Notes under the pieces: generated by a model
Databases searched by the model: none
What the model was told of the DNA's origin: nothing
Seen by the model: the letters and a program-made list of their open reading frames with translations, nothing else
Translations under genes and position numbers: made by a program
Source: Candidatus Melainabacteria bacterium 17Bon1m
GTDB lineage: Bacteria > Cyanobacteriota > Vampirovibrionia > Obscuribacterales > Obscuribacteraceae
NCBI GenBank assembly: GCA_032128875.1
Contig: JAVLKG010000001.1
Coordinates: 1,049,453 to 1,113,452 of the forward strand
Reading direction: 5' to 3'
Length of the DNA: 64,000 bases
In this document: in pieces, positions 1-64,000 of the stretch
How the letters are laid out: each line of letters opens with the position of its first letter
Position numbering within the stretch: the stretch's first letter is position 1

Positions 1-224
1 TGACTTGCATATCGTTGCGCGGCTGATCTGACACGCTCAGCCACTTTCATCATGTACTCTTGTTTTTCTTTTTCGTTCTTGAATTGCGGGTTGACCATCT
101 TCTCAACCGGCGCAAAAAGCTCCTCAGCTTGAGCGATTGCCGGAAGCAAGAGCGCGGCTTGCCCCAGTAGCGACAATGCAGACGCTGCCAAAAAAATCCT
201 CAAGTTTATAGAAATGACCACCAT
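1..224 (-). CDS. Partial hypothetical exported protein; runs off the left edge of the window
   Basis: Manual translation from ATG at 224 gives MVVISINLRIFLAASALSLLGQAALLLPAIAQAEELFAPVEK... The frame stays open to base 1 and has a signal-peptide-like N-terminus ending AQA. Not in the ORF track because it has no stop. Confidence 0.6.
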   Translation of the reverse strand, partial: MVVISINLRIFLAASALSLLGQAALLLPAIAQAEELFAPVEKMVNPQFKNEKEKQEYMMKVAERVRSAAQRYAS

Positions 225-379
225 CGATTGGATTATATTCGATGACTAGGTGCTTTGGGTCGCCCGTAGGGGTGAATGCGACGGGTTTTGAGTTTTGTTT
301 TGCAGGTAAACCAGTTTCATTCTGTTGCGCAAACCAGTAAATTTCAGTTGCATATTGATGTTGCATCTAAAATATTGAA

Positions 380-907
380 ATGAAAGTTTCGAGTCAGGTA
401 ACGAAAATTACAGGCGATGCCGTCTTCGACAAAAGTCGACGTTATCGCTATTCGCTTTCGCGCCAATGGAACGCAGAACTACCAAGAGTTGTATTCGTCA
501 TGCTCAACCCGAGCAAGGCCGATGCATCTCTAAATGATCCGACTATCTCTCGTTGCATCTCATTTGCAGTTAGTCACGGATGCGGCGCTCTGGAGGTCGT
601 TAATCTGTTTGCTTTCCGAACGGCTTATCCCGAAGAGTTGCGCTCTTGTCGACGTCCTGTTGGAAAGCTCAACGATCAGTACATAACTGAGGCGGCCGAA
701 AGGGCTTCGATTGTGGTTGTAGCCTGGGGGAATTGGGGTTATCTGCACGGACGAGATGCTGAAGTGCTCGAGCTGATCGCCGCCAAGAACCCGCTCTTTT
801 GCTTTGGCATTACTCTAAAAGGGCAGCCGCGCCATCCGCTGTTCCTTCCCTCTGATATTCGTCTGGTTGAGCTTCCCCGTAAAGTCTCGCCCGGTTTGGC
901 TTTTTAG
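380..907 (+). CDS. DUF1643 domain-containing protein
   Basis: Motifs YRYSLSRQW, FVMLNPSKAD, DPTISRC, NLFAFRT, VVAWG and GQPRHPL are typical of DUF1643. Confidence 0.85.
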   Translation: MKVSSQVTKITGDAVFDKSRRYRYSLSRQWNAELPRVVFVMLNPSKADASLNDPTISRCISFAVSHGCGALEVVNLFAFRTAYPEELRSCRRPVGKLNDQYITEAAERASIVVVAWGNWGYLHGRDAEVLELIAAKNPLFCFGITLKGQPRHPLFLPSDIRLVELPRKVSPGLAF

Positions 908-936
908 CGTTTTGGCGACGTTTCAAAAAACTCTAA

Positions 937-962
937 GGAACTTGGAGGTACTTTCCGCGTCT
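937..962 (+). promoter_or_regulatory. ECF/sigmaE-type promoter GGAAC-N16-CGTCT
   Basis: ggaac ttggaggtactttccg cgtct, about 70 nt upstream of ORF 1031; one of seven copies. Confidence 0.7.
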
Positions 963-1030
963 CTCCGGCAGGTTTCCCGAAAAAACGATTTACGGGGCAG
1001 GGCAGGGGACCTAAAGACGTGGAGTGATTT

Positions 1031-1471
1031 ATGTCCAAGAGTTTTATTTCAGTATCAAAAATGATCTCAGGATCGGTTCTGGTGGGCACCACAATCTGTC
1101 TTCTTTGCTCGTGCTCTCAAAAGGTTTCGGAAACAAGTCATACGGGTGACGGTTACACGGAAAAGACAGAAGTCGTAAGAGAAGGCGACCATCTTAAGAC
1201 CACCACTGTAACAACAGAAATTGACCCTATTAACGGTGATAAGGACGATGTGCATATCACTACGTCCGAAGCTGACGGCATCCATGTGAGACTTCCTGAA
1301 GACGAAACAAATGATGGTCGTGTCAGAGTCCGTGCGCCTTTCGTGAAAATGGATTCCGATGATAACAGCGGTTCTGTGCATGTGCGCGCGCCGTTTCTTA
1401 AGGTGGACAAAGATGGGCATGGTGACCGCGTTCGCGTCAGAATCCCAGGTATCCACATCAACACAGACTAG
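1031..1471 (+). CDS. Hypothetical lipoprotein with short internal beta-repeats
   Basis: Hydrophobic N-terminus with lipobox-like LLCSC; repeats VRVRAPFVK, VHVRAPFLK and VRVRIPGIH. Confidence 0.7.
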   Translation: MSKSFISVSKMISGSVLVGTTICLLCSCSQKVSETSHTGDGYTEKTEVVREGDHLKTTTVTTEIDPINGDKDDVHITTSEADGIHVRLPEDETNDGRVRVRAPFVKMDSDDNSGSVHVRAPFLKVDKDGHGDRVRVRIPGIHINTD

Positions 1472-1522
1472 TACTTAAACCAAATAAACACCAAGCAACA
1501 GATCAACATAAGGAAAAAGAAA

Positions 1523-1963
1523 ATGGATAACGAATTTGTACATGAGTTTAATTCGCTTTTGGCAGGCGAGAGAAGCTGTGTGGAAACATACGATCTGGCG
1601 CTTAGTAAGGCAAAACAGGCTGACGTTTTGGAAACCTTGACCTACTGCCGTAACAATCACATGGCACGTGTTGCTCTGTTGACCAGTCACGTGCTGTCGA
1701 TGGGTGGCACTCCGAATGAAGGTTCGGGTATCTGGGGCGGTTTTGAAAAGTTCGTTCAGGACAGCGCTGCCAATGAGCGAGATGCTGTCGCTATGTTAGA
1801 ACAAGCTGAAGCAGAGCGTTTGGTCAATTACGAATCGCAACATGAATTGGTGATTGGACCAGTGAAAGTCTGCCTTGCTAACGAATTGCTCCCGGCGCAA
1901 CATGAAACGCACCTTGCATTGAGTACGTTATTGAAAAATCTGCCGGAAACCAAAGCTGCCTAG
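1523..1963 (+). CDS. Ferritin-like four-helix-bundle protein (DUF2383/PA2169-like)
   Basis: NSLLAGERSCVETY..H..RV..L...V...GG.P...SG.WG pattern; SD aagga upstream. Confidence 0.75.
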   Translation: MDNEFVHEFNSLLAGERSCVETYDLALSKAKQADVLETLTYCRNNHMARVALLTSHVLSMGGTPNEGSGIWGGFEKFVQDSAANERDAVAMLEQAEAERLVNYESQHELVIGPVKVCLANELLPAQHETHLALSTLLKNLPETKAA

Positions 1964-2119
1964 TTTTAGAGCGCTTTGTCTATCCGTTGAATCCAGCGAC
2001 CTCGCAAGCGCAACTGCTTTTGCAGCACTAACAAGTTAGACCGCCAGCATTATCCCCTCTCGCCATGAGTAGGGGATTTTTGCATGTTTTATAAAGTTCG
2101 ACACTTTTCTCATACGGGT

Positions 2120-2147
2120 GGAACCGTTTTTTTTCACCGGCGTCAAA
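2120..2147 (+). promoter_or_regulatory. ECF/sigmaE-type promoter GGAAC-N16-CGTCAAA
   Basis: ggaac cgttttttttcaccgg cgtcaaa, about 33 nt upstream of ATG 2180. Confidence 0.75.
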
Positions 2148-2179
2148 CCGGTATTCAACAATAAGTAAGAGGAAGTTTT

Positions 2180-3295
2180 ATGCCACAATCCACAAATGGC
2201 CGAAAGCTTCGCTATGGTATTGTCGGTCTTGGTCATATTGCCCAAGTCGCCGTCTTGCCGGCTTTCGAGCATGCGAAGAAAAATTCTGTACTAGCCGCAT
2301 TTGTTTCTGACGATGGGAAAAAGCTTAAAGAGCTTGGTAAGCATTATGGAGTTGACGCGCTCTATGACTACGATCATTTTGATGAATGCTTGCGTGAATC
2401 TGAACTGGACGCCGTATATATAGCTCTGCCCAACAATATGCACAAAGATTTTTCCATTCGCGCCGCAGAAGCTGGGGTACACGTTCTTTGTGAAAAACCT
2501 ATGGCGATGAACAGTGAAGAATGCATTCAAATGATTGAAGCAGCTGACCGAAATAATGTGAAATTGATGATTGCCTACCGGCTTCATTTTGAAGAAGCTA
2601 ACATGAAGATGGTAGAAGTTTGCCAGACTAAGAAGATCGGCGATCCACGCCTGTTTAACTCGACTTTTACGATGCAAGTCAAAGAAGGAAACATCCGCAC
2701 AAAAGGTGGTATGGGGGGCGGACCACTCTATGATATCGGCATATACTGCATCAACGCAGCCCGCTATCTTTTCCAAGCCGAGCCTTTGGAAGTGACTGCA
2801 CTTGCTGCTTCTTCCAGCGATGAAAGATTTGAATCAATCGATGAAACAGTCGGTGCCGTGATGCGTTTTCCTGACGAAAGAATTGCGACATTTGTCTGCA
2901 GTTTTGGCGCATCGGATAAAGGTCGATATGACGTTGTAGGTACCGAGGGACACTGCTCGATGGACCCGGCATATGATTATGCGATGGAATTGAAATACGA
3001 AATCAAGCAAGGTAAACGAACGACTGAAAAGGAAATTCCAAAGCGCGACCAATTTGCGCCAGAACTTCTTCACTTTTCCGATTGCATTATTAACGACACC
3101 ATTCCTGAGCCAAACGGTTTAGAAGGGTTGGCGGATATGTTGGTTATCGAAGCGATTAATGAATCGTTGATGACGGGCAAGACAGTCGGAGTCAAGTTAT
3201 TGGAGAAGGACTCTCGTCCTGGTCCGGAGCAGGTAATGAAAAAGCCTGGTGTGGATAAACCAAAACTGGTGCACGCCGAATCCGGCTCGAAATAA
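2180..3295 (+). CDS. Gfo/Idh/MocA family oxidoreductase (glucose-fructose oxidoreductase-like)
   Basis: GIVGLGHIA Rossmann motif, HVLCEKPMA, GGGPLYDIGIYCIN. Confidence 0.92.
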   Translation: MPQSTNGRKLRYGIVGLGHIAQVAVLPAFEHAKKNSVLAAFVSDDGKKLKELGKHYGVDALYDYDHFDECLRESELDAVYIALPNNMHKDFSIRAAEAGVHVLCEKPMAMNSEECIQMIEAADRNNVKLMIAYRLHFEEANMKMVEVCQTKKIGDPRLFNSTFTMQVKEGNIRTKGGMGGGPLYDIGIYCINAARYLFQAEPLEVTALAASSSDERFESIDETVGAVMRFPDERIATFVCSFGASDKGRYDVVGTEGHCSMDPAYDYAMELKYEIKQGKRTTEKEIPKRDQFAPELLHFSDCIINDTIPEPNGLEGLADMLVIEAINESLMTGKTVGVKLLEKDSRPGPEQVMKKPGVDKPKLVHAESGSK

Positions 3296-3301
3296 TAGTT
3301 C

Positions 3302-3384
3302 TTGCAAATTGACTGTAGTGGCGACGCCATGCGTCGCCCAGTTTGCAAATTTAACTGTAGGGCGACGCATGGCGTCGCCCGTTT
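3302..3384. repeat. Tandem pair of GTAG-type REP-like palindromes
   Basis: Two ~41-nt units: ttgcaaatt..actgtag-(t/g)ggcgacgc-cat/atg-gcgtcgccc. Confidence 0.75.
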
Positions 3385-3441
3385 CGGAACAACACCTTTT
3401 GCCAGTAAACGCAGACTGGCGCCACGTTTCTAAACGAATGC

Positions 3442-3469
3442 GGAACTATTGCCCGGCTCTTCGGTCTAA
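3442..3469 (+). promoter_or_regulatory. ECF/sigmaE-type promoter GGAAC-N16-GGTCTAA
   Basis: ggaac tattgcccggctcttc ggtctaa, about 50 nt upstream of ATG 3520. Confidence 0.75.
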
Positions 3470-3519
3470 CAGAAAAGCATCAAGAAGAGCATCAAATAAG
3501 GCATCGAGGAGACATCTTA

Positions 3520-4179
3520 ATGAACAAGATTTTGAATGCAATTTTCGGACTCTCCGCCGAATCCGGCGAAGCCGCTCATGCCGACATTGTTGAAATGTTG
3601 AAGGCTGATCACAGACGAGTAGCGGAATTGTTTGCAAGATACGAGAAATTGCCAGCAACTGCAACTCGTGAAAAGCGTAAAATCTTACGTGAAATTTTTG
3701 CTGAACTCGAGATTCACACGAAGTTAGAAGAAGAGCTTGTGTACCCAGAAGTTGAAGGTGCAGAGGAGCATGTAACTGAGGCTCACGAAGAGCATCATGT
3801 CATCGATCTGATTATCGCCGAGATAAAGAAAGTGAGATCGATGAATGAAAAGACTGATGCGAAAGTGAAAGTGCTTAAGGAAATGATTGAGCATCACGTC
3901 AAAGAAGAAGAGTGGGAAATGCTCCCAAGACTTCCCCAGGATGAGTTGGAAGAGATTGGTGCAAAGGTAAAGGTTCGCAAAGAAGAACTACTGGGCAAAG
4001 AGTTTCCAGAAAAGCATATGGAACGTGCTGGTGTTCAGCCAGTGGAAGAATTGTACGGTGGCAGCGAGACAGGCGAAGTTGTTTCGCAGAAAGATGCAGC
4101 AGAAGAAAAGCCCGTCACAAAAGAATCAACAACCAAACCGAAGACCAAGCGCTCACGTAAGAAGCATTCAGCTGCGTAG
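3520..4179 (+). CDS. Hemerythrin-like (HHE cation-binding) domain protein with basic C-terminal tail
   Basis: DHRRV, HTKLEEELVYP, EEHHV and HHVKEEE motifs; SD gaggag. Confidence 0.88.
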   Translation: MNKILNAIFGLSAESGEAAHADIVEMLKADHRRVAELFARYEKLPATATREKRKILREIFAELEIHTKLEEELVYPEVEGAEEHVTEAHEEHHVIDLIIAEIKKVRSMNEKTDAKVKVLKEMIEHHVKEEEWEMLPRLPQDELEEIGAKVKVRKEELLGKEFPEKHMERAGVQPVEELYGGSETGEVVSQKDAAEEKPVTKESTTKPKTKRSRKKHSAA

Positions 4180-4268
4180 TTTCGGCGTGTTCTGAATACG
4201 AACCGCCAAAACATGAACCTGGTGACCCTAATTAAGCCCACCACCGACACTAGATCGAGGATAGATTA

Positions 4269-5855
4269 ATGACTTTCTCCAGACCTTCCAAACCAATTTG
4301 GGATGACTCAACGGCGATGCCTGAATTTCAGCCGCTGGCGACTAATACCAGTTGTGATGTCGCGATTATCGGAGCGGGGGTGACGGGCTTGACCACCGCT
4401 TATTTGCTTGCGAAAGAAGGAAGGGATGTTCTAGTCCTCGATGACGGAGATGTTACTGGCGGGCAGACCGGGCGCACGACAGCCCACTTAACCGCTTTTA
4501 TGGATTTTCGCTACGAAGAACTTTTGCGCATGTTTGGCCAAGAAAAGACCACGAAAATTGCTGCAAGCCAGGTTGATGCTGTCGACGAAATCGGACACAT
4601 CGTTGCGCAAGAGCGTATCGATTGTGAATTCGCCAGGGTAGACGCATTTCTTTTGCTGGGGCGCGAAGACAAGACAGAGACACTGTTTAACGAGATGCAA
4701 GCGATGCAGAGTGTCGGGTTTGCAAATGTTGTTTTTGGCGAAACATCTCTTTGGGGGCACAGGGAAATTCCTTATCTGATGCTCAATCATCAAGCGCAAT
4801 TGGATATTCGCAAGTATATGTATGGTCTTGTTGCGCGTATTACAGAACTTGGTGGTCGAATACATTCGGGCACTCATATTGCTAGCTTCGAGAAGGGACA
4901 GCCTGCCGAACTTACGACTTCAAACGAACGCAAGATTACGGCTAACCATGTCGTGGTGGCTACCCATACTCCAATTACCGATTTGATTTCTATCCACACA
5001 AAACAGACCGCATATCGCACCTATGTGATCGGTGCGCAGGTCGAGCAAGACATCATCCCGCCAGGACTCTTCATGGACACGGAAGACCCTTATCATTACA
5101 TTCGCAGCACTCAATTGGGCGACAAAATGTATGTGATTATCGGAGGTGAAGATCATCGAACCGGGCAGGAGTCTGACTATGATGAGCGCTACGACAAATT
5201 GGAAGATTGGGCTAGAGAAATGCTGCCACAACTGGGCCCAATAGAATATCGCTGGTCAGGTCAAGTTTACGAACCTGTCGACGGTCTTCCCTTTATTGGC
5301 AAGGATCCAGGCCAGTCGGACAACTTCTACGTTGCCACCGGATATTCGGGCTCTGGTATCACCAATGGCACTATGGCTGCAAAGCTTATTAGAGACCAAA
5401 TTCTTGGAAAGGAAAATGAGCTGTTGGAGATTTACGACCCTGGTCGTAAGACCGCTGCAGCATTACCTGAATACGTAAAAGAAAACATCAATTCCGTAAG
5501 TCAGTATTCAAAGCATTTTTCAGGAGGGCAGGTTGCTTCTGCTGATGAAATTCCACCAGGTGAGGGAGCTGTCATCGCTAGAGGCGTTCAACACTTTGCT
5601 GTCTATAAGGATGCTAACGGGTCTGTTATTGAATGTTCTGCGGTATGCCCACATGCAAAAGGGATTGTCTGTTGGAACACCGCTGAGAAGACGTGGGACT
5701 GTCCAGCACACGGCTCCCGATTTAGCTGTACCGGTGAAGTGATTGACGGCCCTGCAAATACTAATCTGGAAGCGAAGCAAATCAGTGGTGAGCAAGATGA
5801 GTTTATGCAGATTCAATTGCCCCTGAAGAATCCGACCAAACTGCCTAGTCTCTGA
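4269..5855 (+). CDS. FAD-dependent oxidoreductase with C-terminal Rieske [2Fe-2S] domain (YhfW-like)
   Basis: GAGVTGLTTA FAD motif, GRTTAHLT, Rieske CPHAKG...WDCPAHGSRF. Confidence 0.9.
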   Translation: MTFSRPSKPIWDDSTAMPEFQPLATNTSCDVAIIGAGVTGLTTAYLLAKEGRDVLVLDDGDVTGGQTGRTTAHLTAFMDFRYEELLRMFGQEKTTKIAASQVDAVDEIGHIVAQERIDCEFARVDAFLLLGREDKTETLFNEMQAMQSVGFANVVFGETSLWGHREIPYLMLNHQAQLDIRKYMYGLVARITELGGRIHSGTHIASFEKGQPAELTTSNERKITANHVVVATHTPITDLISIHTKQTAYRTYVIGAQVEQDIIPPGLFMDTEDPYHYIRSTQLGDKMYVIIGGEDHRTGQESDYDERYDKLEDWAREMLPQLGPIEYRWSGQVYEPVDGLPFIGKDPGQSDNFYVATGYSGSGITNGTMAAKLIRDQILGKENELLEIYDPGRKTAAALPEYVKENINSVSQYSKHFSGGQVASADEIPPGEGAVIARGVQHFAVYKDANGSVIECSAVCPHAKGIVCWNTAEKTWDCPAHGSRFSCTGEVIDGPANTNLEAKQISGEQDEFMQIQLPLKNPTKLPSL

Positions 5856-5918
5856 AAACTCCATGCCCTCGCCGTTTAAGCGGGTTATAGACGCTGGGGT
5901 TTTCCCTATATCTGTAAA

Positions 5919-5946
5919 GGAACATGTAAAGCAATTCTGGGTCTTT
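5919..5946 (+). promoter_or_regulatory. ECF/sigmaE-type promoter GGAAC-N16-GGTCTTT
   Basis: ggaac atgtaaagcaattctg ggtcttt, upstream of small ORF 5978. Confidence 0.7.
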
Positions 5947-5977
5947 AAGTCCATAAGTGGAGATGGAGGCGACGAAA

Positions 5978-6181
5978 ATGAAAAGCAGTTCCGAACAAAA
6001 TATGAATGAAACGTCTTATTCAGTCGTGCAATTGAACAATGATTTGAAGCGAATGCTGTCTGTTCAATTCAAGGAATTCATTCACCACATTGAAGATCAC
6101 GAGCGCGTTGCGAGCATCGACTTTACTCGACCGAGACGCACCATTGCTTGGATCTCCATGTACGATAGAAAAATCGCTTAG
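5978..6181 (+). CDS. Small hypothetical protein (67 aa)
   Basis: SD ggagg precedes ATG 5978; it has its own ECF-type promoter and a hairpin follows the stop. Confidence 0.6.
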   Translation: MKSSSEQNMNETSYSVVQLNNDLKRMLSVQFKEFIHHIEDHERVASIDFTRPRRTIAWISMYDRKIA

Positions 6182-6290
6182 TCGCTGCCCGTCTACTTTA
6201 ATTGCGTTGAAACGTGAGAGAAGTAGACGAGCAAGTTTGAGTTAATATCTCGGATACAGAAGTGTTTTGTCACATCGGTGTGCCCAACTT
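6182..6290 (-). ncRNA. Candidate ECF-dependent small RNA (or small-peptide transcript)
   Basis: Lies downstream of the minus-strand promoter at 6321-6294; no ORF with an SD; hairpin at the 3' end. Confidence 0.4.
6185..6236. terminator. Inverted repeat / possible shared terminator hairpin
   Basis: gcccgtctactt ... aagtagacgagc; large loop and no strong U-tract. Confidence 0.45.
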
Positions 6291-6293
6291 TGG

Positions 6294-6321
6294 GTAGACC
6301 TCCGTCAGCATACTAAGTTCC
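6294..6321 (-). promoter_or_regulatory. ECF/sigmaE-type promoter GGAAC-N16-GGTCTAC (minus strand)
   Basis: Reverse complement reads GGAAC TTAGTATGCTGACGGA GGTCTAC. Confidence 0.65.
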
Positions 6322-6429
6322 CAACTTACCAAGTTAGATTTTCCGCCTTCTTTACTTGATGCAGAGGCGCCACGTTTTAGAGCACCGTTCAACTATTTCT
6401 AAAGTTGGCTCATCCATGACTCGGATGCG

Positions 6430-6458
6430 GGAACTGTTACCCTCACGCGTTGGTCCCA
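6430..6458 (+). promoter_or_regulatory. ECF/sigmaE-type promoter GGAAC-N17-GGTC
   Basis: ggaac tgttaccctcacgcgtt ggtccca, upstream of the BON / membrane protein / csbD unit. Confidence 0.55.
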
Positions 6459-6550
6459 CAACTGCGAGTTCAATAATGCCTTCGTTGCACTATTGCTCAC
6501 TGGCATTTATTACCGCAAAACAATCAACTCTATGAGAGGAGTTTTGTCAT

Positions 6551-7144
6551 ATGAAGACCCGAGCCTTTTTCACCCTTTCATCCGTTTTGGCGTCGTTAGC
6601 TCTCACTATCGCTCCAGTCCTTGCAAACAACGGTGTGGAGTTGAAAAATCGACTTGATTCTGCGGAAAGCAGAGGGTCGGTTTCGCGAGAAGCGCTTGTA
6701 CAGTTGCGGGCGGATCAGACAGCACTCGAGAAGCAGGAAGCGGACATTCGCGCTAAATACGATGGCTTGTTGCCGGCTCGAAAGGCTGTAAAGCTTACCA
6801 AAGAGCGGAAAAAGCTGATTGCAAAACTCGACAAAATCGAGTCGAGAAAGCCTGATAACACAGCTCAGAATTACGGTGATGCCCGCAAAGAGTCTCCGAC
6901 ACCACAAGTGCAATCGGGAAAGAAAGCCGACATCGATCGATTGCTTGCGATCAGAAAAGAGTTAGTTGGCGACAAGAGTCTTTCCAGCAACGCCAAGAAT
7001 GTGAAAGTCGTTGTGATCAACGGCACTGTCACTTTGCGTGGTGTAGTGAACAGTGAGTCCGAAAAGGTGAAAGTGGCCAGTGCTGCGCGTAAGTTCGCAG
7101 ATGATTCCAAAGTTTTGGATGAATTGGAGGTAAACACTCAATAA
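6551..7144 (+). CDS. Exported BON-domain protein
   Basis: Signal peptide (..APVLA); C-terminal BON motif LSSNAKNVKVVVINGTVTLRGVVNSESEK. Confidence 0.85.
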   Translation: MKTRAFFTLSSVLASLALTIAPVLANNGVELKNRLDSAESRGSVSREALVQLRADQTALEKQEADIRAKYDGLLPARKAVKLTKERKKLIAKLDKIESRKPDNTAQNYGDARKESPTPQVQSGKKADIDRLLAIRKELVGDKSLSSNAKNVKVVVINGTVTLRGVVNSESEKVKVASAARKFADDSKVLDELEVNTQ

Positions 7145-7168
7145 CTGAGCCTTGTAGGAGGGTTTGTA

Positions 7169-7696
7169 ATGTCAATTGCAGTTGTATGTTTGGTGAATGA
7201 TTTGATGCAGGCTGACACCATTGTTGGCAGCTTGAAGAACGCAGGTTTTAGAAGCGCGGATATCTCTTTGCTTATGCCCGACACCGCGGGCTTCAGAGAC
7301 GCCGGTTATGAAAAACACAGCAAGGCTCCGGAAGGCGCCTCCGCAGGCGCTGGTGCAGGTATGGTGCTAGGTGGTGCTTTGGGTTGGCTGGCTGGTGTGG
7401 GTGCTCTTGCATTGCCTGGTCTCGGTGCATTCATTGCTGCCGGGCCGATCATGGCAGCATTGAGTGGTGCCGCTGTTGGTGGCGCGGTGGGAGGAATGAG
7501 TGGCGGTTTGATCGGGCTTGGGATGCCGGAGATTGAAGCAAAACAATACGAAGGCAAGATGAAAGAGCTGAATCGCATTTTCATTTCTGTTCACACCGAG
7601 AATAAGGACGAGGTAAAAGTAGCCGAGAAGATTTTCAAAGATCTCGGAGCTAAAGACGTAAACGCTATTCACGAGGAAAAGGCGCATACACGCTAG
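7169..7696 (+). CDS. General-stress-type membrane protein with glycine zipper (DUF3341/YflT-like)
   Basis: APEGASAGAGAG..LGGALGWLAG...FIAAGPIMAAL...GLGMPEIEAKQYE. Confidence 0.75.
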   Translation: MSIAVVCLVNDLMQADTIVGSLKNAGFRSADISLLMPDTAGFRDAGYEKHSKAPEGASAGAGAGMVLGGALGWLAGVGALALPGLGAFIAAGPIMAALSGAAVGGAVGGMSGGLIGLGMPEIEAKQYEGKMKELNRIFISVHTENKDEVKVAEKIFKDLGAKDVNAIHEEKAHTR

Positions 7697-7743
7697 TTTT
7701 TAAACCTTACTGAAAATTTGAAAAACTAACAAAGGAGATAGAT

Positions 7744-7941
7744 ATGAACTGGGATCAAATTGAAGGCAATTGGAAACAATTCGAAGGTAAAGTAAAAACT
7801 CAGTGGGGCAAACTCACTGACGATGACTGGAAACTGGTCGAAGGAAAGAAAGATCAGCTGCTCGGAAAAATTCAAGAGCGTTATGGTCATAGTAAAGAAG
7901 CGGCCGAAAAGGAACTCGATGAGTTTTGCGCAAGGCTCTAA
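7744..7941 (+). CDS. csbD: CsbD family general stress protein
   Basis: MNWDQIEGNWKQFEGKVKTQWGKLTDDD...GKIQERYG; SD aaggag. Confidence 0.92.
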   Translation: MNWDQIEGNWKQFEGKVKTQWGKLTDDDWKLVEGKKDQLLGKIQERYGHSKEAAEKELDEFCARL

Positions 7942-7979
7942 TTGCGTTTGCCTCAGTTAGATTGCTTCATAAAAGCAGG

Positions 7980-8009
7980 AAAAAGTCCCGCCTATCGCGG
8001 GACTTTTTT
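7980..8009. terminator. Bidirectional intrinsic terminator
   Basis: aaaaagtcccgc ctatc gcgggactttttt. Confidence 0.85.
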
Positions 8010-8053
8010 GTGAGCTGAAATAACTAATTTGACTCTTTTTTAGCTCACGCGTG

Positions 8054-8138
8054 AAATACAAGAATAAGAAATCGGCGTAGGCACATGCAAACCTACGCCG
8101 ATTTCTATTGTCTTATGAGTTATCGATCCTTGTTCTCT
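8054..8138 (-). ncRNA. Candidate ECF-dependent small RNA (~85 nt) ending in a 15-bp hairpin
   Basis: Promoter at 8171-8144, then an A-rich single-stranded segment, a perfect stem AGAAATCGGCGTAGG/CCTACGCCGATTTCT and a U-rich tail. Confidence 0.5.
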
Positions 8139-8143
8139 GATTA

Positions 8144-8171
8144 CTGGACTAAGCGTCTATACCAAAGTTCC
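8144..8171 (-). promoter_or_regulatory. ECF/sigmaE-type promoter GGAAC-N16-AGTCCAG (minus strand)
   Basis: Reverse complement reads GGAAC TTTGGTATAGACGCTT AGTCCAG; shares GTTGGGAACTT with the 6321 site. Confidence 0.6.
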
Positions 8172-8308
8172 CAACCAAAAAAAGAAATTTTGTTTTTTGC
8201 GCGATTTTAGATCTTTGGTTCCGAGAGACAGCCCTGGTCCAATTTTCTCCAATTGGGTAGAATTGGCTCAGCTGTATCCGGAGTTCTTTGAATTGAAGAT
8301 TGTTGCGT

Positions 8309-9988
<1,680 letters not shown>

Positions 9989-10218
9989 CTATATAGTTGC
10001 AGAATATCTCGCCGGATCTTTACCGGGGACCTCTCGTCCAACCCTCTCCATAAATATAATGGATCTCCAGCCCGTCTGGCCGCCAATCTTTGAGGTTTTC
10101 TCTAAGTCTATACGGATCCAGTCTCGAGTCCACCCTTTATCTATGCTTGACGTACACGATTGGATCCTCAAGAGGATGGTCTGAAACGCCCAGCCCATCT
10201 TGTCATCCGGGCGTGAGC

Positions 10219-10503
10219 CTAATCGCCAATCTTGGGAACCTTGAAAAAGACCCCTTCTCGATCCGGAGCATTCTTTAGTAGAGATTCATGTCCAGGTGGC
10301 GTTACAACTTCGTCTTCTCTCAGCGCATTAGGCATAGGAATGGCATGAGACATGGGTTCTATGCCATCGGTCTGCACATCCTTTAGTTCATCAAACGCGT
10401 CGATTATCTTGGATAGCTGCTCGGCAAAGAGTTCTTTTTCTTCCGGCGTAAGCTCAAGCCGCGCCAGCTTTGCCACATGTTCAACATCCTTGATGGTAAT
10501 CAT
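10219..10503 (-). CDS. gatC: Asp/Glu-tRNA amidotransferase subunit C
   Basis: MITIKDVEHVAKLARLEL...LREDEV...NAP...FFKVPKI; start placed at ATG 10503. Confidence 0.92.
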   Translation of the reverse strand: MITIKDVEHVAKLARLELTPEEKELFAEQLSKIIDAFDELKDVQTDGIEPMSHAIPMPNALREDEVVTPPGHESLLKNAPDREGVFFKVPKIGD

Positions 10504-10913
10504 TTCAAAAACCTTCCCTGTTGTGGCTGGGAGCATATATTCTGCCTCACCTGCCAAACGCAATAACCGCAGCCAAATTACCACAGATCCCCGTACTCTT
10601 GACGGCTGCGCGAAGTAATCGAAACGTGGAGCTCACCCTCCAATTTCTAGCGAAATCGCAAGAACTTTCAGGTGCACCTGTAGCCGCAAAAATTCAAAAA
10701 GGACGCTATGGTCCATGGCGCTTACCTTTCGCTGATCTTTCTTCGGATGAGAGTCAAGTAACAAATTTTGGAGCGGAGTGCAGTTGAATTTTGCGCAAAA
10801 AATCACGCTACTTGGCAGTTGCCAGGGTGAAAGCGCCAATTAGCGCACCGCAATACAAGCAGCAGCTCTAGATTTCTGCTAAATTCAGTGAATCTATATA
10901 GATCGAGATCAAG

Positions 10914-12086
10914 ATGGGAATTCTGGGCGAAACAGGGCTCATATTAGCTGGATTAGTAATTATTGTTCTTGCAGCTGAGCTCTTTACAAATGGGATCGAA
11001 TGGTTGGGGCAGCGGCTCCAATTAAGCGAAGGTGTCGTGGGCAGCGTTCTGGCTGCAGTTGGTACCGCGTTGCCGGAGACGTTGATTCCATTCGTTGCAG
11101 TGATATTTTTCGGTGCAAAAAATGGTGAGTCTGTAGGTATCGGGGCAATTGCCGGCGCCCCGTTCATGCTCAGTACTCTGACTCTAGGTCTTTGTGGCTT
11201 GACGGTTTTACTGTGCTCTAAGGCTGGCAGTTCCAATCGTCCTAAAGAACTGCAGCTCAATCAGGTGGTAATCGCTCGCGATTTGCGCTTTTTCACTGCT
11301 GCCTACGCCATTGCTATGCTCGCAGTTTTGGCGTCTCCGTATGTTTATGTTCGCTACGTGATTGCGGTTGTTCTTTTCCTTATTTATCCGGTTTATCTCT
11401 GGCAGTGTTTTCAGCATGAAGGAGAAGTCGGAGAGCAGCCAGAACACTTGTTTTTGGACCGCCTATTTAAGTGCGGTTCGGACAAATTGCGTTTGATTAT
11501 TCCGCAGATCGTCATGGGGCTTGGCGGTATTATCGGCGGTGCGTTCATTTTCGTAGACCATGTCGACGATTTGGCTCGCTATCTGGGATTACCCGTTGTG
11601 GTCCTCTCTTTGATCATTACCCCGATAGCAACGGAGCTTCCGGAAAAGATCAATAGCGTTCTTTGGGCTCGCCAGGGAAAAGACACACTGGCTTTGGGAA
11701 ACATCACGGGCGCTCTCGTGTTTCAGAGCTGCATTCCGGTAGCATTCGGCGTGGGTTGCACCCGTTGGAATCTCGACAGCGGAACGATTTTGACTGGCAT
11801 TGTCGCAGTCATATCAGGAACGATTTACATGCTTTTGCTCAAAGCAAACAAGCTGACTGCAACACATTTGACCTGCGGTATGCTCGCTTATGCCGTATCT
11901 ATAGGTTCTTTCGTCTTAATAGACTATCTCGATGGCGGACTGGAGTACTTGAAGCCAGGTGAGGAGGCTCCTCCCATGCATCATGGCTCGTTCGAGCCCA
12001 CTGAATCTAAGTACGCACAACCGATTGCTTATGCCGGAGCATCGGCAAATTACACCTTTCCTCTTATTGAACCGAGTCGAGCTTAA
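10914..12086 (+). CDS. Sodium:calcium antiporter family (CaCA) protein
   Basis: Alpha-repeat motifs AVGTALPET and PIATELPEK..GNITG; multiple TM helices. Confidence 0.88.
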   Translation: MGILGETGLILAGLVIIVLAAELFTNGIEWLGQRLQLSEGVVGSVLAAVGTALPETLIPFVAVIFFGAKNGESVGIGAIAGAPFMLSTLTLGLCGLTVLLCSKAGSSNRPKELQLNQVVIARDLRFFTAAYAIAMLAVLASPYVYVRYVIAVVLFLIYPVYLWQCFQHEGEVGEQPEHLFLDRLFKCGSDKLRLIIPQIVMGLGGIIGGAFIFVDHVDDLARYLGLPVVVLSLIITPIATELPEKINSVLWARQGKDTLALGNITGALVFQSCIPVAFGVGCTRWNLDSGTILTGIVAVISGTIYMLLLKANKLTATHLTCGMLAYAVSIGSFVLIDYLDGGLEYLKPGEEAPPMHHGSFEPTESKYAQPIAYAGASANYTFPLIEPSRA

Positions 12087-13168
12087 GCTTCGTACGGTTC
12101 TATTTTTGAAGCTTCTTTAGGTTCCAAAACAGGAGCTATCGCTGAGTCGTAAATATTCTCTTCCGGTGCTCCCACAGGCTTGTGTGGCGCCGACTCCAGT
12201 GGCGGGTAGAGATTGTCCACGACGAGCTTGATGCAGGCTGCTACCGGAATAGCGATAAGCATGCCGAGCGCGCCTGCTGTAACTTCACCGCACAGGACTG
12301 CAAAGATAACAACGAGTGGATGCAGCTCTACAGCGTGCCCGATGATGCGCGGAATGATGACGTAGTCTTCCGTCCAGCGAGCCAACGTGTAGCAAACGAT
12401 GATACCCAGCGCAACGTCCATACCGTGTTGCGCGACACCGACTATGGTGGCTGTGCTAGTGGCGATGATAGGGCCCAAGACTGGAATGATTTCAAGAAAA
12501 CCGCTGGCAATTGCAATAACTAGCGCGTATTTCAGTTTGAATATGAAGTGCAAGAAAACCCACGTAACAGTGGACATGATAGTGATGAGCAGCAATTGCC
12601 CACGCACGTACTTGCTCAACATTACGTTCGATTGCTGGGTGATGTTAGTCACCATCTGCCGTTGCTCTTCAGGAATGAAGCGCAGGAAAAATTGACCGAC
12701 CCTGTGGCTGTCCGTAATGAAATAAACGGAGGAGACAACGCAAACCAAGACACCCAGAGCGCCTTTGGAGAACAATTCCACACCATGCATGAATTCTTCC
12801 GGTCTGAAGATATGGTCTAGGTTGTTAGCCAATTTGTCCGCTGTGTCGGGCGGCAATTGCCATCCAAAGGATTGAGAAGCGGAGGCGACAACATTGTTCG
12901 CCACCTCTTGTCTCTGGCTCCAGAGGTTTGTCACCTGGTCAACGAGCATCGGACCAAAGAACCAGCAGAGCGCAAAGATAACTCCACCGATTCCCACGTA
13001 GATGGCGAGCACCGCCGCTGCCAAAGGTACATTTGCTTCTTTGTGCACGTAGCGCACGAGAGGCAATACCAGGTAAGCGAAGATGCCGCCAATTACAAAG
13101 GGCGGGAAGATTTCCCTAATGTGATAGAGAAACCAAATGAGCAAACATAGTGCGACCCACTTGAACAT
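12083..13168 (-). CDS. AI-2E family transporter (UPF0118)
   Basis: YVRGQL, LEIIPVLGP, PRIIGHAVELHP, GALGMLIAIP. Confidence 0.9.
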   Translation of the reverse strand: MFKWVALCLLIWFLYHIREIFPPFVIGGIFAYLVLPLVRYVHKEANVPLAAAVLAIYVGIGGVIFALCWFFGPMLVDQVTNLWSQRQEVANNVVASASQSFGWQLPPDTADKLANNLDHIFRPEEFMHGVELFSKGALGVLVCVVSSVYFITDSHRVGQFFLRFIPEEQRQMVTNITQQSNVMLSKYVRGQLLLITIMSTVTWVFLHFIFKLKYALVIAIASGFLEIIPVLGPIIATSTATIVGVAQHGMDVALGIIVCYTLARWTEDYVIIPRIIGHAVELHPLVVIFAVLCGEVTAGALGMLIAIPVAACIKLVVDNLYPPLESAPHKPVGAPEENIYDSAIAPVLEPKEASKIEPYEA

Positions 13169-13191
13169 AGATGCTTATCGCTTGCGCCTTT

Positions 13192-14439
13192 CTAGCGAGC
13201 GGCTACTGGTTGTTGTTCCAACTTCGAGAAATCATGGACGCCTGCGCGAACCAATTTGCGCAGCAACCACGAAGCGCGGAAGCGCTCTCCGAGGTCTTTA
13301 TGGTAGCTGTCCATTTCGTTCAAACACCAGTCGAGACCTTTCTCTTCAGCGATGGTGAGAAGACCGCGAGTGAGTCCACAACCGAATTCCATTGCGACAT
13401 CGACATCAGAAGGTTCGATGACATGCTCTTGCAATGCATAGACAGCTTCGTTGAACATCGGCAGCAACACGCGGTAGGCTTCGAATTTCTTCGATGCTTT
13501 GGCTTCGGTATTTGCGTCTTTCTTCGCAGCTTCGATCAGTTTTGCCAGTTCTGGATTAACAGTCTTGGGCTCACCCTTCTTGGGAATGGAGCCTTTTTCA
13601 TGCACGAAGAAACCGGCGCCCGATTTTTGACCGAGGAAGCCACTTTTGATCATGTGCTTGAGAAGAGGCGATGGTGTAAAACGAGGACCGTATTCTTTAT
13701 ATAGGAATTCATTGACATGCGCGCAGATGTCGATGCCGGTCATATCGAAAAGTGTGAAAGGTCCCATCGGCAATCCGAAGGCTTCCACTGCTTCGTCGAT
13801 TTCTTGCGGTGTGCCTGCGCCTTCGGTTAATGCCCAGAGCGCTTCATTCATGTAAGGGAAGAGCAATCTGTTGACGAGGAAGCCGGGGCATTCTTTCACT
13901 TCGACCGGAACCTTGCCCATGTCGCGGCAAAGCTCGATTGCAGTTTTAACCGTATCTTTGGATGTTTTGACGCCTGGAATCACTTCGACCAGTTTCATGA
14001 ACTGAGCTGGGTTGAAGAAGTGCATTCCGACAACTTTGTCTGCTCGACGTGTGGCTGATGCGATTTCGGAAATCGAGAGAGCCGAGGTGTTGGAGGCGAG
14101 GATGGCACGAGACGGGCAAATTTCATCGATTTCTTTGAAGATGGCGAGCTTGACTTGAATTTCTTCAAGCGCTGCTTCGATGACGATATCGACGTTGTTG
14201 AAACCTTCGTAGTCAGTCGAACCCTTGATTAGTCCGAAGAGCTCGTTCGCTTCTTCCTGGGTGAGAGTTCCTTTCTTGACCCGCGAGTCGTACATTCTCT
14301 TGATGTTGGCAAGACCTTTGTCTACAAATTCTTGCTTGACGTCTTTGAGGATGACGTGAATTCCGGATTGGCTCAAGACCTGGGCGATGCCGGAGCCCAT
14401 TGCTCCAGCGCCTATGACTGCTGCTCTTTGGACCTTCAT
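13192..14439 (-). CDS. 3-hydroxyacyl-CoA dehydrogenase with duplicated C-terminal domain
   Basis: GAGAMGSGIA, ASNTSALSI, GMHFFNPA, PGFLVNR; start placed at ATG 14439 after SD gagagg. Confidence 0.92.
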   Translation of the reverse strand: MKVQRAAVIGAGAMGSGIAQVLSQSGIHVILKDVKQEFVDKGLANIKRMYDSRVKKGTLTQEEANELFGLIKGSTDYEGFNNVDIVIEAALEEIQVKLAIFKEIDEICPSRAILASNTSALSISEIASATRRADKVVGMHFFNPAQFMKLVEVIPGVKTSKDTVKTAIELCRDMGKVPVEVKECPGFLVNRLLFPYMNEALWALTEGAGTPQEIDEAVEAFGLPMGPFTLFDMTGIDICAHVNEFLYKEYGPRFTPSPLLKHMIKSGFLGQKSGAGFFVHEKGSIPKKGEPKTVNPELAKLIEAAKKDANTEAKASKKFEAYRVLLPMFNEAVYALQEHVIEPSDVDVAMEFGCGLTRGLLTIAEEKGLDWCLNEMDSYHKDLGERFRASWLLRKLVRAGVHDFSKLEQQPVAAR

Positions 14440-14479
14440 TTCAATGGACCTCTCAGTATCATTAATGCCGCGGACTTGC

Positions 14480-14589
14480 CGCGATTTTGCCACGTATAGG
14501 ACGCGATTCTGCCGCGCTTTTTTCCGCGATTCAGCTACGTTTCTTGGCTTTCAACTAAGTCGCTATGCTAGCATTTCCGAGATTCAGCT
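14480..14589. promoter_or_regulatory. Four direct repeats CG(C/A)GATT(T/C)(T/A)GC(C/T) in a divergent promoter region
   Basis: Copies at 14480, 14502, 14525 and 14578. Confidence 0.45.
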
Positions 14590-14738
14590 CAGGCCAAATC
14601 AAACAATTGTTTGTATTCTCTGAATCGTCGAGTTCCGTCTCTCGGAAACCAATCTGTTCTCTCTGCCAGGGCGTTCTGCGCTCGGGTCTCGGCATCCCGT
14701 CCAATGTCTCCGTTTCATATTGATTTTGCAGGTTCAAC

Positions 14739-16157
14739 ATGTCCTTAATGACAACTATGATGAGGCGCGCACCGGCTAACGTCGATGCGGTGGATAGCAC
14801 ACCCAAGCACCTTGGCTGGGTCATGCTCACGGCTCTGGGCATCGGCGCCACGATCGGCGCCGGAATCTTCGCGATGCCCGGGATGATCGCGAGAAAAGCG
14901 GGTCCGGCCGGGATTTTGTCTTTCTTGCTGACAGGTGTCATCATCATGGCGGTTGCGGTCTGCTATGAAAAATTCTCACGCGCCGTGCCTAAGGGTGTCT
15001 CCGCATACAGCTACGTCTACCACTCCATCGGTGAACTTTTTGCCTGGGTTGTGGCGTTCGGTCTTTTCATGGAATACAGCTTCGGCTCTTCTGCTGTCGC
15101 TATTGCTTGGGGCGAATATTTAAAACGCGCGACGGGATTCTCGTTGCCGCAAGTTTTGTCCGGACCGAGCGTGGATGCGGCAGGTGTGCATCACTTTGGT
15201 GTAAACGTCGTGGCCATGGCTGTAATCGCAGTGGTGACGGTAATCCTGATTTTTGGCGGCGTCAGTAAATCTGCAAAACTCAATTTCTTCCTCGTTATTC
15301 TTAAAATGGTTTTGCTGGTGATGTTCCTCATCGCCGGCATCAAACACATCAATCCCGCCAACTGGGCTGATTTCATGCCCAAAGGCTTCAACGGCGTTTT
15401 GCAAGGTGCGGCTCTTGCTGTTTTCCCTTATGTCGGCTTCGACGCTCTCTACACATTCGCGCGCGAATCGAAGAGCATGAGAGACACACGACTGGCGACC
15501 TGCTGGTGCGTAGGTCTTGTCGTTTTCCTCTATGTCGCAGTCATGGCAGTGGCTACAGGTCTTGCCCCTTGCTTCATCAACGGACAGGAAAATGCGCTCT
15601 TCGTCGGCTCCGAAGCCGCAGCTCCCCTGGCTAACTTGCTTGCGGCCGCCGGAGAAACTTGGACCGGTCAGTTTATCGCAATTGGTGCTGTACTCGGCAT
15701 CTTCAATGTATTGCTCGTGCTCTGCATGGGTGGACCGAGAATCTTCAGAAACATGGCTGAAGACGGCTTGCTCCCTCCCATTTTCGCGAAGACCAACAAA
15801 GGAAATCCGACGCTCGGCATTTTGATCAACGGTATCTTGGTCGCCATTACTGCGGGCTTCGTACCGTTCGGTGACATTGCTGACATGATGGTTTTGGGCA
15901 CGCTGGTGGCATTCGTTTTCGTCTGCATCGGCGCTCTTAGGCTCAAGCTCGTCAATCCAGCCTTGGCGTTGTTCGGTGCTATTGGTTGTGCGATCTTGGC
16001 ATCAAAACTCAGCTCGCTCGTGTTGATTGTTTATTCCATCACCTGTCCGGTTGGTCTAATCATCTACTTCTGCTACGGCATCAAGAACAGTAATTTGGCA
16101 AAAGGCAAAACCATTGCCGAGCCGCCAGTTGCAGCAGCAGTGGAGCAAGCGTCATGA
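14739..16157 (+). CDS. APC family amino acid permease
   Basis: LGIGATIGAGIF, AGPAG, SAYSYVY, F.YVGFD, about 12 TM helices. Confidence 0.92.
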   Translation: MSLMTTMMRRAPANVDAVDSTPKHLGWVMLTALGIGATIGAGIFAMPGMIARKAGPAGILSFLLTGVIIMAVAVCYEKFSRAVPKGVSAYSYVYHSIGELFAWVVAFGLFMEYSFGSSAVAIAWGEYLKRATGFSLPQVLSGPSVDAAGVHHFGVNVVAMAVIAVVTVILIFGGVSKSAKLNFFLVILKMVLLVMFLIAGIKHINPANWADFMPKGFNGVLQGAALAVFPYVGFDALYTFARESKSMRDTRLATCWCVGLVVFLYVAVMAVATGLAPCFINGQENALFVGSEAAAPLANLLAAAGETWTGQFIAIGAVLGIFNVLLVLCMGGPRIFRNMAEDGLLPPIFAKTNKGNPTLGILINGILVAITAGFVPFGDIADMMVLGTLVAFVFVCIGALRLKLVNPALALFGAIGCAILASKLSSLVLIVYSITCPVGLIIYFCYGIKNSNLAKGKTIAEPPVAAAVEQAS

Positions 16158-17140
16158 AAGCAGCGGTAGTCCCAGAGAAAGGCAGCAAGTGGGAAATCAA
16201 GGAAGTTGATGATCCAAAACCAGGCGTCAATCAAGTCTTGATTCGCATTCATGCCAGTGGTCTTTGCTACACGGATGTGCACCAGACCAAAGGCGAGATT
16301 CCGATGAATTATCCCGGCATTCTCGGGCACGAGCCGGTCGGCGAAATTGTCGCGGTCGGCGAAGGCGTGACCAAGAGAAAAGTCGGCGATCGCGTCGGCG
16401 TGCCGTGGGTTCAACACGAATGCGGACGTTGTGAGTGGTGCATGCGCGAGAAAAATGCGTTTTGTCCCAATCGCATCGGCACCAGTTTACAGATGAGCGG
16501 CGGGCACGCCGAGCTGATGGTAGCCTACGCTGAAGGCACCATGCTCATTCCCGAAGGATTGTCATACGAGCAAGCCGCTCCCATTTTCTGCGCGGGTTAT
16601 ACGGTTTATTCCGGCTTGAGAATCGCAGAACCAAAACCACACGAAAAGGTCGCAGTGGTCGGCATCGGTGGCCTTGGTCACTTGGCTGTGCAATATTCGC
16701 GCGCCTGTGGCTTCGACACTATTGCATTGACTCACTCAGGCGACAAGAAAAAACTGGCTTTGGATCTTGGCGCAGATCATGTTGTGGCAAACGGCGAAGA
16801 GCTGGCTAAACTCGGCGGAGCCGATGTGATTTTGGCCACCAGCAACTCTTGCCAGCAAACTTTGGATGCATTCAAAGGTTTGCGAAATGATGGTCGCCTT
16901 ATAATCATGGGGTTTTTCAATGAACCTTTGACTTTTTCCGCGGCAGATTTGCTTTTCAAGCGTGCACGTATTATTGGTTCAATTCAAAACGGAACCGAAA
17001 TGCTGTACGAAGCGCTCGATTTTGCAGCGCGCGGCAAAGTCAAAGTGATTGCAGAAACTTTCGAATTGAAAGACATCAACAAAGCCTACGAGAAAGTTGC
17101 TGCCGGCGATGTACGTTTCCGCGCTGTAGTTGCTAGTTAG
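16154..17140 (+). CDS. Zinc-dependent alcohol dehydrogenase
   Basis: GLCYTD, GHEPVG, CGRCEWC, GIGGLGH; ATGA overlap with the permease stop. Confidence 0.93.
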   Translation: MKAAVVPEKGSKWEIKEVDDPKPGVNQVLIRIHASGLCYTDVHQTKGEIPMNYPGILGHEPVGEIVAVGEGVTKRKVGDRVGVPWVQHECGRCEWCMREKNAFCPNRIGTSLQMSGGHAELMVAYAEGTMLIPEGLSYEQAAPIFCAGYTVYSGLRIAEPKPHEKVAVVGIGGLGHLAVQYSRACGFDTIALTHSGDKKKLALDLGADHVVANGEELAKLGGADVILATSNSCQQTLDAFKGLRNDGRLIIMGFFNEPLTFSAADLLFKRARIIGSIQNGTEMLYEALDFAARGKVKVIAETFELKDINKAYEKVAAGDVRFRAVVAS

Positions 17141-17158
17141 CGTTCATTCGCCTTATAA

Positions 17159-17211
17159 GTAGGGGAGCCGCATGCGGCTCCCTGACAGGGAAGCGCATGC
17201 GCTTCCCGTAC
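17159..17211. repeat. REP doublet (REPIN-like)
   Basis: gtag gggagccgc at gcggctccc tgaca gggaagcgc at gcgcttccc gtac. Confidence 0.75.
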
Positions 17212-17223
17212 ATGGGGTAATTC

Positions 17224-17592
17224 ATGCAAATTAAAAGAACCATTCCTATCTTTCGAATTTTTGACGAAGCGAAAGCAAGAGAGTTCTACGTCGACTATTT
17301 GGGGTTCAACGTCGACTGGGAAGACAAGCCGGAGGACAGCCCAATCTACGTGCAGATTTCGCGCGGTGGTCTGATTTTGCATTTGTCGGAACACTACGGA
17401 GACTGTTGTCCGGGGTCGCGCATCTTCGTTGCAATGGATCGAAAAGAACTTGAGCAATATCACGCCGAGCTTTCCAGCAAGGACTACAAGTTTATGAAAC
17501 CCGGCTTGGAATCAATGCCTTGGTCAGAGTTGACTTTCGATGTTTGGGATCCATTCGGCAATCGCATCAGCTTCAATGCGATGAAAGACTAA
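17224..17592 (+). CDS. Glyoxalase/VOC superfamily protein
   Basis: IPIFRIFDEAKAREFYVDYLGF..LHLSEHYGD..DPFGNRISF. Confidence 0.88.
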   Translation: MQIKRTIPIFRIFDEAKAREFYVDYLGFNVDWEDKPEDSPIYVQISRGGLILHLSEHYGDCCPGSRIFVAMDRKELEQYHAELSSKDYKFMKPGLESMPWSELTFDVWDPFGNRISFNAMKD

Positions 17593-17737
17593 GTTTAAAC
17601 GACGCTTGGCCGATCTAAGTCCAGCGTTCGTATCCGTGCTGCGAAATATATTTTTCTTCGGACGGTGTGGCAGTTCTTCACCACTGACGTTTTTCGCATA
17701 TCGCTTCGCGATCGGACCGAGAGACGCTTCGATGTGA

Positions 17738-19243
17738 TCACTCAACATTCGAGCTTCCCTTTTCTTTCGAAGCGCTCTTGTCTTTAGTGATGTCTTCGTC
17801 CTTCAAAACGCTTTTGCCTTGAGGAATTTCGGATGCAGAGCTTGCTTTTTTCTCAGCACTTTCGGTCGATTCGATCAGATTGGCCAGTTCTTTTGAATCC
17901 GGCAATGCTGGAATTGCGAAGTCTGGAACTTGCTCCAAATAAATGTCTCGTTCTGTCAAATTGCACAAGTTCATTGGCACGATGATTGGCTTCTTCTGCG
18001 CCAATCGTGCTCTTATTGCTTCTACTGTTTTTAGTTCGTTCAGCAGATTTAAGTCACGAAATGCATGCGCTCGTTCTCTTTGAACTTTTGCCATTTCTGT
18101 TTTTCCTTGCGCTTGCAAGAAATCTGCGAACTCCAAAGTGTAGACTGCCAGTGCGATATAAGAAGGATTGTTAGCGCCGGCCATAGAATCAATTGTGTTT
18201 CGGTAATACAACTCGGCTTCTTCCGGGCGATTTTGCTTTGCACGTATTCGCCCCATTAAGGCATCGCATCGCGGCTGGCATTCCAGCTCGTCCTTGTACC
18301 GAAGTGCCAATTCGCGTGCCTTTTCGACGTATTGCTCTGCTTCCTCTAGATTATCTCTTTCGGTTTCGATCGAGGCTTTGATAAAGTCCAGCCTCCAGCC
18401 GATATATTGCTTCACGCGCGGAGTAGCTTTCTTGATTGCCTCCTGCAGCGCTTTGTCTGCTTCGTCAATCTGCCCCATTCTGACCAGGCAAAGGGCGAGG
18501 TTGTTCAACAAAATTGCCTCGGCGCGCCTGTCGGCTGGTCGTTTTAGCAGATCGCGGAAAACCTCTGCGGCTTCCTCGAATTTCCATTGCGATAGAAGAG
18601 CTACAGCCAGATTGTTTGCGACGCCCCAGTTCTTCGGCGATTTTTTCCGGGCTTTTGAGTGGGGCTCGATCAAACCCCAACTGTAAAGCGTCACCGCTTG
18701 AAACTCTACAAAGCGCCCTTCCAGCATCAGTAGGCGCACGAAAGCATCGGTGGCTGCAATGTGCGAATTGTGCGTGTACGGATACCACATGGTCGTCCAG
18801 TACAAAGTGTTTGGCAACATGCGCACAACGCGAGTGTAGTGGCGGTTTTTCATCGCAGTGGTGATTTGATGCGCCATTATTGTTCCGGTCAGCCAGGCGA
18901 AAAACAGCAGACCAAAGAAGATTTGGAAGAACGAATAACCAAAGAATGCCGACAGTATTGCCGGCGGTAGCGTCAGACCAATGATCCACAGGATCTTGGC
19001 TGTGTACATAGAGGGCCAGTCTTTTGCGCCCCTGTCGATCAATTGTTGGGTTAGCTCATCGTCAATGAGGTTTGGTGCCTGCATCTCTGCTTTCAGATCC
19101 CAAAAAGCAGAGAGGTCTGACCCTGGCGATCCTTCGCGTGCCATGACTTCAGCGCCGGTGGACGCCGGAACCTGAGCCGATTGCGATGCCGCTGGAGACT
19201 CCGGGCTAGCAGAATTGTCGCTGGAAACCTTTTCGTCCGTCAT
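17738..19243 (-). CDS. Membrane-anchored TPR-repeat protein
   Basis: Two N-terminal TM helices followed by TPR-like NNLAVALL and NNLALCL repeats. Confidence 0.75.
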   Translation of the reverse strand: MTDEKVSSDNSASPESPAASQSAQVPASTGAEVMAREGSPGSDLSAFWDLKAEMQAPNLIDDELTQQLIDRGAKDWPSMYTAKILWIIGLTLPPAILSAFFGYSFFQIFFGLLFFAWLTGTIMAHQITTAMKNRHYTRVVRMLPNTLYWTTMWYPYTHNSHIAATDAFVRLLMLEGRFVEFQAVTLYSWGLIEPHSKARKKSPKNWGVANNLAVALLSQWKFEEAAEVFRDLLKRPADRRAEAILLNNLALCLVRMGQIDEADKALQEAIKKATPRVKQYIGWRLDFIKASIETERDNLEEAEQYVEKARELALRYKDELECQPRCDALMGRIRAKQNRPEEAELYYRNTIDSMAGANNPSYIALAVYTLEFADFLQAQGKTEMAKVQRERAHAFRDLNLLNELKTVEAIRARLAQKKPIIVPMNLCNLTERDIYLEQVPDFAIPALPDSKELANLIESTESAEKKASSASEIPQGKSVLKDEDITKDKSASKEKGSSNVE

Positions 19244-19285
19244 CTGGTTTTGAGTCCCTTCAGACCATGCAGGCCGAAAGCTTGC

Positions 19286-19756
19286 TTACCAGCTCTTTTG
19301 GAAGCTTGAAAGAACCAAATTTACCCAGGCGTCGTTGGAGTCGTGCATGGCGTAAAGGATGATTTCAGGCGTGATTTCTTTCTTCTTCTTCTCGTCCTGC
19401 AATTCTTTTGCCTTCTCCATAATCTTTATGGCAGAAGCATTTGAGCGGACGAGGTTGGAGAAGTAGGTGCGCTGTTTGCCCATGCGCAGGCCGATGTCTT
19501 TGCGAATGGCTCCGACGGTGAGGTCTTTGCGTTCTAAGATCATGCTCGCCAGCTTGCCGTCGAACGCCACAAGTGCCAGCAAAAGCCCGGCGTCTGTGAG
19601 CATACCGTGGTTGCAGTCGTTAATGGCGAAGGTCACCAGGTTGGCTGCTTCTTCGCTCAAGGCGTTAAGGATTTCAGGAGGAACCTCCAGGCTGTCGATT
19701 TCGACCTCGCCCAGCGGAGGCGCGTCTATTTCATTCCCTTCGTCGTCATAGTGCAT
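19286..19756 (-). CDS. Stand-alone Clp N-terminal (repeat) domain-like protein
   Basis: LSEEAANLV.FA...LLLALV...ASMILE...and KIMEKAKE...ITPEIILYAM resemble two ClpN repeats. Confidence 0.6.
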   Translation of the reverse strand: MHYDDEGNEIDAPPLGEVEIDSLEVPPEILNALSEEAANLVTFAINDCNHGMLTDAGLLLALVAFDGKLASMILERKDLTVGAIRKDIGLRMGKQRTYFSNLVRSNASAIKIMEKAKELQDEKKKKEITPEIILYAMHDSNDAWVNLVLSSFQKSW

Positions 19757-20465
19757 CTGGCGGCTTTCCTATCTTTATCGACCTAATAATATCGCGAGTA
19801 GTACGAGAACCGGGTGATTCTACTTGGTATCTCTTTTGCGCTTCTTCACATGATCGGCAGAGGAAAAGCGCCAACAGCCGCCATACATCGGGCTTTTCAA
19901 GAAGATCTCGCTTGATCTTGAATAAATCTAATTGCCACGCTTCGGGAAATCCATTTTTTAAGGCGAGGATAAGGTCCTCATAAATCTCAGGATTCCAGCC
20001 TGCTTGAGACCGAAGGAAGTCGATCAGGTCTTTGCTTGTGTGGATATTTTCAATTTTTTCCGGGTTTACGCTGAAGTGAGGCTCATGTATGACCGCTACT
20101 AGAAAATCCCGGACCGCATAGAAATCAGGCTCTTCTTCTGATTCATTTTGTACCGGCAGTAAGAAAGTGTCGCCGCCCTTCAGGTGGACATAGAGCGCCT
20201 TCTGCTCCGGATCCTTCGGGAGATCGACTTCTCGTATGTCTTCGTACCTGATGGTTCGAGCTTTCTCGCCCTTCACTCGGTAAACGGCTTGATCGCTGAT
20301 AAGAATGAAATCCTCTTCGTTGTTGATGTAAACACCGTAGAGCCTTTCATCTTTGGCAAGAATCGAATTCGAAAAAACCGAAGTATCGTGAGGCCTGGCA
20401 AAACATTCAATCAAGGACAGATGTCGCGTAATGTATTTTTCAATGTTGAGCCAATACGAGGGCAT
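19746..20465 (-). CDS. Hypothetical protein
   Basis: 239-aa ORF directly downstream of polA; its stop overlaps the start of the next ORF. Confidence 0.65.
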   Translation of the reverse strand: MPSYWLNIEKYITRHLSLIECFARPHDTSVFSNSILAKDERLYGVYINNEEDFILISDQAVYRVKGEKARTIRYEDIREVDLPKDPEQKALYVHLKGGDTFLLPVQNESEEEPDFYAVRDFLVAVIHEPHFSVNPEKIENIHTSKDLIDFLRSQAGWNPEIYEDLILALKNGFPEAWQLDLFKIKRDLLEKPDVWRLLALFLCRSCEEAQKRYQVESPGSRTTRDIIRSIKIGKPPDAL

Positions 20466-20504
20466 CGATGTTTCGTCTTGTCGAGTTGTTTCCGTCGGTC
20501 TAAA

Positions 20505-23474
20505 TTACTTAGCTTCCATCCAGTTTGGACCAACTCCGATATCCACTACCAGCGGCACTTTCAGCGGTTGTCCGTATTCCATTGATTGCGTGATTACTTT
20601 CTTCGCGAGCTCTAATTCTTCGTTTGGAACTTCAAGTACAAGTTCGTCATGCACTTGCAAAACGATCTTGGTCTTCATATTGTTTTCCTTCAATTCTTTG
20701 CTCAGACGAATCATCGCCAGCTTCATGAGGTCTGCTGCACTGCCTTGAAGAGGTGCATTGAAAGCGGCTCTTTCGTCGGCTTGCCGGATCATTGAATTGC
20801 GGTCATTCAAATATCTGAAGTGTCTGCGGCGACCGTAGATCGTCTCTACGTAATTTTTCTCGCGGGCAGTTTCGAGGGTTTCAGAAACTAATTTCATCAC
20901 GTTGGGGTATGTGTTGAAATACTTTTCGCGGAACTTCTTAGCCTCGGCTGTAGACACACCCAAGTCAATGCCTGTGCGGTAATCGCCTTGTTGATAGACG
21001 AGTGCGAAGTTCATTGTCTTACCAACCGCGCGCATTTCTTTTGTAACTTCTTCTAGTGGAATATCGAAGATTTCTTTGGCTGTGCGTTGGTGAATGTCCT
21101 GATTCTTTTGAAACGCGTCGATGAGCGTCGGGTCTTCTGCCATATGCGCGAGCATGCGCAATTCTATTTGCGAGTAGTCGGCGGAAACCATCACCCAGCC
21201 TTCTTTTTCCGGAATGAACGCGCGGCGTATTCGGCTGCCGATTTCGGTCCGGATTGGAATATTTTGCAGGTTCGGATTGGTGCTTGAAAGGCGTCCTGTT
21301 GCTGCGACTGTTTGGTTGAATGTTCCGTGCAAACGATTGTCTCTTTGGCTGACAAGTTTGGTCAGGCTGTCAACGTATGTTGAACGCAACTTGGAGAGAT
21401 GCCTGTATTCGAGCAGCTTGGGAATGATTATGTGCTCGTCTTTCAGCGCTTCCAGAGCTGCAGCATCAGTGGACAGACCTGTCTTCTTTGTTGTTTTGCC
21501 TTGCGGTTTTAATCCCAAATCTTCGAACAGGACTTTCTGAAGTTGTTGTGTCGAATTGATATTGAATGAATAACCGGAAAGAGCAAAAATCTCTGACTCC
21601 AATCTTGCGATGTCCGAAGACAGTTCAATGGAGAGCTTCTTGAGATACGCAGTGTCGAGCGCAATACCGTTCTGTTCCATCTCGGCAAGAACGCACGAAA
21701 GTGGCAGTTCAATCTCGTTGAGAATAAACAGTTGCTCTTTGTCCAACATAGGCAAGTATGTGCGAGCAAGCTCCAGGGTCATGCGAGCATCGTCAGCCGC
21801 ATAGGGAGCTGCTTTTTCAATTGGCACCATTTCCATGGTGACCTGTTTTTTGCCAGTACCAATCAACTCGGCAATTCGCACCATCTCATAATTGAATACT
21901 CTGCTGACCTGATCCTTCAGTCCATGCTTTTCATCAGCATTGAGAATATAGCTTGCGATCATCGTATCGAAGGCTACTGGGCACATTTTGATGCCGTAGA
22001 GCGACAAGACATTCATTTCGAACTTTGCGTTCTGTGCGATTTTACCGATCTTGGGATTCTCTAAAATTGGCTTCAGTCGTTCGATAACGAGATCATGATC
22101 GAGCTGCTGTTGCGTGAGAATACCTGAGTGTCCAACCGGAATGTATGCGGTTTTCGGTCCACTTCCATTGGTGCTGGAATTCTCGCTGACGGAAAGTTTT
22201 CCGTCAGTGAGGCTGAAGCCCCCGCCCCAGGCAAATGCGTAGCCGACAATGTTTGTATCCAGCGATTCGATTCCGCTGGTTTCTAAATCGATGGCAAATG
22301 CTTGTTCGTTGGAAAGTTCGTCAACCAGATGATTGAGAGCATCTTCGGTCGTGATGATCTGCGGCGTCGGTGGTCCAAACGAGCGTTGCTCGTATACCGG
22401 CGCGTTCGATGCTGGTTCTATCGAATCGAAGAGACCGAGCTGACGACCTCCGCCACCCAAGCCCGTTTCTGCACCGACTCCTGCGCCAACGGGGATCTCC
22501 GATTCGACCTCAACGCTAACAACTGTGAGCGATGAGATTTCCCCGGACTGTGCCGGCATCGCGACCGCGCCACCAGAAATTTTGGAGAGCACAATGGGCA
22601 AGCGACTGACAATTTTCTTCATACCGAGGTTTTGGAAAAAGTCGTTTGCTTTGCTCGTATCGATAGAGTCCAGACGGCAATGAGCGAAGTCGAATTCCAT
22701 TGGTACATCGAGCTTGATTGTCGCAAGCATCTGGCTCTTGTAGGCAATTTCCTTGCCTTCTGTTAGTTTTCCTTTTACCGATTTTGATTTCAACTCTTCG
22801 ACATGTTCGTAGATGCCATCGAGAGTTTTATATTGCGTCAGAAGCTCTACTGCTGTCTTTGGTCCGATGCCTTTGACGCCGGGAATATTGTCTGAGGAGT
22901 CGCCGCAAAGCGCCTTGTAATCAATGATTTGCTCTGGCCAGACGCCCATCTTTTCAAAAACTTCTGCGCGTCTGTAGGTCACCAAACCACCGCCACGTGC
23001 CGGCGGCATGAGAACCTGAATGTCACCGTCTACGTCGGTAACGAGTTGAAATGCGTCTTTGTCTCCGGTGAGAATGTCGACGCGAATGCCGCGGCGTTCT
23101 GCATCTTTGGCAACGGTACCGATGACATCGTCCGCTTCGTAGCCGGGCAATTCATATAAAGGAATGCCCAACATTTGGACACCCTCTTTGATGAGCGGCC
23201 ACTGCTTCTTCAGGTCGTCCGGCATTTCCAGACGATTTGCTTTGTACTCGACATACTCTTCTTTACGGAAGGTGGGTTCCTCGCGGTCGAATGCGACAGC
23301 GAGCATTGTCGGGTTGTGCTTTTCGATCAGATCGAAAATGGAGCTGAAGAAGCCGTATAAAGCACCAGTCGGAATACCGGATGAACTGCGCAATCCCATG
23401 GAGAAAAGCGCGTAGAACATGCGGAATGCCAGGGAGCTACCGTCAACGAGAACGAGAGTCTCCTTTTCTGCCAT
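20505..23474 (-). CDS. polA: DNA polymerase I
   Basis: 5'-3' exo (LVDGSSL, YEADD), 3'-5' exo (IDLET), motif A SADYSQIELR, motif C QVHDELV. Confidence 0.98.
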   Translation of the reverse strand: MAEKETLVLVDGSSLAFRMFYALFSMGLRSSSGIPTGALYGFFSSIFDLIEKHNPTMLAVAFDREEPTFRKEEYVEYKANRLEMPDDLKKQWPLIKEGVQMLGIPLYELPGYEADDVIGTVAKDAERRGIRVDILTGDKDAFQLVTDVDGDIQVLMPPARGGGLVTYRRAEVFEKMGVWPEQIIDYKALCGDSSDNIPGVKGIGPKTAVELLTQYKTLDGIYEHVEELKSKSVKGKLTEGKEIAYKSQMLATIKLDVPMEFDFAHCRLDSIDTSKANDFFQNLGMKKIVSRLPIVLSKISGGAVAMPAQSGEISSLTVVSVEVESEIPVGAGVGAETGLGGGGRQLGLFDSIEPASNAPVYEQRSFGPPTPQIITTEDALNHLVDELSNEQAFAIDLETSGIESLDTNIVGYAFAWGGGFSLTDGKLSVSENSSTNGSGPKTAYIPVGHSGILTQQQLDHDLVIERLKPILENPKIGKIAQNAKFEMNVLSLYGIKMCPVAFDTMIASYILNADEKHGLKDQVSRVFNYEMVRIAELIGTGKKQVTMEMVPIEKAAPYAADDARMTLELARTYLPMLDKEQLFILNEIELPLSCVLAEMEQNGIALDTAYLKKLSIELSSDIARLESEIFALSGYSFNINSTQQLQKVLFEDLGLKPQGKTTKKTGLSTDAAALEALKDEHIIIPKLLEYRHLSKLRSTYVDSLTKLVSQRDNRLHGTFNQTVAATGRLSSTNPNLQNIPIRTEIGSRIRRAFIPEKEGWVMVSADYSQIELRMLAHMAEDPTLIDAFQKNQDIHQRTAKEIFDIPLEEVTKEMRAVGKTMNFALVYQQGDYRTGIDLGVSTAEAKKFREKYFNTYPNVMKLVSETLETAREKNYVETIYGRRRHFRYLNDRNSMIRQADERAAFNAPLQGSAADLMKLAMIRLSKELKENNMKTKIVLQVHDELVLEVPNEELELAKKVITQSMEYGQPLKVPLVVDIGVGPNWMEAK

Positions 23475-23520
23475 TTCAATTCCTCCGGTGTCTTATGTTC
23501 TTTCCATTTCTTTTAGGCAA

Positions 23521-23605
23521 GGGCGCGCTGCACGCGCCGCTTTTCGGTTTTCTGAAGACTAGATGAAAATCAGAAGCCGAGGGCGATGCATGGCATCGCC
23601 TCTAC
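23521..23605. repeat. Two REP-like palindromes
   Basis: gggcgcgctgcacgcgcc and gggcgatgcatggcatcgcctctac (GTAG on the minus strand). Confidence 0.6.
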
Positions 23606-23608
23606 AGT

Positions 23609-25402
23609 TTATTGCGCGGCAGGCGCGGCTGGGGCCGCTGGTGCTGCGGATGTTCTTGGTCTGGGCGGTCCCATTACTTGCCCGATTGCATCAGACAAGC
23701 CCGAACCTTCGCACAATGACGGCGCTTCGATGCCCAGGATGCTGGTTACGGTCGGCGCGATATCGATTGGGCTGACAGTTTGGCTGAAACGTCCAGCGCG
23801 TATTGAGCTGCCACAAAGAATGAGCGGCACTTGAGTGTCATACGCAAACGGCGAGCCACTGCCGGTTCCGGCAGTTTCTGAGGCAAACACATATCCGGGT
23901 TTTGGATAGATGAGCAATTCGCCCGAACGATTCCAGTAATAGCTGCGTCTTTGCGCTTCAGCATTGCCGCCGCTTTGGACTTGGTTGAGAATCAACTGGT
24001 GACGGCAAAGAACATCGCCGACTCCGGCAATGGACTTAGCCAACTTGGCTGCAACAGCCTCTACATCAGCCTGGCGAACTTTTTGCTTTTCCAATGTTTC
24101 CAGCTTTAAGTAGACGTTGGGTGGCGAGAATTCATCAATCCAATCATCCGGAGCGATCTGCGAATCTAGTGCAGAATCGAGCAAATTTTTGAATGTCTTG
24201 GGATCGATTTTGCCGGTGTTCATTCTGCGTTCTTTGAGGAACTCAGGAATCGGCATGGTGCCATGCGCTGCAGTAAAGACGATAAGCGTGTTGTTCAAAC
24301 CGACCTTTTGATCTACGACTTGAAACAAGCTGGAGAGCGACTGGTCCATTTTGAGGACGAGGTCTTCAGCTTCTTGGCTGTATGGTCCGAACGACTGGGT
24401 CAAATGGTCTCCGGCAGCCAAACTCAGGCAGAGCATGTCCGGCTCATTATGCTGACCGAGGAATTCTTTTTCGATTGCTTCTTTGGCGAAGTCGCAGGTC
24501 ATTTGATTTGCCCACGGTGTCATCGCAAATGCGTTGTAAAAAGCCTCGCCTTGTCCGCTGATGGTGTGGGGGAAGGTCTTAGACCAACCGGCTTCAGCCT
24601 TTTCGTAGGGATAGTCGTCGCGAGTAGATGCGCCGTATTCGGTCTCAGGAAGGCTTCTTTGCCATGGCTTGCCGTTGTATTTGTCGGCATAGCGTTGTTC
24701 GTTGAATGCTTTGGCCCATGCCGGTAAATCGACGGAATATTGAGATGAGGTGACGAAATTTCCGGTTGTGCGATCAAACCAAAAGGCGCCGTTGGCAAGA
24801 ACGCCGGCCAGCATCAAGGCTGAAGTATCGCGCAGCGAGCAAGCGACGACTTTGCTTCTGCCATTGGTTGCGAGTTTCATCTGGTCACCAATTGTGGTGC
24901 CGACCAGACGCATCGAGCTTGCACCTTGACCGCTGGCACCGACCAAGTGGTAGGTATCATCGGCAGTGGCACTCATTACTCTGTTTTTCTTAGGAACGTA
25001 CCATTCGTCAGCGACGATTCCGGAAAGCCACGGATTTGCTCCAGTGGAAATAGCTGCCTGCCCGCAAGCATTTTGCGAGGTAGCATAGCTGAGGCGGCAG
25101 TTTGTGTAGTTGGCACCGTGCTCCATCAAGTAGCGCAGTCCGCCGCTGCTCAGCTTGTCTTGGTAGCGGCTCAGATAATTGTATGAGAAATGGTCCGCAA
25201 CTATTAATAGTACGAGTTTTGGTCTTGCCGATTGCGAGGCTTGAGCCAGTGCGGGCGGGCAAATGCTGTTGATGCCCAAACAAATCAATACAAGCAGTGT
25301 AAGAAATGCTCTCAACAAATGCACAGACAATACCTCGCTAAAAGTAGTAACCGGCACCCCTTGCCGAAGTTCAAACCGATGACGAATCACAGCCATCGAC
25401 AA
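23609..25402 (-). CDS. Alkaline phosphatase superfamily protein (PafA-like), exported
   Basis: PKLVLLIV.D, TTIGDQMK, FGPYSQE, TA.HG, GSPFAYDTQVPL; several canonical metal ligands appear substituted. Confidence 0.82.
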   Translation of the reverse strand: MSMAVIRHRFELRQGVPVTTFSEVLSVHLLRAFLTLLVLICLGINSICPPALAQASQSARPKLVLLIVADHFSYNYLSRYQDKLSSGGLRYLMEHGANYTNCRLSYATSQNACGQAAISTGANPWLSGIVADEWYVPKKNRVMSATADDTYHLVGASGQGASSMRLVGTTIGDQMKLATNGRSKVVACSLRDTSALMLAGVLANGAFWFDRTTGNFVTSSQYSVDLPAWAKAFNEQRYADKYNGKPWQRSLPETEYGASTRDDYPYEKAEAGWSKTFPHTISGQGEAFYNAFAMTPWANQMTCDFAKEAIEKEFLGQHNEPDMLCLSLAAGDHLTQSFGPYSQEAEDLVLKMDQSLSSLFQVVDQKVGLNNTLIVFTAAHGTMPIPEFLKERRMNTGKIDPKTFKNLLDSALDSQIAPDDWIDEFSPPNVYLKLETLEKQKVRQADVEAVAAKLAKSIAGVGDVLCRHQLILNQVQSGGNAEAQRRSYYWNRSGELLIYPKPGYVFASETAGTGSGSPFAYDTQVPLILCGSSIRAGRFSQTVSPIDIAPTVTSILGIEAPSLCEGSGLSDAIGQVMGPPRPRTSAAPAAPAAPAAQ

Positions 25403-25620
25403 GTGGGTTCTAAAGGAGACTGAATGAGGCGCTTGACTTGCCTTCGGCCATCCTATAACGAGTAATTTTACGGCCCTTGAGATGATGTTTTCAGCCGTTT
25501 TGGGACGCGATAGTGTAACGCTTTATATTGATAACTTTGTGAACTTAAGGCTCTTTTGGAATTACCACTCTAAAATCAGACGAATCAGCACCAGACCAGC
25601 GATTTAAGTGGAGAGTGGTT

Positions 25621-26040
25621 ATGAGCGAGCGAACAAAATTATTAAAGAAAGCAGTCATGACTGGCGTTGGCGGCGCTACCAATGTAGACCGCATTAAATC
25701 GGCCATCAAAGACGCAATGAACGACTTGGTTAAAGTTGGACAAGATCTTCTCGACGATTTGGAAGAAAAAGGTACCAATAAGACCGATTCAGTCCAACAA
25801 TTCATGAAAAACCTCAAGTCCGAAACTGAGAAGAAAGGATTTGAAGTTGAAAAGAAAGTTTCCACCAACGTTAAGGGTTCAATGAAGAAGGCTGCCAAAG
25901 AGCTCGGCCTCATCACCCGCGAAGATTGGGAAGAACTCTACGAGCGCATCGCTGCTATCGAAGATGCAGTCGGCGTAAGCGCTGGTGACGAAGAAGGCGA
26001 AAGCAAGAAGAGCCGCAAGAAGAACAAGAACAACAACTAG
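25621..26040 (+). CDS. Phasin/PhaF-like helical protein
   Basis: LLKKAVMTGVG...LVKVG...AKELGLITREDWEEL.ERIAAIE pattern; basic tail. Confidence 0.55.
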   Translation: MSERTKLLKKAVMTGVGGATNVDRIKSAIKDAMNDLVKVGQDLLDDLEEKGTNKTDSVQQFMKNLKSETEKKGFEVEKKVSTNVKGSMKKAAKELGLITREDWEELYERIAAIEDAVGVSAGDEEGESKKSRKKNKNNN

Positions 26041-26063
26041 TTCTACTGCTCTTAAAGACGTTC

Positions 26064-26125
26064 AAAGGGGTGCAGCGATGCGCCCCTTTTGCTTATGCGT
26101 GGGGGCGCGTTGCACGCGCCCTTTT
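26064..26125 (+). terminator. Two REP-like hairpins followed by T-tracts
   Basis: aaggggtgca gcga tgcgcccctttt and gggcgcgt tgc acgcgccctttt. Confidence 0.7.
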
Positions 26126-26145
26126 CTCATTTTTGTATAGCGCCC

Positions 26146-28932
26146 CTACAGCATTTCAGAGGGCAGGGGCGGTATCTGAGGGATTTGTTGCCCTGTCAGC
26201 GGGTTCGTCAAGTAGGAGCCTGATTGGCCAAGGTCGGTAACCGGCAACGGGGTTCGTAGTTGGAATTCTCCCGCCAGCCCCGGCACTTCACCATTGCGAC
26301 TACTCGGCTCGCGCCAGTCCCCGTCGGGAATACTGACCGGTTCTCCCATGCTGCCTTCACTTCTCGTTGAAATTAAGTCCCGCAGGACCACCGACCAGCT
26401 TACTTTCGGCTCCGCACCTGTTTTCACTGCATTAGGGCAGTAGTAAACCATCTGCCCGGCGGGTATTCGAATATTTCCGAAGGCATAGTCTTTGAACGCG
26501 AGCAGTGCTTCGACTGGCTTTGAAGCGTTTTCCTTAGCGGCGTCAGCAGATGCTTTCTTCGCTGCTTCTGTTTTCGCTTCCGTTCGAGATTTGCGTTTTT
26601 CAGCTGTTTCGACCAGAGCATTGGAATCAATAACGAAAGTCACTTTGGTCCAACTTGGGATTTCTCGTGGCTGCAGCCAGTATAGTTTGAGCGGCAGACC
26701 TTCCACAAAAATGGTCCTGCTGCCTGTCTCCAGAAGATCATTCGCTTCCGCGACCAGGTGCATATCGGGATTGGTCCAGTCCGAAATCAGCTCTCCTTTT
26801 ACCGGTTTTTGCGGTTGTGGAACGGACTCGAGGCGTCGGCGCCTTTCCTCTTCTGTCAGCAAAAATTCTTCTTCTTGAATGGGCACCGGTTGCGGCAGAA
26901 AGACGAAACGCCCACCCAGGAGGAAGCCTCCTGAGGGAGCCTGAGTGCGTGCCAGCCCGTTGACTAAAATTTGATTTGAGTGAGTGCAGAGATCGTAAGT
27001 TGTGATGCCAATTTTGTTTGCGTTGAGCGAAACAAGCCTGGCCGTTTCATTCAGCTTTCTGTAACGGTCGCGCTGATCTTTGTCTTTGATGAGCAGCTCT
27101 TTTAGCTCTTCCAGTCTGTCTTTCGCAAGATTGTACTGGCGCAGATTCTCGCTGTCTTTTGGTTTGAGCGGACCATTTGCTTTCTTCGAGTTATCCGGGT
27201 CGAATGGCATTTGAGTGCGAATGCGATGCATTCTGGCAGACACCGAAGTGAGCTCTTGGCGCTCGAAATACATCTTTTGATCGAGTTCTCGCAGGGATGC
27301 TTTGGCGCGATTCACCATTTGCTTTGATGTTTCCAGAGACTCTAGTGCGGCAAGATTCGTCTCGTACACTGCTGATAGAAAATCTTTGAGCAACTGCTTG
27401 TCGAATCTGTCTTTGCCGGACAGCACGCACTTTCCATTGGCATCAACAACAAGGGGCAGTGATGAAGACGGCGGAATCTTGTTGCGCGCGATGCGCTGGT
27501 CGCGAATGGCGAAGCAATGACTCAGCGCAAGCTGCCCCGGACCGTCGGGGTTTGTTTGATTCAGCAGAGCATATTCTCTTGAGCCTGTATCGGCTGCCAG
27601 ACAGCTGTTTGCCTGATTCATCGCGCTGTCGATTGATGCAGTTTTGATCGCTTGGGCAAATTGCTGGTTCATCATTTTCGTAAAATTTGCCGGTTCGACG
27701 AGCGGCCCCATTTGCTTTAGCCAGTCGTAGAGAGCATGAGCGAGAGCGCTGCCTGGAGAGAGACCGCCCGAGATTGTCTCCATCGGTGGCGCAAGACTAC
27801 CTTTGCCAGGCACTTCCGTTCCGACGACTTGTTGCCATTCTCCTTGTCCTGTCCAGGCTTTGAAATTCAAGATGTCGGAAAGACACCCGAATTGATTGGG
27901 TTTTCCCTGAGGAAAATTGACCACGAATGCTGATGACCTGGGGTATGCTGGCTCGCCTCCAACCACTGCACATGCGGTTTTTATGACTTTCTCTTTCGTC
28001 CCCTTCTCTTTCGTGCGCTCGTAAATGACGTCGAGTTGCACTGCCCATGGTGCAGTTCCGTGGCTGCCTGGCTTAAACCAAGCTGGCTCTATAATTCTTG
28101 TTGAGCGCGGTTGACCGAGAAAAGTAACCGTCTGCCCATCAGGCATGGGGACTGGAATTCCTGAGCGGTACTGTCCGTCTTTTACAAAGTCTTTGCCGCT
28201 GTCTTCCAGAGGCGCAAATGTTTGCGTGCTCAGTCGACCAGCCTCCACCGAGCCAAGGGTGAGCCGAACGTCTACAAGATTAGGACCTCTGCCTTTCACA
28301 TCTTCAGAAAGAAGTCGAGACACTTCCTGCAAAATAGAATCGCCTTCGTTGTTCGAATCAGCACTGCTATCTGGCTCACTGTCGGTGCCTGTCAGTTGTC
28401 TTGCCACTCTTTCAGGCTGCTCCGACATGCTCGGATCTTGCACTGGCACTTGCTCAATTGCGGAGAACATACGCCGGGTAAGCTCTGCTTCTAACTGTTT
28501 TGCAATCTTGAAATCGCGCTTGCTTAGCTCAATAAGAGCCGGACTATTCAATTTTTGAGCAATCAAAGCATCTACACGCAACGTTGCATAGAGCGAATTC
28601 AAGCCGATCACGCGAGGATGTCTTTTCCTTTCGGTGTACGAAAGCTCCTGTGGTGGCGCCGTATCGACTAATCCCACCTTGCCGATAGAAGGATGCGAAG
28701 CGGTGATTTCAGATAGTGAGCGCGCCGCCAGGTACACAGCACGATCAACCGAATTGGAATCCTTGTGCTGCTGATTGAGCGTGCAAACTGCAAAAACGTA
28801 CAATGCCACAATGACGCTGCCGACAAATGTGGCAGCGACAAGAAGGGTCGTGTGCTGTACGTCCTTACGCACAACCTTCGCTTTCGTGTCGGGCTTAGTA
28901 AGTTCTGCAGTCATACTTTCCTTCTTCCCCAT
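26146..28932 (-). CDS. Large hypothetical membrane-anchored protein (N-terminal TM helix, central coiled coil)
   Basis: 928-aa ORF; single hydrophobic helix near the N-terminus; heptad-rich region around aa 530-630. Confidence 0.75.
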   Translation of the reverse strand: MGKKESMTAELTKPDTKAKVVRKDVQHTTLLVAATFVGSVIVALYVFAVCTLNQQHKDSNSVDRAVYLAARSLSEITASHPSIGKVGLVDTAPPQELSYTERKRHPRVIGLNSLYATLRVDALIAQKLNSPALIELSKRDFKIAKQLEAELTRRMFSAIEQVPVQDPSMSEQPERVARQLTGTDSEPDSSADSNNEGDSILQEVSRLLSEDVKGRGPNLVDVRLTLGSVEAGRLSTQTFAPLEDSGKDFVKDGQYRSGIPVPMPDGQTVTFLGQPRSTRIIEPAWFKPGSHGTAPWAVQLDVIYERTKEKGTKEKVIKTACAVVGGEPAYPRSSAFVVNFPQGKPNQFGCLSDILNFKAWTGQGEWQQVVGTEVPGKGSLAPPMETISGGLSPGSALAHALYDWLKQMGPLVEPANFTKMMNQQFAQAIKTASIDSAMNQANSCLAADTGSREYALLNQTNPDGPGQLALSHCFAIRDQRIARNKIPPSSSLPLVVDANGKCVLSGKDRFDKQLLKDFLSAVYETNLAALESLETSKQMVNRAKASLRELDQKMYFERQELTSVSARMHRIRTQMPFDPDNSKKANGPLKPKDSENLRQYNLAKDRLEELKELLIKDKDQRDRYRKLNETARLVSLNANKIGITTYDLCTHSNQILVNGLARTQAPSGGFLLGGRFVFLPQPVPIQEEEFLLTEEERRRRLESVPQPQKPVKGELISDWTNPDMHLVAEANDLLETGSRTIFVEGLPLKLYWLQPREIPSWTKVTFVIDSNALVETAEKRKSRTEAKTEAAKKASADAAKENASKPVEALLAFKDYAFGNIRIPAGQMVYYCPNAVKTGAEPKVSWSVVLRDLISTRSEGSMGEPVSIPDGDWREPSSRNGEVPGLAGEFQLRTPLPVTDLGQSGSYLTNPLTGQQIPQIPPLPSEML

Positions 28933-28997
28933 TTGATAACATGCACACTAGACGTCATGAAAGATGAGGAATAAGGAGAGAGATTCTCCTGATAAAA

Positions 28998-30008
28998 ATG
29001 GTCACTCGCAAGGGAATCTCCAGGTTAAAACGTCCGGTTGCCGGTTCGCCGAGCCGCAATATTGCTCGCTATACGGCGCTAAACTCTTTGACTTGCTGGA
29101 TTGCTGCATCTGCTCTTAGTTTTTTTTATCAGCCCGCATTATCCGCCCCTGTGCCGAAAAGCAGCGTATCTTCACTGGCTCTGGATTTGCAGAAAGTGGA
29201 CGAGCTTACGGAAGCGCGCAGCTTTTACAAGGCACGGAAGGTTTTAGAACCCTTGCTGGCTGCACATCCCAAGGATTCACAGGTGCACAAATGCGCGGGT
29301 CGGTTGTTCGCGAAAATGGGGCTTTTGCCTCGCGCGATTGATGAATACAACACGGTCGTGGCGCTCGAGCCCACCAATTTATCGGCATATATCGAACTTT
29401 CCAAAGCTTACATGGCGCGTGAAGATTTCAATCATGCCATGGTCTTTGCGCGGGAGGCTCTGAAGATCAATCCGAAAGCGTCCGAAGCAAGGCTGCTCCT
29501 TGTTCGCATTCTTATGGCGAAGAGCTTGTTGCTGGAGGCTGAGCAAGAACTGCAAAGACTTTTGCGCGGAGATCCGAATGATGCACAAGTGCATTTTATG
29601 GCGGCGAACATCTACCGAGAACGCGGTGAAGGGGCTCTGGCTCTTACTCACATTGAGAAAGCAATTCAGCTAAATCCGCAAAAGCATGATTGGCTACTTG
29701 AGAAAAGCGATATTTGCACGCTTCTTAATCGCCATGATGATGCGAAGGCGTCGCTGGAAAAGTTATTGCAGTATGAACCAGATTCGGTTGAAGGGCTAAA
29801 CAGGCTGGCTCGCGTCAAAGAGAATTCTTTTCGCGACTACGATGGAGCAATGGAATGCTACAAGCGAGTGCTTTCAATTGACCCTGACTCCGTAACGGCA
29901 TTGGCAGGAATTGAGCGCCTCAAGTCAAAGAAAAATGACCTGGCTGGATTGTGGAAACATCAGTTGAAGACCAATCTCTCGAAGCTGATGAACAAATCGA
30001 AGAATTGA
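28998..30008 (+). CDS. Exported TPR-repeat protein
   Basis: Repeated A....P.....(Y/H)..L TPR units; hydrophobic N-terminal segment; SD aaggag. Confidence 0.85.
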   Translation: MVTRKGISRLKRPVAGSPSRNIARYTALNSLTCWIAASALSFFYQPALSAPVPKSSVSSLALDLQKVDELTEARSFYKARKVLEPLLAAHPKDSQVHKCAGRLFAKMGLLPRAIDEYNTVVALEPTNLSAYIELSKAYMAREDFNHAMVFAREALKINPKASEARLLLVRILMAKSLLLEAEQELQRLLRGDPNDAQVHFMAANIYRERGEGALALTHIEKAIQLNPQKHDWLLEKSDICTLLNRHDDAKASLEKLLQYEPDSVEGLNRLARVKENSFRDYDGAMECYKRVLSIDPDSVTALAGIERLKSKKNDLAGLWKHQLKTNLSKLMNKSKN

Positions 30009-30016
30009 CTTTACCT

Positions 30017-30083
30017 GTAGGGGAGGCGCATGCGCTTCCCTTACAAAAGAAAAAAAAAGAGGGCGCATGCAATGCGCCCCCAC
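30017..30083. repeat. Inverted REP pair, probably acting as terminator between TPR gene and purA
   Basis: gtag gggaggcgc at gcgcttccc, then an A-tract, then gggcgcat gca atgcgccc ccac. Confidence 0.7.
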
Positions 30084-30118
30084 GAATTTCTATTTGATAG
30101 GTCGATGCGTTTGGCTAA

Positions 30119-31444
30119 TTATGTGCTGCGGGTGAGAACTCGCTTCGGTCCGTGGATCGGATCTTCAATGACGATTGTTTGGTCACGCTGAGGTCCGACA
30201 CTGACGATGGCGATGGATACATCGAGTTCGTCTGCCAGGAAGTCGAGATACTTGCGGGCTTCTACAGGCAGATCCTTGTAGCTGCGGCATTCGCTTGTCG
30301 AGCTCTTCCAGCCTTTGAAGGTTTCGTATATCGGCTCCATGTTTTTGAAGGAGGCGCCGATAGAAGGAAGTTCCTTGAATGTCTCGCCTGTGGTTTTGTC
30401 TCTGTAGGCGTTGCAAATCTTGATTTCGTCGAACTCATCGAGAACGTCAAGCTTGGTGATAGCGAGGCAGTCGAGTCCGTTGATTCTTACTGAATAACGT
30501 CCGAGCACTGCGTCGAACCAACCGCAACGACGCGGACGACCGGTCGTTACGCCGACTTCAGCCCACGCTTTACCGATTTGGCGGAGCATGTCGCCGACTT
30601 CACCTTCTTGTTCTGTCGGGAAAGGACCTTCGCCAACGCGGGTCATATAGGCTTTCGATACACCGATGACGCGGTCAATGATTGTCGGTCCGATACCGGC
30701 GCCGATGCAAGCCCCGCCTGCAGTCGGGCTTGAGCTGGTGACGTAAGGGTAGCTGCCGTGATCGAGATCGAGCAGGGTTCCTTGAGCACCTTCAAACAAA
30801 ATGTTTTTCTTCTGTCCGACCGAGTTGAAAATGATGGCTGCGGTGTCGGAAACATACTTAGCCATGCGCTGTCCGTATTCATAGTATTGAGTAAATACTT
30901 CTTCTACTTTCAGCGGCGGCAAATTGTAGAGACGTTCCAAAATAACGTTCTTTCTTGGGATCATCCATTCCAGTTTGGAGCGCAAAACCTTCTCATCGAG
31001 CAGGTCTTCAACACGGATACCAGAACGTGCGCATTTGTCTGCGTATGTCGGTCCGATACCACGCTTGGTGGTACCGATTTTTTGATCGCCGCGTGAATCT
31101 TCTTCGGCTGCGTCAATCATCAGGTGATATGGCATCGTAACGTGCGCGGTGGTTGAGACTCTCAGCTTATCTACGCTAATCAAATTGCCTAGAGCTTCCA
31201 CTTCAGAGAGGAAACGCTCTGGGTCGATTACCATGCCAGGACCCATGATGCAGGTCTTCTGGTACAAAGCACCGGATGGGATCAGGTGGAACTTGTATGT
31301 TTCACCATCGACAACGACTGTGTGTCCGGCATTGCAACCGCCTTGATAGCGGACAACTACATCGGCGTTTTTGGCGAGAAGGTCGGTAACTTTAGCCTTA
31401 CCTTCATCTCCGAACTGTGCGCCTACAACTATTACGTTAGCCAC
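30119..31444 (-). CDS. purA: Adenylosuccinate synthetase
   Basis: [34 protein letters not shown]. Confidence 0.99.
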
Positions 31445-31561
31445 CGGTTTCGCCTCTCAAATTAGTGTGAAAACACGACGAATCACGCCCCGAAAAAGGG
31501 CTTGGTCAGTGCGGGAGGGCCCTTAACGCTTCACATGGGCAGCCGCTTTTAGACCTCAGAT

Positions 31562-31590
31562 AGTCTAAGATACTCGCCAAGAGCTGTCAA
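31562..31590 (-). promoter_or_regulatory. Sigma70-type promoter for purA
   Basis: TTGACA-N17-TAGACT on the minus strand. Confidence 0.7.
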
Positions 31591-31722
31591 ACACTTGATT
31601 GCGCATGCGAAGTTAAGTATTTCTTCGCTGCAGTCTGCAGGCTGGAAAGGTCACCGCAGCAAGGTTCTAGTACACTTTGATAGACTTCTCTTTCGTGTAT
31701 TTCTATATCTGAGTTTTCGGAA

Positions 31723-32805
31723 ATGCCCGCAGATACGCACCAGACAAACATATTCGATAGACATCTTTCCGGGCGTCAACGACTGGCCGTTGAGCTTCTG
31801 ACCGGTGCTCTCACTAAAGGAAGATTGGCAAATGCTTATCTTCTTACTGGCCGCATTATCGATGATAAATGGCAACTGGCAAAGCAAATGGCAGCATTCC
31901 TCAACTGCGAGCGGACGCGCTCGTACTGGCAAAATGCGCAGTCTGAGAATCAGCCTGTTCAAAATCTATTAGGGTTGCCGATTGGCGACGAAGTTTTTCA
32001 ACAGGCAAATCAGTCCCTGAAAACCTTTCGTATGCCGGAAGATCGCTCTTGTCTGTCCAAATCAATTTCAGGCGACCCGGTCAATATGTGCCGCGATTGT
32101 CGCTGGATACAAGAAGATGCGCATCCTGAGTGCCTTTATAAGCTTTCTGCCGGCGAGAAAACGAGTTCGCGGAAAATTTCTGTCGAGAGTGCCAGAAATA
32201 TGTCCGAGACATTGGCACGCACAAGCTCTGCATTTCGCATTGTAATTGTCGAAGATGCATCTCAGGATGTTTTTCATAGACCTTCTGCCAATGCGCTTCT
32301 GAAGACTTTAGAAGAGCCACCGGAGCACACGATGTTCTTTCTCTTTGCAGAAAATGCAGAAGCGGTGCTACCGACGGTGGTGAGCCGAAGTCAGGTCGTG
32401 CCGGTTCCACAAATTCCATTCTCCGATGGAGAGCCTCCTGAATTGCCGCCAATCTCGTTTCACAAAGCGATTCGAGAGAGTGCATCTAAACGATCGAAAG
32501 CTTATTTGTCCGCGCTCGACTTTTCTCAAGTCGTTTTAAAAGCTGCCGATTCACTTGTTGATGACGACGATAACGTTCGGGTTGCTATCTCTAAAGTCGT
32601 GGATTACGTGCTTAAAGTTGAGTACGAGAGGCTGAAAGCTCGAGCTATGGACTCGCTAAATGAGAGCAAATATCTGGCTGATCTATTTGAACTCGGCGAA
32701 GAAGCAAAGTCTAGAGTAGATCATTACGTCAATCCAAAGGCTGCATTGGAGAGCTTTTCCATAGCCTGGGCTAGACTGGCTCAAGATGCGCACGTCCTAG
32801 ACTAG
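31723..32805 (+). CDS. holB: DNA polymerase III subunit delta-prime
   Basis: AYLLTG, C..C...HPE, ANALLKTLEEPP, VLPTVVSRSQ. Confidence 0.8.
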   Translation: MPADTHQTNIFDRHLSGRQRLAVELLTGALTKGRLANAYLLTGRIIDDKWQLAKQMAAFLNCERTRSYWQNAQSENQPVQNLLGLPIGDEVFQQANQSLKTFRMPEDRSCLSKSISGDPVNMCRDCRWIQEDAHPECLYKLSAGEKTSSRKISVESARNMSETLARTSSAFRIVIVEDASQDVFHRPSANALLKTLEEPPEHTMFFLFAENAEAVLPTVVSRSQVVPVPQIPFSDGEPPELPPISFHKAIRESASKRSKAYLSALDFSQVVLKAADSLVDDDDNVRVAISKVVDYVLKVEYERLKARAMDSLNESKYLADLFELGEEAKSRVDHYVNPKAALESFSIAWARLAQDAHVLD

Positions 32806-32857
32806 TAGGGGAGGCACATGTGCCTTCCTGTCAGGGAGCCGCATGCGGGTCCCATAC
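32805..32857. repeat. REP doublet; inverted copy of the 17159 element
   Basis: Reverse complement gtatgggacccgcatgcggctccctgacaggaaggcacatgtgcctcccctac aligns with 17159-17211. Confidence 0.75.
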
Positions 32858-32866
32858 CTGAAACAG

Positions 32867-33832
32867 TTATTTCTTGTGGTTGCCGTCTTTTTCAATCTTC
32901 GCCAGCTCGTTGTAGAGCTCGCGTTCTCTATCCGAAAGTTCAGTCGGAATCATAATCTTCGTGCGCACGAGAATGTCGCCGCGATCTGCTTGTTTTAGTT
33001 TTGGCAAACCACGGCCTCTCAGTCTCAGCATGCGCCCATTTTGAGTGCCTGCTGGAATGCGAATCTTCACCGGACCTTCCAGTGTCGGCACTGATGTTTC
33101 TGTCCCTACGACTGCCTGAGCTGGTGTGATGTTGACATTGCAGACGAGATTGTCGCCTTCCATTGTGAACTCTTCGTGCGGCTTGATTTTGACCTTCAAA
33201 TAGAGGTCTCCCGACTGCTGGTTCATTGGCGATTTCGCGCCTTCTCCAGGCACTCGAATCTTCGAGCCCTGGCGCACACCAGCCGGGATTTTTACCTCAA
33301 TTGTTTTGGTTTTTACCTGAGGACCGCTAATTTGCAGGGTGCGCACCGTGCCCTTCGCTACTTCTTCAAGTGTCAGTTCGATTTCGGCTTCCTGATCGAG
33401 AGGGCTTCGACCCATGGATGGTCCACCTGGGCGCTGTTGCGAGCGTCCGGGACCACCCTGACCGGGACGTGGACCACCTTCTTGCCCAAAGGCTTGACCG
33501 AATATTGCTTCAAAGAAGTCCGAAAACGGTGAGCCCTTGCCCGCCAGATCACCAAAATCGAAATTGAAATTGCTGAAATCCGGCGGCGGACGGAATTGTT
33601 CTCCTGACTTCCAGTTGGATCCGAGCTGGTCGTAACGCTTTCTTTTCTCGGGGTCTTTTAGAACTTCATAAGCTTCGGCAATCTCTTTGAACTTTTCTTC
33701 AGATGCTTTATTGCCGGCATTCGTGTCCGGGTGGTACTGCCTTGCCAGCTTCCGGTAGGAGGCTTTGATCTCCTTATCCGTTGCGCTGCGCGGCACATTG
33801 AGAATCTGGTAGTAATCTTTGTACTTGACCAA
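32867..33832 (-). CDS. DnaJ-class chaperone lacking the zinc finger (CbpA-like)
   Basis: J domain with HPD, G/F-rich linker and DnaJ C-terminal domain; no CxxCxGxG repeats. Confidence 0.92.
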
Positions 33833-34008
33833 TCTGTTTGAAACTCCGAGTTATTGCGTTTGTTGAACGCCATTTTAGGGCTTTTCGGCTATCTAAATCT
33901 TAACCGACCCGCCTTTATCCGGTCGGTTGTAAGGCTCCGCCAATGTAACCCGCCTATCCTTTTTGATAACATACCAAACCAAATCTATGAAGATTTAGCC
34001 CGCGGGCT

Positions 34009-35151
34009 ATGGGAGCTTATATGGTCAAACAACTTCTGAATAAAGCGATTGCCGGCGAGAGGCTGAGTTTTGCTGAGGGCGTACAGCTCTTCAACGAAGC
34101 TTCGCTGATGGACATCGGCTATGCCGCCAATGAAGTGAGAAAACGCTTCCACCCTGATGATCAGCCGATTACGTATGTTATCGACCGCAACGTCAATTAC
34201 ACCAATGTCTGCGATGCATACTGCACGTTCTGCGCTTTCTATGCGCCTCCTGGCTCCGAAAAGGGTTATGTTCTGCCCTATGAGACCATCAAAGAGAAAG
34301 TGACGGAACTTGTCGAATTCGGCGGCACCCAACTGCTTTTGCAGGGCGGTCACAACCCGGAATTGGGCATCGAGTATTACGAAGACCTGCTCAGTCGCCT
34401 GAAAACAGACTTCCCGAACGTGACGCTGCACGCCCTGTCACCTTCTGAAATCGACCACATCACACGCACCAGTAATCTGACCCTGGAAGAGACTTTGAAG
34501 CGTCTCGTGGCTGCCGGCCTGACCTCTATTCCTGGCGGTGGCGCAGAAGTGCTTACTGAGCGCGTCAAGAAAATAATCAGCCCGCTGAAAATCCCTGCAA
34601 GCCGTTGGTTGGAAGTGATGGAAGCTGCTCACAAGATGGGCATTCGCACGACTTCTACAATGATGTATGGTTCTGTCGATACCATTGAAGACCGCATCGA
34701 ACACTTGATTGCCCTGCGTGACTTGCAAGATCGTGCCGAAGGATTTACAGCCTTTATTCCCTGGAGCTTCCAGCCGGGCGGAACACCGCTAGGCAAGAAA
34801 GTGAAGAATCTCACTACTGCCACAGAGTATTTGCGTATGGTTGCCGTATCACGTCTGATGCTGGACAACATCCGCAATATCCAGTCTTCATGGGTAACTC
34901 AGGGCTCTGGTCTTGGTCAGACTGCCTTCGCATTTGGTGCCAACGATTTCGGCGGAACCATGATGGAAGAGAATGTCGTATCCGCTGCGGGCACCAGATG
35001 TGATGTCACGCTCGAAGAGATGATCCGCTGCATTCACCTGGCTGGATTTGATGCAGCCCAACGCGACACTCAATACAATATCCTGAAGCTCCATCCTCGC
35101 AAGACCGCAGGCTTGTACGGCAGCCCCGCTCTGGCAGGCGCAGCGGTATAA
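34009..35151 (+). CDS. mqnC: Cyclic dehypoxanthinyl futalosine synthase (radical SAM)
   Basis: DRNVNYTNVCDAYCTFC, LLQGG, SIPGGGAE, SSWVTQG, GANDFGGTMMEENVV. Confidence 0.88.
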   Translation: MGAYMVKQLLNKAIAGERLSFAEGVQLFNEASLMDIGYAANEVRKRFHPDDQPITYVIDRNVNYTNVCDAYCTFCAFYAPPGSEKGYVLPYETIKEKVTELVEFGGTQLLLQGGHNPELGIEYYEDLLSRLKTDFPNVTLHALSPSEIDHITRTSNLTLEETLKRLVAAGLTSIPGGGAEVLTERVKKIISPLKIPASRWLEVMEAAHKMGIRTTSTMMYGSVDTIEDRIEHLIALRDLQDRAEGFTAFIPWSFQPGGTPLGKKVKNLTTATEYLRMVAVSRLMLDNIRNIQSSWVTQGSGLGQTAFAFGANDFGGTMMEENVVSAAGTRCDVTLEEMIRCIHLAGFDAAQRDTQYNILKLHPRKTAGLYGSPALAGAAV

Positions 35152-35445
35152 ACAAAAACAGCCATCGATGCCTTTCCACTGTGGCGAAGACCGGCTTGGC
35201 TTTATTTAGGCTTGTCGATTAAACCAATTGTGCATTTGTCTTGGTATCACTGCTGGTGCTCAATCAGGCGCTGCCGCTTGCCGTTGTTCTCCTAAAATTG
35301 GACCGTCTCGCTTCACGCTCACTTCACGTAGCTCTAATTTTTCAAGACTCTGCTATACAAGTAATACTGGTTTCGTCATTACCCTTGGCGGGAATAGTTT
35401 GATCACCGGGAAGCTCGTTGATACGGCGTGCGTGAGGATGGAAAA

Positions 35446-35964
35446 GTGAAGGCTTTCAAGAGAAGAGGGCAGTCGATAGTCGAACTGTGCGTCGGACTGA
35501 TGGTTTTGGTCCCGATTGTACTTTTGGTCTTCGACCTCGCCGTCATCGTAATGGCAGTTCAAGTCAACGATTCAACCTGCCGCGAAGCTGCTCGTGTCGC
35601 AGCTTCAGGCAATCTTGGCGACCTGGGTCCACCCAAGAGTTTGCCGCTCAATGGTTCTGACATCTACAAGCGTGCCGACGCAGTTGTAAAGCGAGCGAAT
35701 ACTCAGTCGGCGGGCATTCTTTCCAACTTCAAACTGCAGTCGGTGACGACTACTCCGCCTGAAGCGTCCATCGCAGCGACAATCACATCTCTTGGTGTGA
35801 CTGGTGGACCGGTGAGCGGCACAGTCACTGTCGTGACGACCGTGGAAGTCAGACCATTTCTGGTCAAGTATGCGTATAGCGGTGGCGCACCCTTGGTATT
35901 CCAGTCGGCGCAAAGCTTCCCGTTCACTTTCGTAGTGCCGAATTCAGCCAAGCTGACGCCGTAG
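35446..35964 (+). CDS. TadE-like pseudopilin
   Basis: KRRG|QSIVE prepilin cleavage motif, hydrophobic helix, CREAARVAA; start placed at GTG 35446. Confidence 0.8.
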   Translation: MKAFKRRGQSIVELCVGLMVLVPIVLLVFDLAVIVMAVQVNDSTCREAARVAASGNLGDLGPPKSLPLNGSDIYKRADAVVKRANTQSAGILSNFKLQSVTTTPPEASIAATITSLGVTGGPVSGTVTVVTTVEVRPFLVKYAYSGGAPLVFQSAQSFPFTFVVPNSAKLTP

Positions 35965-36073
35965 ATTTTGCAAAAGAGCCTCTGCTTCCTAAAGATCATG
36001 GGCTCCGTCTCAAAACGCGTTGTGCAACTTACAACCTGAAGGCCGAGACTGCAAGAAGCAGCGAAAACAGACA

Positions 36074-36106
36074 TAACAAAAGGGGCGACGCTTATGCATC
36101 GCCCCT
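36074..36106 (-). terminator. Intrinsic terminator after rplA (REP-like stem)
   Basis: aggggcga..tcgcccct stem followed on the minus strand by TTTGTT. Confidence 0.7.
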
Positions 36107-36142
36107 AATACTTTGTTTTGTCTGAGTTCTCAGCTACTTAGC

Positions 36143-36865
36143 TTATGCAGCCAGGTATTTGCCGAGTCCTTGCAGTGCAGCAACATCGAGCTTCAGTCCA
36201 GGACCCATTGTCGAGCTGAGGTAAACAGCTTTGATGTAGGTTCCTTTTACCGACGCCGGCTTCACTTTGTTGATAGTGTCAACAACGGCAGCCAAGTTCT
36301 TCAGAAGTTTGCCTTCGTCGAACGAGAGTTTGCCGATTGCCATTTGAACGAGACCGCCGTCTTTCTCAGCGCGGAAGGAAACCTTACCGGCTTTGAGTTC
36401 TTTGATGGTCTTAGCGATATCGAAAGTGACGGTGCCATCTTTCGGGTTCGGCATCAAGCCGCGTGGTCCGAGGATTTTACCCATCTTCGAGAGCATGAGC
36501 ATGGCGTCCGGAGTTGCGACGAGCTTGTCGAAATCCATGAAGCCTTCGCCGATTTTGGCGACGAGGTCATCGGCTCCGACTACGTCGGCACCGGCTTCGG
36601 TCGCTTCGGTCAGCTTCTCACCTTTGGCAACAACAGCGACGCGAACGTCTTTGCCGGTGCCGCCTGGCAGATTTACTGTGGAGCGAATTTGCTGGTCATT
36701 CAGCTTGGGATTGATGCCCAGTCTGAAGTGCACTTCGACCGTGGGATCGAATTTGACAGTTTTTTCGTCCTTGAGAACCTTGAATGCTTCTTCTGCAGTC
36801 AAAGGATTTGGATATTTCTCTTTGATTGCTTTCAAGGTCTTTTGGCGCTTGGTGAGCTTAGCCAT
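36143..36865 (-). CDS. rplA: 50S ribosomal protein L1
   Basis: KFDPTVEVHFRLG, LGPRGLMPNPK, SSTMGPG. Confidence 0.99.
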   Translation of the reverse strand: MAKLTKRQKTLKAIKEKYPNPLTAEEAFKVLKDEKTVKFDPTVEVHFRLGINPKLNDQQIRSTVNLPGGTGKDVRVAVVAKGEKLTEATEAGADVVGADDLVAKIGEGFMDFDKLVATPDAMLMLSKMGKILGPRGLMPNPKDGTVTFDIAKTIKELKAGKVSFRAEKDGGLVQMAIGKLSFDEGKLLKNLAAVVDTINKVKPASVKGTYIKAVYLSSTMGPGLKLDVAALQGLGKYLAA

Positions 36866-36903
36866 GATCCGAGTTCCTTACTTCTTCTTCTTGTAATTTG
36901 TGA

Positions 36904-37326
36904 CTACTCTTGGACTGTGATGCCCATGTTGCGGGCGGTGCCTCTGACCATTGCTTCAGCGGCTTCAATGGTTGTTGCATTGAGGTCGGGCATTTTGATC
37001 TTGGCGATTTCGGTGATTTTTTCTTTGGAAACCGAACCAACTTTGGTCTTGTTCGGGTGAGAAGAACCCTTTTCGACATTCGCGGCTTTCTTCAGAAGTT
37101 CTGATGCCGGCGGCGTTTTCAGAACGAAGTCGAAAGAGCGATCTTCGAATACGGTGATTTCTACCGGTACGATCGTCCCTGCCTTGTCCTGTGTCTTGGC
37201 GTTATATTCCTTGCAGAACTGCATGATGTTTACGCCATGTTGACCGAGTGCAGGTCCAATAGGCGGCGCGGGGTTTGCTTTACCCGCTTGGATTTGCAGT
37301 TTGATTTTGCCAACTACCTTTTTCAC
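36904..37326 (-). CDS. rplK: 50S ribosomal protein L11
   Basis: [30 protein letters not shown]. Confidence 0.99.
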
Positions 37327-37394
37327 GGCCCTAGATCCTATATATGTCGAGAATTACTGATTTTATGGCACATTGGACATCCAATGCATCACTT

Positions 37395-37955
37395 TTAGAC
37401 TTTAATAACCTGGTTGAACTCCAGTTCTACTGGGGTCGCGCGACCGAAGATGATGACTGACGCCTTGATTCGCTCGCGTTCGAGGTTGACTTCCGTTACC
37501 TCTCCTGTAAAGTCTGCGAACGGTCCGCCCGTAATACGAACGTAATCGCCCACCTTGACATCGATGACAGCAGGCTTTTTGCCTTTGACACCGGTAACGG
37601 CCATTTGCCGTCTCAAAATCTTTCTGATTTCACCGTCCTGCACTGGGACTGGTTTCTTTCCTGCTCCAACGTATTTCGTTACGCCTGGTGCTTCTCTGAC
37701 TACTCGCCAGGAATCGTCGTCCAGGATCATTTCAACGAATACGTAGCCCGGGTATTCACGCTCTTTCTTTTCAACGCGCTTACCGTCTTTGACCTTGGTC
37801 ACCATTTTTTCCGGAACAATGACGCCGAAGATTCTATCTTGCGCATTCATCGTCATGATGCGCTTTTCGATATGCTCCTTCACTTTATTCTCGTGCCCGG
37901 ATGCAGTTTGCACGGCATACCAACGCCTCTGTCCGTCACTGTTTATGAAAGCCAT
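37395..37955 (-). CDS. nusG: Transcription termination/antitermination factor NusG
   Basis: WYAVQTASGHENKV, YPGYVFVEM, KOW GGPFADFTG, IFGRATPVELEF. Confidence 0.98.
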   Translation of the reverse strand: MAFINSDGQRRWYAVQTASGHENKVKEHIEKRIMTMNAQDRIFGVIVPEKMVTKVKDGKRVEKKEREYPGYVFVEMILDDDSWRVVREAPGVTKYVGAGKKPVPVQDGEIRKILRRQMAVTGVKGKKPAVIDVKVGDYVRITGGPFADFTGEVTEVNLERERIKASVIIFGRATPVELEFNQVIKV

Positions 37956-38021
37956 CGTCCCTTACTTTCCTTTTTATTAGTACAAGCGACCTTGCACTTA
38001 GTTCGAGGGTCTACCAATAAC

Positions 38022-38489
38022 CTAGTGGTGTAGCCCGACTCCGCCACCGTGCAATCTTGCCCAGTGTTCGAGCGGACCAAATATCGCGTGAGATAAAAAC
38101 CAGTCAAAACCGAGAACTGCAACGGTGATCAATGCCACCAAGAAGAGCACACTGAGGGTTTCCTGAATAACCTGTTGTCTGCCTGGCCAGGTTATCTTCG
38201 TGAATTCGACAACTACATCTTTGAGGAACTGGCGGATGTCTTTCAGTGACTCACCAAGTTCGATCTCGGTATCGTCGATCGCCGCCTTCTTTTGTTCGCC
38301 CTTTTGATTCTTAGGCTTTTCGTTCTTGTCTTTGCCTTTTGCGTCGTCCTTCACTTTCTTTTCCTTGGGCGCTTCGTCTTTCGCTTTTGCTTCGGCAGCG
38401 TCATGACCCGATGACTCTTTCAGAACATCACCCTCCGTCAATTTTGTTGACGGGGTTGAGCCTTTATCTTTTTTCTCAGTAGACATCAA
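38022..38489 (-). CDS. secE: Preprotein translocase subunit SecE with long charged N-terminal extension
   Basis: FLKDVVVEFTKITWPGRQQVIQET plus one TM helix; lies between tRNA-Trp and nusG. Confidence 0.92.
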   Translation of the reverse strand: MMSTEKKDKGSTPSTKLTEGDVLKESSGHDAAEAKAKDEAPKEKKVKDDAKGKDKNEKPKNQKGEQKKAAIDDTEIELGESLKDIRQFLKDVVVEFTKITWPGRQQVIQETLSVLFLVALITVAVLGFDWFLSHAIFGPLEHWARLHGGGVGLHH

Positions 38490-38542
38490 TATGTTTGGTC
38501 ATCCGAAGTGAAGATGAAACTAAAGGACTGGCCTTAAAAATT

Positions 38543-38613
38543 CGCGCCTCCAAGGAATCGAACCCTGACTAAAGGTTTTGGAGACCTCTGTTCTACCATT
38601 AAACTAGAGGCGC
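38543..38613 (-). tRNA. tRNA-Trp (CCA); 3' CCA end not encoded
   Basis: GCGCCTC acceptor stem, GAGGT-CTCCAAA-ACCTT anticodon arm, CAGGG-TTCGATT-CCTTG T arm. Confidence 0.96.
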
Positions 38614-38777
38614 ATTTTGCGCATTTACTTTGACCCGACCAGGCAAGGTCGGACAAAGTCAGAAGCCGGTCGGACACGTCAAGTGTCAGTTGTCTTGAAA
38701 TCCGAGAGGTCATCAACCTCTTTGGATCCTGGGCGTCGGGACTTCAAAGTCGAGCCCCTGCGTCCGACCGCTTGCGA

Positions 38778-38945
38778 TTAGCGCTTGGTTTCTTTGTGCT
38801 CGAGGTGCTGACGGCACCATTTGCAATACTTGTTGATGCTGAGTCTGTCCGGATCGTTCTTCTTGTTCTTCATCGACGTGTAGTTGCGGCGTTTGCAAGT
38901 GCCACAAGCAAGCGTGATGATGATCCGGTCGTCCTTCTTGGCCAC
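38778..38945 (-). CDS. rpmG: 50S ribosomal protein L33 (zinc-ribbon, C+ form)
   Basis: Manual translation from [58 protein letters not shown]; below the ORF-track cutoff. Confidence 0.96.
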
Positions 38946-39162
38946 GGCTTTCTACTCCCTTTCTAGCTCCCAACCGGCTAAATACAGCCTAGTGTGCATT
39001 GTCGATTGGTAATTGCGCGTTCAGCCGAAACTGAATCTTGTCTTTAGTGTTGCCGGTCTATGCTGCCAGTCTTAAAGAAACGCTCGAAGTCAAAAATTGA
39101 CTGCTGCGTTGTCTGAAAAAACCGCACAGACCAAAACGGCCTCCGGGGAGGCGTCAATGCAA

Positions 39163-39192
39163 AGTATATCTAACCAAGAAAAAATCTGTCAA
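39163..39192 (-). promoter_or_regulatory. Sigma70-type promoter for the rpmG operon
   Basis: TTGACA-N18-TATACT on the minus strand. Confidence 0.65.
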
Positions 39193-39306
39193 CAATACTA
39201 GAATTGTGGCGTGTTACAAGCGATTACCCGACCCTCGTCCACCCCAAAACACTCGAAATCAAGCCGAATTCAATCGGTGAACTAAGCGGAAGTTAATACT
39301 CTTTCA

Positions 39307-40932
39307 GTGAGAAATTTTTCGATTTCTTCCAGTTTGTTAAAAATAGTATTTTCAAAGCTGGCTCTGGTAGCGGCTTTTGGGACGGTTGCGCTGACTTCTT
39401 TGACCGGATGTGGAAACACCGGCGCTAGTTACGAGCCTGATACATTCCGCATCAATTTGCAGGCAGAACCCCCGAGTCTCGATTGGCAAACCTCTACCGA
39501 CTCGACTTCTTTCGATGTCGTTTCCAACATCATGACCGGCTTGACTATGTACAACAACGACATGAAGTGCGAGCCGGGCTGTGCTGAGTCTTGGGAAATC
39601 CTGGACGGCGGCAAGCACTATGTTTTCCATTTGAGGAAAAACGCCTTGTGGACTGACGGAAAGCCCGTCACCGCCCACGATTTCGAATACGCGTGGAAAC
39701 GTCTCTTAGATCCTTCAACTGCAGCTTCTTATGCTTTCTTCCTTTATGACATCGAAAACGCTTTTGAATTCAACTCCGGAAAAGTAAAGGATCCTAATTT
39801 GATTGGCGCGAAGGCGCTTGACGACTGGACGTTTTCCGTCAAGCTCAAACGCCCGGCCGCGTATTTCCTTTATTTGACTGCGTTTTGCTCAACATGCCCG
39901 TTGCGAAAAGACATTGTCGACAAATTCGGCGATCGTTGGACGGAGCCTCAAAACATAGTCACCAACGGACCTTTCTCAGTATCGCTCTGGAAGCATGAGT
40001 ACAAAATTGAGTTGACTTCCAATCCGAAATTCTTCGAAGGCGAGCCCCGGCTCAAGAGAATCAAGATGTTCATGATTCCAGAACAAGCCACGGCTTTTGG
40101 ACTCTTCGAGAACAATCAGCTCGATTATGTCGACAATCGAAGCTTCCCGACCGCTGATGTCGAGAGCCTGCGCAGCTCCCCTATGTATCGCAACCTTCCT
40201 TTGCTGCGCTGCAGCTATCTTGGCTTCAACGTCAAAAAGAAGCCCTTTGACGATAAACGTGTTCGCAAAGCGATTTCGATGGCAGTAGATAGAACGCTGT
40301 TTCCAAAAATCCTTCGGCGCGGCGAAGCGCCTGCATTCACTTGGATTCCACCGGCATTGGAAGGATATTCGGAAATTTCCAAAAGCGAATTCAATCCCGA
40401 AGCTGCCAGAAAACTTTTAGCGCAAGCTGGATATCCGAATGGTAAAGGCTTTCCTTTGACCAAAATTCTCTATCCCCAAAGAGAAGACGCCAAGCTGGTT
40501 GTAGAGTCTGTACAAGAACAGATAAAGAAGAATCTAAATGTCAAATTGCAGCTCGAAGTAAACGAGTGGAAGGTCTATCTCGACATTCTGCACCGAGATC
40601 CGCCTCAGATGTTCAGACAGACCTGGGGCGCTGATTATCCAGATCCGGAGACGTTTATGAACGTCTTCACTACTCACAATGGCAACAATTACACGCAATG
40701 GTCGAATGCTCATTATGATGATTTGATCGACAGAGCTGCCGCCGAGCAAGATCAAAAAAAGCGCGCGGCGATGTATGCAGAAGGGGACCAGATGCTCTGT
40801 CAGGACGAGGTTCCTATTGTTCCGCTTTATTGGGCAACGCAAAATACAATGGTCAAACCCTGGGTTAAAGGAATTGGTTTTAACGCAATGGATCTGCAAT
40901 TTTTTAGGAAGGTGTACATAGAAAAGCCGTAG
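39307..40932 (+). CDS. oppA: Oligopeptide ABC transporter substrate-binding lipoprotein
   Basis: Lipobox LTGC, YVFHLRKNALWTDGKPVTAHDFEYAW, WGADYPDP. Confidence 0.92.
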   Translation: MRNFSISSSLLKIVFSKLALVAAFGTVALTSLTGCGNTGASYEPDTFRINLQAEPPSLDWQTSTDSTSFDVVSNIMTGLTMYNNDMKCEPGCAESWEILDGGKHYVFHLRKNALWTDGKPVTAHDFEYAWKRLLDPSTAASYAFFLYDIENAFEFNSGKVKDPNLIGAKALDDWTFSVKLKRPAAYFLYLTAFCSTCPLRKDIVDKFGDRWTEPQNIVTNGPFSVSLWKHEYKIELTSNPKFFEGEPRLKRIKMFMIPEQATAFGLFENNQLDYVDNRSFPTADVESLRSSPMYRNLPLLRCSYLGFNVKKKPFDDKRVRKAISMAVDRTLFPKILRRGEAPAFTWIPPALEGYSEISKSEFNPEAARKLLAQAGYPNGKGFPLTKILYPQREDAKLVVESVQEQIKKNLNVKLQLEVNEWKVYLDILHRDPPQMFRQTWGADYPDPETFMNVFTTHNGNNYTQWSNAHYDDLIDRAAAEQDQKKRAAMYAEGDQMLCQDEVPIVPLYWATQNTMVKPWVKGIGFNAMDLQFFRKVYIEKP

Positions 40933-41031
40933 GGCCGATGGCATTGATCATCGCTGCGAACGCCGGTGGGTCATCCACTTCGAGATATACAAGCCGCCGT
41001 TACAATTAAACCTGGGGAGAGACGACGCCGA

Positions 41032-41952
41032 ATGCTGGCACTGCTAATTAAGAGAATGTTGACTGCCATACCGGTACTGCTGGTAGTGGCGACGCTAACT
41101 TTTTTTCTTATGCGTCTGGTGCCGGGCGGACCTTTTGACGCTGACAAAAACCTGCCACCAGCCATCGTTGCCAACTTGAATGCGAAGTATCAATTGGACA
41201 AACCGGTTGCTCAACAGTACGTTACTTATCTCTCCAGAGTTGTGCGAGGCGATCTAGGTATTAGCTACAAGTATCTAAATAGAACGGTTCGCGACATTCT
41301 CGGTGAAGCGATGCCTGTTTCTATCCAGCTTGGTTTCACAGCCCTTGTCCTTGCTGTTCTCATCGGTGTACCTCTAGGCACAATCGCTGCCGTCAACCGT
41401 GGATCATGGATAGACGTAACAGCCATGTTTCTTTCCACCGCGGGTATTTCTGTTCCGGGCTTTGTCATCGGTGCATTTTTGATCTTCATCTTCGGTGTTT
41501 GGTTGAAAGTCTTGCCCGTTGCGCTTTGGGAAACACCCTGGCACATGGTCTTGCCCTCATTGACTTTGGCCTTCTCCCCGGCAGCATACCTGGCGCGTTT
41601 GACGAGGGCTAGCGTACTTGAAGTTCTGGAAAAAGACTGGGTGCGAACAGCAAGATCGAAAGGACTTTCACGTTGGGCGACGGTGATGAAACATACTTTG
41701 CGCAATGCTTTGGTTCCTGTTGTAACGGTACTTGGTCCTCTGACCGCGATATTGATCACTGGTTCGTTCGTTGTCGAATATCTGTATGCAATCCCTGGCA
41801 TGGGGCGCTTCTTCGTGACGGCGGTTACCAACCGCGACTACGATTTGATTATGGGAACAACTCTGGTTTTTGCAGCGCTTCTGATTGTCACTAATGCGAT
41901 TGTCGATGTCGCTTATCAAATTCTTGATCCACGCATGAAGGTGGAGGGATAA
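41032..41952 (+). CDS. oppB: Oligopeptide ABC transporter permease
   Basis: PGGPFD, GDLGISY, RTARSKGL, HTLRNAL; start placed at ATG 41032. Confidence 0.92.
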   Translation: MLALLIKRMLTAIPVLLVVATLTFFLMRLVPGGPFDADKNLPPAIVANLNAKYQLDKPVAQQYVTYLSRVVRGDLGISYKYLNRTVRDILGEAMPVSIQLGFTALVLAVLIGVPLGTIAAVNRGSWIDVTAMFLSTAGISVPGFVIGAFLIFIFGVWLKVLPVALWETPWHMVLPSLTLAFSPAAYLARLTRASVLEVLEKDWVRTARSKGLSRWATVMKHTLRNALVPVVTVLGPLTAILITGSFVVEYLYAIPGMGRFFVTAVTNRDYDLIMGTTLVFAALLIVTNAIVDVAYQILDPRMKVEG

Positions 41953-42852
41953 ATGACGGCATCTCTGAATGCACCTGCGCCCGAACCTGTAAAAGCCGTC
42001 TCCCGTGTGGAGTTAGCATTCACCCGTTTAAAGAAAATCCCCAGTGCTTACATTGCATTTTGGGTCGTCTGTCTCATTTGTCTGTTGGCGATTTTGTCAG
42101 CTTTTGGTGTTCCACTTTCACCTTATTCGTTCGATCAAGCTACCGATGATTTGCTAGTCGCTCCGTCGCTAAAACACATCATGGGCACCGATGAATTGGG
42201 GCGCGACCTCTTCGCCAGAGTCATCTACGGTTCTCGACTTTCCATTGCAATTGGTTTTGTGACGGCGGGAGTCGCATTTATTTTGGGAACCACATATGGT
42301 GCTATCTCAGGCTACTGTGGAGGCAAGGTCGACACGCTCTTGATGCGTGGCGTTGACATTGCATATTCACTGCCTGACTTGCTTGTAATGATTTTGGTAG
42401 GTGTTCTAGTCGGCAAAGGAACCTTCGGAATTCTCTTTGCGCTTGGACTCGTAAGTTGGATGGGCACTGCTCGTCTGGTACGCGCGCAACTGCTTCAGCT
42501 TAAGGAGGAAGAATTTGTCGAAGCCGCAAGAGCCGCTGGGCAAGATGGTTTTTCCATAGTTATGAAACATTTGCTGCCCAACGCAATGGGGCCGATTATC
42601 GTCGCTCTCACCTTTACAGTTCCTTCTGCCATTTTGTCCGAGTCCACCTTGAGTTTCATAGGTTTGGGTTTGTCGGCACCCGAATGTAGTTGGGGAACTC
42701 TTGCCAGTGACGGCTGGCGCTCGCTGCGCTCTTATCCGCATCTTCTCGGCTTCCCAAGTTTGTTCATCTTTCTCACGGTTCTATCTTTTAACTGCCTGGG
42801 CGACGGACTGCGTGATGTTCTCGATCCCCGCACAAGACTGTTCAAAGGCTAA
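41953..42852 (+). CDS. oppC: Oligopeptide ABC transporter permease
   Basis: GTDELGRDL, EFVEAARAAG, GDGLRDVLDP. Confidence 0.92.
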   Translation: MTASLNAPAPEPVKAVSRVELAFTRLKKIPSAYIAFWVVCLICLLAILSAFGVPLSPYSFDQATDDLLVAPSLKHIMGTDELGRDLFARVIYGSRLSIAIGFVTAGVAFILGTTYGAISGYCGGKVDTLLMRGVDIAYSLPDLLVMILVGVLVGKGTFGILFALGLVSWMGTARLVRAQLLQLKEEEFVEAARAAGQDGFSIVMKHLLPNAMGPIIVALTFTVPSAILSESTLSFIGLGLSAPECSWGTLASDGWRSLRSYPHLLGFPSLFIFLTVLSFNCLGDGLRDVLDPRTRLFKG

Positions 42853-43047
42853 ATATGGTGGGCTTCGCAAGTGCGAAGAGAGATGACTTGTTGAGGGAGT
42901 GGATTCCTAACTCAACATGCCGTATTGCAGCGGGGGCGCGGCTCCGGGGTGAAACTAAGGACAATGGCTAATAATTTGGTTTTTCAGCCATAAATAAAGG
43001 GTACATGGAATAACGTGAGTGTGGATTCAGGGGAGGGTGTGCTCGAA

Positions 43048-43896
43048 ATGACGCGCCACGGCAGACTGCCGAGAATTTTTAGCCGAGCAGCTTTATTGAC
43101 TTTGGCTCTGGTACTGCCTTTTATAGCGTCCGTTGCACCGGCGCAGGCTGATGACAAGGGTTGGGTCCTGACCCAGAAGAGTCTGATGATGGGCGACATG
43201 TATTTATATGTCAGTCCCTCGGGCTTCAAGTTCGTCAATCCCAAAGCTGGAGTCAACTTCGTCACCCGTTCTCCGAACTGGGACGTGATTATGTTCAACG
43301 ACCGCACCAAAGTCTGCTATTCGGCAACCCTGGACACTTTTAAAAAACAGGTCACAGCAAATCTGCCCCAGCGCCGATCGGAGCTGGGCGCTGCCAATTG
43401 GCAAAAAGGCTCCGTGTCCAATATCGCAAATCTAAGAGCCACTCAGTATGTGATGTCGGACGCTGCAGGCGTGCAAGCGCGAGTCGCTGCCAGAAAGGGC
43501 CAGCGCGTGCAGCAGCATCTCAAGGGGGCAGATTATTGGGTGTGCGAGGAGATTCAAGTACCTCCACAGTTGGCTGATTTGATTTCCAGCATGTACGGGT
43601 TGCCTAATACATTGAATGTGCCGCTCCGGTTGAGCGTCACGACCGCCGAGCAGGGCACCAAAATGCAACTTGATACTTATCGCTCTCAAGCGTGTCCAAT
43701 TCCGATATCTTATTATTCGATGCCTAGCGGCTATCGTCCGGTGAAGAGCAGCGTTGAAGTGATGGCTGACGAGGATACCAAGCAAATTATTGATGATATG
43801 GCTAAAGACCTCAGCAATGAAGGCGGAGGGAATAACAACAAGCCGATTACGAATGAAGACCTGGACCGCTTCCTGAATAAGTTCAAGAAGCGCTAA
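43048..43896 (+). CDS. Exported hypothetical protein
   Basis: Signal peptide ending APAQA; beta-rich mature part. Confidence 0.75.
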   Translation: MTRHGRLPRIFSRAALLTLALVLPFIASVAPAQADDKGWVLTQKSLMMGDMYLYVSPSGFKFVNPKAGVNFVTRSPNWDVIMFNDRTKVCYSATLDTFKKQVTANLPQRRSELGAANWQKGSVSNIANLRATQYVMSDAAGVQARVAARKGQRVQQHLKGADYWVCEEIQVPPQLADLISSMYGLPNTLNVPLRLSVTTAEQGTKMQLDTYRSQACPIPISYYSMPSGYRPVKSSVEVMADEDTKQIIDDMAKDLSNEGGGNNNKPITNEDLDRFLNKFKKR

Positions 43897-43911
43897 ACGA
43901 GGAGAAATTTT

Positions 43912-46164
43912 CTGAACCTGCAGCGAGTAAATCTCAAGCTTTCTCACAAGGGACTGATTCTGGTTTCGGTACCTCTGCTGTTTGAGTTGATCTTCTTGCT
44001 CACTCTGACAATGCTCTTGAGGCAGGCGGAAATTGAGGTTCAGCGCCAGATTCGTTCGAAGGCGATCATCTCCCAGGCTAACACTCTCTCGAAACTTTTC
44101 TACGACGCCGGTGTGGCGATGGGTGGATATTCAATCACCAAATCGCCATTGTTCAGCGACCGCTATGACAAGATTGTGCGCCAGATTCCGCAGGATCTTA
44201 ACGAACTGAAGAGCTTGGTTGGCGACAATCCCAGACAGCAAAAGATTCTGGAAAACCTTGCCGATATCACGGTTACCGGTTTGAAAATCCTTGGTGAAGC
44301 AAAAGCGGCGATTGACGACAACCGCGTCGACGTAGCGCAATTCCGCGCCCGGCATATGTACAAGGAAATCCGTTCGCTGGCTGACCGACTGCAAGACGAA
44401 TTGCGCGGATTGACCGAAGACGAACGGAAAATAGAAAGTGAATCGCCCGAAGTTCAAAACAGAAACAGAGCAACAGTAAAGTTATTCCTTGTAGTCGGCG
44501 TAGTCTTCAACATCTTGCTGGCAGTAGCCCTTGCCCTTTTCTTCAGCCGCGGGATCGGCCGCCGTTTGAATGTTCTTACAGACAACTCAATTCGCTTGGC
44601 TCGTGGCGAACCGCTCAATCCGCCGCTTACAGGCGGCGATGAAATCGCTCACTTGGATGGTGTGTTCCACAGCATGGCCGACGCGCTCACTGAAGCATCG
44701 CGTAAAGAGCGCGCCGTTATCGAAAATTCCGCCGACGTAATCTGCTCGATTGACATCGACGGCAAATTCGTAGCCGTCAGCCCTGCATCTATGACGATGT
44801 TCGGCTTCTCGCCAGACGAGCTGATGGGCAAGCGTTTTATCGATTTGATTATCCCTGAGGACGTACAAGAAACCATCAAAGCTGTTCGCGCCATCCGCGC
44901 AGAGCAAGCAACGATGAATTTCGAAAACCGTATCAAACGGAAGGATTCGTCGACAGTTACGGTGTTGTGGTCAGCTTACTGGTCGGAATCAGAGCGTTCG
45001 ATGTTCTGCGTCGCGCACGACATCACAGAGCGGAAATTGGCTGAAGAAGCCACAAAAGCCTCTGAAAAGAGAATCAGAACAATCATCGAAAACATGCTTG
45101 TCGGTTTGATTATCATCAGTCCGGATGGCATCATCGAATCTGTAAACCCGCGCACAGAGCAAATCTTTGGTTTTACATCCAGCCAGATGGTCGGTCGACA
45201 TTTGATGTCGCTGTTCACAGAAGCAAGGCTTTATTCGATGAACAGCCGCGAGGATCTGCAGAAGTTTATGGACAATATGTTCCATAAAGCGCTTAACAGA
45301 GTAGGTGAATTCGACGCGTTAAAACAGACGGGAGAAGACTTCCCGATCGAGCTTTCGCTCTCTGAGTTCAACATGGCAGATGGTCGTTTTTACTTGGCGA
45401 ACATTCTCGACGTTTCTGAAAGACGAGAAGTAGAGCGCTTGAAGAAAGAATTCGTATCTACAGTTTCTCACGAACTGCGTACTCCGCTCACATCCATCCG
45501 TGGTTCTCTCACCCTCCTCAACGTTGGCGCGTTGGGCGCTTTGCCCGATCAAGCCATGAAGGTAGTGAACATTGCGGAAAGAAACACGATTCGTTTGATC
45601 GGCCTTATCAACGACATTCTCGATATCGAAAAACTCGAATCCGGAAAAATGGACATGGTCTTCCAGGATGTTGAACTCAACTCGGTTCTTGATCGTTCGT
45701 ACGAATCGGTGAAGACTTTCGCCGACAACAATGGCGTTGTCCTTGAAATGGTTCCTTCCACCATTCGTGTAAACGCAGACGGAGACCGACTTGTACAGGT
45801 TATCGTCAACTTGATGTCCAACGCCTGCAAATTCTCACCCAAGGGTGCGACCGTCACAGTGCGGGTGGATGAGATTCCAAACTGGATCGAAGTGAAGGTA
45901 ATCGACCGTGGACGTGGTATCCCGGCGAAATTCAAAAACCTTCTTTTCCAGCGATTCCAACAGGTCGAAGCCTCTGACGCCAAGCGAAAAGGTGGTACCG
46001 GTCTCGGTCTTGCCATTTGCAAAGGTATCATCGAGGCACACGGCGGCACAATCGGTGTAGATTCAGAAGAAGGCAAAGGCTCCGTTTTCTGGTTCCGCAT
46101 TCCGCCCGCTCAAGCAGGGTCCAAAGTCGTTGTCCCGGGCGAGAAGGAAAAGATGGTTTCGTAG
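43912..46164 (+). CDS. Sensor histidine kinase (periplasmic helical sensor, HAMP, 2x PAS, HisKA, HATPase)
   Basis: SHELRTPL, NLMSNACKFS, DRGRGI, GGTGLGL; frame open upstream to CTG 43912 behind SD gaggag. Confidence 0.93.
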   Translation: MNLQRVNLKLSHKGLILVSVPLLFELIFLLTLTMLLRQAEIEVQRQIRSKAIISQANTLSKLFYDAGVAMGGYSITKSPLFSDRYDKIVRQIPQDLNELKSLVGDNPRQQKILENLADITVTGLKILGEAKAAIDDNRVDVAQFRARHMYKEIRSLADRLQDELRGLTEDERKIESESPEVQNRNRATVKLFLVVGVVFNILLAVALALFFSRGIGRRLNVLTDNSIRLARGEPLNPPLTGGDEIAHLDGVFHSMADALTEASRKERAVIENSADVICSIDIDGKFVAVSPASMTMFGFSPDELMGKRFIDLIIPEDVQETIKAVRAIRAEQATMNFENRIKRKDSSTVTVLWSAYWSESERSMFCVAHDITERKLAEEATKASEKRIRTIIENMLVGLIIISPDGIIESVNPRTEQIFGFTSSQMVGRHLMSLFTEARLYSMNSREDLQKFMDNMFHKALNRVGEFDALKQTGEDFPIELSLSEFNMADGRFYLANILDVSERREVERLKKEFVSTVSHELRTPLTSIRGSLTLLNVGALGALPDQAMKVVNIAERNTIRLIGLINDILDIEKLESGKMDMVFQDVELNSVLDRSYESVKTFADNNGVVLEMVPSTIRVNADGDRLVQVIVNLMSNACKFSPKGATVTVRVDEIPNWIEVKVIDRGRGIPAKFKNLLFQRFQQVEASDAKRKGGTGLGLAICKGIIEAHGGTIGVDSEEGKGSVFWFRIPPAQAGSKVVVPGEKEKMVS

Positions 46165-46371
46165 AAGCAGGGCTGCGCCAGGGCAGCAGGTCGCTTTTGA
46201 AAGAGCCGGCGAACCGTATGACTTGTCTGCGTTTCCTGAATCTGCATTCTTAAGGACAAAGAGCTCCAAAACCCCGAATCTGTGGGGAATTATGGCGCTC
46301 AAAGTTTTTTGTTAGATCTGCAAAACCGGGTATATGAAAATTGTAGGCACGCGAGCGGGGCTGATATCAGC

Positions 46372-46737
46372 ATGAAAGTTCTCATCATCGATGACGAGGA
46401 AGACACACGCAGTATTGCCGCCATGAGCTTGAACATTCTCGGCGGACTTGATGTTGTGGAAGCGGAAAATGGCAAGGTTGGCGTCGAAAAGGCGGCAGCA
46501 GAGCAGCCTGACTGCATTTTGCTTGATTGCATGATGCCTGTGATGGATGGCGAAAGCACGCTTGCAGAGCTGCTCACCAACGAGCATACCAAAGGCATTC
46601 CGGTGATATTCCTCACCGCGAAAGCTATGACCAGTGAGATTGAGCGCCTAAAACGCTTGGGAGCAATCGGAGTTCTGACTAAGCCGTTTGACCCTACAGC
46701 GCTGGCAGGGCAAGTAAAAGCGCTACTGGGGAGATAA
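46372..46737 (+). CDS. Single-domain response regulator
   Basis: VLIIDDE, LLDCMMPVMDG, FLTAK, KPFD; start placed at ATG 46372. Confidence 0.92.
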   Translation: MKVLIIDDEEDTRSIAAMSLNILGGLDVVEAENGKVGVEKAAAEQPDCILLDCMMPVMDGESTLAELLTNEHTKGIPVIFLTAKAMTSEIERLKRLGAIGVLTKPFDPTALAGQVKALLGR

Positions 46738-46746
46738 GCCGGCTAC

Positions 46747-48405
46747 ATGCAAGAGTGGAAAGAGACATTCGGAGAACTGAAAGAGCAGTATGTCAGGCGC
46801 TCGTCGGAGCGGCTCGGCAAAATTGTCGAGATGGTGAGCCTTCTCATTGAAAACCCCAGCGACATCGAGACCGTCAAACAGTTGACCCGACATTTCCACT
46901 GGCTGGCGGGGTCCGGCACTATGTACGGCTATCCGGCTGTGTCGATGCTCGGCTCTGAAGGTGAATCTCACTGCGAGCAGGTTATACGAGGCACCTTGCC
47001 TCAAGCCGATGTAGACAGATTGAAAGCCCTTCTTCACGAGCTTTCTTTCCAATTCTCAGAACAGGACGCTCCTCCGGATACGGTGACCTTGAGCCCCAGC
47101 GCACCGCCGGAGCAAAAGCGTACTGAAAACGACATTCTTATTGTGGGCGAAGATCAAACCGATCTGCAAAACATGGCGCGCCTTGTCGAGGCGGAAGGCT
47201 ACCCTGTGCGCACAGCGCGCTCGATGTCTACTGCCGTTAACGAAATTCAGGCAGAGCTGCCGATTGGCGTAATCATTGAGATTCCACTGCCGGACGGCGA
47301 TTGCTATGAAATGGTTGAGCAGATTCGCTCCATGAATGGCGGCGACGAGCCGGCGATCATTATATTGTCGAAGCGAACCGGCTTCCTCGATAAAGTCCGC
47401 TCAATTCACTGCGGTGCCGACTCGCACTTTGAAAAGCCTATTGATACAAAGGCAATGTTGCGGCGTCTGCGCTATTTGCTGGATAAGCACAAGAAAGAAG
47501 TCGTCAAAATTTTGTCCGTGGAAGACGATCCAGATCAAGCCGCCTTCATTCGAGCTTTCTTGGAGTCTGCCGGATATCAGGTTCGTACTGTCACTGATCC
47601 AAAACACTTCGAGTCTGCTTTGTCGCAGTTCCAGCCGGATCTCGTCCTCCTTGATGCGATGTTGCCGGGTGTCACCGGTTATGAGTTGGCTCGCTTCATC
47701 AGGCAAGACGAGCGCTATGCCACGTTGCCGGTTCTGTTCCTGACGACGCAGGGACACCTGGAGGCGCGTATCGAATCTGCCAGAGCCGGCGGCGACGACC
47801 ACCTCGTAAAGCCGGTTCCGCCGGCGCTTTTGCTCTCTGCTGTTTCGTCTCGCATCGAACGTTCTCGCTTTCTGAAAACTCTCTTGCACCGCGATGGTTT
47901 GACCAGCATGCTGAATCACTCGGCATTCATGGACCAGGCTCAGCGTGTCATTGCCGAAAGAAAGCGCCGCAACGAACATACAGCACTGATTGTTGTGGAC
48001 GTCGATTATTTCCGGTCGATTAACGAACGCCACGGATACCCAGGCGGAGACAAGGTTCTACAGGCACTTTCGTTGCTCTTGCGCAGGCGTGTCAGGCAGT
48101 CTGACATTCTTGGTCGCATCGGTGGAGATGAGCTAGCTGTCATTGCCGAAGGGCTTGAAGAGACAGAAGCCGTCACTTTGGCGAGCCGATTGATCTCTGA
48201 TTTCCAAGGAATCAGTCACACTACACCATCGCATGTCGGTTTTTATGCCACCTTGAGCGCAGGCGTTTGCATGCTCGATCCGAAAACTATGGATCTCGAA
48301 GGTTGGATGGGCGAGGCGTACAAAGCGCTCAAGCAGGCTAAAGACTCCGGTCGAAATTGCGCCGTAGCTGCACCAAGCAATCGCAATCAGCCCGTAAGCA
48401 AATAG
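46747..48405 (+). CDS. Hpt-REC-REC-GGDEF-like signalling protein
   Basis: FHWLAGSGTMYG (Hpt), degenerate REC1, REC2 LLDAMLPG, RQSD I-site and GGDEL. Confidence 0.88.
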   Translation: MQEWKETFGELKEQYVRRSSERLGKIVEMVSLLIENPSDIETVKQLTRHFHWLAGSGTMYGYPAVSMLGSEGESHCEQVIRGTLPQADVDRLKALLHELSFQFSEQDAPPDTVTLSPSAPPEQKRTENDILIVGEDQTDLQNMARLVEAEGYPVRTARSMSTAVNEIQAELPIGVIIEIPLPDGDCYEMVEQIRSMNGGDEPAIIILSKRTGFLDKVRSIHCGADSHFEKPIDTKAMLRRLRYLLDKHKKEVVKILSVEDDPDQAAFIRAFLESAGYQVRTVTDPKHFESALSQFQPDLVLLDAMLPGVTGYELARFIRQDERYATLPVLFLTTQGHLEARIESARAGGDDHLVKPVPPALLLSAVSSRIERSRFLKTLLHRDGLTSMLNHSAFMDQAQRVIAERKRRNEHTALIVVDVDYFRSINERHGYPGGDKVLQALSLLLRRRVRQSDILGRIGGDELAVIAEGLEETEAVTLASRLISDFQGISHTTPSHVGFYATLSAGVCMLDPKTMDLEGWMGEAYKALKQAKDSGRNCAVAAPSNRNQPVSK

Positions 48406-48436
48406 TTTAGTAAAGTTTGCAATGCCGCTTGCAACC

Positions 48437-48517
48437 AATTGTAGGCTTTGCAGTCCTTCCGGTTCTTGCGGTTCTTTTGGTCCTTGCAGTCTTTTCAGTG
48501 TTTTCGTACTTTGCAAT
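48437..48517. repeat. Degenerate 9-bp tandem repeat (8-9 units)
   Basis: ctttgcagt ccttccggt tcttgcggt tcttttggt ccttgcagt cttttcagt gttttcgta ctttgcaat. Confidence 0.7.
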
Positions 48518-48652
48518 TCTTCTTCCGTTTGAGTAAAACATTCTGGTACTAAATACGGTGCTGCATATTTGTGTTTCGGACTTGGGTTAAACGTGTGAAA
48601 CTTCTGACAAAACCTCGTAGAATATTGCTTTCACTGGCGAAGACGGCAAACT

Positions 48653-49759
48653 GTGGCTGACAACGCGGCAAATTCCGTTCATAAGAACGCAGGCATCTCG
48701 ATTCTCGGCGCCGGAAGCTGGGGAATGACCCTGGCGTGGCTGCTTGGAAATGCAGGTCATGATGTAATTCTTTATACGCGCAGTCAGGAGAAGGCGAAGC
48801 GTTTGACTGCCGAGCGCACAGTTACCGAGCCTGTGAAAGTCGAATTGCCTGCCTCTCTCAAGGTGACATGTGACCTGGAAGAAGCTGTCAAAGCCGAGCG
48901 GGTAATAATTCTGGCGTGTACGTCTCAGACTGTTCGCGAATTAGCTACCGCTGTGCACCGCGTGCTCGAGGCCTCGCCATCCACGACACCGCCTGTTGTA
49001 GTGAGCGCCGTCAAGGGGTTGGAACTCGAGACTCTTAAGCGAATGTCTGAGGTTATTGCCGAGAGCATTCCGAACGCCAATGTCTGTTCGCTTTCCGGTC
49101 CCAATCTTGCCGACGAGATCTTGATGGGTATGCCTGCCGCGACAGTCGTTGCCTGCGAAGAGGCGGAGGTGGCAGCCTTTGTGCAAAGTGTTTTGACCTC
49201 AAAAAGATTTCGCGTCTATACCAATACTGACATCGTCGGCGTCGAGCTGGGCGGCTCGCTCAAAAACATCATTGCGATTGCCGCCGGTGTGTCTGACGAA
49301 TTGCACTTGGGTGCCAATTCGAAAGCTGCACTTTTAACGCGAGGCTTGGCTGAGATGACAAGATTGTCTGTCACTCTGGGCGGGCAAGGCTCAACGATGG
49401 CTGGGCTGGCGGGTATGGGCGACCTCTTTGCCACGTCTGCTGCCGTGACATCGCGCAACTACCGGCTGGGCACTGCCATCGCCAGGGGCGCTACTGCCAA
49501 GGAGGCGGAAGCCTCACTGGGCGTAGTTGCTGAGGGGGTGGCGACGACGTTTGCCGTTTGTGAACTTGCAAAACGGCTCAATCTGGACCTTCCCATCGCT
49601 TCGGCTGTGGAGTCGATGCTCTTAGGTAAAACTACGCCGGAAGGCGCGATAATGACTCTGATGTCCAGACCGCCGGTTTCTGAAGCCAGATCTTCCAAAG
49701 ATAACGAGAAGACTGGTCGCACCGGCGGACAAAGTGTCAACAGCATCATCGGTGGCTAA
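48653..49759 (+). CDS. gpsA: NAD(P)H-dependent glycerol-3-phosphate dehydrogenase
   Basis: GAGSWG, LSGPNLA, GVELGGSLKNIIAIAAG, GLAGMGDL, SRNY. Confidence 0.95.
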   Translation: MADNAANSVHKNAGISILGAGSWGMTLAWLLGNAGHDVILYTRSQEKAKRLTAERTVTEPVKVELPASLKVTCDLEEAVKAERVIILACTSQTVRELATAVHRVLEASPSTTPPVVVSAVKGLELETLKRMSEVIAESIPNANVCSLSGPNLADEILMGMPAATVVACEEAEVAAFVQSVLTSKRFRVYTNTDIVGVELGGSLKNIIAIAAGVSDELHLGANSKAALLTRGLAEMTRLSVTLGGQGSTMAGLAGMGDLFATSAAVTSRNYRLGTAIARGATAKEAEASLGVVAEGVATTFAVCELAKRLNLDLPIASAVESMLLGKTTPEGAIMTLMSRPPVSEARSSKDNEKTGRTGGQSVNSIIGG

Positions 49760-49777
49760 GGAGAACGAAAGTAATCT

Positions 49778-51028
49778 ATGACTGACAAACGCCTGCTCAT
49801 GCTCTCCTGGGAATACCCGCCGCGCATCATTGGCGGTTTGGCTCGTGTGGTTGAGGCTCTGTCTCGCCAGCTGGCTAATGACAAATGGGAAGTGCATGTG
49901 GTCACCGCGGACCACCCAGGCACTCCCGAACACGAAGTTATGGACGGTGTCCATGTGCACCGCGTGAAAAACCAAACAGACATGACCCCAGATTTTCTTA
50001 CCTGGGTGAATCGTTTGAATTTCGGCATGTTGCAGCACGCAATTCAATTGCATCGCAAACATCCGTTTTCAATCGTACACGCACATGACTGGATGGTTAC
50101 TGATGCCGCCTGGACGATCAAGTCAGGATGCGGCATTCCGATGGTTGCCACCATGCACGCTACCGAAGCAGGTCGCATGCATGGAATTCACAACGATCTC
50201 AATCGCTACATTCACCAAATGGAATGGCGTCTCACTTTCGAATCGTGGGAAGTTATCGTCAACAGCCACAGCATGCACGCAGAGCTGCAGCGCCTCTTTG
50301 GCGTTCCTAAAGACAAGATAGTTGTTATTCCGAATGGAACCGATCCGGATACTTTCAATTTCGACTTTGATCCGTATCCGATGCGCAGCCAATACGCAGG
50401 CGAACACGATCAGGTTATTTTGTATGTCGGCAGATTGGTAAATGAAAAGGGTGTGCAAATCCTTTTGGATGCCGCTCCCAAGATTATTTCCGCCTGTCCC
50501 GGGGCGCGCTTCCTGATTGTTGGAACAGGCTATTACATGGATCACTTGAAGAATCAGGCACGTTCTCTCGGTATCGACAATTACGTTCGATTCCTTGGTT
50601 ATGTGGATGATGATTCACTGAAGAAGTTCTTCAAGATCTCGGATGTAGTCTGCATACCAAGTTTATATGAGCCTTTCGGCATTGTTGCGTTAGAAGGTAT
50701 GGCAGCAGGCAAACCGGTCGTGACTTCCGACACCGGTGGTTTGACTGACTTTGTAGAGCACGGTGTAACCGGCCTGACCACCTACACCGGTGACTCCAAC
50801 AGCCTCGCCTGGGGGATCATGGAGGTGCTTCGAAACCCTGAGTTGGCCCAGCGAATGGCGAAGGACGCATATGAGAAAGTTCAGCATATCTACAACTGGA
50901 AGGTGATTGCAAAACGCACTGAAGAGTTGTACGACAAAGTCATAGCTGAGGCCGCAGAAATTGGAACCGAGGGAGTTTCGTCCCGTCCGAAGGTTCCAGT
51001 GAGCGCTAGCAAACCGGCTGTTTCTTAG
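49778..51028 (+). CDS. Glycosyltransferase family 4 protein
   Basis: SWEYPPRIIGGL, HAHDW, PSLYEPFGIVALE. Confidence 0.93.
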   Translation: MTDKRLLMLSWEYPPRIIGGLARVVEALSRQLANDKWEVHVVTADHPGTPEHEVMDGVHVHRVKNQTDMTPDFLTWVNRLNFGMLQHAIQLHRKHPFSIVHAHDWMVTDAAWTIKSGCGIPMVATMHATEAGRMHGIHNDLNRYIHQMEWRLTFESWEVIVNSHSMHAELQRLFGVPKDKIVVIPNGTDPDTFNFDFDPYPMRSQYAGEHDQVILYVGRLVNEKGVQILLDAAPKIISACPGARFLIVGTGYYMDHLKNQARSLGIDNYVRFLGYVDDDSLKKFFKISDVVCIPSLYEPFGIVALEGMAAGKPVVTSDTGGLTDFVEHGVTGLTTYTGDSNSLAWGIMEVLRNPELAQRMAKDAYEKVQHIYNWKVIAKRTEELYDKVIAEAAEIGTEGVSSRPKVPVSASKPAVS

Positions 51029-51091
51029 TGGCTTGCAATTGTTTTTGATTTGAAAAATGTCCCTTAGTTGAAAGATATGGAGGTCACAAAG

Positions 51092-53659
51092 ATGAAAGCG
51101 GTGATCATGGCGGGAGGATCTGGAACCCGGCTGAGACCTCTAACCAGCAACCTTCCGAAGCCAATGGTGCCGGTTTATAACGCGCCGATGGCGGAGCATA
51201 TCGTCAATCTTTTGAAGACGCACGACTTCAAAGACATTATTTTTACCCTCCACTATTTGCCGGATTCGATTCGCGATCACTTTGGTGATGGAACCGATTT
51301 TGGTTGCAAGATTTCGTACTCGGTGGAAGAAGGAAAACCGCTTGGAACTGCGGGTTGCGTCAAGCAAATACAAGATCAGCTCGATTCTACTTTCGTTGTT
51401 ATTTCCGGTGACAGTTTGACCGACATGGACTTGACCAAAGCGGTCAAATTCCATAAAGAGAAGAAATCAAAGGCTACTTTGATCTTGAAACGTGTTGAAA
51501 GTCCGCTCGATTATGGTGTGGTCATTGTCGACGGAGAGCAGCGCATCAAGCGCTTCGTAGAGAAGCCCGGTGCATCTGAGATTTTCTCCGACACCGTCAA
51601 TACCGGTACATATATTCTCGAGCCTGAAGTTATGCTCTATGTCATTCTGGGGCGTGAGCAAGACTTCTCCAACGACCTTTTCCCGCTTCTCCTTTTGAGA
51701 AACGAGCCCATGTACGGTTATGTTGATGATGGCTACTGGTGCGACATCGGTAACCTTGCCGTCTATCGCCAGGCTCACCAAGATGTGCTCGAAGGAAAAG
51801 TAAAACTCAAGAATCGCTCGTCAGAAATTCGTCCTGGTGTTTGGGTCGGAGAAGGCACCGAAATTGATGCTTCAGTGAAGATCGAACCGCCGGTCATCAT
51901 CGGTCGCAACTGCCGTATTGGACGTGATGCAGAGATTGATCAATTCACGGTTTTGGGCGACAACGTTGTTGTTCAAGAGAAGGCCACTCTGAAGCGTCCG
52001 GTGATTTGGTCCAACTCTTATATCGGCAGCAATTCCAATTTAACGGCCTGCGTAATTTGCAACGGTGCGACAATTCATAATTCAGTTGAAATTTTGGAAG
52101 GTGCCATAGTCGGCGCTAACAGCAATATTGGGCAAGAAGCTCAAATCAGCCCAGATGTGCGCATTTGGCCGGATAAACTTATTGATTCCGGCGCACGCGT
52201 AACTTCCTCTGTCATATGGGGAACCAAAGCACCACGCACCTTATTTGGTGCCCACGGTGTTCGTGGTTTGGCCAACATTGATATAACTCCGGAATTCGCA
52301 GTCAACCTGGCGGCTGCATACGGTTCTACCCTGAAGTCGGGACCAGTGCTGGTTAGCCGCGATTACTGGAGAGTCAGTCAAATGATTTCCAGAGCGGTCG
52401 TATCCGGTCTTGTTTCTGTCGGCGTCGAGGTTCAAAACCTTGAGTCTATGTCTTTGCCGATTGCTCGGTATTACGTCAAGACCCAGCGCGCAGCAGGTTT
52501 GATGCACATTCGTGTGTCTCAGAGAGAACCAGACAAACTCTCGATTGAATTCTTCGACAGCGAAGGCATTGCGATTACCAAAGCAATGGAGAGAAAAATC
52601 GAGACCACATTCTTCAAAGAGGACTTCCCTCGCTGCTTGCCTGCAGATGTAGGCAGCATCACCTTCCCGAGCCGCGTACGTGAATACTATGCGGACGAAT
52701 TCTTGAAGCACGTTAAGGGACAAGTTTTTGAAGAAGACAAAGTTCCATTCTGTATCGTGCCTGGAAGCAACTACACGAGAAAAACCAAATCCGGTGCTAT
52801 CGCAACACAAGCGCCCAAAGTTGTAATTGACTACGCGATGGCCGAGACCGGCGTACTGCTGCCGGACTTGCTTGGACAAATAGGTATTGAAACAGTTGTT
52901 CTCAACTCTTCAATCCGCAACATGCCACCACGTCCTGAAGAAAGAATCGGCATGCGTAAGCAACTGGCTGATGTGGTCAAGGCTCTCAATGCGGAGCTTG
53001 GCGTACAGGTTGGACGCAATGGTGAACAAATGACATTGGTCGATGAGACCGGTCAGATTATTCGTGGCGAACTTCTTCTTGCCGTCGTTGCAGACATCAT
53101 TCTGCGCGATAAGCCAGGGCGCTCTATAGTTGTGCCGGTCAACAGCAGTTCTTCAATCGAGCGTATTGCTGCTCGTTATAACTGCCGCGTAGTTCGCTGT
53201 AAAGCGTCGGAAACAGAAATCGGCAGCACCACAGCGAAGTTAGAAGGAGCAGTCCTGGGTGGAAGCGCAAACGGTTGCTTTATCTTCCCAGAATTCCAGA
53301 ATGGCTATGACGCCATGTTCACGGTAGGACAAGTTCTCGAACATTTGACCTACCAGGGACGTACGTTAAGTGAAGCAGTCGCAGACTTGCCGCCGCTCAT
53401 CTATCAAGTCGATTCTGTTCACTGCCCGTGGGAAAGAAAGGGTCGCGTAATGCGTCTCCTGGTGGAAAAACATCAGGATCGACCGATGGAGCTTTTGGAC
53501 GGCGTTAAGATTCAGACTCGCCCAGAGCACTGGATTTTGGTCTTGCCAGATGCGGTAGAGCCGCTTGTGCACGTCTATGCCGACGGCTTGGACTTGCAGC
53601 AGACCTCAGCCGACTTAAATGAATACACTCAACTAGTCCGTTATCTCCAAAACGCCTAG
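51092..53659 (+). CDS. Mannose-1-phosphate guanylyltransferase / phosphomannomutase-like fusion
   Basis: MAGGSGTRLRPLT, hexapeptide repeats, LFGAHGVRG; PGM/PMM fold with degenerate catalytic motifs. Confidence 0.9.
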   Translation: MKAVIMAGGSGTRLRPLTSNLPKPMVPVYNAPMAEHIVNLLKTHDFKDIIFTLHYLPDSIRDHFGDGTDFGCKISYSVEEGKPLGTAGCVKQIQDQLDSTFVVISGDSLTDMDLTKAVKFHKEKKSKATLILKRVESPLDYGVVIVDGEQRIKRFVEKPGASEIFSDTVNTGTYILEPEVMLYVILGREQDFSNDLFPLLLLRNEPMYGYVDDGYWCDIGNLAVYRQAHQDVLEGKVKLKNRSSEIRPGVWVGEGTEIDASVKIEPPVIIGRNCRIGRDAEIDQFTVLGDNVVVQEKATLKRPVIWSNSYIGSNSNLTACVICNGATIHNSVEILEGAIVGANSNIGQEAQISPDVRIWPDKLIDSGARVTSSVIWGTKAPRTLFGAHGVRGLANIDITPEFAVNLAAAYGSTLKSGPVLVSRDYWRVSQMISRAVVSGLVSVGVEVQNLESMSLPIARYYVKTQRAAGLMHIRVSQREPDKLSIEFFDSEGIAITKAMERKIETTFFKEDFPRCLPADVGSITFPSRVREYYADEFLKHVKGQVFEEDKVPFCIVPGSNYTRKTKSGAIATQAPKVVIDYAMAETGVLLPDLLGQIGIETVVLNSSIRNMPPRPEERIGMRKQLADVVKALNAELGVQVGRNGEQMTLVDETGQIIRGELLLAVVADIILRDKPGRSIVVPVNSSSSIERIAARYNCRVVRCKASETEIGSTTAKLEGAVLGGSANGCFIFPEFQNGYDAMFTVGQVLEHLTYQGRTLSEAVADLPPLIYQVDSVHCPWERKGRVMRLLVEKHQDRPMELLDGVKIQTRPEHWILVLPDAVEPLVHVYADGLDLQQTSADLNEYTQLVRYLQNA

Positions 53660-53687
53660 CTATCGTGGGGGCGTTGAGTACCGTGTC

Positions 53688-55685
53688 GTGAGTTCGCAAG
53701 ACGAAATCAAAACCGGCGAAGTCTCTATTAATGACCGGACTTTAGTCAATGTGTCCGACAATCCAGCCTTGGCTGATCCGCTTGTGCAAAATCAGTTGAG
53801 CGAAGGTCAGGTTCTCGCCGGTAAGTACAAGATTGTGCAATACGTCGGCGCTGGCGGAATGAGCGTTGTATATAAAGCTCGCGATCAAGTTTTGTCCCGA
53901 GATGTTGCTATCAAAATGCTTTCCGCTTCGCGTGTTTCAGACGATAAGAGCGTTCGTAGATTTCACCAGGAAGGCACAGCGGTTGGACGGCTCAACCACC
54001 AAAACATTGTTAGTGTTTACGATGTTGGGCTAACGGAGAACGGCGAGCCGTTTCTCGTCATGGATTTTGCAAAAGGAAAAACACTTACTGAGCTAGTCAG
54101 TTTTTCCGGAAGATGTTCACCGCTGCGTGCTTTGCATCTCATCAATAATGTTCTCGATGCACTGGTGCACGCTCATGAAAAGGGCGTTGTACACAGGGAT
54201 TTGAAGCCCGGCAACATAATTGTTTCCAATCCCGGAGAGGCAAATGAGTTTGCCAGAGTTTTCGATTTTGGCATTGCAAAACTCATGCCCGGAGCTGATA
54301 CCACCAGTAGTGAACTGACTCAAACTGGAGAAATCTTTGGAAGTCCGCTCTATATGAGCCCTGAACAGTGTCTTGGTAAGGCTCTCGATGGGCGCTCAGA
54401 TATCTATTCTGTTGGTTGTATTCTCTTTGAATTACTTGTCGGTCATCCGCCACATCAAGCAGAGACTTCTGTTGAAACGATCATCAAACATGTTCAAGAC
54501 CAAGCGAAATCGCTCAAAGAATCTTGCCCAGGAGCAAGATTTGATGAGGGTCTTGAAGATGTAGTTCGCAAAGCATTATGCAAAAATCCTGCAGATAGAT
54601 TTCAAACTTCAAAAGAGATGAAAGATGCAATTGAGCAATTGATTGATGCTTCGAATAGTTCACGTTTGGAAGCGACCCAAAGACAAAAATTGTTTGGTCT
54701 ATTCGAAAAGGATTTACTAACCGTCGGGATCGTTGGTGGACTCTGCGTCTTGGGCATAGTCTTGATCGGCGTACTGGGCTGGTTTACATTTTCTTCTTTC
54801 TCGCAGAAGAACAAACCGCTGCGCACGGATATGAATTCGGGCATGATGCGTTATGCGGTCGATGAAGCTCAAAAAATTACCGAGCGCGAAAACCTTGGTG
54901 CTGACGAACGTGACCAATCGTTCCATTTCCCTGACGGTACTGCTGCTCTCTCCTATCAAGACATTGATGACACCGTTGTCGGCAAACTGACAAATACAGC
55001 TGGCATCAGCAAAATCGACATTAACCACAGCAGAGTGACAGCGTCTAAATTGTTGCTCAGTTACTTTTCGCGCCTGGAAGCAACATCCGTGAACATGGTG
55101 GGAAGCAAGTTTGATTTGGAGTTCTTGCGCGCCTTGTCGCGAATGAAAACGCTTCGTGTCCTGGAGATCTCTGACTTGGAGGAGCCGCTGACTGAGGCGC
55201 AAATGGAGCTTATCTGCGACGTGCCTACCCTGCAAGAACTTTGGTTGAGCCGTTCCATAGAATCAGACGAGGCGCTCAAACCCATTGTTAAGCTCAAAAA
55301 TCTTCTCACGCTCGATTTGTCGAGGTGTAAGGTCACGGACAAAGCGATGGAGTACGTAGGTCAGTGTCAAGCCTTGCTTCGCCTGGATATGAACGGTGCC
55401 AGGGTGAGTGGCACAGGTCTGCGAAGACTCGCCGGTTTAAAGAAGCTGACGTCTCTCGATATAGCCAACAATCGAATGTCCGACCAAGACGTTGACGGGA
55501 TTTGTGCTTTGTCTGGTCTGAGGAATTTAAACCTCGAAGGCAATAACATTACGGACTCAGGACTAATGAATCTCACTAAGCTGAAGAAGCTGGCGGTCCT
55601 GCGACTGGAGCGATGCCCGAAAATTACGCACAGCGGTATTTCGAAGTTTCTCGCGGTGCTGCCCCATTGCTCGGTTAAGCGATAG
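53688..55685 (+). CDS. Hanks-type Ser/Thr protein kinase with TM helix and C-terminal leucine-rich repeats
   Basis: GAGGMSVV, VAIKML, HRDLKPGN, DFGIAK, YMSPEQ; TM helix; LxxLxLxxxxVTD repeats. Confidence 0.93.
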   Translation: MSSQDEIKTGEVSINDRTLVNVSDNPALADPLVQNQLSEGQVLAGKYKIVQYVGAGGMSVVYKARDQVLSRDVAIKMLSASRVSDDKSVRRFHQEGTAVGRLNHQNIVSVYDVGLTENGEPFLVMDFAKGKTLTELVSFSGRCSPLRALHLINNVLDALVHAHEKGVVHRDLKPGNIIVSNPGEANEFARVFDFGIAKLMPGADTTSSELTQTGEIFGSPLYMSPEQCLGKALDGRSDIYSVGCILFELLVGHPPHQAETSVETIIKHVQDQAKSLKESCPGARFDEGLEDVVRKALCKNPADRFQTSKEMKDAIEQLIDASNSSRLEATQRQKLFGLFEKDLLTVGIVGGLCVLGIVLIGVLGWFTFSSFSQKNKPLRTDMNSGMMRYAVDEAQKITERENLGADERDQSFHFPDGTAALSYQDIDDTVVGKLTNTAGISKIDINHSRVTASKLLLSYFSRLEATSVNMVGSKFDLEFLRALSRMKTLRVLEISDLEEPLTEAQMELICDVPTLQELWLSRSIESDEALKPIVKLKNLLTLDLSRCKVTDKAMEYVGQCQALLRLDMNGARVSGTGLRRLAGLKKLTSLDIANNRMSDQDVDGICALSGLRNLNLEGNNITDSGLMNLTKLKKLAVLRLERCPKITHSGISKFLAVLPHCSVKR

Positions 55686-55909
55686 GACGACTGGACCGAT
55701 AATATGGTGGAAACGCAGCGGGGCACGAATCCCCGTTTCGAGTGATTTTTGCCGCATTCTCGAGGTGAAACGTCGTCCGCCCCAGCAAATCAGTGTTTCA
55801 GCTTGCTGCATAGAACCATAAAGTGGTTTTGACCTTTAAATGTAAGGGTAAAGGATACTTTGAGACTGGTTGCAAAAAATTGGCTTGCAGCCGAAAAGGA
55901 GGCCGTCTG

Positions 55910-56713
55910 ATGTGGGAGAAGAAAGAGAATCCCAAGGGCAAGGGATCTCGAAAGGATGGCGATAAGCGCAAATTCCTGGATGCCCATCCGGCTAAGCCGA
56001 AAGGTCCTTCGGGGCAGGGTGGCGGCGTTACTCCTGAAAGCGTGCAGTTTCACGCCATGCAGCAGTCGGACCAGATTGCCAACGTAGCGCAACAAGTTTT
56101 GGTCTATCACGAGTCATCGGACGGAGCCACAAACAGCGGTACCGATTGGATGAGCCGTCTGAAAGAAGAGTCTATGAACTTCCTGGCAGAGCAGCGGGGT
56201 GTTCAGCTTCAGCAGCTTTACAGAGAAGCGGCTTATAAAAAAGGCGTGGAAGTCCTCGTAGATAAGATTTACGGACTGCTTCAGCGCTATGCCTTTGAGT
56301 TTAACCAGATAGCCGGCGGAACCGAATTGCACGTATCCGGCACCATATCCGGTGACGTGACCGAGGCTACCAAGGTTAACCGGATGAGAGAAATTGAGGA
56401 GACCGAAACCTTCTTCCGTGCCAGATTCTCAACCAAGCTTTTCAGCCTCGTGGTTCGTGGCAAAGACGACCATATAGATTTTTATCTGCTGCCGACCAGT
56501 CGCATGTTGGCGGGCAGCCTGGTCGAAGGTGAATATAAACCAATTTCCACCTTGCAAGTGCGTATCGCGGAGCAGGGCATGATGTGGCGCATGGCTGATG
56601 CCATTCCTCCTGTGGACAATCTCGATAAGCTCTGTATGTGGCTGTTTACCACCCTTATTGAAGAAACCAAGGAAGCCACGAAAGACGAAGAAGATGAAGG
56701 CAAAAAAGCGTAA
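55910..56713 (+). CDS. Hypothetical protein
   Basis: Strong SD aggagg before ATG 55910; 267-aa open frame. Confidence 0.75.
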   Translation: MWEKKENPKGKGSRKDGDKRKFLDAHPAKPKGPSGQGGGVTPESVQFHAMQQSDQIANVAQQVLVYHESSDGATNSGTDWMSRLKEESMNFLAEQRGVQLQQLYREAAYKKGVEVLVDKIYGLLQRYAFEFNQIAGGTELHVSGTISGDVTEATKVNRMREIEETETFFRARFSTKLFSLVVRGKDDHIDFYLLPTSRMLAGSLVEGEYKPISTLQVRIAEQGMMWRMADAIPPVDNLDKLCMWLFTTLIEETKEATKDEEDEGKKA

Positions 56714-56801
56714 AGGTAGATATTTGTTAGTTTGGTGGTAATAATCTCATAGGGACCCCGGGGGTCTAACTGTTTTTGTCCGGAGTTTCTGGAGTCGCTA
56801 T

Positions 56802-57767
56802 ATGTCCATCAATCCTGAAATGCTGAAGCAGCTTCTCGAAGAATTCAACGAGAAGGAAGCTCTTAATGCTGCTGAAATCAATGTTGTCGAGCAGCAGATT
56901 GTGGAAATGGAGCAAAGAATAGTCGAAGTCAAAGCAAAGCTTCAGACTGTGGCGGCTGACAGAGAAAAAGTGACAGCGATGATGACCCGCCATACCGCGG
57001 GGGGCGATTGGACTCTGCCTGCCGACGTTCTGGCTGCATCTCCCGCCGCTGCTGCAGCTGCAGCATCTTCCCAGGCTTCGACGGCAGCACCCGCCCCGAC
57101 GCCTGCCGCCTCAGCACCCGCTGCTGCTGTAGCTCCGACCGCACCTCCGGCAATGCCGGCTCCACCAAAACCTACATCCACTTCACAAGCGCTTGCTGCC
57201 CTGGCAAAGCCTGCCCCGCAAGCTGCCGAGCCTGTGCCCGCTCCTGCCGCAGCACCGGCGCCTGCCGTAAATCCAGCTCTGGCTCCGACCTCAGCAACCT
57301 CCTCCGGGGTTTTCGCGGTTCCCGCTCCGGCTCCAAGTAGCGCCCTGTTCTCATCTCCTCCTCCAGGCGATATTCCGGGCACGGTCTCCGGAACGTTCCA
57401 GCCCGTCACTCAACCTACTGCATCGGGCACTTTCCCTGCGGTTGCTTCTGCTCCTGCTCAACCTGCTCCGTCTCAACCGGCAGTCTCTCCACAACCTTTC
57501 CAACCGGCGCCGCCTACAGGATTTCCGCCGCCGTCCCCCCTGCAGGCAGATACGACTGCCAATCCTTTTGCATCTTCTGCTCCTTCTGCGCCTCCCGCTC
57601 CTCAGCCTTACGCTCAGATGCCGCAGGGGCAGATGCCTCAGGGTTTTGAAACTGCCCCGGGCGTTCCGGCCGCCGACCCTACGACCGCTCAGCCTGCTGC
57701 CGAGGGCGAAGAGGATGAGGAAACCGTCAGAGATATCAACGATGCTCTGCGCGGTCTTTTCCGTTAA
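56802..57767 (+). CDS. Hypothetical protein: coiled-coil N-terminus, long Pro/Ala-rich linker, short C-terminal helix
   Basis: SD ggag; amino-acid composition of the translation. Confidence 0.75.
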   Translation: MSINPEMLKQLLEEFNEKEALNAAEINVVEQQIVEMEQRIVEVKAKLQTVAADREKVTAMMTRHTAGGDWTLPADVLAASPAAAAAAASSQASTAAPAPTPAASAPAAAVAPTAPPAMPAPPKPTSTSQALAALAKPAPQAAEPVPAPAAAPAPAVNPALAPTSATSSGVFAVPAPAPSSALFSSPPPGDIPGTVSGTFQPVTQPTASGTFPAVASAPAQPAPSQPAVSPQPFQPAPPTGFPPPSPLQADTTANPFASSAPSAPPAPQPYAQMPQGQMPQGFETAPGVPAADPTTAQPAAEGEEDEETVRDINDALRGLFR

Positions 57768-57784
57768 ACCAAATCTTGGAAGTT

Positions 57785-57830
57785 CGCTTACATAGAAATC
57801 ATGATTCCTGCGCTTACACAGAAATCATGA
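57785..57830. repeat. 20-bp direct repeat, one mismatch, period 26
   Basis: cgcttacatagaaatcatga and cgcttacacagaaatcatga. Confidence 0.8.
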
Positions 57831-57973
57831 GACTTTCGAGCCGCTTTGCTAACATATGCGCCCGCACGTGCATTTGAGCGGCTTCCGACTCCAGTGCCCG
57901 GTGTCGCGTATTTTCGATTGCTTACTTGCAAATCAGTTGCAGTGTCCCAACCCATTTCAAAACGGCAGAACCA

Positions 57974-58186
57974 ATGAAACAAATTCCTTCCATGATGGCC
58001 GGCGTCGTTGTAGAACTCCTCGTTAAGCCCGGAGATTCAGTCTCTGACGGCATGGACGTAGCCATCCTCGAATCGATGAAAATGCAGTTGCCAGTGCAGT
58101 CCAATACTGCAGGCACTGTAAAAGCTGTCAAAGTCGCAGCCGGAGACTTCGTCAATGAAGGCGACGCGCTCATGGAACTTGAATAA
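57974..58186 (+). CDS. Stand-alone biotin carboxyl carrier protein
   Basis: ILESMKMQ biotinylation motif; start placed at ATG 57974. Confidence 0.88.
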   Translation: MKQIPSMMAGVVVELLVKPGDSVSDGMDVAILESMKMQLPVQSNTAGTVKAVKVAAGDFVNEGDALMELE

Positions 58187-58221
58187 TAGATATTAGTGAC
58201 ACTCATTGAGGAAGGCACACC

Positions 58222-59178
58222 ATGCTTGAGACTATTCCCAAGCAAGTAAGAATAGTGGAAGTCGGACCCAGAGACGGTTTGCAGAACGAAGCTCGTCATA
58301 TTCCGACTGCCGACAAAGTGCGTCTCATTGAAGCGCTTGCCGCATCTGGCCTGAAAAACATCGAGGTCACATCCTTCGTAAGTCCGAAGTGGATTCCGCA
58401 GCTCGCGGACGGTTTGGATGTTTGCCGCTCGCTCAATTTGCCATCCGATGTGATTAAGACGGCGCTGGTGCCGAACGCGAAGGGCTACGAATCAGCGAAT
58501 GAAGCAGGTTTGTCGCATATCGCGCTCTTCATGTCTGCAACCGAATCGCATAGCAAGAAGAACATCAACAAGTCGGTGGATGAAGCGTTATCGACTTTGG
58601 GAGAGCTTGCTAAGCAAGCCAAATCCGATGGCAAATGGGTGCGTTGCTATTTGTCTGTCGTGTTTGAGTGTCCTTATGAAGGGACTGTGAAACCTGATCA
58701 GGTCGCTAGAATTACCGACAAGCTCGTCGAAATGGGCGTTGACGAGATCTCGCTGGGAGACACCATTGGTGCGGCAACTCCTCGTCAGGTCGAGAATGTC
58801 GTAAAGCTTATTTTGCGCAGCACTGATATTTCCAAACTCGCATTGCACTTCCACGATACTAGAGGAACCGCTCTGGCAAACGTTCTTGCCGGATTGGAAT
58901 TAGGCATCTCAATTTTTGATTCCAGCCTGGGTGGCATGGGCGGCTGCCCGTATGCACCTGGTGCTGCCGGCAATCTTGCTACTGAAGACCTCGTCTACAT
59001 GCTCGACGGCATGGGTGTGAAGACTGGTGTTGATTTGGAAAAACTGGTGGATGCCGGTTGTCTTGCCGAACAGTTATTAGAGAAAAAACTTCCTGGGAGG
59101 TATTTGCGGGCATGCCTGTCGACGAGAGAGAAAGAAAGTTGCAGCAAGGCGAGCACGGCAAGTGCAGTGAAGCAGTAA
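58222..59178 (+). CDS. Hydroxymethylglutaryl-CoA lyase
   Basis: EVGPRDGLQNE, HFHDTRG, GGCPYAPGAAGNLATED. Confidence 0.95.
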   Translation: MLETIPKQVRIVEVGPRDGLQNEARHIPTADKVRLIEALAASGLKNIEVTSFVSPKWIPQLADGLDVCRSLNLPSDVIKTALVPNAKGYESANEAGLSHIALFMSATESHSKKNINKSVDEALSTLGELAKQAKSDGKWVRCYLSVVFECPYEGTVKPDQVARITDKLVEMGVDEISLGDTIGAATPRQVENVVKLILRSTDISKLALHFHDTRGTALANVLAGLELGISIFDSSLGGMGGCPYAPGAAGNLATEDLVYMLDGMGVKTGVDLEKLVDAGCLAEQLLEKKLPGRYLRACLSTREKESCSKASTASAVKQ

Positions 59179-59195
59179 ACAGCGGGGAAAAATCC

Positions 59196-60008
59196 TTGGA
59201 CAGCGAACAGGTCTTGTTAGTAGAACGTGAAGGTGAGATTGCCTGGTTCAAACTGAATCGTGGCAAAGTGATGAACTGCCTCAATCGCCCGCTTTTGAAA
59301 GCCCTGATTGAAGCCTGCCACGAAGTCGCTAAAGACCGTAGCGTTCGTGTCGTTGTTATCATCGGCGCAGGTAAGAAAGCATTTTGCGCAGGCGCAGATT
59401 TGGCAGAGCGCAAAGGTATGACACAAGCTGAAACTCTCGATTATCTCGCTTTGATTCAAAAGACAATGCGCACAATCGAAACGTTGCCTCAACCAGTCAT
59501 CTGCGCCATCAATGGTTCTGCCTATGGTGGAGGAACAGAACTGGCCCTCTCTTGCGACCTCAGAGTCATGGTTGAAGAAGCGCAGTTGCGTCTTACTGAG
59601 GTTAAGCTCGGTATCATACCTGGTGCTGGCGGCACTCAACGCTTGCCTCGTCTCATCGGCAAATCCAAAGCCAAAGAGATGATTCTAACCGGCGCCCCAA
59701 TCAATGCTTTTGAAGGTCAACAATTTGGTCTCATTCACAAAGTCGTGACCGAGAAGGGACCGGACGACGCAGAATTCAACCCCGCGCTCATGGATACAGT
59801 CCGTGAGTGGGTGAAGGAAATTGCCACTGGAGCACCGCTCTCTCTGGCTGCCGCCAAAGAAGCTATCGACAACGGTTATGACCGCGATCTCGAAGCCGGT
59901 TTGGCACTGGAAACCAAGTCTTATTTGACGTTACTCAACACGAAGGACCGTTTGGAAGGTCTCGCCGCTTTTGCAGAAAAGAGAAAGCCTGTTTATGTAG
60001 GAGAATAA
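59196..60008 (+). CDS. Enoyl-CoA hydratase (probable methylglutaconyl-CoA hydratase)
   Basis: AFCAGADL, GGGTELAL, EVKLGIIPGAGGTQRLPR; start placed at TTG 59196. Confidence 0.9.
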   Translation: MDSEQVLLVEREGEIAWFKLNRGKVMNCLNRPLLKALIEACHEVAKDRSVRVVVIIGAGKKAFCAGADLAERKGMTQAETLDYLALIQKTMRTIETLPQPVICAINGSAYGGGTELALSCDLRVMVEEAQLRLTEVKLGIIPGAGGTQRLPRLIGKSKAKEMILTGAPINAFEGQQFGLIHKVVTEKGPDDAEFNPALMDTVREWVKEIATGAPLSLAAAKEAIDNGYDRDLEAGLALETKSYLTLLNTKDRLEGLAAFAEKRKPVYVGE

Positions 60009-60010
60009 TC

Positions 60011-60670
60011 TTGGATTTCCTCATCGACTCTCCAACGCGCGAACCGTTGCCGCTTCAGGTGACCGGGCTGATTTTGTCCGGCGGCAAGAGCAAGCGCATG
60101 GGCAGACCGAAAGCCTTCCTGCCATTTGAAGGGTCGACTGTAATTGGACACATCGTCCACGAAATAAAAGATCTGTTCAACGAGATATTCATTGTCGCCA
60201 ACGAAGTGGAGAGTTTCGAAGACCTCGGCGTGGACGTCGTGAAGGATATTCTGCCGCACCGCGGACCGTTGGGCGGGATACTTTCCGGCTTGATGACTTC
60301 TAGCAATCACTACGCATTTGTCATGGCCTGTGACATGCCGCTCATCGACAAACGTCTCGTTCGCGAGCTGGTTTCGCGCCGCCAGGACAACGACGTAGTT
60401 GTTCTTTCTCACCCTCAGGGTATTGAACCATTGTTCGGCGTTTATTCTAAAAACTGCATCAAGCCGCTTGAAGAGTCACTCTTTGCGGGTAATCTATCCG
60501 TACAAGACTTCTTGTCAGGTTTGAAAGCCGGTATCTATGAATGGATGCCTGAGCGCTCAGATGCCGATGCGCTGCCGCCGTTTTTCAACATCAATACTCC
60601 GCAGGACTATTCCCGCGTGATTGCAAGAGCGGGGATGGGTGTTTCCATCCTGCCAGAACGCCGCCCGTAA
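60011..60670 (+). CDS. mobA: Molybdenum cofactor guanylyltransferase
   Basis: LSGGKSKRMG, GPLGGI, ACDMP, FFNINTPQD. Confidence 0.9.
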   Translation: MDFLIDSPTREPLPLQVTGLILSGGKSKRMGRPKAFLPFEGSTVIGHIVHEIKDLFNEIFIVANEVESFEDLGVDVVKDILPHRGPLGGILSGLMTSSNHYAFVMACDMPLIDKRLVRELVSRRQDNDVVVLSHPQGIEPLFGVYSKNCIKPLEESLFAGNLSVQDFLSGLKAGIYEWMPERSDADALPPFFNINTPQDYSRVIARAGMGVSILPERRP

Positions 60671-60680
60671 TAGTTGTACT

Positions 60681-60704
60681 GTAGGGGCGGCATTCATGCC
60701 GCCC
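60681..60704. repeat. GTAG-type REP-like palindrome
   Basis: gtag gggcggcat tc atgccgccc. Confidence 0.75.
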
Positions 60705-60764
60705 GCGTAATTTCTTTGGTTGCTATTTCTTATATAATTTCGCTTCCACTTCAGGGAGTCTGCC

Positions 60765-61994
60765 ATGGCCAAGCCACAAGGAAATCACGTCCAGTTGTTG
60801 ATTGGCACCCGCAAGGGCGCCTTTACGCTCACATCGGATCCGGTGCGTTCAACCTGGAAACTTGAAGGACCACTGTATTTGGGTCACATCGTTTACCACT
60901 ACATGGTCGATCCTCGTGACGCCAGTTCGCAGATTATGGCGATGAAGGCTGGGCACCTTGGACCGACCGTCTTCTTTTCGAAAGATGGTGGCAAAACATG
61001 GAAAGAATCCTCGAAGCCGCCGCAATTTCCGAAGGCAGTTACACACGAAAACGGCAAGCCAGACCCTGACAAGAATATTGCCGAGATGGATGCGGATAAG
61101 AGTGGAGAAACGGGAAAGGAAGGCGGAGCGGACGGAAAGAAAGATGGCAGCGCAGTAAGTGTTGTTTTCTGGCTGTCTCCTGGGCATGAAACCCAACCTG
61201 GTGTTTGGTACGCAGGTTCTGCACCACCCGGTATGTTTATCACCACAGATGGTGGCGATACATGGACGCCGGTCGAGGGTTTTAATAAATACTGCCAGGA
61301 CACAGACGGCTTGCACGGCGAGGGGGAAACACCTGGCGGGCAACTAACACACTCTATTCTCATCGACCCGCGTGATCCGAATCACATGTACGTTTCAATT
61401 TCAGTCGGTGGAACATTCGAATCCCACGACGCCGGCGCGACCTGGAAGCCTTTGAATAAGGGCGTTGAAGCTGAGTGGCTGCCTGACCCGGAAGCCGAAC
61501 ACGGACACGATCCCCACTTTGTTGTAATGCATCCGGCAGATCCGGATCGTCTCTATCAGCAAAATCACTGCGGAATCTATCGCATGGATAGAAAGGACGG
61601 CAAGTGGATTCGAGTTGGAAACAACATGCCGAAAGAAATCGGCGATATCGGCTTTCCTATTGTTACTCATCCGCACGATGTTAATCGGGCCTGGGTTTTT
61701 CCAATGGATGGAACAACCGTGTGGCCACGCACTAGTCCAGGTGGAAGACCTGCAGTGTATGAAACTACTGACGCAGGCGAATCCTGGCACCGTCATGATC
61801 TTGGCTTGCCGACAGAGCACGGCTATTTCACCGTGAAGCGCCAGGCGATGTGTGCAGATGCTCAACTGCCTATGGGGCTTTACTTTGGCACCACTGGTGG
61901 TGAGATCTGGGGAAGTCTGGACGAAGGAAAAAGCTTTGACTGTATTGTCAGGCACTTGCCCGAGATCTACTCAATTACTGCGACTCTGGTTTAG
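60765..61994 (+). CDS. BNR/Asp-box beta-propeller protein (sialidase-like fold), cytoplasmic
   Basis: SKDGGKTW, TTDGGDTW, SHDAGATW, TTDAGESW, SLDEGKSF; LYQQNHCG; no signal peptide. Confidence 0.85.
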   Translation: MAKPQGNHVQLLIGTRKGAFTLTSDPVRSTWKLEGPLYLGHIVYHYMVDPRDASSQIMAMKAGHLGPTVFFSKDGGKTWKESSKPPQFPKAVTHENGKPDPDKNIAEMDADKSGETGKEGGADGKKDGSAVSVVFWLSPGHETQPGVWYAGSAPPGMFITTDGGDTWTPVEGFNKYCQDTDGLHGEGETPGGQLTHSILIDPRDPNHMYVSISVGGTFESHDAGATWKPLNKGVEAEWLPDPEAEHGHDPHFVVMHPADPDRLYQQNHCGIYRMDRKDGKWIRVGNNMPKEIGDIGFPIVTHPHDVNRAWVFPMDGTTVWPRTSPGGRPAVYETTDAGESWHRHDLGLPTEHGYFTVKRQAMCADAQLPMGLYFGTTGGEIWGSLDEGKSFDCIVRHLPEIYSITATLV

Positions 61995-62012
61995 CTTTCG
62001 GGAGCGAACATC

Positions 62013-62273
62013 GTGCTAGTACACATTCCCAGCCCGCTGCGTTCCTATACCAATGGGGCTTCAAAAGTCGAAGCGGAAGGCACAAGTGTTGATGAAATGC
62101 TCGATCATTTGGACAAACAATTTCCAGGTATCAAGTTTCGTATGATTGATGAGCAAAGCCGGATGCGTCAGCACATCAGGATCTTCGTTAACAAAGACAC
62201 TGTGGAAACCGTAAAAGCACCGCTCAAATCAGCCGACGAAGTGCGCATCATCTGCGCCCTTTCCGGAGGGTAG
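62013..62273 (+). CDS. MoaD/ThiS family ubiquitin-like protein
   Basis: IPSPLRSYT...FVN...ALSGG, with C-terminal diglycine. Confidence 0.9.
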   Translation: MLVHIPSPLRSYTNGASKVEAEGTSVDEMLDHLDKQFPGIKFRMIDEQSRMRQHIRIFVNKDTVETVKAPLKSADEVRIICALSGG

Positions 62274-62279
62274 GGCTCG

Positions 62280-63023
62280 ATGTTTCTTTCTCGACTAGTT
62301 GATTGGAAACCCTTATGTGTCTTTTTGACAATTTGTTATTTTGCAAGTTGCTTGCCTTCAATCGCATCGTTCATCACCATAGTCTACGTACTACCGAAGA
62401 CCAAGTTTGAAGAATATTGCAAAATAGCGGAACTAGTACCTAAGTCGCAAGCGCCGGAACGGTCATTAGTCCCGATGATTGCGGTCGCTGGCAGAAGATC
62501 AGAAACGCTCAAAGAGAAGCGGCTGCGTGAACGTGCTGATCGCGCCCAGAAATTTCTTGATGTAAACGGAAAAGAGCCGTACAAATACAATTGGTCTGGA
62601 ATTGTTCTTATGGAAGTTCTAAAGACGCTAAAAGAAGTGAACGGTATAGATCTTATGGAGCGCTCCATTCGAAATCCAGATGATTACTATGATTGGTATG
62701 TCTTCGATGAAGGCATTAAGACCAAATATCTCGATAAGCTGAATCCGAGCAATTTCACTGCAAAGGGACTTGAAGCGTCTTTCATCGCAAACGAAAAACG
62801 AGAGCGCGAAGAGACCAAAAGAGATTTTCAAATTCGCAGCGAAGAACTGTTAACGAAAGGAAAAATTACCAAGGAGCAGCTGAAGCAACTAGTTGGTACT
62901 ATGGAAGTTCAGGAAGCATTTCCGGAAAGGGGTAAAGCCATGATGGATTCCGTTATTTTCCTCCACCGGTATTTGCAATTTGCTGACCGCAATAATATGG
63001 TGATCTTACAGATCGTACAGTAA
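62280..63023 (+). CDS. Hypothetical protein with hydrophobic N-terminus
   Basis: 247-aa ORF, no recognised motif. Confidence 0.6.
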   Translation: MFLSRLVDWKPLCVFLTICYFASCLPSIASFITIVYVLPKTKFEEYCKIAELVPKSQAPERSLVPMIAVAGRRSETLKEKRLRERADRAQKFLDVNGKEPYKYNWSGIVLMEVLKTLKEVNGIDLMERSIRNPDDYYDWYVFDEGIKTKYLDKLNPSNFTAKGLEASFIANEKREREETKRDFQIRSEELLTKGKITKEQLKQLVGTMEVQEAFPERGKAMMDSVIFLHRYLQFADRNNMVILQIVQ

Positions 63024-63041
63024 AAAAACGTTGGTTTGCGG

Positions 63042-63953
63042 TTATCTCTCTTTGAGGGAAAAAACAGACTTGGCGTAGCGGTATAGTTCTATGTCGAAAG
63101 AGTTCAATGTTTCGATGAGTTTAATTGCCTCAGGGTCTACTTCTTGCAGGCTTTTTCGATCTGCGTTGATGTTCAATTTTTCTTCTTCTGTATTCCAACC
63201 AAATTGTTTGCTAACGAATGGAAGAAATTCGCTGTACTCGTCAGTGAAGCCAACAAAATCGAAGTGATGCAGCAAATTGTTTTTTGCACTCTCAAGCATT
63301 TCCTGTGTGCAGGCACCCCAAGTTATGCTGTTTGTGTCGCATCCTGTAAGCATTCGCAGCATAGGATTGTCGGTCGTAAGATCGAACCTTGACTGCGCAA
63401 AATCCACCAGCGACATGTTTCTCTCCACTATCTGCTTTCCAATTGGATTTGCGTCGGCGATGCTGCGCAGGTAGTAGTAGAGAGAAACCAGTCGGTCGAC
63501 CGGTTCGCGCAGTATCGTCACGTAACAGCATTCACGCTTTAAGAGCTGATCTATGCGCAGATAAAACGAGCTGTGTCCTGTTACCGCTTGCAGATTCTCC
63601 AACCGCTCGTTCAAGGAACTTTGAAGTGCTTCTCTGTCATGAAGCTGTTCGCTAGGAATCTCATACAGAGCGCCGCCTTTGTAGTTCTTATACAAAGTTC
63701 CAGCAAAGCTGCTTCCTGCTGTCTTTGGAATATGTATGAAGACGATTAGCGGCAGCTCTGAAGTCTTTGAATAGCCTTTGACTGCATCGAGTTGGAAACG
63801 ATTCTGGCGCGCGGTCCACTGCTCATTTAGATTTGCAGTTATTAGTCTGGCAAGGCGCTCTTTGTAATTCTGCTCTCTAAGCGCGGCTTTCAAGCTGTCA
63901 TTGCTGCTCGGCTTGAAATAGAGGCGCTTCAGTGAGTTCAATGATTTCAACAT
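63042..63953 (-). CDS. Sulfotransferase family protein
   Basis: FIHIPKTAGSSF (5'-PSB), TILREPVDRLVSLYYY (3'-PB), N..DIELY. Confidence 0.88.
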   Translation of the reverse strand: MLKSLNSLKRLYFKPSSNDSLKAALREQNYKERLARLITANLNEQWTARQNRFQLDAVKGYSKTSELPLIVFIHIPKTAGSSFAGTLYKNYKGGALYEIPSEQLHDREALQSSLNERLENLQAVTGHSSFYLRIDQLLKRECCYVTILREPVDRLVSLYYYLRSIADANPIGKQIVERNMSLVDFAQSRFDLTTDNPMLRMLTGCDTNSITWGACTQEMLESAKNNLLHHFDFVGFTDEYSEFLPFVSKQFGWNTEEEKLNINADRKSLQEVDPEAIKLIETLNSFDIELYRYAKSVFSLKER

Positions 63954-64000
63954 GGTGCTTTGCGTTTAGTATCTTGGCATTGAGCGATCTACATCTAACG

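Follow-up and report, generated by a model that had tools for sequence, protein, structure and literature searches.

The window analyzed here, a 64-kb stretch of a Candidatus Melainabacteria genome, carries in its first 8.2 kb an island (937 to 8171) in which one bipartite motif, GGAAC-N17/18-GTC, recurs seven times among genes read from the plus strand. The first copy (P1, N17, 937..961, plus strand) lies 69 nt before the ATG of a gene for a 146-aa protein of no family (1031-1471), which is followed, as the second gene behind P1, by a gene for a DUF2383 protein (1523-1963), and it is kept in all seven congener loci with this gap. P2 (N17, 2120..2144, plus strand) is found 35 nt before a Gfo/Idh/MocA oxidoreductase gene (2180..3295) and is kept in five of five congener loci with this gene start. 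P3 (N17, 3442..3466, plus strand) precedes by 53 nt a hemerythrin-domain gene (3520-4179) and is kept in seven of seven congener loci. Next in line is a gene for an FAD oxidoreductase with a Rieske domain (4269-5855), and because no motif separates it from the hemerythrin gene, the two probably form one operon. P4 (N17, 5919..5943, plus strand) lies 34 nt before a 67-aa gene of no family (5978..6181) that is 54 to 99% identical among congeners, and it is kept in six of six congener loci, in two of them with N18.

The remaining sites flank a stress-type gene group. P5 (N18, 6430..6455, plus strand) precedes by 95 nt a gene for a BON-domain protein (6551-7144) and is kept in six of six congener loci, in one with N17. 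The BON gene is the first of a probable operon (6551..7941) that continues with a gene for a 175-aa protein with a glycine-rich membrane segment (7169-7696), for which a protein atlas gave a lead (score 0.95) to the YflT/general-stress-17M-like proteins, and ends with the only CsbD gene of the genome (7744-7941). Divergent from P5 is P6 (N17, 6297..6321, minus strand), which is kept in six of six congener loci. No conserved product was found downstream of P6, where the DNA is not conserved among congeners and plus-strand genes are inserted in three of them. The island sites end 34 to 95 nt ahead of start codons.

P7 (N17, 8147..8171, minus strand), kept in all six congeners with the region, points into a candidate small RNA of about 85 nt (8055..8141, minus strand) that was predicted from alignments, fold and a terminator scan. 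A 35-nt unpaired 5' part of the candidate includes an invariant stretch of 21 nt and leads into a 16-bp hairpin followed by a U-rich tail, and the fold of the candidate is predicted at -32.9 kcal/mol (z = -6.3). Promoter, invariant stretch and hairpin are present in seven genomes. Covariation amounts to one compensatory pair, which 46 of 500 shuffles equal, and the candidate gave no Rfam match, no ORF by eye and no target in a target search. Between csbD and the candidate lies a GC-rich hairpin flanked on either side by T runs (7980..8008) that looks like a two-way terminator. P7 appears to drive the candidate 85-nt RNA, and any role assigned to it is putative. The island is best explained as five predicted transcription units of protective genes, a candidate small RNA, and the minus-strand promoter P6.

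The motif across the genome

The island was first described from its letters alone, and all seven sites exist as that sequence-only reading had them: six are GGAAC-N17-GTC (its N16-xGTC, at 937, 2120, 3442 and 5919 on the plus strand and at 6321 and 8171 on the minus strand), and the seventh (6430-6455) is N18, such that six of seven share one spacer length. All seven fall within intergenic gaps, and the motif was absent, as had been judged by eye, from the other 28 gaps of at least 60 nt that crude ORF calls leave in the window. At 50963, 81 nt ahead of the next gene, the window has one more N17 copy, which the ORF calls placed in coding sequence. For the N16/17 pattern, the whole window held 10 copies against 3.57 +/- 1.78 after shuffling, and 1 of 100 shuffles reached 10. 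With 7 sites in 8 kb where 0.39 are expected (Poisson P = 2e-7), the island is the densest motif cluster of the genome. The cluster is thus real, but the regulon proposed for it is not confined to the island, as about 150 promoters are predicted genome-wide.

Intergenic copies were counted by spacer length. N17 gave 125 copies and N18 gave 46, and every remaining spacer length between N8 and N27 (18 in all) gave 6 to 20. Markov-1 simulations of intergenic DNA (n = 40) yielded 17.3 +/- 4.0 for N17 and 16.2 +/- 4.3 for N18, so both spacings stand well above background. At N17 spacing, GTC was the only enriched -10 triplet and GGAAC the only enriched -35 pentamer. Chance alone should account for about 12 to 17 of the N17 sites and for about as many of the N18 sites. 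Genes were called crudely, as the longest ORFs of at least 80 aa, which means that some true sites were called coding and that some "intergenic" sites may fall within short genes. The assembly comprises 35 contigs at 93% completeness and 4.5% contamination. In the four RNA-labelled runs that contain the stretch, it lies only on 9- to 57-kb contigs of flat depth (22 to 57 kb for the parts with P1 to P6).

The placement of the sites argues for promoters. Of the N17 and N18 sites together, 140 of 171 point toward the gene that follows (p = 1e-17), the distance to that gene is 0 to 150 nt in 107 of 170 measured sites, and a co-oriented start lies at most 250 nt away for 123. Moreover, an RpoE-like promoter of an ECF (group 4) sigma factor is characterized by an AAC-containing -35 element and a GTC- or CGT-containing -10 element at a fixed distance, with free spacer sequence, and the sites fit this description with GGAAC, GTC and N17 or N18. 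The motif could instead be a transcription factor binding site or a fragment of a dispersed repeat, and P6, with no conserved product downstream, would suit such a reading, the promoter role itself being read from sequence. We consider that alternative very improbable, however, as the fixed 17- or 18-nt distance, the free spacer, the orientation bias and the place near start codons are what sigma recognition predicts, and the boxes match the consensus of the closest characterized relatives of the candidate sigma factor. Flanks and spacers are unrelated from site to site, and the motif is therefore not a repeat family.

Conservation points to promoters as well. Both boxes were kept at all 43 assembled orthologous positions, which came from eight congeners (G011, G007, G002, G005, G008, G003, G012 and G009), while the spacers diverge and N17 and N18 interchange. 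N17 copies outnumbered N14 copies in 12 of 12 congeners, by a factor of 1.17 to 2.40. Together, the data support GGAAC-N17/18-GTC as a real and conserved promoter signal of a stress-type sigma factor, with about 150 predicted promoters in the genome and transcription starts placed by inference.

A candidate cognate sigma factor

The sequence-only reading placed the sigma factor outside the window, and indeed no sigma gene lies within the 64 kb. Among the eight ECF-like genes of the genome, only one has the exact motif upstream, a gene for a 208-aa protein on another contig (G000:C2:406949-407575, here the C2 sigma). The motif ends 29 nt before the ATG, and the start is preceded by a GAGGAG ribosome site. 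Sigma70_r2 and r4_2 domains were identified in the protein, which among NCBIfam models matches RpoE, SigW and SigE best and scores well above the cutoff of the sigma70-ECF superfamily model TIGR02937 (111 bits against 42.9). E. coli sigma-E (1or7_A, 2.9e-28; also 6jbq_F) is one of its closest matches among solved structures. The RpoE equivalog assignment (TIGR02939) was rejected, at 144.2 bits against a cutoff of 236.15. We class the C2 sigma as an RpoE/SigG-like ECF factor.

Of 66 related loci, 20 retain the upstream copy and 46 lack it, and many of the latter have, by eye, a housekeeping-type extended -10 element instead. At sigma loci from other classes of Cyanobacteriota, an upstream GGAAC-N17/18-GTC was found in 19 of 20. 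The best hits in those classes are single genes that are 49 to 55% identical to the C2 sigma (54% over 195 residues for the protein of locus L216), and the paralogues within the genome are 45 to 49% identical. On this basis the C2 sigma is presumably orthologous to cyanobacterial SigG, a label that we infer from sequence comparison.

A second copy of the motif lies inside the coding region of the C2 sigma, and thus the gene carries its own motif twice, as autoregulation would predict. The internal copy was present in 60 of 60 orthologous loci, and in its 51 distinct DNA versions the codons CCG, GAA, ATC and GTC were each used in 51 of 51, with two to six synonymous codons used at the invariant residues nearby. 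With its frozen synonymous codons, the sigma gene cleanly illustrates how a promoter can be embedded within coding sequence. The predicted internal promoter is seen in Obscuribacterales, and, by eye, sequences of similar shape occur among the pattern matches in other families of the class. At L216, valine follows Pro-Glu, which rules out a GGAAC internal copy there.

The gene that follows overlaps the sigma stop by 4 nt and encodes three zf-HC2 stretches, as expected of an anti-sigma factor. Genes with zf-HC2 also follow the sigma gene at L216 and L226, the two other-class loci examined. With the anti-sigma as query, tblastn found nothing at E <= 0.01 in the 20 loci from other classes, and in the same class it gave weak hits in nine loci.

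Four paralogous ECF factors (C3:923114, C9:113013, C1:337704 and C10:218786 of the same genome) might mainly, or also, read the motif, in which case the ~150 sites would be several overlapping regulons. The helix GTVKSRI-RAR of region 4.2, along with much of region 2, is shared by the four and the C2 sigma, and with that helix in common the paralogues may read the same -35 box. Overlapping regulons could be split, for example, by N17 versus N18 or by flanking bases. We regard this possibility as quite unlikely, because the 400 nt upstream of each of the four lack the motif, whereas the C2 sigma carries it upstream and internally, at synonymous sites frozen across 60 of 60 orthologues, and the link between motif and sigma gene persists in other classes of the phylum. 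The C2 sigma is the most likely factor to read the motif, and the predicted promoters would depend on it.

Content of the predicted regulon

The motif precedes the one CsbD gene, both BON genes and five of the six hemerythrin genes of the genome, a content that fits the stress-response reading made from the window alone. Other downstream genes encode Usp, Pyrid_ox_like, SRPBCC, TspO and MscL proteins and trehalose-phosphate synthase. The set also includes LigD, PolX, cell wall hydrolases and efflux parts, as well as histidine kinases, GGDEF proteins and two group-2 sigma genes, so that functions in general stress, the envelope, DNA repair and signalling occur side by side. No Pfam family was assigned to 51 of the 119 further downstream genes, and because the rest mixes envelope and general-stress functions, the term "general stress" interprets gene content. 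Induction of the regulon by stress is likewise a prediction from that content.

The response might instead be one of cell envelope repair, as is reported for Nostoc punctiforme SigG and for E. coli sigma-E, with the "general stress" genes acting as envelope-associated protectants. A role of SigG in envelope repair has been described (PMC6495340, citing Bell 2017). Downstream genes here include two Amidase_2, one M23 peptidase, two DPBB, TonB, a PDZ protein, MscL, and efflux parts (three HlyD and one OEP), and BON, glycine-zipper and YflT-like proteins are associated with the membrane or periplasm. Envelope repair alone, however, would not account for the cytoplasmic and DNA functions in the set (LigD, PolX, NadE, NadC, trehalose-phosphate synthase, Usp, hemerythrins, the two group-2 sigma genes and KaiB). 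Moreover, the N17 count relative to a pattern search control was 0.84 here and 0.26 to 0.46 in five genomes of other classes, and thus the regulon here appears much larger. We think restriction to envelope repair rather unlikely, if less so than a division among paralogues, and favor a broader protective response.

Discussion

We consider it probable that an ECF (group 4) sigma factor of RpoE/SigG type, most likely the C2 sigma, recognizes the seven sites as its promoters. The -35 GGAAC would be bound by region 4 of the sigma and, after a spacer of 17 or 18 nt, the -10 GTC by region 2, with transcription predicted to begin a few bases past GTC. A membrane-anchored anti-sigma with three HxxxCxxC zinc finger motifs would keep the sigma inactive, and inactivation of the anti-sigma would allow the sigma to turn on its own operon. 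The internal promoter in the sigma coding region may then feed the anti-sigma gene and provide negative feedback. Finally, the freed sigma would act at ~150 promoters across the genome, of which the island is the densest cluster.

How a SigG-type sigma factor came to such a regulon invites speculation. Perhaps, in this genus, whose members are related to cyanobacteria but do not photosynthesize, a factor found throughout the phylum grew from a small envelope repair regulator into a general stress master of ~150 promoters, with a small RNA specific to the genus, a sigma cascade through the two group-2 sigma genes, and a negative-feedback promoter within the sigma codons whose synonymous sites were frozen across the order. 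We offer these parts together and tentatively, and would put them at somewhat less than an even chance. If true, a SigG-type sigma here would fill the role played in other phyla by sigma-B, RpoS or EcfG.

To our knowledge, Melainabacteria and Obscuribacterales are known almost solely from metagenome assemblies, and we know of no printed account of their gene regulation. Our literature search found no paper combining Melainabacteria, ECF and sigma factor, and Obscuribacter with sigma factor yielded only a list of names. The predictions provide a testable regulatory map for the organism, with a sigma/anti-sigma pair, a DNA signal, ~150 candidate promoters and a candidate small RNA, and a promoter that persists throughout the phylum connects this map with SigG of photosynthetic cyanobacteria. 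Given their small size, the parts could be tested in a surrogate host, with no need to grow the organism itself.

In function, the predicted system resembles the envelope stress system of E. coli sigma-E (RpoE) with RseA. The sigma-E consensus has GGAAC at -35 and GTC/TC at -10, with spacing as here, and the likeness extends to a self-activated operon, which is predicted here. In E. coli, a sigma-dependent promoter inside the sigma coding region, rseA P3, feeds the anti-sigma gene (PMC8595263), and we liken the internal copy of the C2 sigma to it. The sigma-E regulon also includes sigma-dependent small RNAs (PMC4102768), to which the candidate behind P7, though of no Rfam family, may be compared. 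The systems differ in that the anti-sigma here has a triple zinc finger (zf-HC2) and is not RseA, and in that the predicted regulon is larger, with general-stress, DNA repair and signalling genes.

The motif itself has a precedent that the sequence-only reading lacked, as GGAAC at -35 and GTC at -10 were already predicted in print for cyanobacterial SigG (PMC8155712). The sigG-sapG pair is conserved in cyanobacteria, and one Synechocystis sigG promoter is RpoE-like (PMC2758279). The C2 locus resembles SigG/SapG in its downstream anti-sigma gene, its predicted GGAAC/GTC specificity, and a sigma that is closer to the single best hits of other classes than to paralogues in its own genome. Unlike the other-class SigG-like loci, however, the anti-sigma here has three zinc finger motifs and no detectable similarity to their downstream genes, and the motif excess is far greater here than in the other-class genomes.

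EcfG is an alphaproteobacterial ECF factor with a broad protective regulon that includes CsbD, BON and similar genes, and its promoters have GGAAC at -35 and CGTT at -10. The system here shares the ECF-driven broad protective regulon, the CsbD and BON genes and the GGAAC -35. The island promoters had been likened to both RpoE and EcfG types; the first likeness stands, and extends to SigG, but the second does not, because GTT shows no enrichment at N17 spacing and the relatives of the sigma are RpoE and SigG. The B. subtilis sigma-B regulon also overlaps in gene content, as it includes CsbD, YflT/GSP17M-like and general-stress-26-like Pyrid_ox_like proteins, but sigma-B is a group 3 factor with a different promoter and partner-switching control. 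Ultimately, the motif matches that predicted for cyanobacterial SigG, and judging from its sequence the system would work like that of E. coli sigma-E.

The GGAAC/GTC motif in the window and the genome

A bipartite motif, GGAAC-N17/18-GTC, recurs in the stress-gene cluster that occupies the first 8.2 kb of the window (here, the island). The sequence-only reading had claimed seven such sites, and a pattern search of the window found all of them: GGAAC-N17-GTC at 937, 2120, 3442, and 5919 on the plus strand (P1 to P4) and at 6321 (P6) and 8171 (P7) on the minus strand, and a seventh site at 6430-6455 on the plus strand (P5) with an 18-nt spacer. The spacing given in that reading, N16-xGTC, is equivalent to N17-GTC. 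All seven sites are intergenic and lie within the first 8.2 kb, and the other 28 gaps of at least 60 nt in the window contained no island-type site by our own gene calls, which are crude longest open reading frames (ORFs). The N16/17 pattern occurred 10 times in the window versus 3.57 ± 1.78 times in dinucleotide shuffles, 1 of 100 of which reached 10, and taken alone, this excess is only suggestive of a real motif.

In the assembly (G000; 7.55 Mb, 35 contigs, 93% complete, 4.5% contamination; window at C1:1049453-1113452), intergenic GGAAC-Nx-GTC with x from 8 to 27 occurred 125 times at N17 and 46 times at N18, and each other spacer occurred 6 to 20 times. First-order Markov models of these intergenic segments, simulated forty times, yielded 17.3 ± 4.0 (N17) and 16.2 ± 4.3 (N18). 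The other spacers were preferred as the control over the reversed pattern, whose base rate differs from that of the forward pattern. When GGAAC was held constant, GTC was the sole enriched triplet of 64 at N17 (125 versus a background of 12.3), and when GTC was held constant, GGAAC was the sole enriched pentamer (125 versus 12.6). Beyond the boxes there were weak preferences for T 3' of GGAAC, C 5' of GTC, and T 3' of GTC. Moreover, 140 of the 171 intergenic sites are oriented toward the next gene, leaving 31 that are not (p = 1e-17), with a co-oriented gene start no more than 250 nt away in 123 cases. No other part of the genome carries the motif as densely as the island, which has 7 sites in 8 kb where 0.39 are expected (P = 2e-7). 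We conclude from spacer, boxes, orientation, and clustering that the motif is real and directional and is present in about 150 places. The 7-kb island regulon proposed earlier stands as a dense cluster but not as the limit of the system. Two of the sites that precede CsbD, BON, or hemerythrin genes were miscalled as coding owing to overlong ORFs, and the true number is therefore somewhat above 171 minus chance. The second densest cluster, with 5 sites per 8 kb, is at C12:114041-119942 and adjoins genes for a thiamine-pyrophosphate enzyme, a phosphoribosyltransferase, and a 174-amino-acid protein without a family.

Conservation among relatives

The island is syntenic in congeners at 69 to 90% DNA identity. 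Orthologous gaps were compared in eight of them (G011, G007, G002, G005, G008, G003, G012, and G009), and the motif was kept at P1 and P3 in 7/7 loci each, at P2 in 5/5, and at P4, P5, P6, and P7 in 6/6 each. The boxes were therefore present in 43/43 assembled orthologous gaps, the relatives being nonindependent samples, even as the spacers were mostly rewritten and in some cases swapped between N17 and N18. P2 is missing from G008 and G009 along with the oxidoreductase gene. Together with the spacer, box, and orientation statistics, conservation in congeners rules out both chance and a repeat element as the origin of the motif.

Whole-genome N17 copies exceeded N14 copies in 12/12 congeners, by a factor of 1.17 to 2.40; the factor was 0.62 to 1.43 in six genomes from other genera of the family and about 1, on small counts, in twelve genomes of other families. 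Relative to the reversed-pattern control, N17 reached 0.26 to 0.46 in five complete genomes of other classes versus 0.84 in G000, where N14 stood at 0.50. On this crude comparison, the large regulon therefore seems particular to the genus and its near kin.

Two other features of the island were observed. A DUF1643 gene (380-907) lies directly upstream of P1, in the same place in congeners, without a motif of its own. Between the oxidoreductase gene and P3, positions 3311-3385 hold a short palindromic element with the core GGCGACGCCATGCGTCGCC in two copies side by side. A search with island DNA returned dozens of 30- to 70-nt matches to this element across many contigs of G000 and its congeners, a pattern that hints at a REP- or MITE-like repeat dispersed through the genus.

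Content of the candidate regulon

The island encodes a family-less 146-amino-acid protein and a DUF2383 protein, a Gfo/Idh/MocA oxidoreductase, a hemerythrin-domain protein and a FAD/Rieske oxidoreductase, a 67-amino-acid protein, and a BON protein, a YflT-like protein, and CsbD. Outside the island set, 68 of 119 further downstream genes had a Pfam family. The protection group comprises a second BON and a second hemerythrin protein together with a glycine-zipper protein, Usp, Pyrid_ox_like, two SRPBCC proteins, TspO, DoxX, MscL, trehalose-phosphate synthase, a glycogen-debranching-type enzyme, and Nramp. LigD and PolX represent DNA repair, three patatins represent lipid-acting enzymes, and NadE and NadC represent NAD synthesis. 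Regulation is represented by two group 2 sigma genes, KaiB, and four each of histidine kinases and GGDEF proteins. Counted by family, 1/1 CsbD, 2/2 BON, and 5/6 hemerythrin genes over the cutoff in G000 lie behind the motif. An envelope-only response remains a rival reading, and two Amidase_2 proteins, M23, two DPBB proteins, TonB, a PDZ protein, three HlyD proteins, and one OEP speak for it; the protection, repair, and NAD genes speak for something wider. In our reading, the predicted targets form a wide-ranging stress regulon in which envelope functions weigh heavily. The stress response claimed for the island fits that content, with the envelope part in addition.

Minus-strand sites P6 and P7

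What lies behind P6 and P7 differs. P6 is always about 100 to 150 nt from P5 and divergent from it, and the DNA downstream of P6 is not conserved. In the same neighborhood, G007, G003, and G008 carry two extra plus-strand genes between the 67-amino-acid gene and P6/P5, for an RRM-type RNA-binding protein (about 100 amino acids) and a 116-amino-acid protein (L089 5928-7553 in G007, L093 426-1901 in G003, and L072 1-734 in G008); both are absent from G000 and G011.

The DNA behind P7, by comparison, is the best-conserved noncoding stretch of the region, in which an invariant GAGAACAAGGATCGATAACTC is followed by a 16-bp hairpin with a U-rich tail and then by divergence. The 87-nt stretch 8141-8055 (minus strand) has a predicted fold of -32.9 kcal/mol (z = -6.3), and a terminator scan recovered the hairpin. 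The candidate was found in 6/12 congeners, the other six being assemblies that are 64 to 90% complete, and in 0/58 genomes representing 36 further genera of the family; comparison of window 1-9000 with Rfam at E ≤ 1 was negative. Covariation in the hairpin amounts to one compensatory pair, equaled in 46/500 shuffles and too weak as support. A target search for perfect 11-nt complements of the 5' 36 nt returned 65 matches outside the locus, versus about 90 predicted by chance on rough arithmetic; none was clearly at a start codon, and no target emerged. On balance, we lean toward the P7 product being a sigma-dependent small RNA. Four RNA-labeled sequencing runs that contained all sampled words yielded contigs of 9 to 57 kb with flat depth over window 1-12000 and are therefore uninformative on transcripts. 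All eight contigs of these runs end at 8078-8096, inside the hairpin, and G005 has the island on one contig and the small-RNA region on another. The contig ends seem to be an assembly effect, the 16-bp palindrome breaking assemblies.

A candidate sigma factor and its operon

The genome encodes 17 sigma-70-family proteins, seven of group 1/2 type, two SigF-like, and eight ECF-like, and none of the 17 genes is in the window. An ECF gene outside the window had been predicted, and of the eight, one alone has the exact motif upstream: the candidate C2 sigma gene (C2:406949-407575; 208 amino acids). Its GGAAC-N18-GTC site (406894-406919) ends 29 nt 5' of the ATG, which is preceded by a GAGGAG ribosome site. 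The protein has Sigma70_r2 and r4_2 domains, its top NCBIfam models are RpoE, SigW, and SigE (all under equivalog cutoffs), and among its closest solved structures are the sigma-H/AlgU type (6in7_B) and Escherichia coli sigma-E. The upstream motif was kept in 20/66 related sigma loci, chiefly those with at least 80% protein identity, with diverged spacers.

The next gene overlaps the sigma stop codon by 4 nt and encodes a 304-amino-acid putative anti-sigma with three zf-HC2 stretches; inspection by eye shows three HxxxCxxC motifs and one hydrophobic segment. An internal copy of the motif lies within the sigma coding sequence (C2:407389-407413), 158 nt 5' of the anti-sigma start, and is present in 60/60 orthologous loci. 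Its boxes are formed by codons for Pro (CCG), Glu (GAA), Ile (ATC), and Val (GTC), each identical in 51/51 distinct DNA versions, whereas 2 to 6 synonymous codons occur at adjacent invariant Leu, Arg, Thr, Glu, and Gly residues. Thus, selection acts on the DNA itself. The third gene (C2:408458-409018; L001:4459-5019) encodes a glutamine-rich protein of 186 amino acids with no Pfam family over the cutoff; by eye it looks like a periplasmic coiled coil and could be a signal-input part.

A minus-strand GGAAC-N18-GTC at C2:406732-406757, divergent from the C2 sigma gene, points toward metK (405249-406673; S-adenosylmethionine synthetase) and is kept in 6/60 related loci, the closest relatives only. 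At C1:21003-22909 (L252, outside the window), a 192-amino-acid ECF sigma gene with a one-base variant upstream (GGAAT-N18-GTC) is followed after 2 nt by a 441-amino-acid ORF. Its last 280 residues make up a complete group 1/2 sigma (regions 1.2, 2, 3, and 4), and its first 50 or so residues contain HxxxCxxC by eye without a Pfam zf-HC2 call.

How C2 sigma operates is most likely a standard ECF circuit. The anti-sigma would hold C2 sigma until a signal removes it, and free C2 sigma would then activate its own operon and the regulon and, via the internal promoter, produce extra anti-sigma. The zinc-finger motifs may permit redox sensing as an input, and the membrane anchor may permit regulated proteolysis.

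Comparison with known systems

Our literature search turned up no publication on sigma factors of Melainabacteria/Obscuribacterales, consistent with the lack of a description noted earlier for the lineage. The accessible text of the ECF reclassification paper names no group for cyanobacterial ECFs, and the main text of Todor et al. 2020 mentions neither GGAAC nor GTC; its supplementary tables may list a predicted regulon of related sigmas. The features of the GGAAC/GTC sigma system that most merit attention are the regulon size, the candidate small RNA, and the predicted feedback promoter embedded in codons.

The C2 system most likely represents the SigG/SapG pair of cyanobacteria in this lineage. 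In 20 loci of other classes, the best matches to C2 sigma share 49 to 55% identity with it, versus 45 to 49% for four in-genome paralogs, and 19/20 have GGAAC-N17/18-GTC upstream (about 35 nt before the ATG in the other-class locus L216). None of nine loci from a same-class family with small genomes had the motif upstream of the sigma gene. A homolog search with C2 sigma returned close relatives only (79 to 96% identity, generic names) and was uninformative on SigG orthology. Passages of published accounts predict GGAAC (-35) and GTC (-10) motifs for Synechocystis SigG (PMC8155712), describe one mapped sigG promoter as RpoE-like, and report sigG-sapG as conserved throughout cyanobacteria (PMC2758279). 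From the best matches in other classes, the upstream motif, and the published SigG motifs, we infer that C2 sigma is the SigG ortholog. Of the genes directly after the orthologous sigma in other classes, the two examined also carry zf-HC2, but the C2 anti-sigma has no detectable similarity to the genes in that position.

Two promoter types had been likened to the motif. The likeness to the RpoE type holds. That to the EcfG type does not, and an EcfG-type system is ruled out because a -10 of GTT is not enriched in G000. C2 sigma also differs from the RpoE equivalog in falling under its cutoff. Finally, the C2 system would work like E. coli sigma-E/RseA, in which, in the text of PMC8595263, rseA P3 is a sigma-E-dependent promoter within the rpoE coding sequence, 228 nt before rseA; an internal promoter within the sigma coding sequence is a layout that rpoE and the C2 sigma gene appear to have in common.

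Follow-up and report, generated by a model that had tools for sequence, protein, structure and literature searches.

Bacterial antisense promoters are mostly unconserved and are thought to be noise, and a conserved one therefore stands out (PMC3419515). The tested case from the lineage nearest to ours is as_nblA of heterocyst-forming cyanobacteria, which acts in cis only, by transcriptional interference, from an antisense promoter that lies 3′ of a small regulatory gene and reads back over it (PMC13283749). In Bacillus subtilis, the SigB-dependent SR7/S1136 starts from a general-stress-sigma promoter in an intergenic gap and is convergent to rpsD (PMC7834092). Listeria has a SigB excludon at mogR / lmo0675-0677 (PMC7154746), and the sigmaE sRNAs MicA, RybB, MicV, VrrA, and MicL combine a conserved ECF-type promoter in or near a gap with a conserved seed, an intrinsic terminator and Hfq dependence (PMC6694218, PMC4102768). 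Type I toxin–antitoxin modules, finally, pair a small gene with a convergent non-coding transcript (PMC6563280). Our literature search, outside which most subscription journals lay, returned no paper joining Melainabacteria with a sigma factor and a small RNA and none joining Vampirovibrionia with a sigma factor, and Obscuribacter went unmentioned among the matches.

Here we consider P1, a minus-strand ECF-type promoter in a window of 64,000 nucleotides (the whole stretch of DNA analysed, G000:C1:1049453-1113452) of the 7.55-Mb genome of Candidatus Melainabacteria bacterium 17Bon1m, G000 below. P1 is probably a genuine convergent ECF promoter, conserved among relatives although the RNA it would make is not. 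It lies in a stress-type cluster comprising DUF2383, a GFO oxidoreductase, a hemerythrin-domain gene, an FAD/Rieske oxidoreductase, a 67-aa gene, a BON-domain gene, a 175-aa gene and csbD. The arrangement is that of as_nblA, but the latter is plentiful in the absence of induction and does not follow the inducing signal, whereas P1 and the promoter facing it share the ECF motif; moreover, as_nblA is backed by Northern blot and mutants, while P1 is known here from sequence alone (PMC13283749). P1 likewise resembles SR7/S1136 in converging on a neighbor from an intergenic gap under a stress sigma, but in SR7 a conserved 39-aa ORF comes with a ribosome-binding site and the RNA ends at an intrinsic terminator, and the frame and hairpin downstream of P1 are unconserved (PMC7834092). 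The Listeria excludon is matched only by the layout in the relatives G003 and G007 (PMC7154746), where a stress-sigma transcript would run antisense to a 115-aa gene and one RRM gene and then sense for a second RRM gene. In the present window no minus-strand gene follows P1 for kilobases, and its transcript would thus have no mRNA role there. With the sigmaE sRNAs P1 shares the promoter type and location, but not the conserved seed or the terminator; a second promoter, P2, fits the MicL layout much better, with its own promoter at another gene's 3′ end and a shared terminator-like hairpin (PMC6694218, PMC4102768). Of the type I modules P1 has the small gene and, by prediction, the convergent transcript, but the protein is not hydrophobic and most members of its family lack a convergent promoter (PMC6563280). 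The features in question, by position in the window, are these:

5919 to 5945, plus strand: ECF-type promoter serving the 67-aa gene, GGAAC-N17-GTCTT, pointing toward P1 from 402 bp away; of a kind found before 32 of 38 family loci
5978 to 6181, plus strand: gene faced by P1; its 67-aa product is soluble and helical and belongs to an unnamed family
6182 to 6289, minus strand: initial ~107 nt of the predicted P1 transcript, ahead of the stop codon of the 67-aa gene; unconserved, without Rfam match
6186 to 6233, no strand assigned: hairpin, from folding, arm complementarity and comparison with G011
6193 to 6273, minus strand: GTG-initiated frame of 26 codons, regarded as a chance occurrence; an ATG-TGA start-stop lies at 6275-6270
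6295 to 6321, minus strand: P1, ECF-type promoter, GGAAC (6321-6317), 17 nt, GTCTA (6299-6295), with a predicted start near 6289; counterpart in 7 of 8 complete same-genus loci
6430 to 6457, plus strand: ECF-type BON-operon promoter, GGAAC-N18-GTCCC, in back-to-back orientation to P1
6551 to 7941, plus strand: BON operon, with a BON-domain gene (6551-7144), a 175-aa gene without Pfam match (7169-7696) and a csbD-like gene (7744-7941)
8058 to 8138, minus strand: candidate sRNA under P2, with an 11-mer (8127-8117), a 16-bp stem–loop (8106-8067) and a U-rich tail
8145 to 8171, minus strand: P2, second convergent ECF-type promoter, 3′ of a CTP-synthase-like gene and facing csbD

The CTP-synthase-like gene that P2 follows we take, from its sequence, to be pyrG. 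Both promoters reported in an earlier, sequence-only reading of this DNA are in place: its minus-strand GGAACTT (6321-6315) and GGTCTAC (6300-6294) contain GGAAC-N17-GTCTA, and the back-to-back plus-strand promoter at 6430 is GGAAC-N18-GTCCC, the two −35 boxes lying 109 bp apart. The 67-aa gene's own ECF-type promoter at 5919 was absent from that reading.

GGAACT-N14-17-GTCYA, a pattern picked after P1 had been seen, occurs three times in the window against 0.17 expected, a count reached in none of 100 shuffles. Genome-wide, GGAAC-N-GTCTA has 19 matches at a spacer of 17 against 1–9 at nine other spacers, and with a looser −10 the G000 genome holds 131 sites at spacer 17 against 30–58 at spacers of 14, 15, 16, 19, and 20. 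By crude in-house gene calls, 95 of these 131 are intergenic (10–17 at control spacers), and 78 of the 95 point into a same-strand gene. The motif marks a genuine ECF-sigma regulon, of which P1 is a putative member. Among the 17 sigma-70 region-2 matches in the genome are five related ECF-type paralogues, the most conserved of which scores above the ECF superfamily cut-off and below every equivalog cut-off. Convergent sites that remain without an ORF after small-ORF assignment number 10 at spacer 17 and 3–6 elsewhere, a modest excess, so that such a site in one genome alone is weak evidence. A scan for sigma-70 promoters and terminators gave nothing above shuffles. The regulon as a whole comprises about 100 or more sites, those in the window lying at 937, 3442, 5919, 6430, and 50963 on the plus strand and at 6321 and 8171 on the minus strand. 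Elsewhere, four minus-strand ECF sites are followed by a strong hairpin without a clear ORF (G000:C12:117481, C3:197144, C1:563079, and C13:68691) and are further non-coding candidates.

Ten loci upstream of the BON promoter were examined, eight of them complete and distinct (L113, nearly identical to G007, was left out of the count, and G001 ends after 81 nt). A minus-strand site lies 53–109 bp behind the BON promoter in seven of the eight, namely in G000, G011, G007, G003, G008, G002, and G005; the eighth, L112, whose gap is just 133 nt, has no P1 counterpart. The first five carry the strict motif, while in G002 the spacer is 18 nt long and in G005 the −10 is a GTCA variant, so that two of the seven sites depend on a relaxed pattern adopted only after these variants had been seen. 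The BON promoters of G011 and G001 likewise contain GTCA, for which spacer 17 shows an enrichment (46 vs. 10–14). The chance expectation per locus is ~0.0007 for the strict and 0.004 for the relaxed motif; since the genomes are kin, the seven sites represent one origin followed by retention rather than seven events. The boxes look selected because the site was kept in seven of eight loci while its spacer drifted to 38% identity, and between G000 and G011 the boxes are identical with 6 of 17 spacer positions changed. As the relatives' sites were located by pattern, the identity of the boxes is partly by construction. In all seven genomes P1 points at the 3′ terminus of a plus-strand gene, whose stop lies about 20–130 nt away. 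In G002, G003, G007, and G008 the site further sits within a plus-strand stem–loop (top 0–2% of 95 regulon sites), and RNA structure may therefore add to its conservation. A first candidate in G005 was dropped, as it overlapped a different conserved element; the actual site lies at 88 bp.

The DNA that P1 would transcribe has drifted. Mean identity over the first 30 nt past the predicted start is 35%; with gaps allowed (five genomes), the same stretch reaches 0.48 against 0.45 for shuffles, whereas the corresponding 30 nt under P2 reach 0.95. The ATG-TGA start-stop and the 26-codon frame described by the sequence-only reading are both present, and the hairpin it placed after the frame is real, but the frame runs through the hairpin. 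The two 13-nt arms (6186-6198 and 6221-6233) are 92% complementary, and on the minus strand, where a G–U pair makes the stem fully paired, the fold has −21.3 kcal/mol (z −7.1), a stability found in none of 200 shuffles. The hairpin lies ~55–105 nt downstream of P1, and the 111-nt downstream region as a whole folds at z −3.6. No U-tract adjoins the hairpin on either strand, and it has no second copy in the genome. G011, the closest relative, is 83% identical over the region; its arms carry four substitutions in 26 positions, none compensatory, and the energy is −8.0 kcal/mol. The frame, whose GTG lies ~16 nt past the predicted start, has no ribosome-binding site and no Pfam or PADLOC match, is broken by insertions in G011 and absent in G003, G007, and G008, and is judged a chance frame. 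Between 5000 and 7500 no terminator-like site was found. In a crude scan, the P1 strand was free of such sites over 2382 nt in G000 and over at least 826 nt in G011, G007, and G002, and the available sequence of G003 and G008 held none either; on the plus strand there is none within 700 nt of the start of the 67-aa gene. An Rfam search, which had been proposed along with the earlier reading, returned no match for the P1 RNA. Across the whole window only a tRNA reaches the gathering score, and 5800-8400 holds a single, sub-threshold match at 7955-8042.

What P1 faces is a gene that had been called an orphan and proves to belong to a family of 84 clusters at 50% identity, found in 42 of the 104 genomes of the taxonomic family; its close homologues are labeled Candidatus Melainabacteria or Obscuribacterales. 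Members range from 53 to 160 aa, mostly 55–97 aa, around a helical core with invariant Arg, Leu, Gln, and Glu (structure model pLDDT 68.8), and the 67-aa protein has no match in Pfam, NCBIfam, and PADLOC family searches or in fold searches. None of the 84 exceeds a 19-residue hydropathy of 1.6, the closest family member having a maximum of 0.12. An Ala-Ala C-terminus, found in 1.3% of genome genes, ends 36 of the 84, and 61 have a final Ala; these Ala-Ala ends are reminiscent of a ClpXP degradation tag. For the idea that the protein is an anti-sigma factor, a predicted complex with the most conserved ECF sigma scored 0.02 (mark 0.32), which speaks neither for nor against it. The ECF site before the gene is usual in the family (32 of 38 loci vs. 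0–2 per spacer in controls; 21 by the strict pattern). A convergent ECF site within 400 nt occurs at only 4 of the 38 (controls 0–1; three by the strict pattern), all in this genus, in a count that covers ECF-type sites only. Antisense control is thus a local addition and not a family trait, which argues against a toxin–antitoxin pair. Family members were also seen <10 kb from an ECF sigma gene in G015, G024, G044, G096, and G109, as read from coordinates.

The faced gene itself has changed within the genus. In G000, G011, G005, and G002 it is the 67-aa gene; in G003, G007, and G008 it is a 115-aa gene that stands behind an RRM gene. The small gene is parted from P1 by a cassette of about 1.4–1.6 kb in G003 and G007, where another RRM gene, on the minus strand, lies ~1.2 kb downstream of P1; the G008 contig stops short of it. 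The tree places G002 and G005 outside the clade that carries the cassette (bootstrap 99; it resolves no order inside that clade), and the arrangement in which P1 faces the small gene is therefore probably the older state. Searches for cassette remnants in the G000/G011 gap stayed inside the shuffle range in 12 of 12 comparisons. As regards the cassette itself, it consists of two divergent RRM genes and the 115-aa gene, which belongs to no Pfam family (L029:7407-8816, L030:8814-10227, L034:1-682); it fills the gap in G007 and G003 and is partly visible in G008. More distant copies occur in G000 (C2:88122-88811 and C1:317802-318089), and the 115-aa gene has a weak match to PADLOC PDC-S27 (E 0.011). 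The idea that P1 travels with the 115-aa gene was discarded, with no convergent site at 10 other copies (L101-L110, strict pattern; L109 ends at the gene).

We give roughly an even chance to P1 being a sigma-driven cis-antisense promoter that acts, by interference or through RNase III, on whichever gene it faces. Conserved boxes combined with free sequence are what regulation by interference or duplex decay would predict, the mode shown for as_nblA (PMC13283749) and reported for SR7/S1136 (PMC7834092). P1 would belong to a large ECF-sigma stress regulon in which, at this site, the act of transcription matters and not the sequence of the RNA. With the sigma active, polymerase would start near 6289, pass the U-less hairpin and run antisense through the 67-aa gene toward its ECF promoter, and that gene's expression would be lowered or shortened in cis, whether polymerases interfere with each other, RNase III cuts the sense–antisense duplex, or both. 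One sigma driving both promoters would turn the pair into a threshold or pulse device, and in relatives with the RRM-gene cassette between the small gene and P1, the cassette would be faced instead. A course through the 67-aa gene and its promoter would be the simplest, given the 2382 nt free of terminator-like sites, the lack of a Rho match in the genome (93% complete) and the presence of RNase III. As expected of a cis-antisense RNA, P1 is convergent on a gene with no terminator between them, save for the U-less G000 hairpin; this hairpin, far beyond chance, could end the transcript at ~6185 and leave just a 3′-UTR overlap. The loss of P1 in L112 and the scarcity of convergent sites among the family loci also count against the mechanism. 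We infer from the DNA that P1 fires, and likewise its start, its end, the identity of its sigma and its effect on the facing gene. The earlier suggestion of a sigma-dependent sRNA or antisense RNA is thereby divided: the convergent promoter is supported by motif enrichment, kept boxes and spacer drift, and the discrete sRNA is not, its sequence, hairpin, and frame being unconserved.

If P1 made a product, it might be a discrete trans-acting sRNA of ~105 nt, MicA/RybB-like, young and species-specific, that ends at the hairpin; the promoter, the strong hairpin behind it with its minus-strand stem completed by a G–U pair, and the folding of the 111-nt region are all consistent with this reading. 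We nevertheless hold it to be quite unlikely, as the first 30 nt contain no conserved seed, the G011 arms have decayed without compensation, no U-tract or Rfam match is found, and P2 in the same genomes displays the conserved-sRNA pattern that P1 lacks. The likeness to MicA and RybB drawn by the sequence-only reading thus fails on seed and terminator. Hfq (PF17209) had no match in G000, nor in a Synechococcus control, which makes this a weak test. A 26-residue peptide, as in the dual-function RNA SR7, is barely credible: an open GTG frame does begin shortly after the predicted start, yet it has no ribosome-binding site and does not persist even in G011. The same reading's comparison with type I toxin–antitoxin loci, in which the 67-aa protein would be toxic and the P1 RNA its antitoxin, draws on the small gene, the convergent promoter 107 nt from its stop and the presence of RNase III. 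It must be considered very unlikely, however, with 0 of 84 family members above the hydropathy threshold, 34 of 38 family loci without a convergent site within 400 nt, a cassette parting gene from promoter in G003 and G007, both promoters relying on the same stress sigma, and no PADLOC, Pfam, or NCBIfam match.

Other explanations dispense with a product as the cis-antisense reading does, but place the role of P1 elsewhere or deny it one. Divergent promoters can couple through supercoiling, and P1 might serve the BON promoter, either through the negative supercoils or polymerase that divergent transcription feeds to it or by blocking plus-strand read-through from upstream. The steady position of P1 behind the BON promoter in seven genomes while the facing gene changes, and the lack of a plus-strand terminator-like site over the 67-aa gene, favor such a service, but the spacing varies twofold without a fixed helical phase, and eight BON loci of other genera (L044-L051, strict −10 pattern) have no close back-to-back site. 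A proposed link between P1 and the 18-nt spacer of the BON promoter also fails, G005 having P1 together with a 17-nt spacer. We regard the BON service as doubtful. That P1 is a functionless relic, of a lost divergent gene or of the cassette's minus-strand RRM gene, is in our view unlikely. Genus g33 does have a protein gene that diverges from the BON operon, accompanied in L049 by an ECF site, and the minus-strand RRM gene downstream of P1 in G003 and G007 would fit the other origin. Against both stand boxes that outlasted the divergence of their spacer, with zero box changes against six spacer changes since the G000/G011 split, whereas the cassette origin is opposed by a site without a cassette in G002 and G005, outside the cassette clade, and by the clean G000 and G011 gaps.

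With boxes that persist across the genus while the transcribed DNA and the faced gene turn over, P1 offers a clean natural test of whether transcription itself regulates. A broader picture, which we put forward only tentatively, is that an ECF stress sigma maintains, behind the BON operon, an antisense promoter that yields no product and serves as a portable module, forming here an incoherent feed-forward loop on small, probably protease-tagged regulators and in sister species an excludon that switches RNA-binding paralogues, with P2 heading a true seed-bearing sRNA. If so, the stress response of this lineage would have both a cis (P1) and a trans (P2) RNA arm.

Beyond P1 itself, the analysis uncovered the unnamed sigma-linked small-protein family and, in P2, a stronger sRNA candidate. 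P2, 1.85 kb from P1, heads an element of ~80 nt with an invariant 11-mer and a conserved loop, which served as internal positive control for P1. Both of its single-stranded motifs are present in 8 of the 13 genomes of the genus, against 0 of 91 others in the family. The 16-bp stem shows pairing in 97% of cells and six pairs changed on both sides, a figure that none of 500 shuffles reaches, although five of the six come solely from G001. The element, which has no Rfam match, follows the pattern of the sigmaE sRNAs (PMC6694218, PMC4102768) and is a better sRNA candidate than P1. A target scan gave a best duplex of −20.2 kcal/mol, weaker than in five of five shuffles, and a role as CsrA sponge was set aside, the genome having no CsrA match. 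Among 5527 start regions, the sole perfect 11-nt complement to the P2 11-mer (about 0.06 expected by our own estimate) lies 2 nt before the ATG of a PucR-family regulator gene ahead of an ABC-transporter ATPase gene (G000:C3:1052375, L189:1876). It is kept in 7 of 8 P2-bearing genomes and in 3 of 5 without a detected P2, is missing in G001, and is a lead only, because the whole leader is conserved.

Several smaller observations concern the same intergenic regions. A small palindrome at 6283-6294 spans the predicted P1 start, recurs in G011 with an altered center and loosely in G007 and G003, and may be an operator or reflect a start-site preference. About 25–40 bp upstream of the BON promoter, at 6388-6409, lies an element with a short inverted repeat, identical in G011 and with a related motif in G002, G003, G005, G007, and G008, possibly a regulator site. 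RNA runs X1, X2, and X4, all from one sample, gave unstranded contigs of 9–57 kb; their depth, like that of run X10, was flat and uninformative about expression. At 8078-8096 the contigs of the three RNA runs break at the P2 hairpin, which run X10 spans; the break, given no weight as evidence because it comes from a single sample, could stem from cDNA fold-back.

What the first reader, a model, noticed from the sequence alone, without database searches (positions are those of the whole stretch)
8054..8175. Second candidate sRNA: promoter, A-rich seed and 15-bp terminator in ~120 bp
Seen: minus-strand GGAACTT..AGTC (8171-8147), sharing the exact 11-mer GTTGGGAACTT with the 6321 promoter. The predicted RNA is AGAGAACAAGGATCGATAACTCATAAGACAAT, then the stem AGAAATCGGCGTAGG/CCTACGCCGATTTCT, then TATTCTTGTATTT (~85 nt). 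The only frame is a 13-codon one starting inside the hairpin loop. csbD has its own terminator at 7980. Inference: classic trans-acting sRNA architecture and the non-coding arm of the stress regulon. The hairpin could also terminate pyrG, which ends about 200 nt upstream.
Basis: partly seen in the sequence, partly recalled or inferred. Interest (0 to 1): 0.75.

Follow-up and report, generated by a model that had tools for sequence, protein, structure and literature searches.

The report
Stress-promoter small RNA in Melainabacteria
A short non-coding RNA gene, conserved across one genus of uncultured non-photosynthetic relatives of cyanobacteria, sits behind a stress-type promoter and may silence a polyamine-uptake operon by covering its ribosome-binding site.

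Summary
Downstream of pyrG, eight genomes of one Obscuribacterales/Melainabacteria genus keep the -35 box (GGAACTT), the -10 box (GTCC), an 11-nt core (AUCGAUAACUC) and a 14-nt hairpin-loop block at 98-100% identity, while spacer, flanks and pyrG silent sites sit at 30-43%. The stem has compensatory changes, no reading frame is conserved, and nothing reaches an Rfam cut-off. The promoter motif GGAAC-N17-GTC is a genome-wide regulon signal (140 intergenic sites; 51 at N18, 10-22 at other spacings). Best reading: an ~83-nt sRNA with its own ECF-type stress promoter that shares pyrG's terminator. New here: the exact complement of the core lies at -13..-3 of a PucR/CdaR-type regulator heading a potA-potD operon in 10 of 13 genomes, altered in the genome that lost half the RNA; two genomes disagree and duplex energy is not above shuffles. 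Expression is not shown: the RNA-labelled runs behave as DNA. A new member of a known kind (like MicA/RybB/MicL, FoxI/J, GsrN). The scan had not noted it on other DNA.

The parts
8165..8171 (-). -35 box GGAACTT of an ECF/sigmaE-type promoter
   Evidence: 7 of 7 columns invariant in 8 genomes; motif enriched genome-wide
8146..8149 (-). -10 box GTCC, 17 nt after GGAAC
   Evidence: 4 of 4 columns invariant in 8 genomes; spacer 42% identical; GGCC in G006
8058..8140 (-). predicted sRNA, about 83 nt; both ends inferred, not measured
   Evidence: alignment A2, model R1
8117..8127 (-). invariant single-stranded core AUCGAUAACUC, proposed seed; complement of G000:C3:1052362-1052372
   Evidence: 11 of 11 columns invariant; mostly unpaired, probability about 0.5-0.9
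8128..8137 (-). 5' block GAGAACAAGG, kept in 7 of 8 full carriers and in G006, diverged in G001
8067..8106 (-). 16-pair hairpin, intrinsic terminator, U-rich on both strands
8080..8093 (-). loop block GGUUUGCAUGU(G/A)CC, 13 of 14 columns invariant; role unknown
   Evidence: no conserved start-proximal complement found
8059..8071 (-). U-rich tail overlapping the base of the stem
   Evidence: sequence
8309..9979 (-). pyrG, CTP synthase; upstream neighbour, probably shares the terminator
   Evidence: no other minus-strand terminator found
7980..8008 (.). terminator of the convergent BON / unnamed 175-aa / csbD operon; possible second stop for the sRNA
   Evidence: letters vary between genomes
7744..7941 (+). 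csbD-like gene, last gene of the convergent stress operon
   Evidence: PF05532

Best explanation
A trans-acting small RNA of about 83 nt is transcribed from its own ECF/sigmaE-type promoter inside the pyrG 3' region and ends at a strong hairpin that probably also ends pyrG mRNA. It is the non-coding arm of a large GGAAC-N17-GTC stress regulon. Most likely mechanism: the unpaired core AUCGAUAACUC pairs with mRNA leaders and blocks ribosome loading; the best candidate target is the short leader of a PucR/CdaR-type regulator gene that heads a potA-potD polyamine-uptake operon. Shown: conservation pattern, structure, lack of a conserved frame, regulon motif, conserved complementary site. Inferred: transcription, ends, which sigma factor, stress induction, pairing and repression. 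Odds: functional sRNA about 0.8; acts by base pairing about 0.65; this target real about 0.4.
For: Block identities in 8 genomes: -35 1.00, -10 1.00, core 1.00, loop 0.98 against spacer 0.42, upstream 0.43, downstream 0.30 and 33 four-fold pyrG sites 0.40. Stem: 96.9% of 128 cells paired, 6 of 16 pairs with two-sided change, 0 of 500 shuffles as high. Two further full-length copies that were not used to build the model score 102 bits (L035, L043). Motif: 140 intergenic GGAAC-N17-GTC sites, 51 at N18, 10-22 at the eight other spacings; with a second gene set 164 of 185 point at a same-strand gene; neighbours include CsbD, BON, and weak PA2169- and PA2171-like hits. Frames from the loop AUG run 8-36 codons (sense) and 7-58 (antisense) in 10 copies. 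Target: GAGTTATCGAT is the only exact complement of the core within -40..+20 of 6273 predicted starts, is exact in 10 of 13 genus genomes, marks the peak of conservation of that leader, is non-coding there (in-frame stop just upstream in G000), is absent from 17 of 17 orthologue leaders read outside the genus, where the RNA is also not found (0 of 91), and carries two changes in G006, the one member of a supported six-genome clade that lost the RNA's 3' half. Chance: 0.068 expected hits times at most 0.12 conservation, about 0.01. Gene identity: PF13556, TIGR01187 potA over cut-off, PotD-like below cut-off.
Against: No expression data: the two RNA-labelled runs laid give 9-57 kb contigs at flat depth, as DNA would. 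Duplex energies do not stand out: best -20.2 kcal/mol against -20.4 to -22.0 for 8 shuffled seeds; the proposed target ranks 4th of 6272. G001 keeps the core but has lost the site; G004 keeps the site but the RNA was not found. Counting all 15 conserved 11-mers, the chance bound rises to about 0.15. Five of the six compensatory pairs come from G001 alone. Kin are not independent. No canonical Hfq, CsrA, ProQ or Jag_N found (genome 93% complete); only a cyanobacterial-type Hfq, which is reported not to act as an RNA chaperone (PMC10989914, passages). No clear autoregulatory motif ties the promoter to one ECF gene.
Confidence: 0.72

Rival explanations
1. The RNA is real but works through protein binding (decoy or sponge): the invariant loop and core are recognition sites, and the match to the regulator leader is incidental.
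For: The loop block is 98% conserved on a stem that changed at five pairs in G001, yet no conserved start-proximal complement of it was found among 49 genus matches, 48 of which were read. G001 and G004 break the RNA/target pairing. No known sRNA chaperone was found.
Against: CsrA is not found and there is only one GGA motif; the core has an exact, conserved, well-placed complement.
Confidence: 0.12
2. The conserved 11-mer is a DNA operator (for example for the PucR/CdaR-type protein itself) placed just after two transcription starts; the RNA is then regulated by that factor or is a by-product.
For: The core contains the palindrome ATCGAT; both copies lie shortly downstream of a promoter-like element (TAAGAT before the regulator gene); a DNA site needs no energy signal.
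Against: One-mismatch copies are not enriched between genes (21 of 114, against 13 of 74 for the reversed word and 14.7% intergenic DNA). The regulator is found in 82 of 104 family genomes but the site only in this genus. It does not explain the invariant loop.
Confidence: 0.07
3. Only a pyrG terminator with a 3' UTR; promoter-like and conserved blocks have no separate transcript.
For: The hairpin is the first terminator found after pyrG; no transcript data exist.
Against: Both promoter boxes are invariant across a freely drifting spacer; the stop-to-promoter distance varies from about 40 to 140 nt; the neighbouring csbD terminator does not keep its loop; pyrG in G004 and in five other family genomes ends without this element.
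Confidence: 0.06
4. A small peptide gene or an antisense brake on the convergent csbD operon.
For: AUG codons lie in the loop on both strands; read-through to the hairpin at 8008-7980 is possible.
Against: Frame lengths and sequences are not kept; two terminators separate the RNA from csbD; the conserved letters are not complementary to csbD mRNA.
Confidence: 0.03

Closest known systems
MicA, RybB and MicL (sigmaE-dependent sRNAs of E. coli)
   Same: Short RNA behind a GGAACTT -35 box (RpoE box as given in PMC8103513, passages); repressor arm of an ECF regulon; MicL's origin in the 3' part of another gene with a shared terminator is recalled, not read.
   Different: No sequence match (no Rfam hit); no canonical Hfq here; the candidate target is a cytoplasmic regulator and polyamine transporter operon, not a porin; the regulon looks like general stress rather than envelope stress.
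FoxI and FoxJ (Fusobacterium nucleatum)
   Same: SigmaE-dependent sRNAs in a distant phylum that lacks Hfq and ProQ, repressing translation through a conserved seed; FoxJ's seed is predicted in a hairpin loop (PMC11005410, abstract and passages).
   Different: Their seed is a C-stretch and their targets are envelope proteins such as FomA; unrelated sequence; they are experimentally shown.
GsrN (Caulobacter crescentus)
   Same: [quoted passage not shown]
   Different: GsrN activates katG, is processed and is influenced by Hfq; here repression is predicted and no processing is known.

Membership tests
Any Rfam family | Covariance-model score above the gathering cut-off | tested here: not met
   Only a tRNA in the whole window; 18 sub-threshold matches in 7900-8320, best 25 bits against a cut-off of 47
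Sigma-factor-driven trans-acting sRNA (class) | Own promoter of the regulon's type, conserved | tested here: met
   Boxes invariant, spacer not; motif enriched genome-wide
Sigma-factor-driven trans-acting sRNA (class) | Intrinsic terminator with conserved structure | tested here: met
Sigma-factor-driven trans-acting sRNA (class) | No conserved reading frame | tested here: met
   10 copies, both strands
Sigma-factor-driven trans-acting sRNA (class) | Conserved single-stranded seed with a conserved complementary mRNA site | tested here: inconclusive
   Site exact in 10 of 13 genomes, two counter-examples, energy not above shuffles
Sigma-factor-driven trans-acting sRNA (class) | Discrete transcript with a primary 5' end, induced by the sigma factor | not testable with these tools
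   Only assembled contigs were offered and they behave as DNA
Hfq-dependent sRNAs (MicA/RybB type) | Canonical Hfq in the genome | tested here: not met
   PF17209 none; cyanobacterial-type PF21979 one copy
CsrB/RsmZ-type sponges | Several GGA loops and a CsrA gene | tested here: not met
   One GGA, not in a loop; PF02599 none

The most novel reading that the evidence does not exclude
A two-module sRNA, working without a canonical chaperone, in non-photosynthetic Cyanobacteriota: the 5' core shuts down a PucR/CdaR-type regulator and polyamine uptake when an ECF-driven general stress regulon of well over 100 promoters fires, while the invariant terminator loop binds an RNA chaperone or second target not yet described. 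It would extend the coding-arm/non-coding-arm design to a lineage with no described sRNA in the papers searched, with several further promoter-plus-hairpin candidates in the same regulon.
Probability: 0.3. Interest if true: 0.62.

Novelty: new member of a known kind. Interest (0 to 1): 0.45.

Why it matters
Melainabacteria are almost all uncultured and three searches of the held library returned no paper describing an sRNA from them. This gives a defined RNA family, a promoter motif for a large stress regulon and one concrete, testable target. If it holds, the sigmaE-type 'non-coding arm' design known from Proteobacteria and Fusobacteriota also arose in the sister group of cyanobacteria, without a canonical Hfq, and links stress to polyamine uptake. 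Its reach is narrow: one genus.

Tried and rejected
Expression: runs X1 and X4 (RNA-labelled) cover the 3-kb stretch with two long contigs each at flat depth, as DNA would; X5 holds relatives' pieces; X6 has one 235-nt contig at 7978-8212, depth 2.3, but the run is probably DNA and was picked with this stretch, so it is no evidence (4 of 21 listed runs laid). Homologues outside the genus: model R1 found none in 91 genomes (strict filters); 13 promoter-plus-core pattern matches in other genera and one in G004 were chance-like, and all 12 that I read (11 of the 13, plus G004) lie in long open frames without the hairpin. Targets dropped: response regulator start M-S-Y-R, exact in G003 and G005 only, silent changes in the other 10 read; Ku coding site, lost at silent positions in 5 of 5 relatives; aminotransferase start complementary to the loop, exact in 4 of 6 and overlapping the stem; a 119-codon gene matching the loop, no orthologue in 5 of 5; loop-complement clusters, none at a shared start codon. 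Energy ranking of targets gave nothing above shuffles. Motif count across the class against a reversed control was uninformative, the control word being commoner everywhere, G000 included. No paralogue in G000. PMC7826278 and PMC11119718 (passages) gave no promoter motif for cyanobacterial or melainabacterial ECF groups; the supplements of PMC7826278, not read, may.

Full report
Setting. The window is G000:C1:1049453-1113452. A pattern scan of the genome collection for the core plus loop gave 8 records, titled Ca. Melainabacteria (3), Ca. Obscuribacterales (3), Cyanobacteria (1) and Burkholderiales (1, a 1.9-kb contig whose PyrG is 89% identical to ours, probably mis-binned). The element lies between pyrG (8309-9979, minus) and a convergent BON / unnamed / csbD operon (6551-7941, plus).

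Observation. The hairpin at 8106-8067 folds at z = -6.5 and passes the terminator scan; no other minus-strand terminator was found between the pyrG stop and the promoter. Rfam has nothing at cut-off.

The promoter is part of a regulon. With my own simple gene calls, GGAAC-N17-GTC occurs 140 times between genes, N18 51 times, and the other eight spacings from 12 to 21 only 10-22 times. With a refined gene set, 164 of 185 intergenic sites point at a same-strand gene, 142 within 250 nt. The -35 box equals the RpoE box quoted in PMC8103513 (passages); the likeness of the -10 box to sigmaE promoters is recalled. The genome has 17 sigma-70 region-2 matches, about eight of ECF size; none of the 16 examined ECF or other sigma genes showed a clear ECF autoregulatory site, though two longer sigma genes have the motif upstream, so the cognate factor is open. 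'General stress' rests on gene content near the sites (CsbD, BON, weak PA2169- and PA2171-like hits) and is inference.

Conservation. The intergenic stretch is more conserved than the flanking genes in BLAST (86-90% against about 73-77% for the pyrG end). In 8 genomes the -35 box, -10 box and the core AUCGAUAACUC are invariant and the loop block is 98% identical, against 42% for the spacer, 43% upstream, 30% downstream and 40% for 33 four-fold pyrG sites. The stem keeps 96.9% of cells paired with 6 of 16 pairs changed on both sides, five of them from G001 alone. The csbD terminator beside it changes letters from genome to genome, so ordinary terminators here do not keep their loops. Frames from the loop AUG vary from 7 to 58 codons. 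Model R1 hits 8 of 104 family genomes, the 8 it was built from, all in the genus, plus two new full-length copies and two cut by contig ends among 13 further loci. Of the other five genus genomes, G006 keeps promoter and 5' part but has lost the hairpin, G004 has pyrG without the element, and G009, G010 and G012 lack the pyrG end in their assemblies; csbD was not found in these five (no positive control in that call).

Mechanism. Energy ranking over 6272 start regions gave no signal above 8 shuffles per seed. The comparative route did: of 50 exact matches to the core's complement in 13 genomes, 8 are the RNA itself and 10 are the same site, 13 to 3 nt before the ATG of a 566-aa PucR/CdaR-type regulator, first gene of a regulator-potA-potD run. 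The site is the most conserved 11-mer of that leader (10 of 13) and is absent from the 17 orthologue leaders read outside the genus (of 69 found). Predicted duplexes are -20.5 to -22.9 kcal/mol in seven carriers, with four extra pairs after the ATG. In a supported clade of six genomes only G006 lost the RNA's 3' half and only G006 changed the site. Against: G001 has the core but not the site (it has a different 12-nt match over the ribosome-binding site of a DUF4331 gene with no orthologue found in G000), and G004 has the site but no RNA found. Background: 0.068 chance hits expected for the core; the same 11 positions are identical in 15 of 128 (G002) and 23 of 125 (G005) orthologue pairs from 400 kb of each genome, giving about 0.01, or about 0.15 if all 15 conserved 11-mers are allowed. 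I put this target at about 0.4. The loop block has no comparable target and stays unexplained.

Chaperones. Canonical Hfq, CsrA, ProQ and Jag_N were not found; one cyanobacterial-type Hfq is present, a type reported not to serve as RNA chaperone (PMC10989914, passages).

Expression. Not shown. The RNA-labelled runs laid yield long contigs at flat depth.

Comparison. It works like the non-coding arms of ECF regulons: MicA, RybB, MicL (PMC8103513, passages), FoxI and FoxJ (PMC11005410, abstract and passages) and GsrN (PMC5869019, abstract and passages). It belongs to none by sequence. Searches for Melainabacteria + sRNA (7 papers, listing and abstract starts only, none on the topic), Obscuribacter + non-coding RNA (0) and Vampirovibrionia + small RNA + sigma factor (0) found no description; the library lacks most subscription journals and no supplements were read.

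Verdict. A real, undescribed, genus-restricted sRNA candidate with unusually clean comparative support and one plausible target; a new member of a known kind. Interest 0.45.

Noticed in passing
G000:C12:121133 (-) and C12:117481 (-); also C1:563079 (-) and C1:344527 (+): Further GGAAC-N17-GTC promoters with no same-strand gene, followed within 55-125 nt by a hairpin and U-run; the two on C12 have similar hairpins. Candidate additional sRNAs of the regulon; they do not match model R1 (C12 pair tested).
   Followed up: partly
window 6430-6455 (+): The BON / unnamed / csbD operon has its own GGAAC-N18-GTC promoter, conserved with much of its spacer (TCACGCG-like) in G011, G007, G003 and G008.
   Followed up: partly
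window 8045-8054: A TCACGCG-like word follows the hairpin in about 6 of 10 copies although the flanks diverge; it resembles the spacer of the promoter at 6430; the palindrome family is over-represented between genes (18 of 46). Unexplained.
   Followed up: partly
   Followed up: partly
G000:C1:337704, C9:113013, C3:923114, C10:218786, C2:406853: Five related ECF-size sigma factors, an expansion that may drive the large regulon; likeness to cyanobacterial SigG is recalled, not tested.
   Followed up: no
G000:C1:348722 (-): A regulon promoter followed by a short ORF of about 25 codons and a terminator: candidate small stress protein.
   Followed up: no
L009 (G006), downstream of pyrG: The locus breaks right after the core: promoter and 5' part kept, hairpin and csbD operon replaced by other DNA.
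   Followed up: partly
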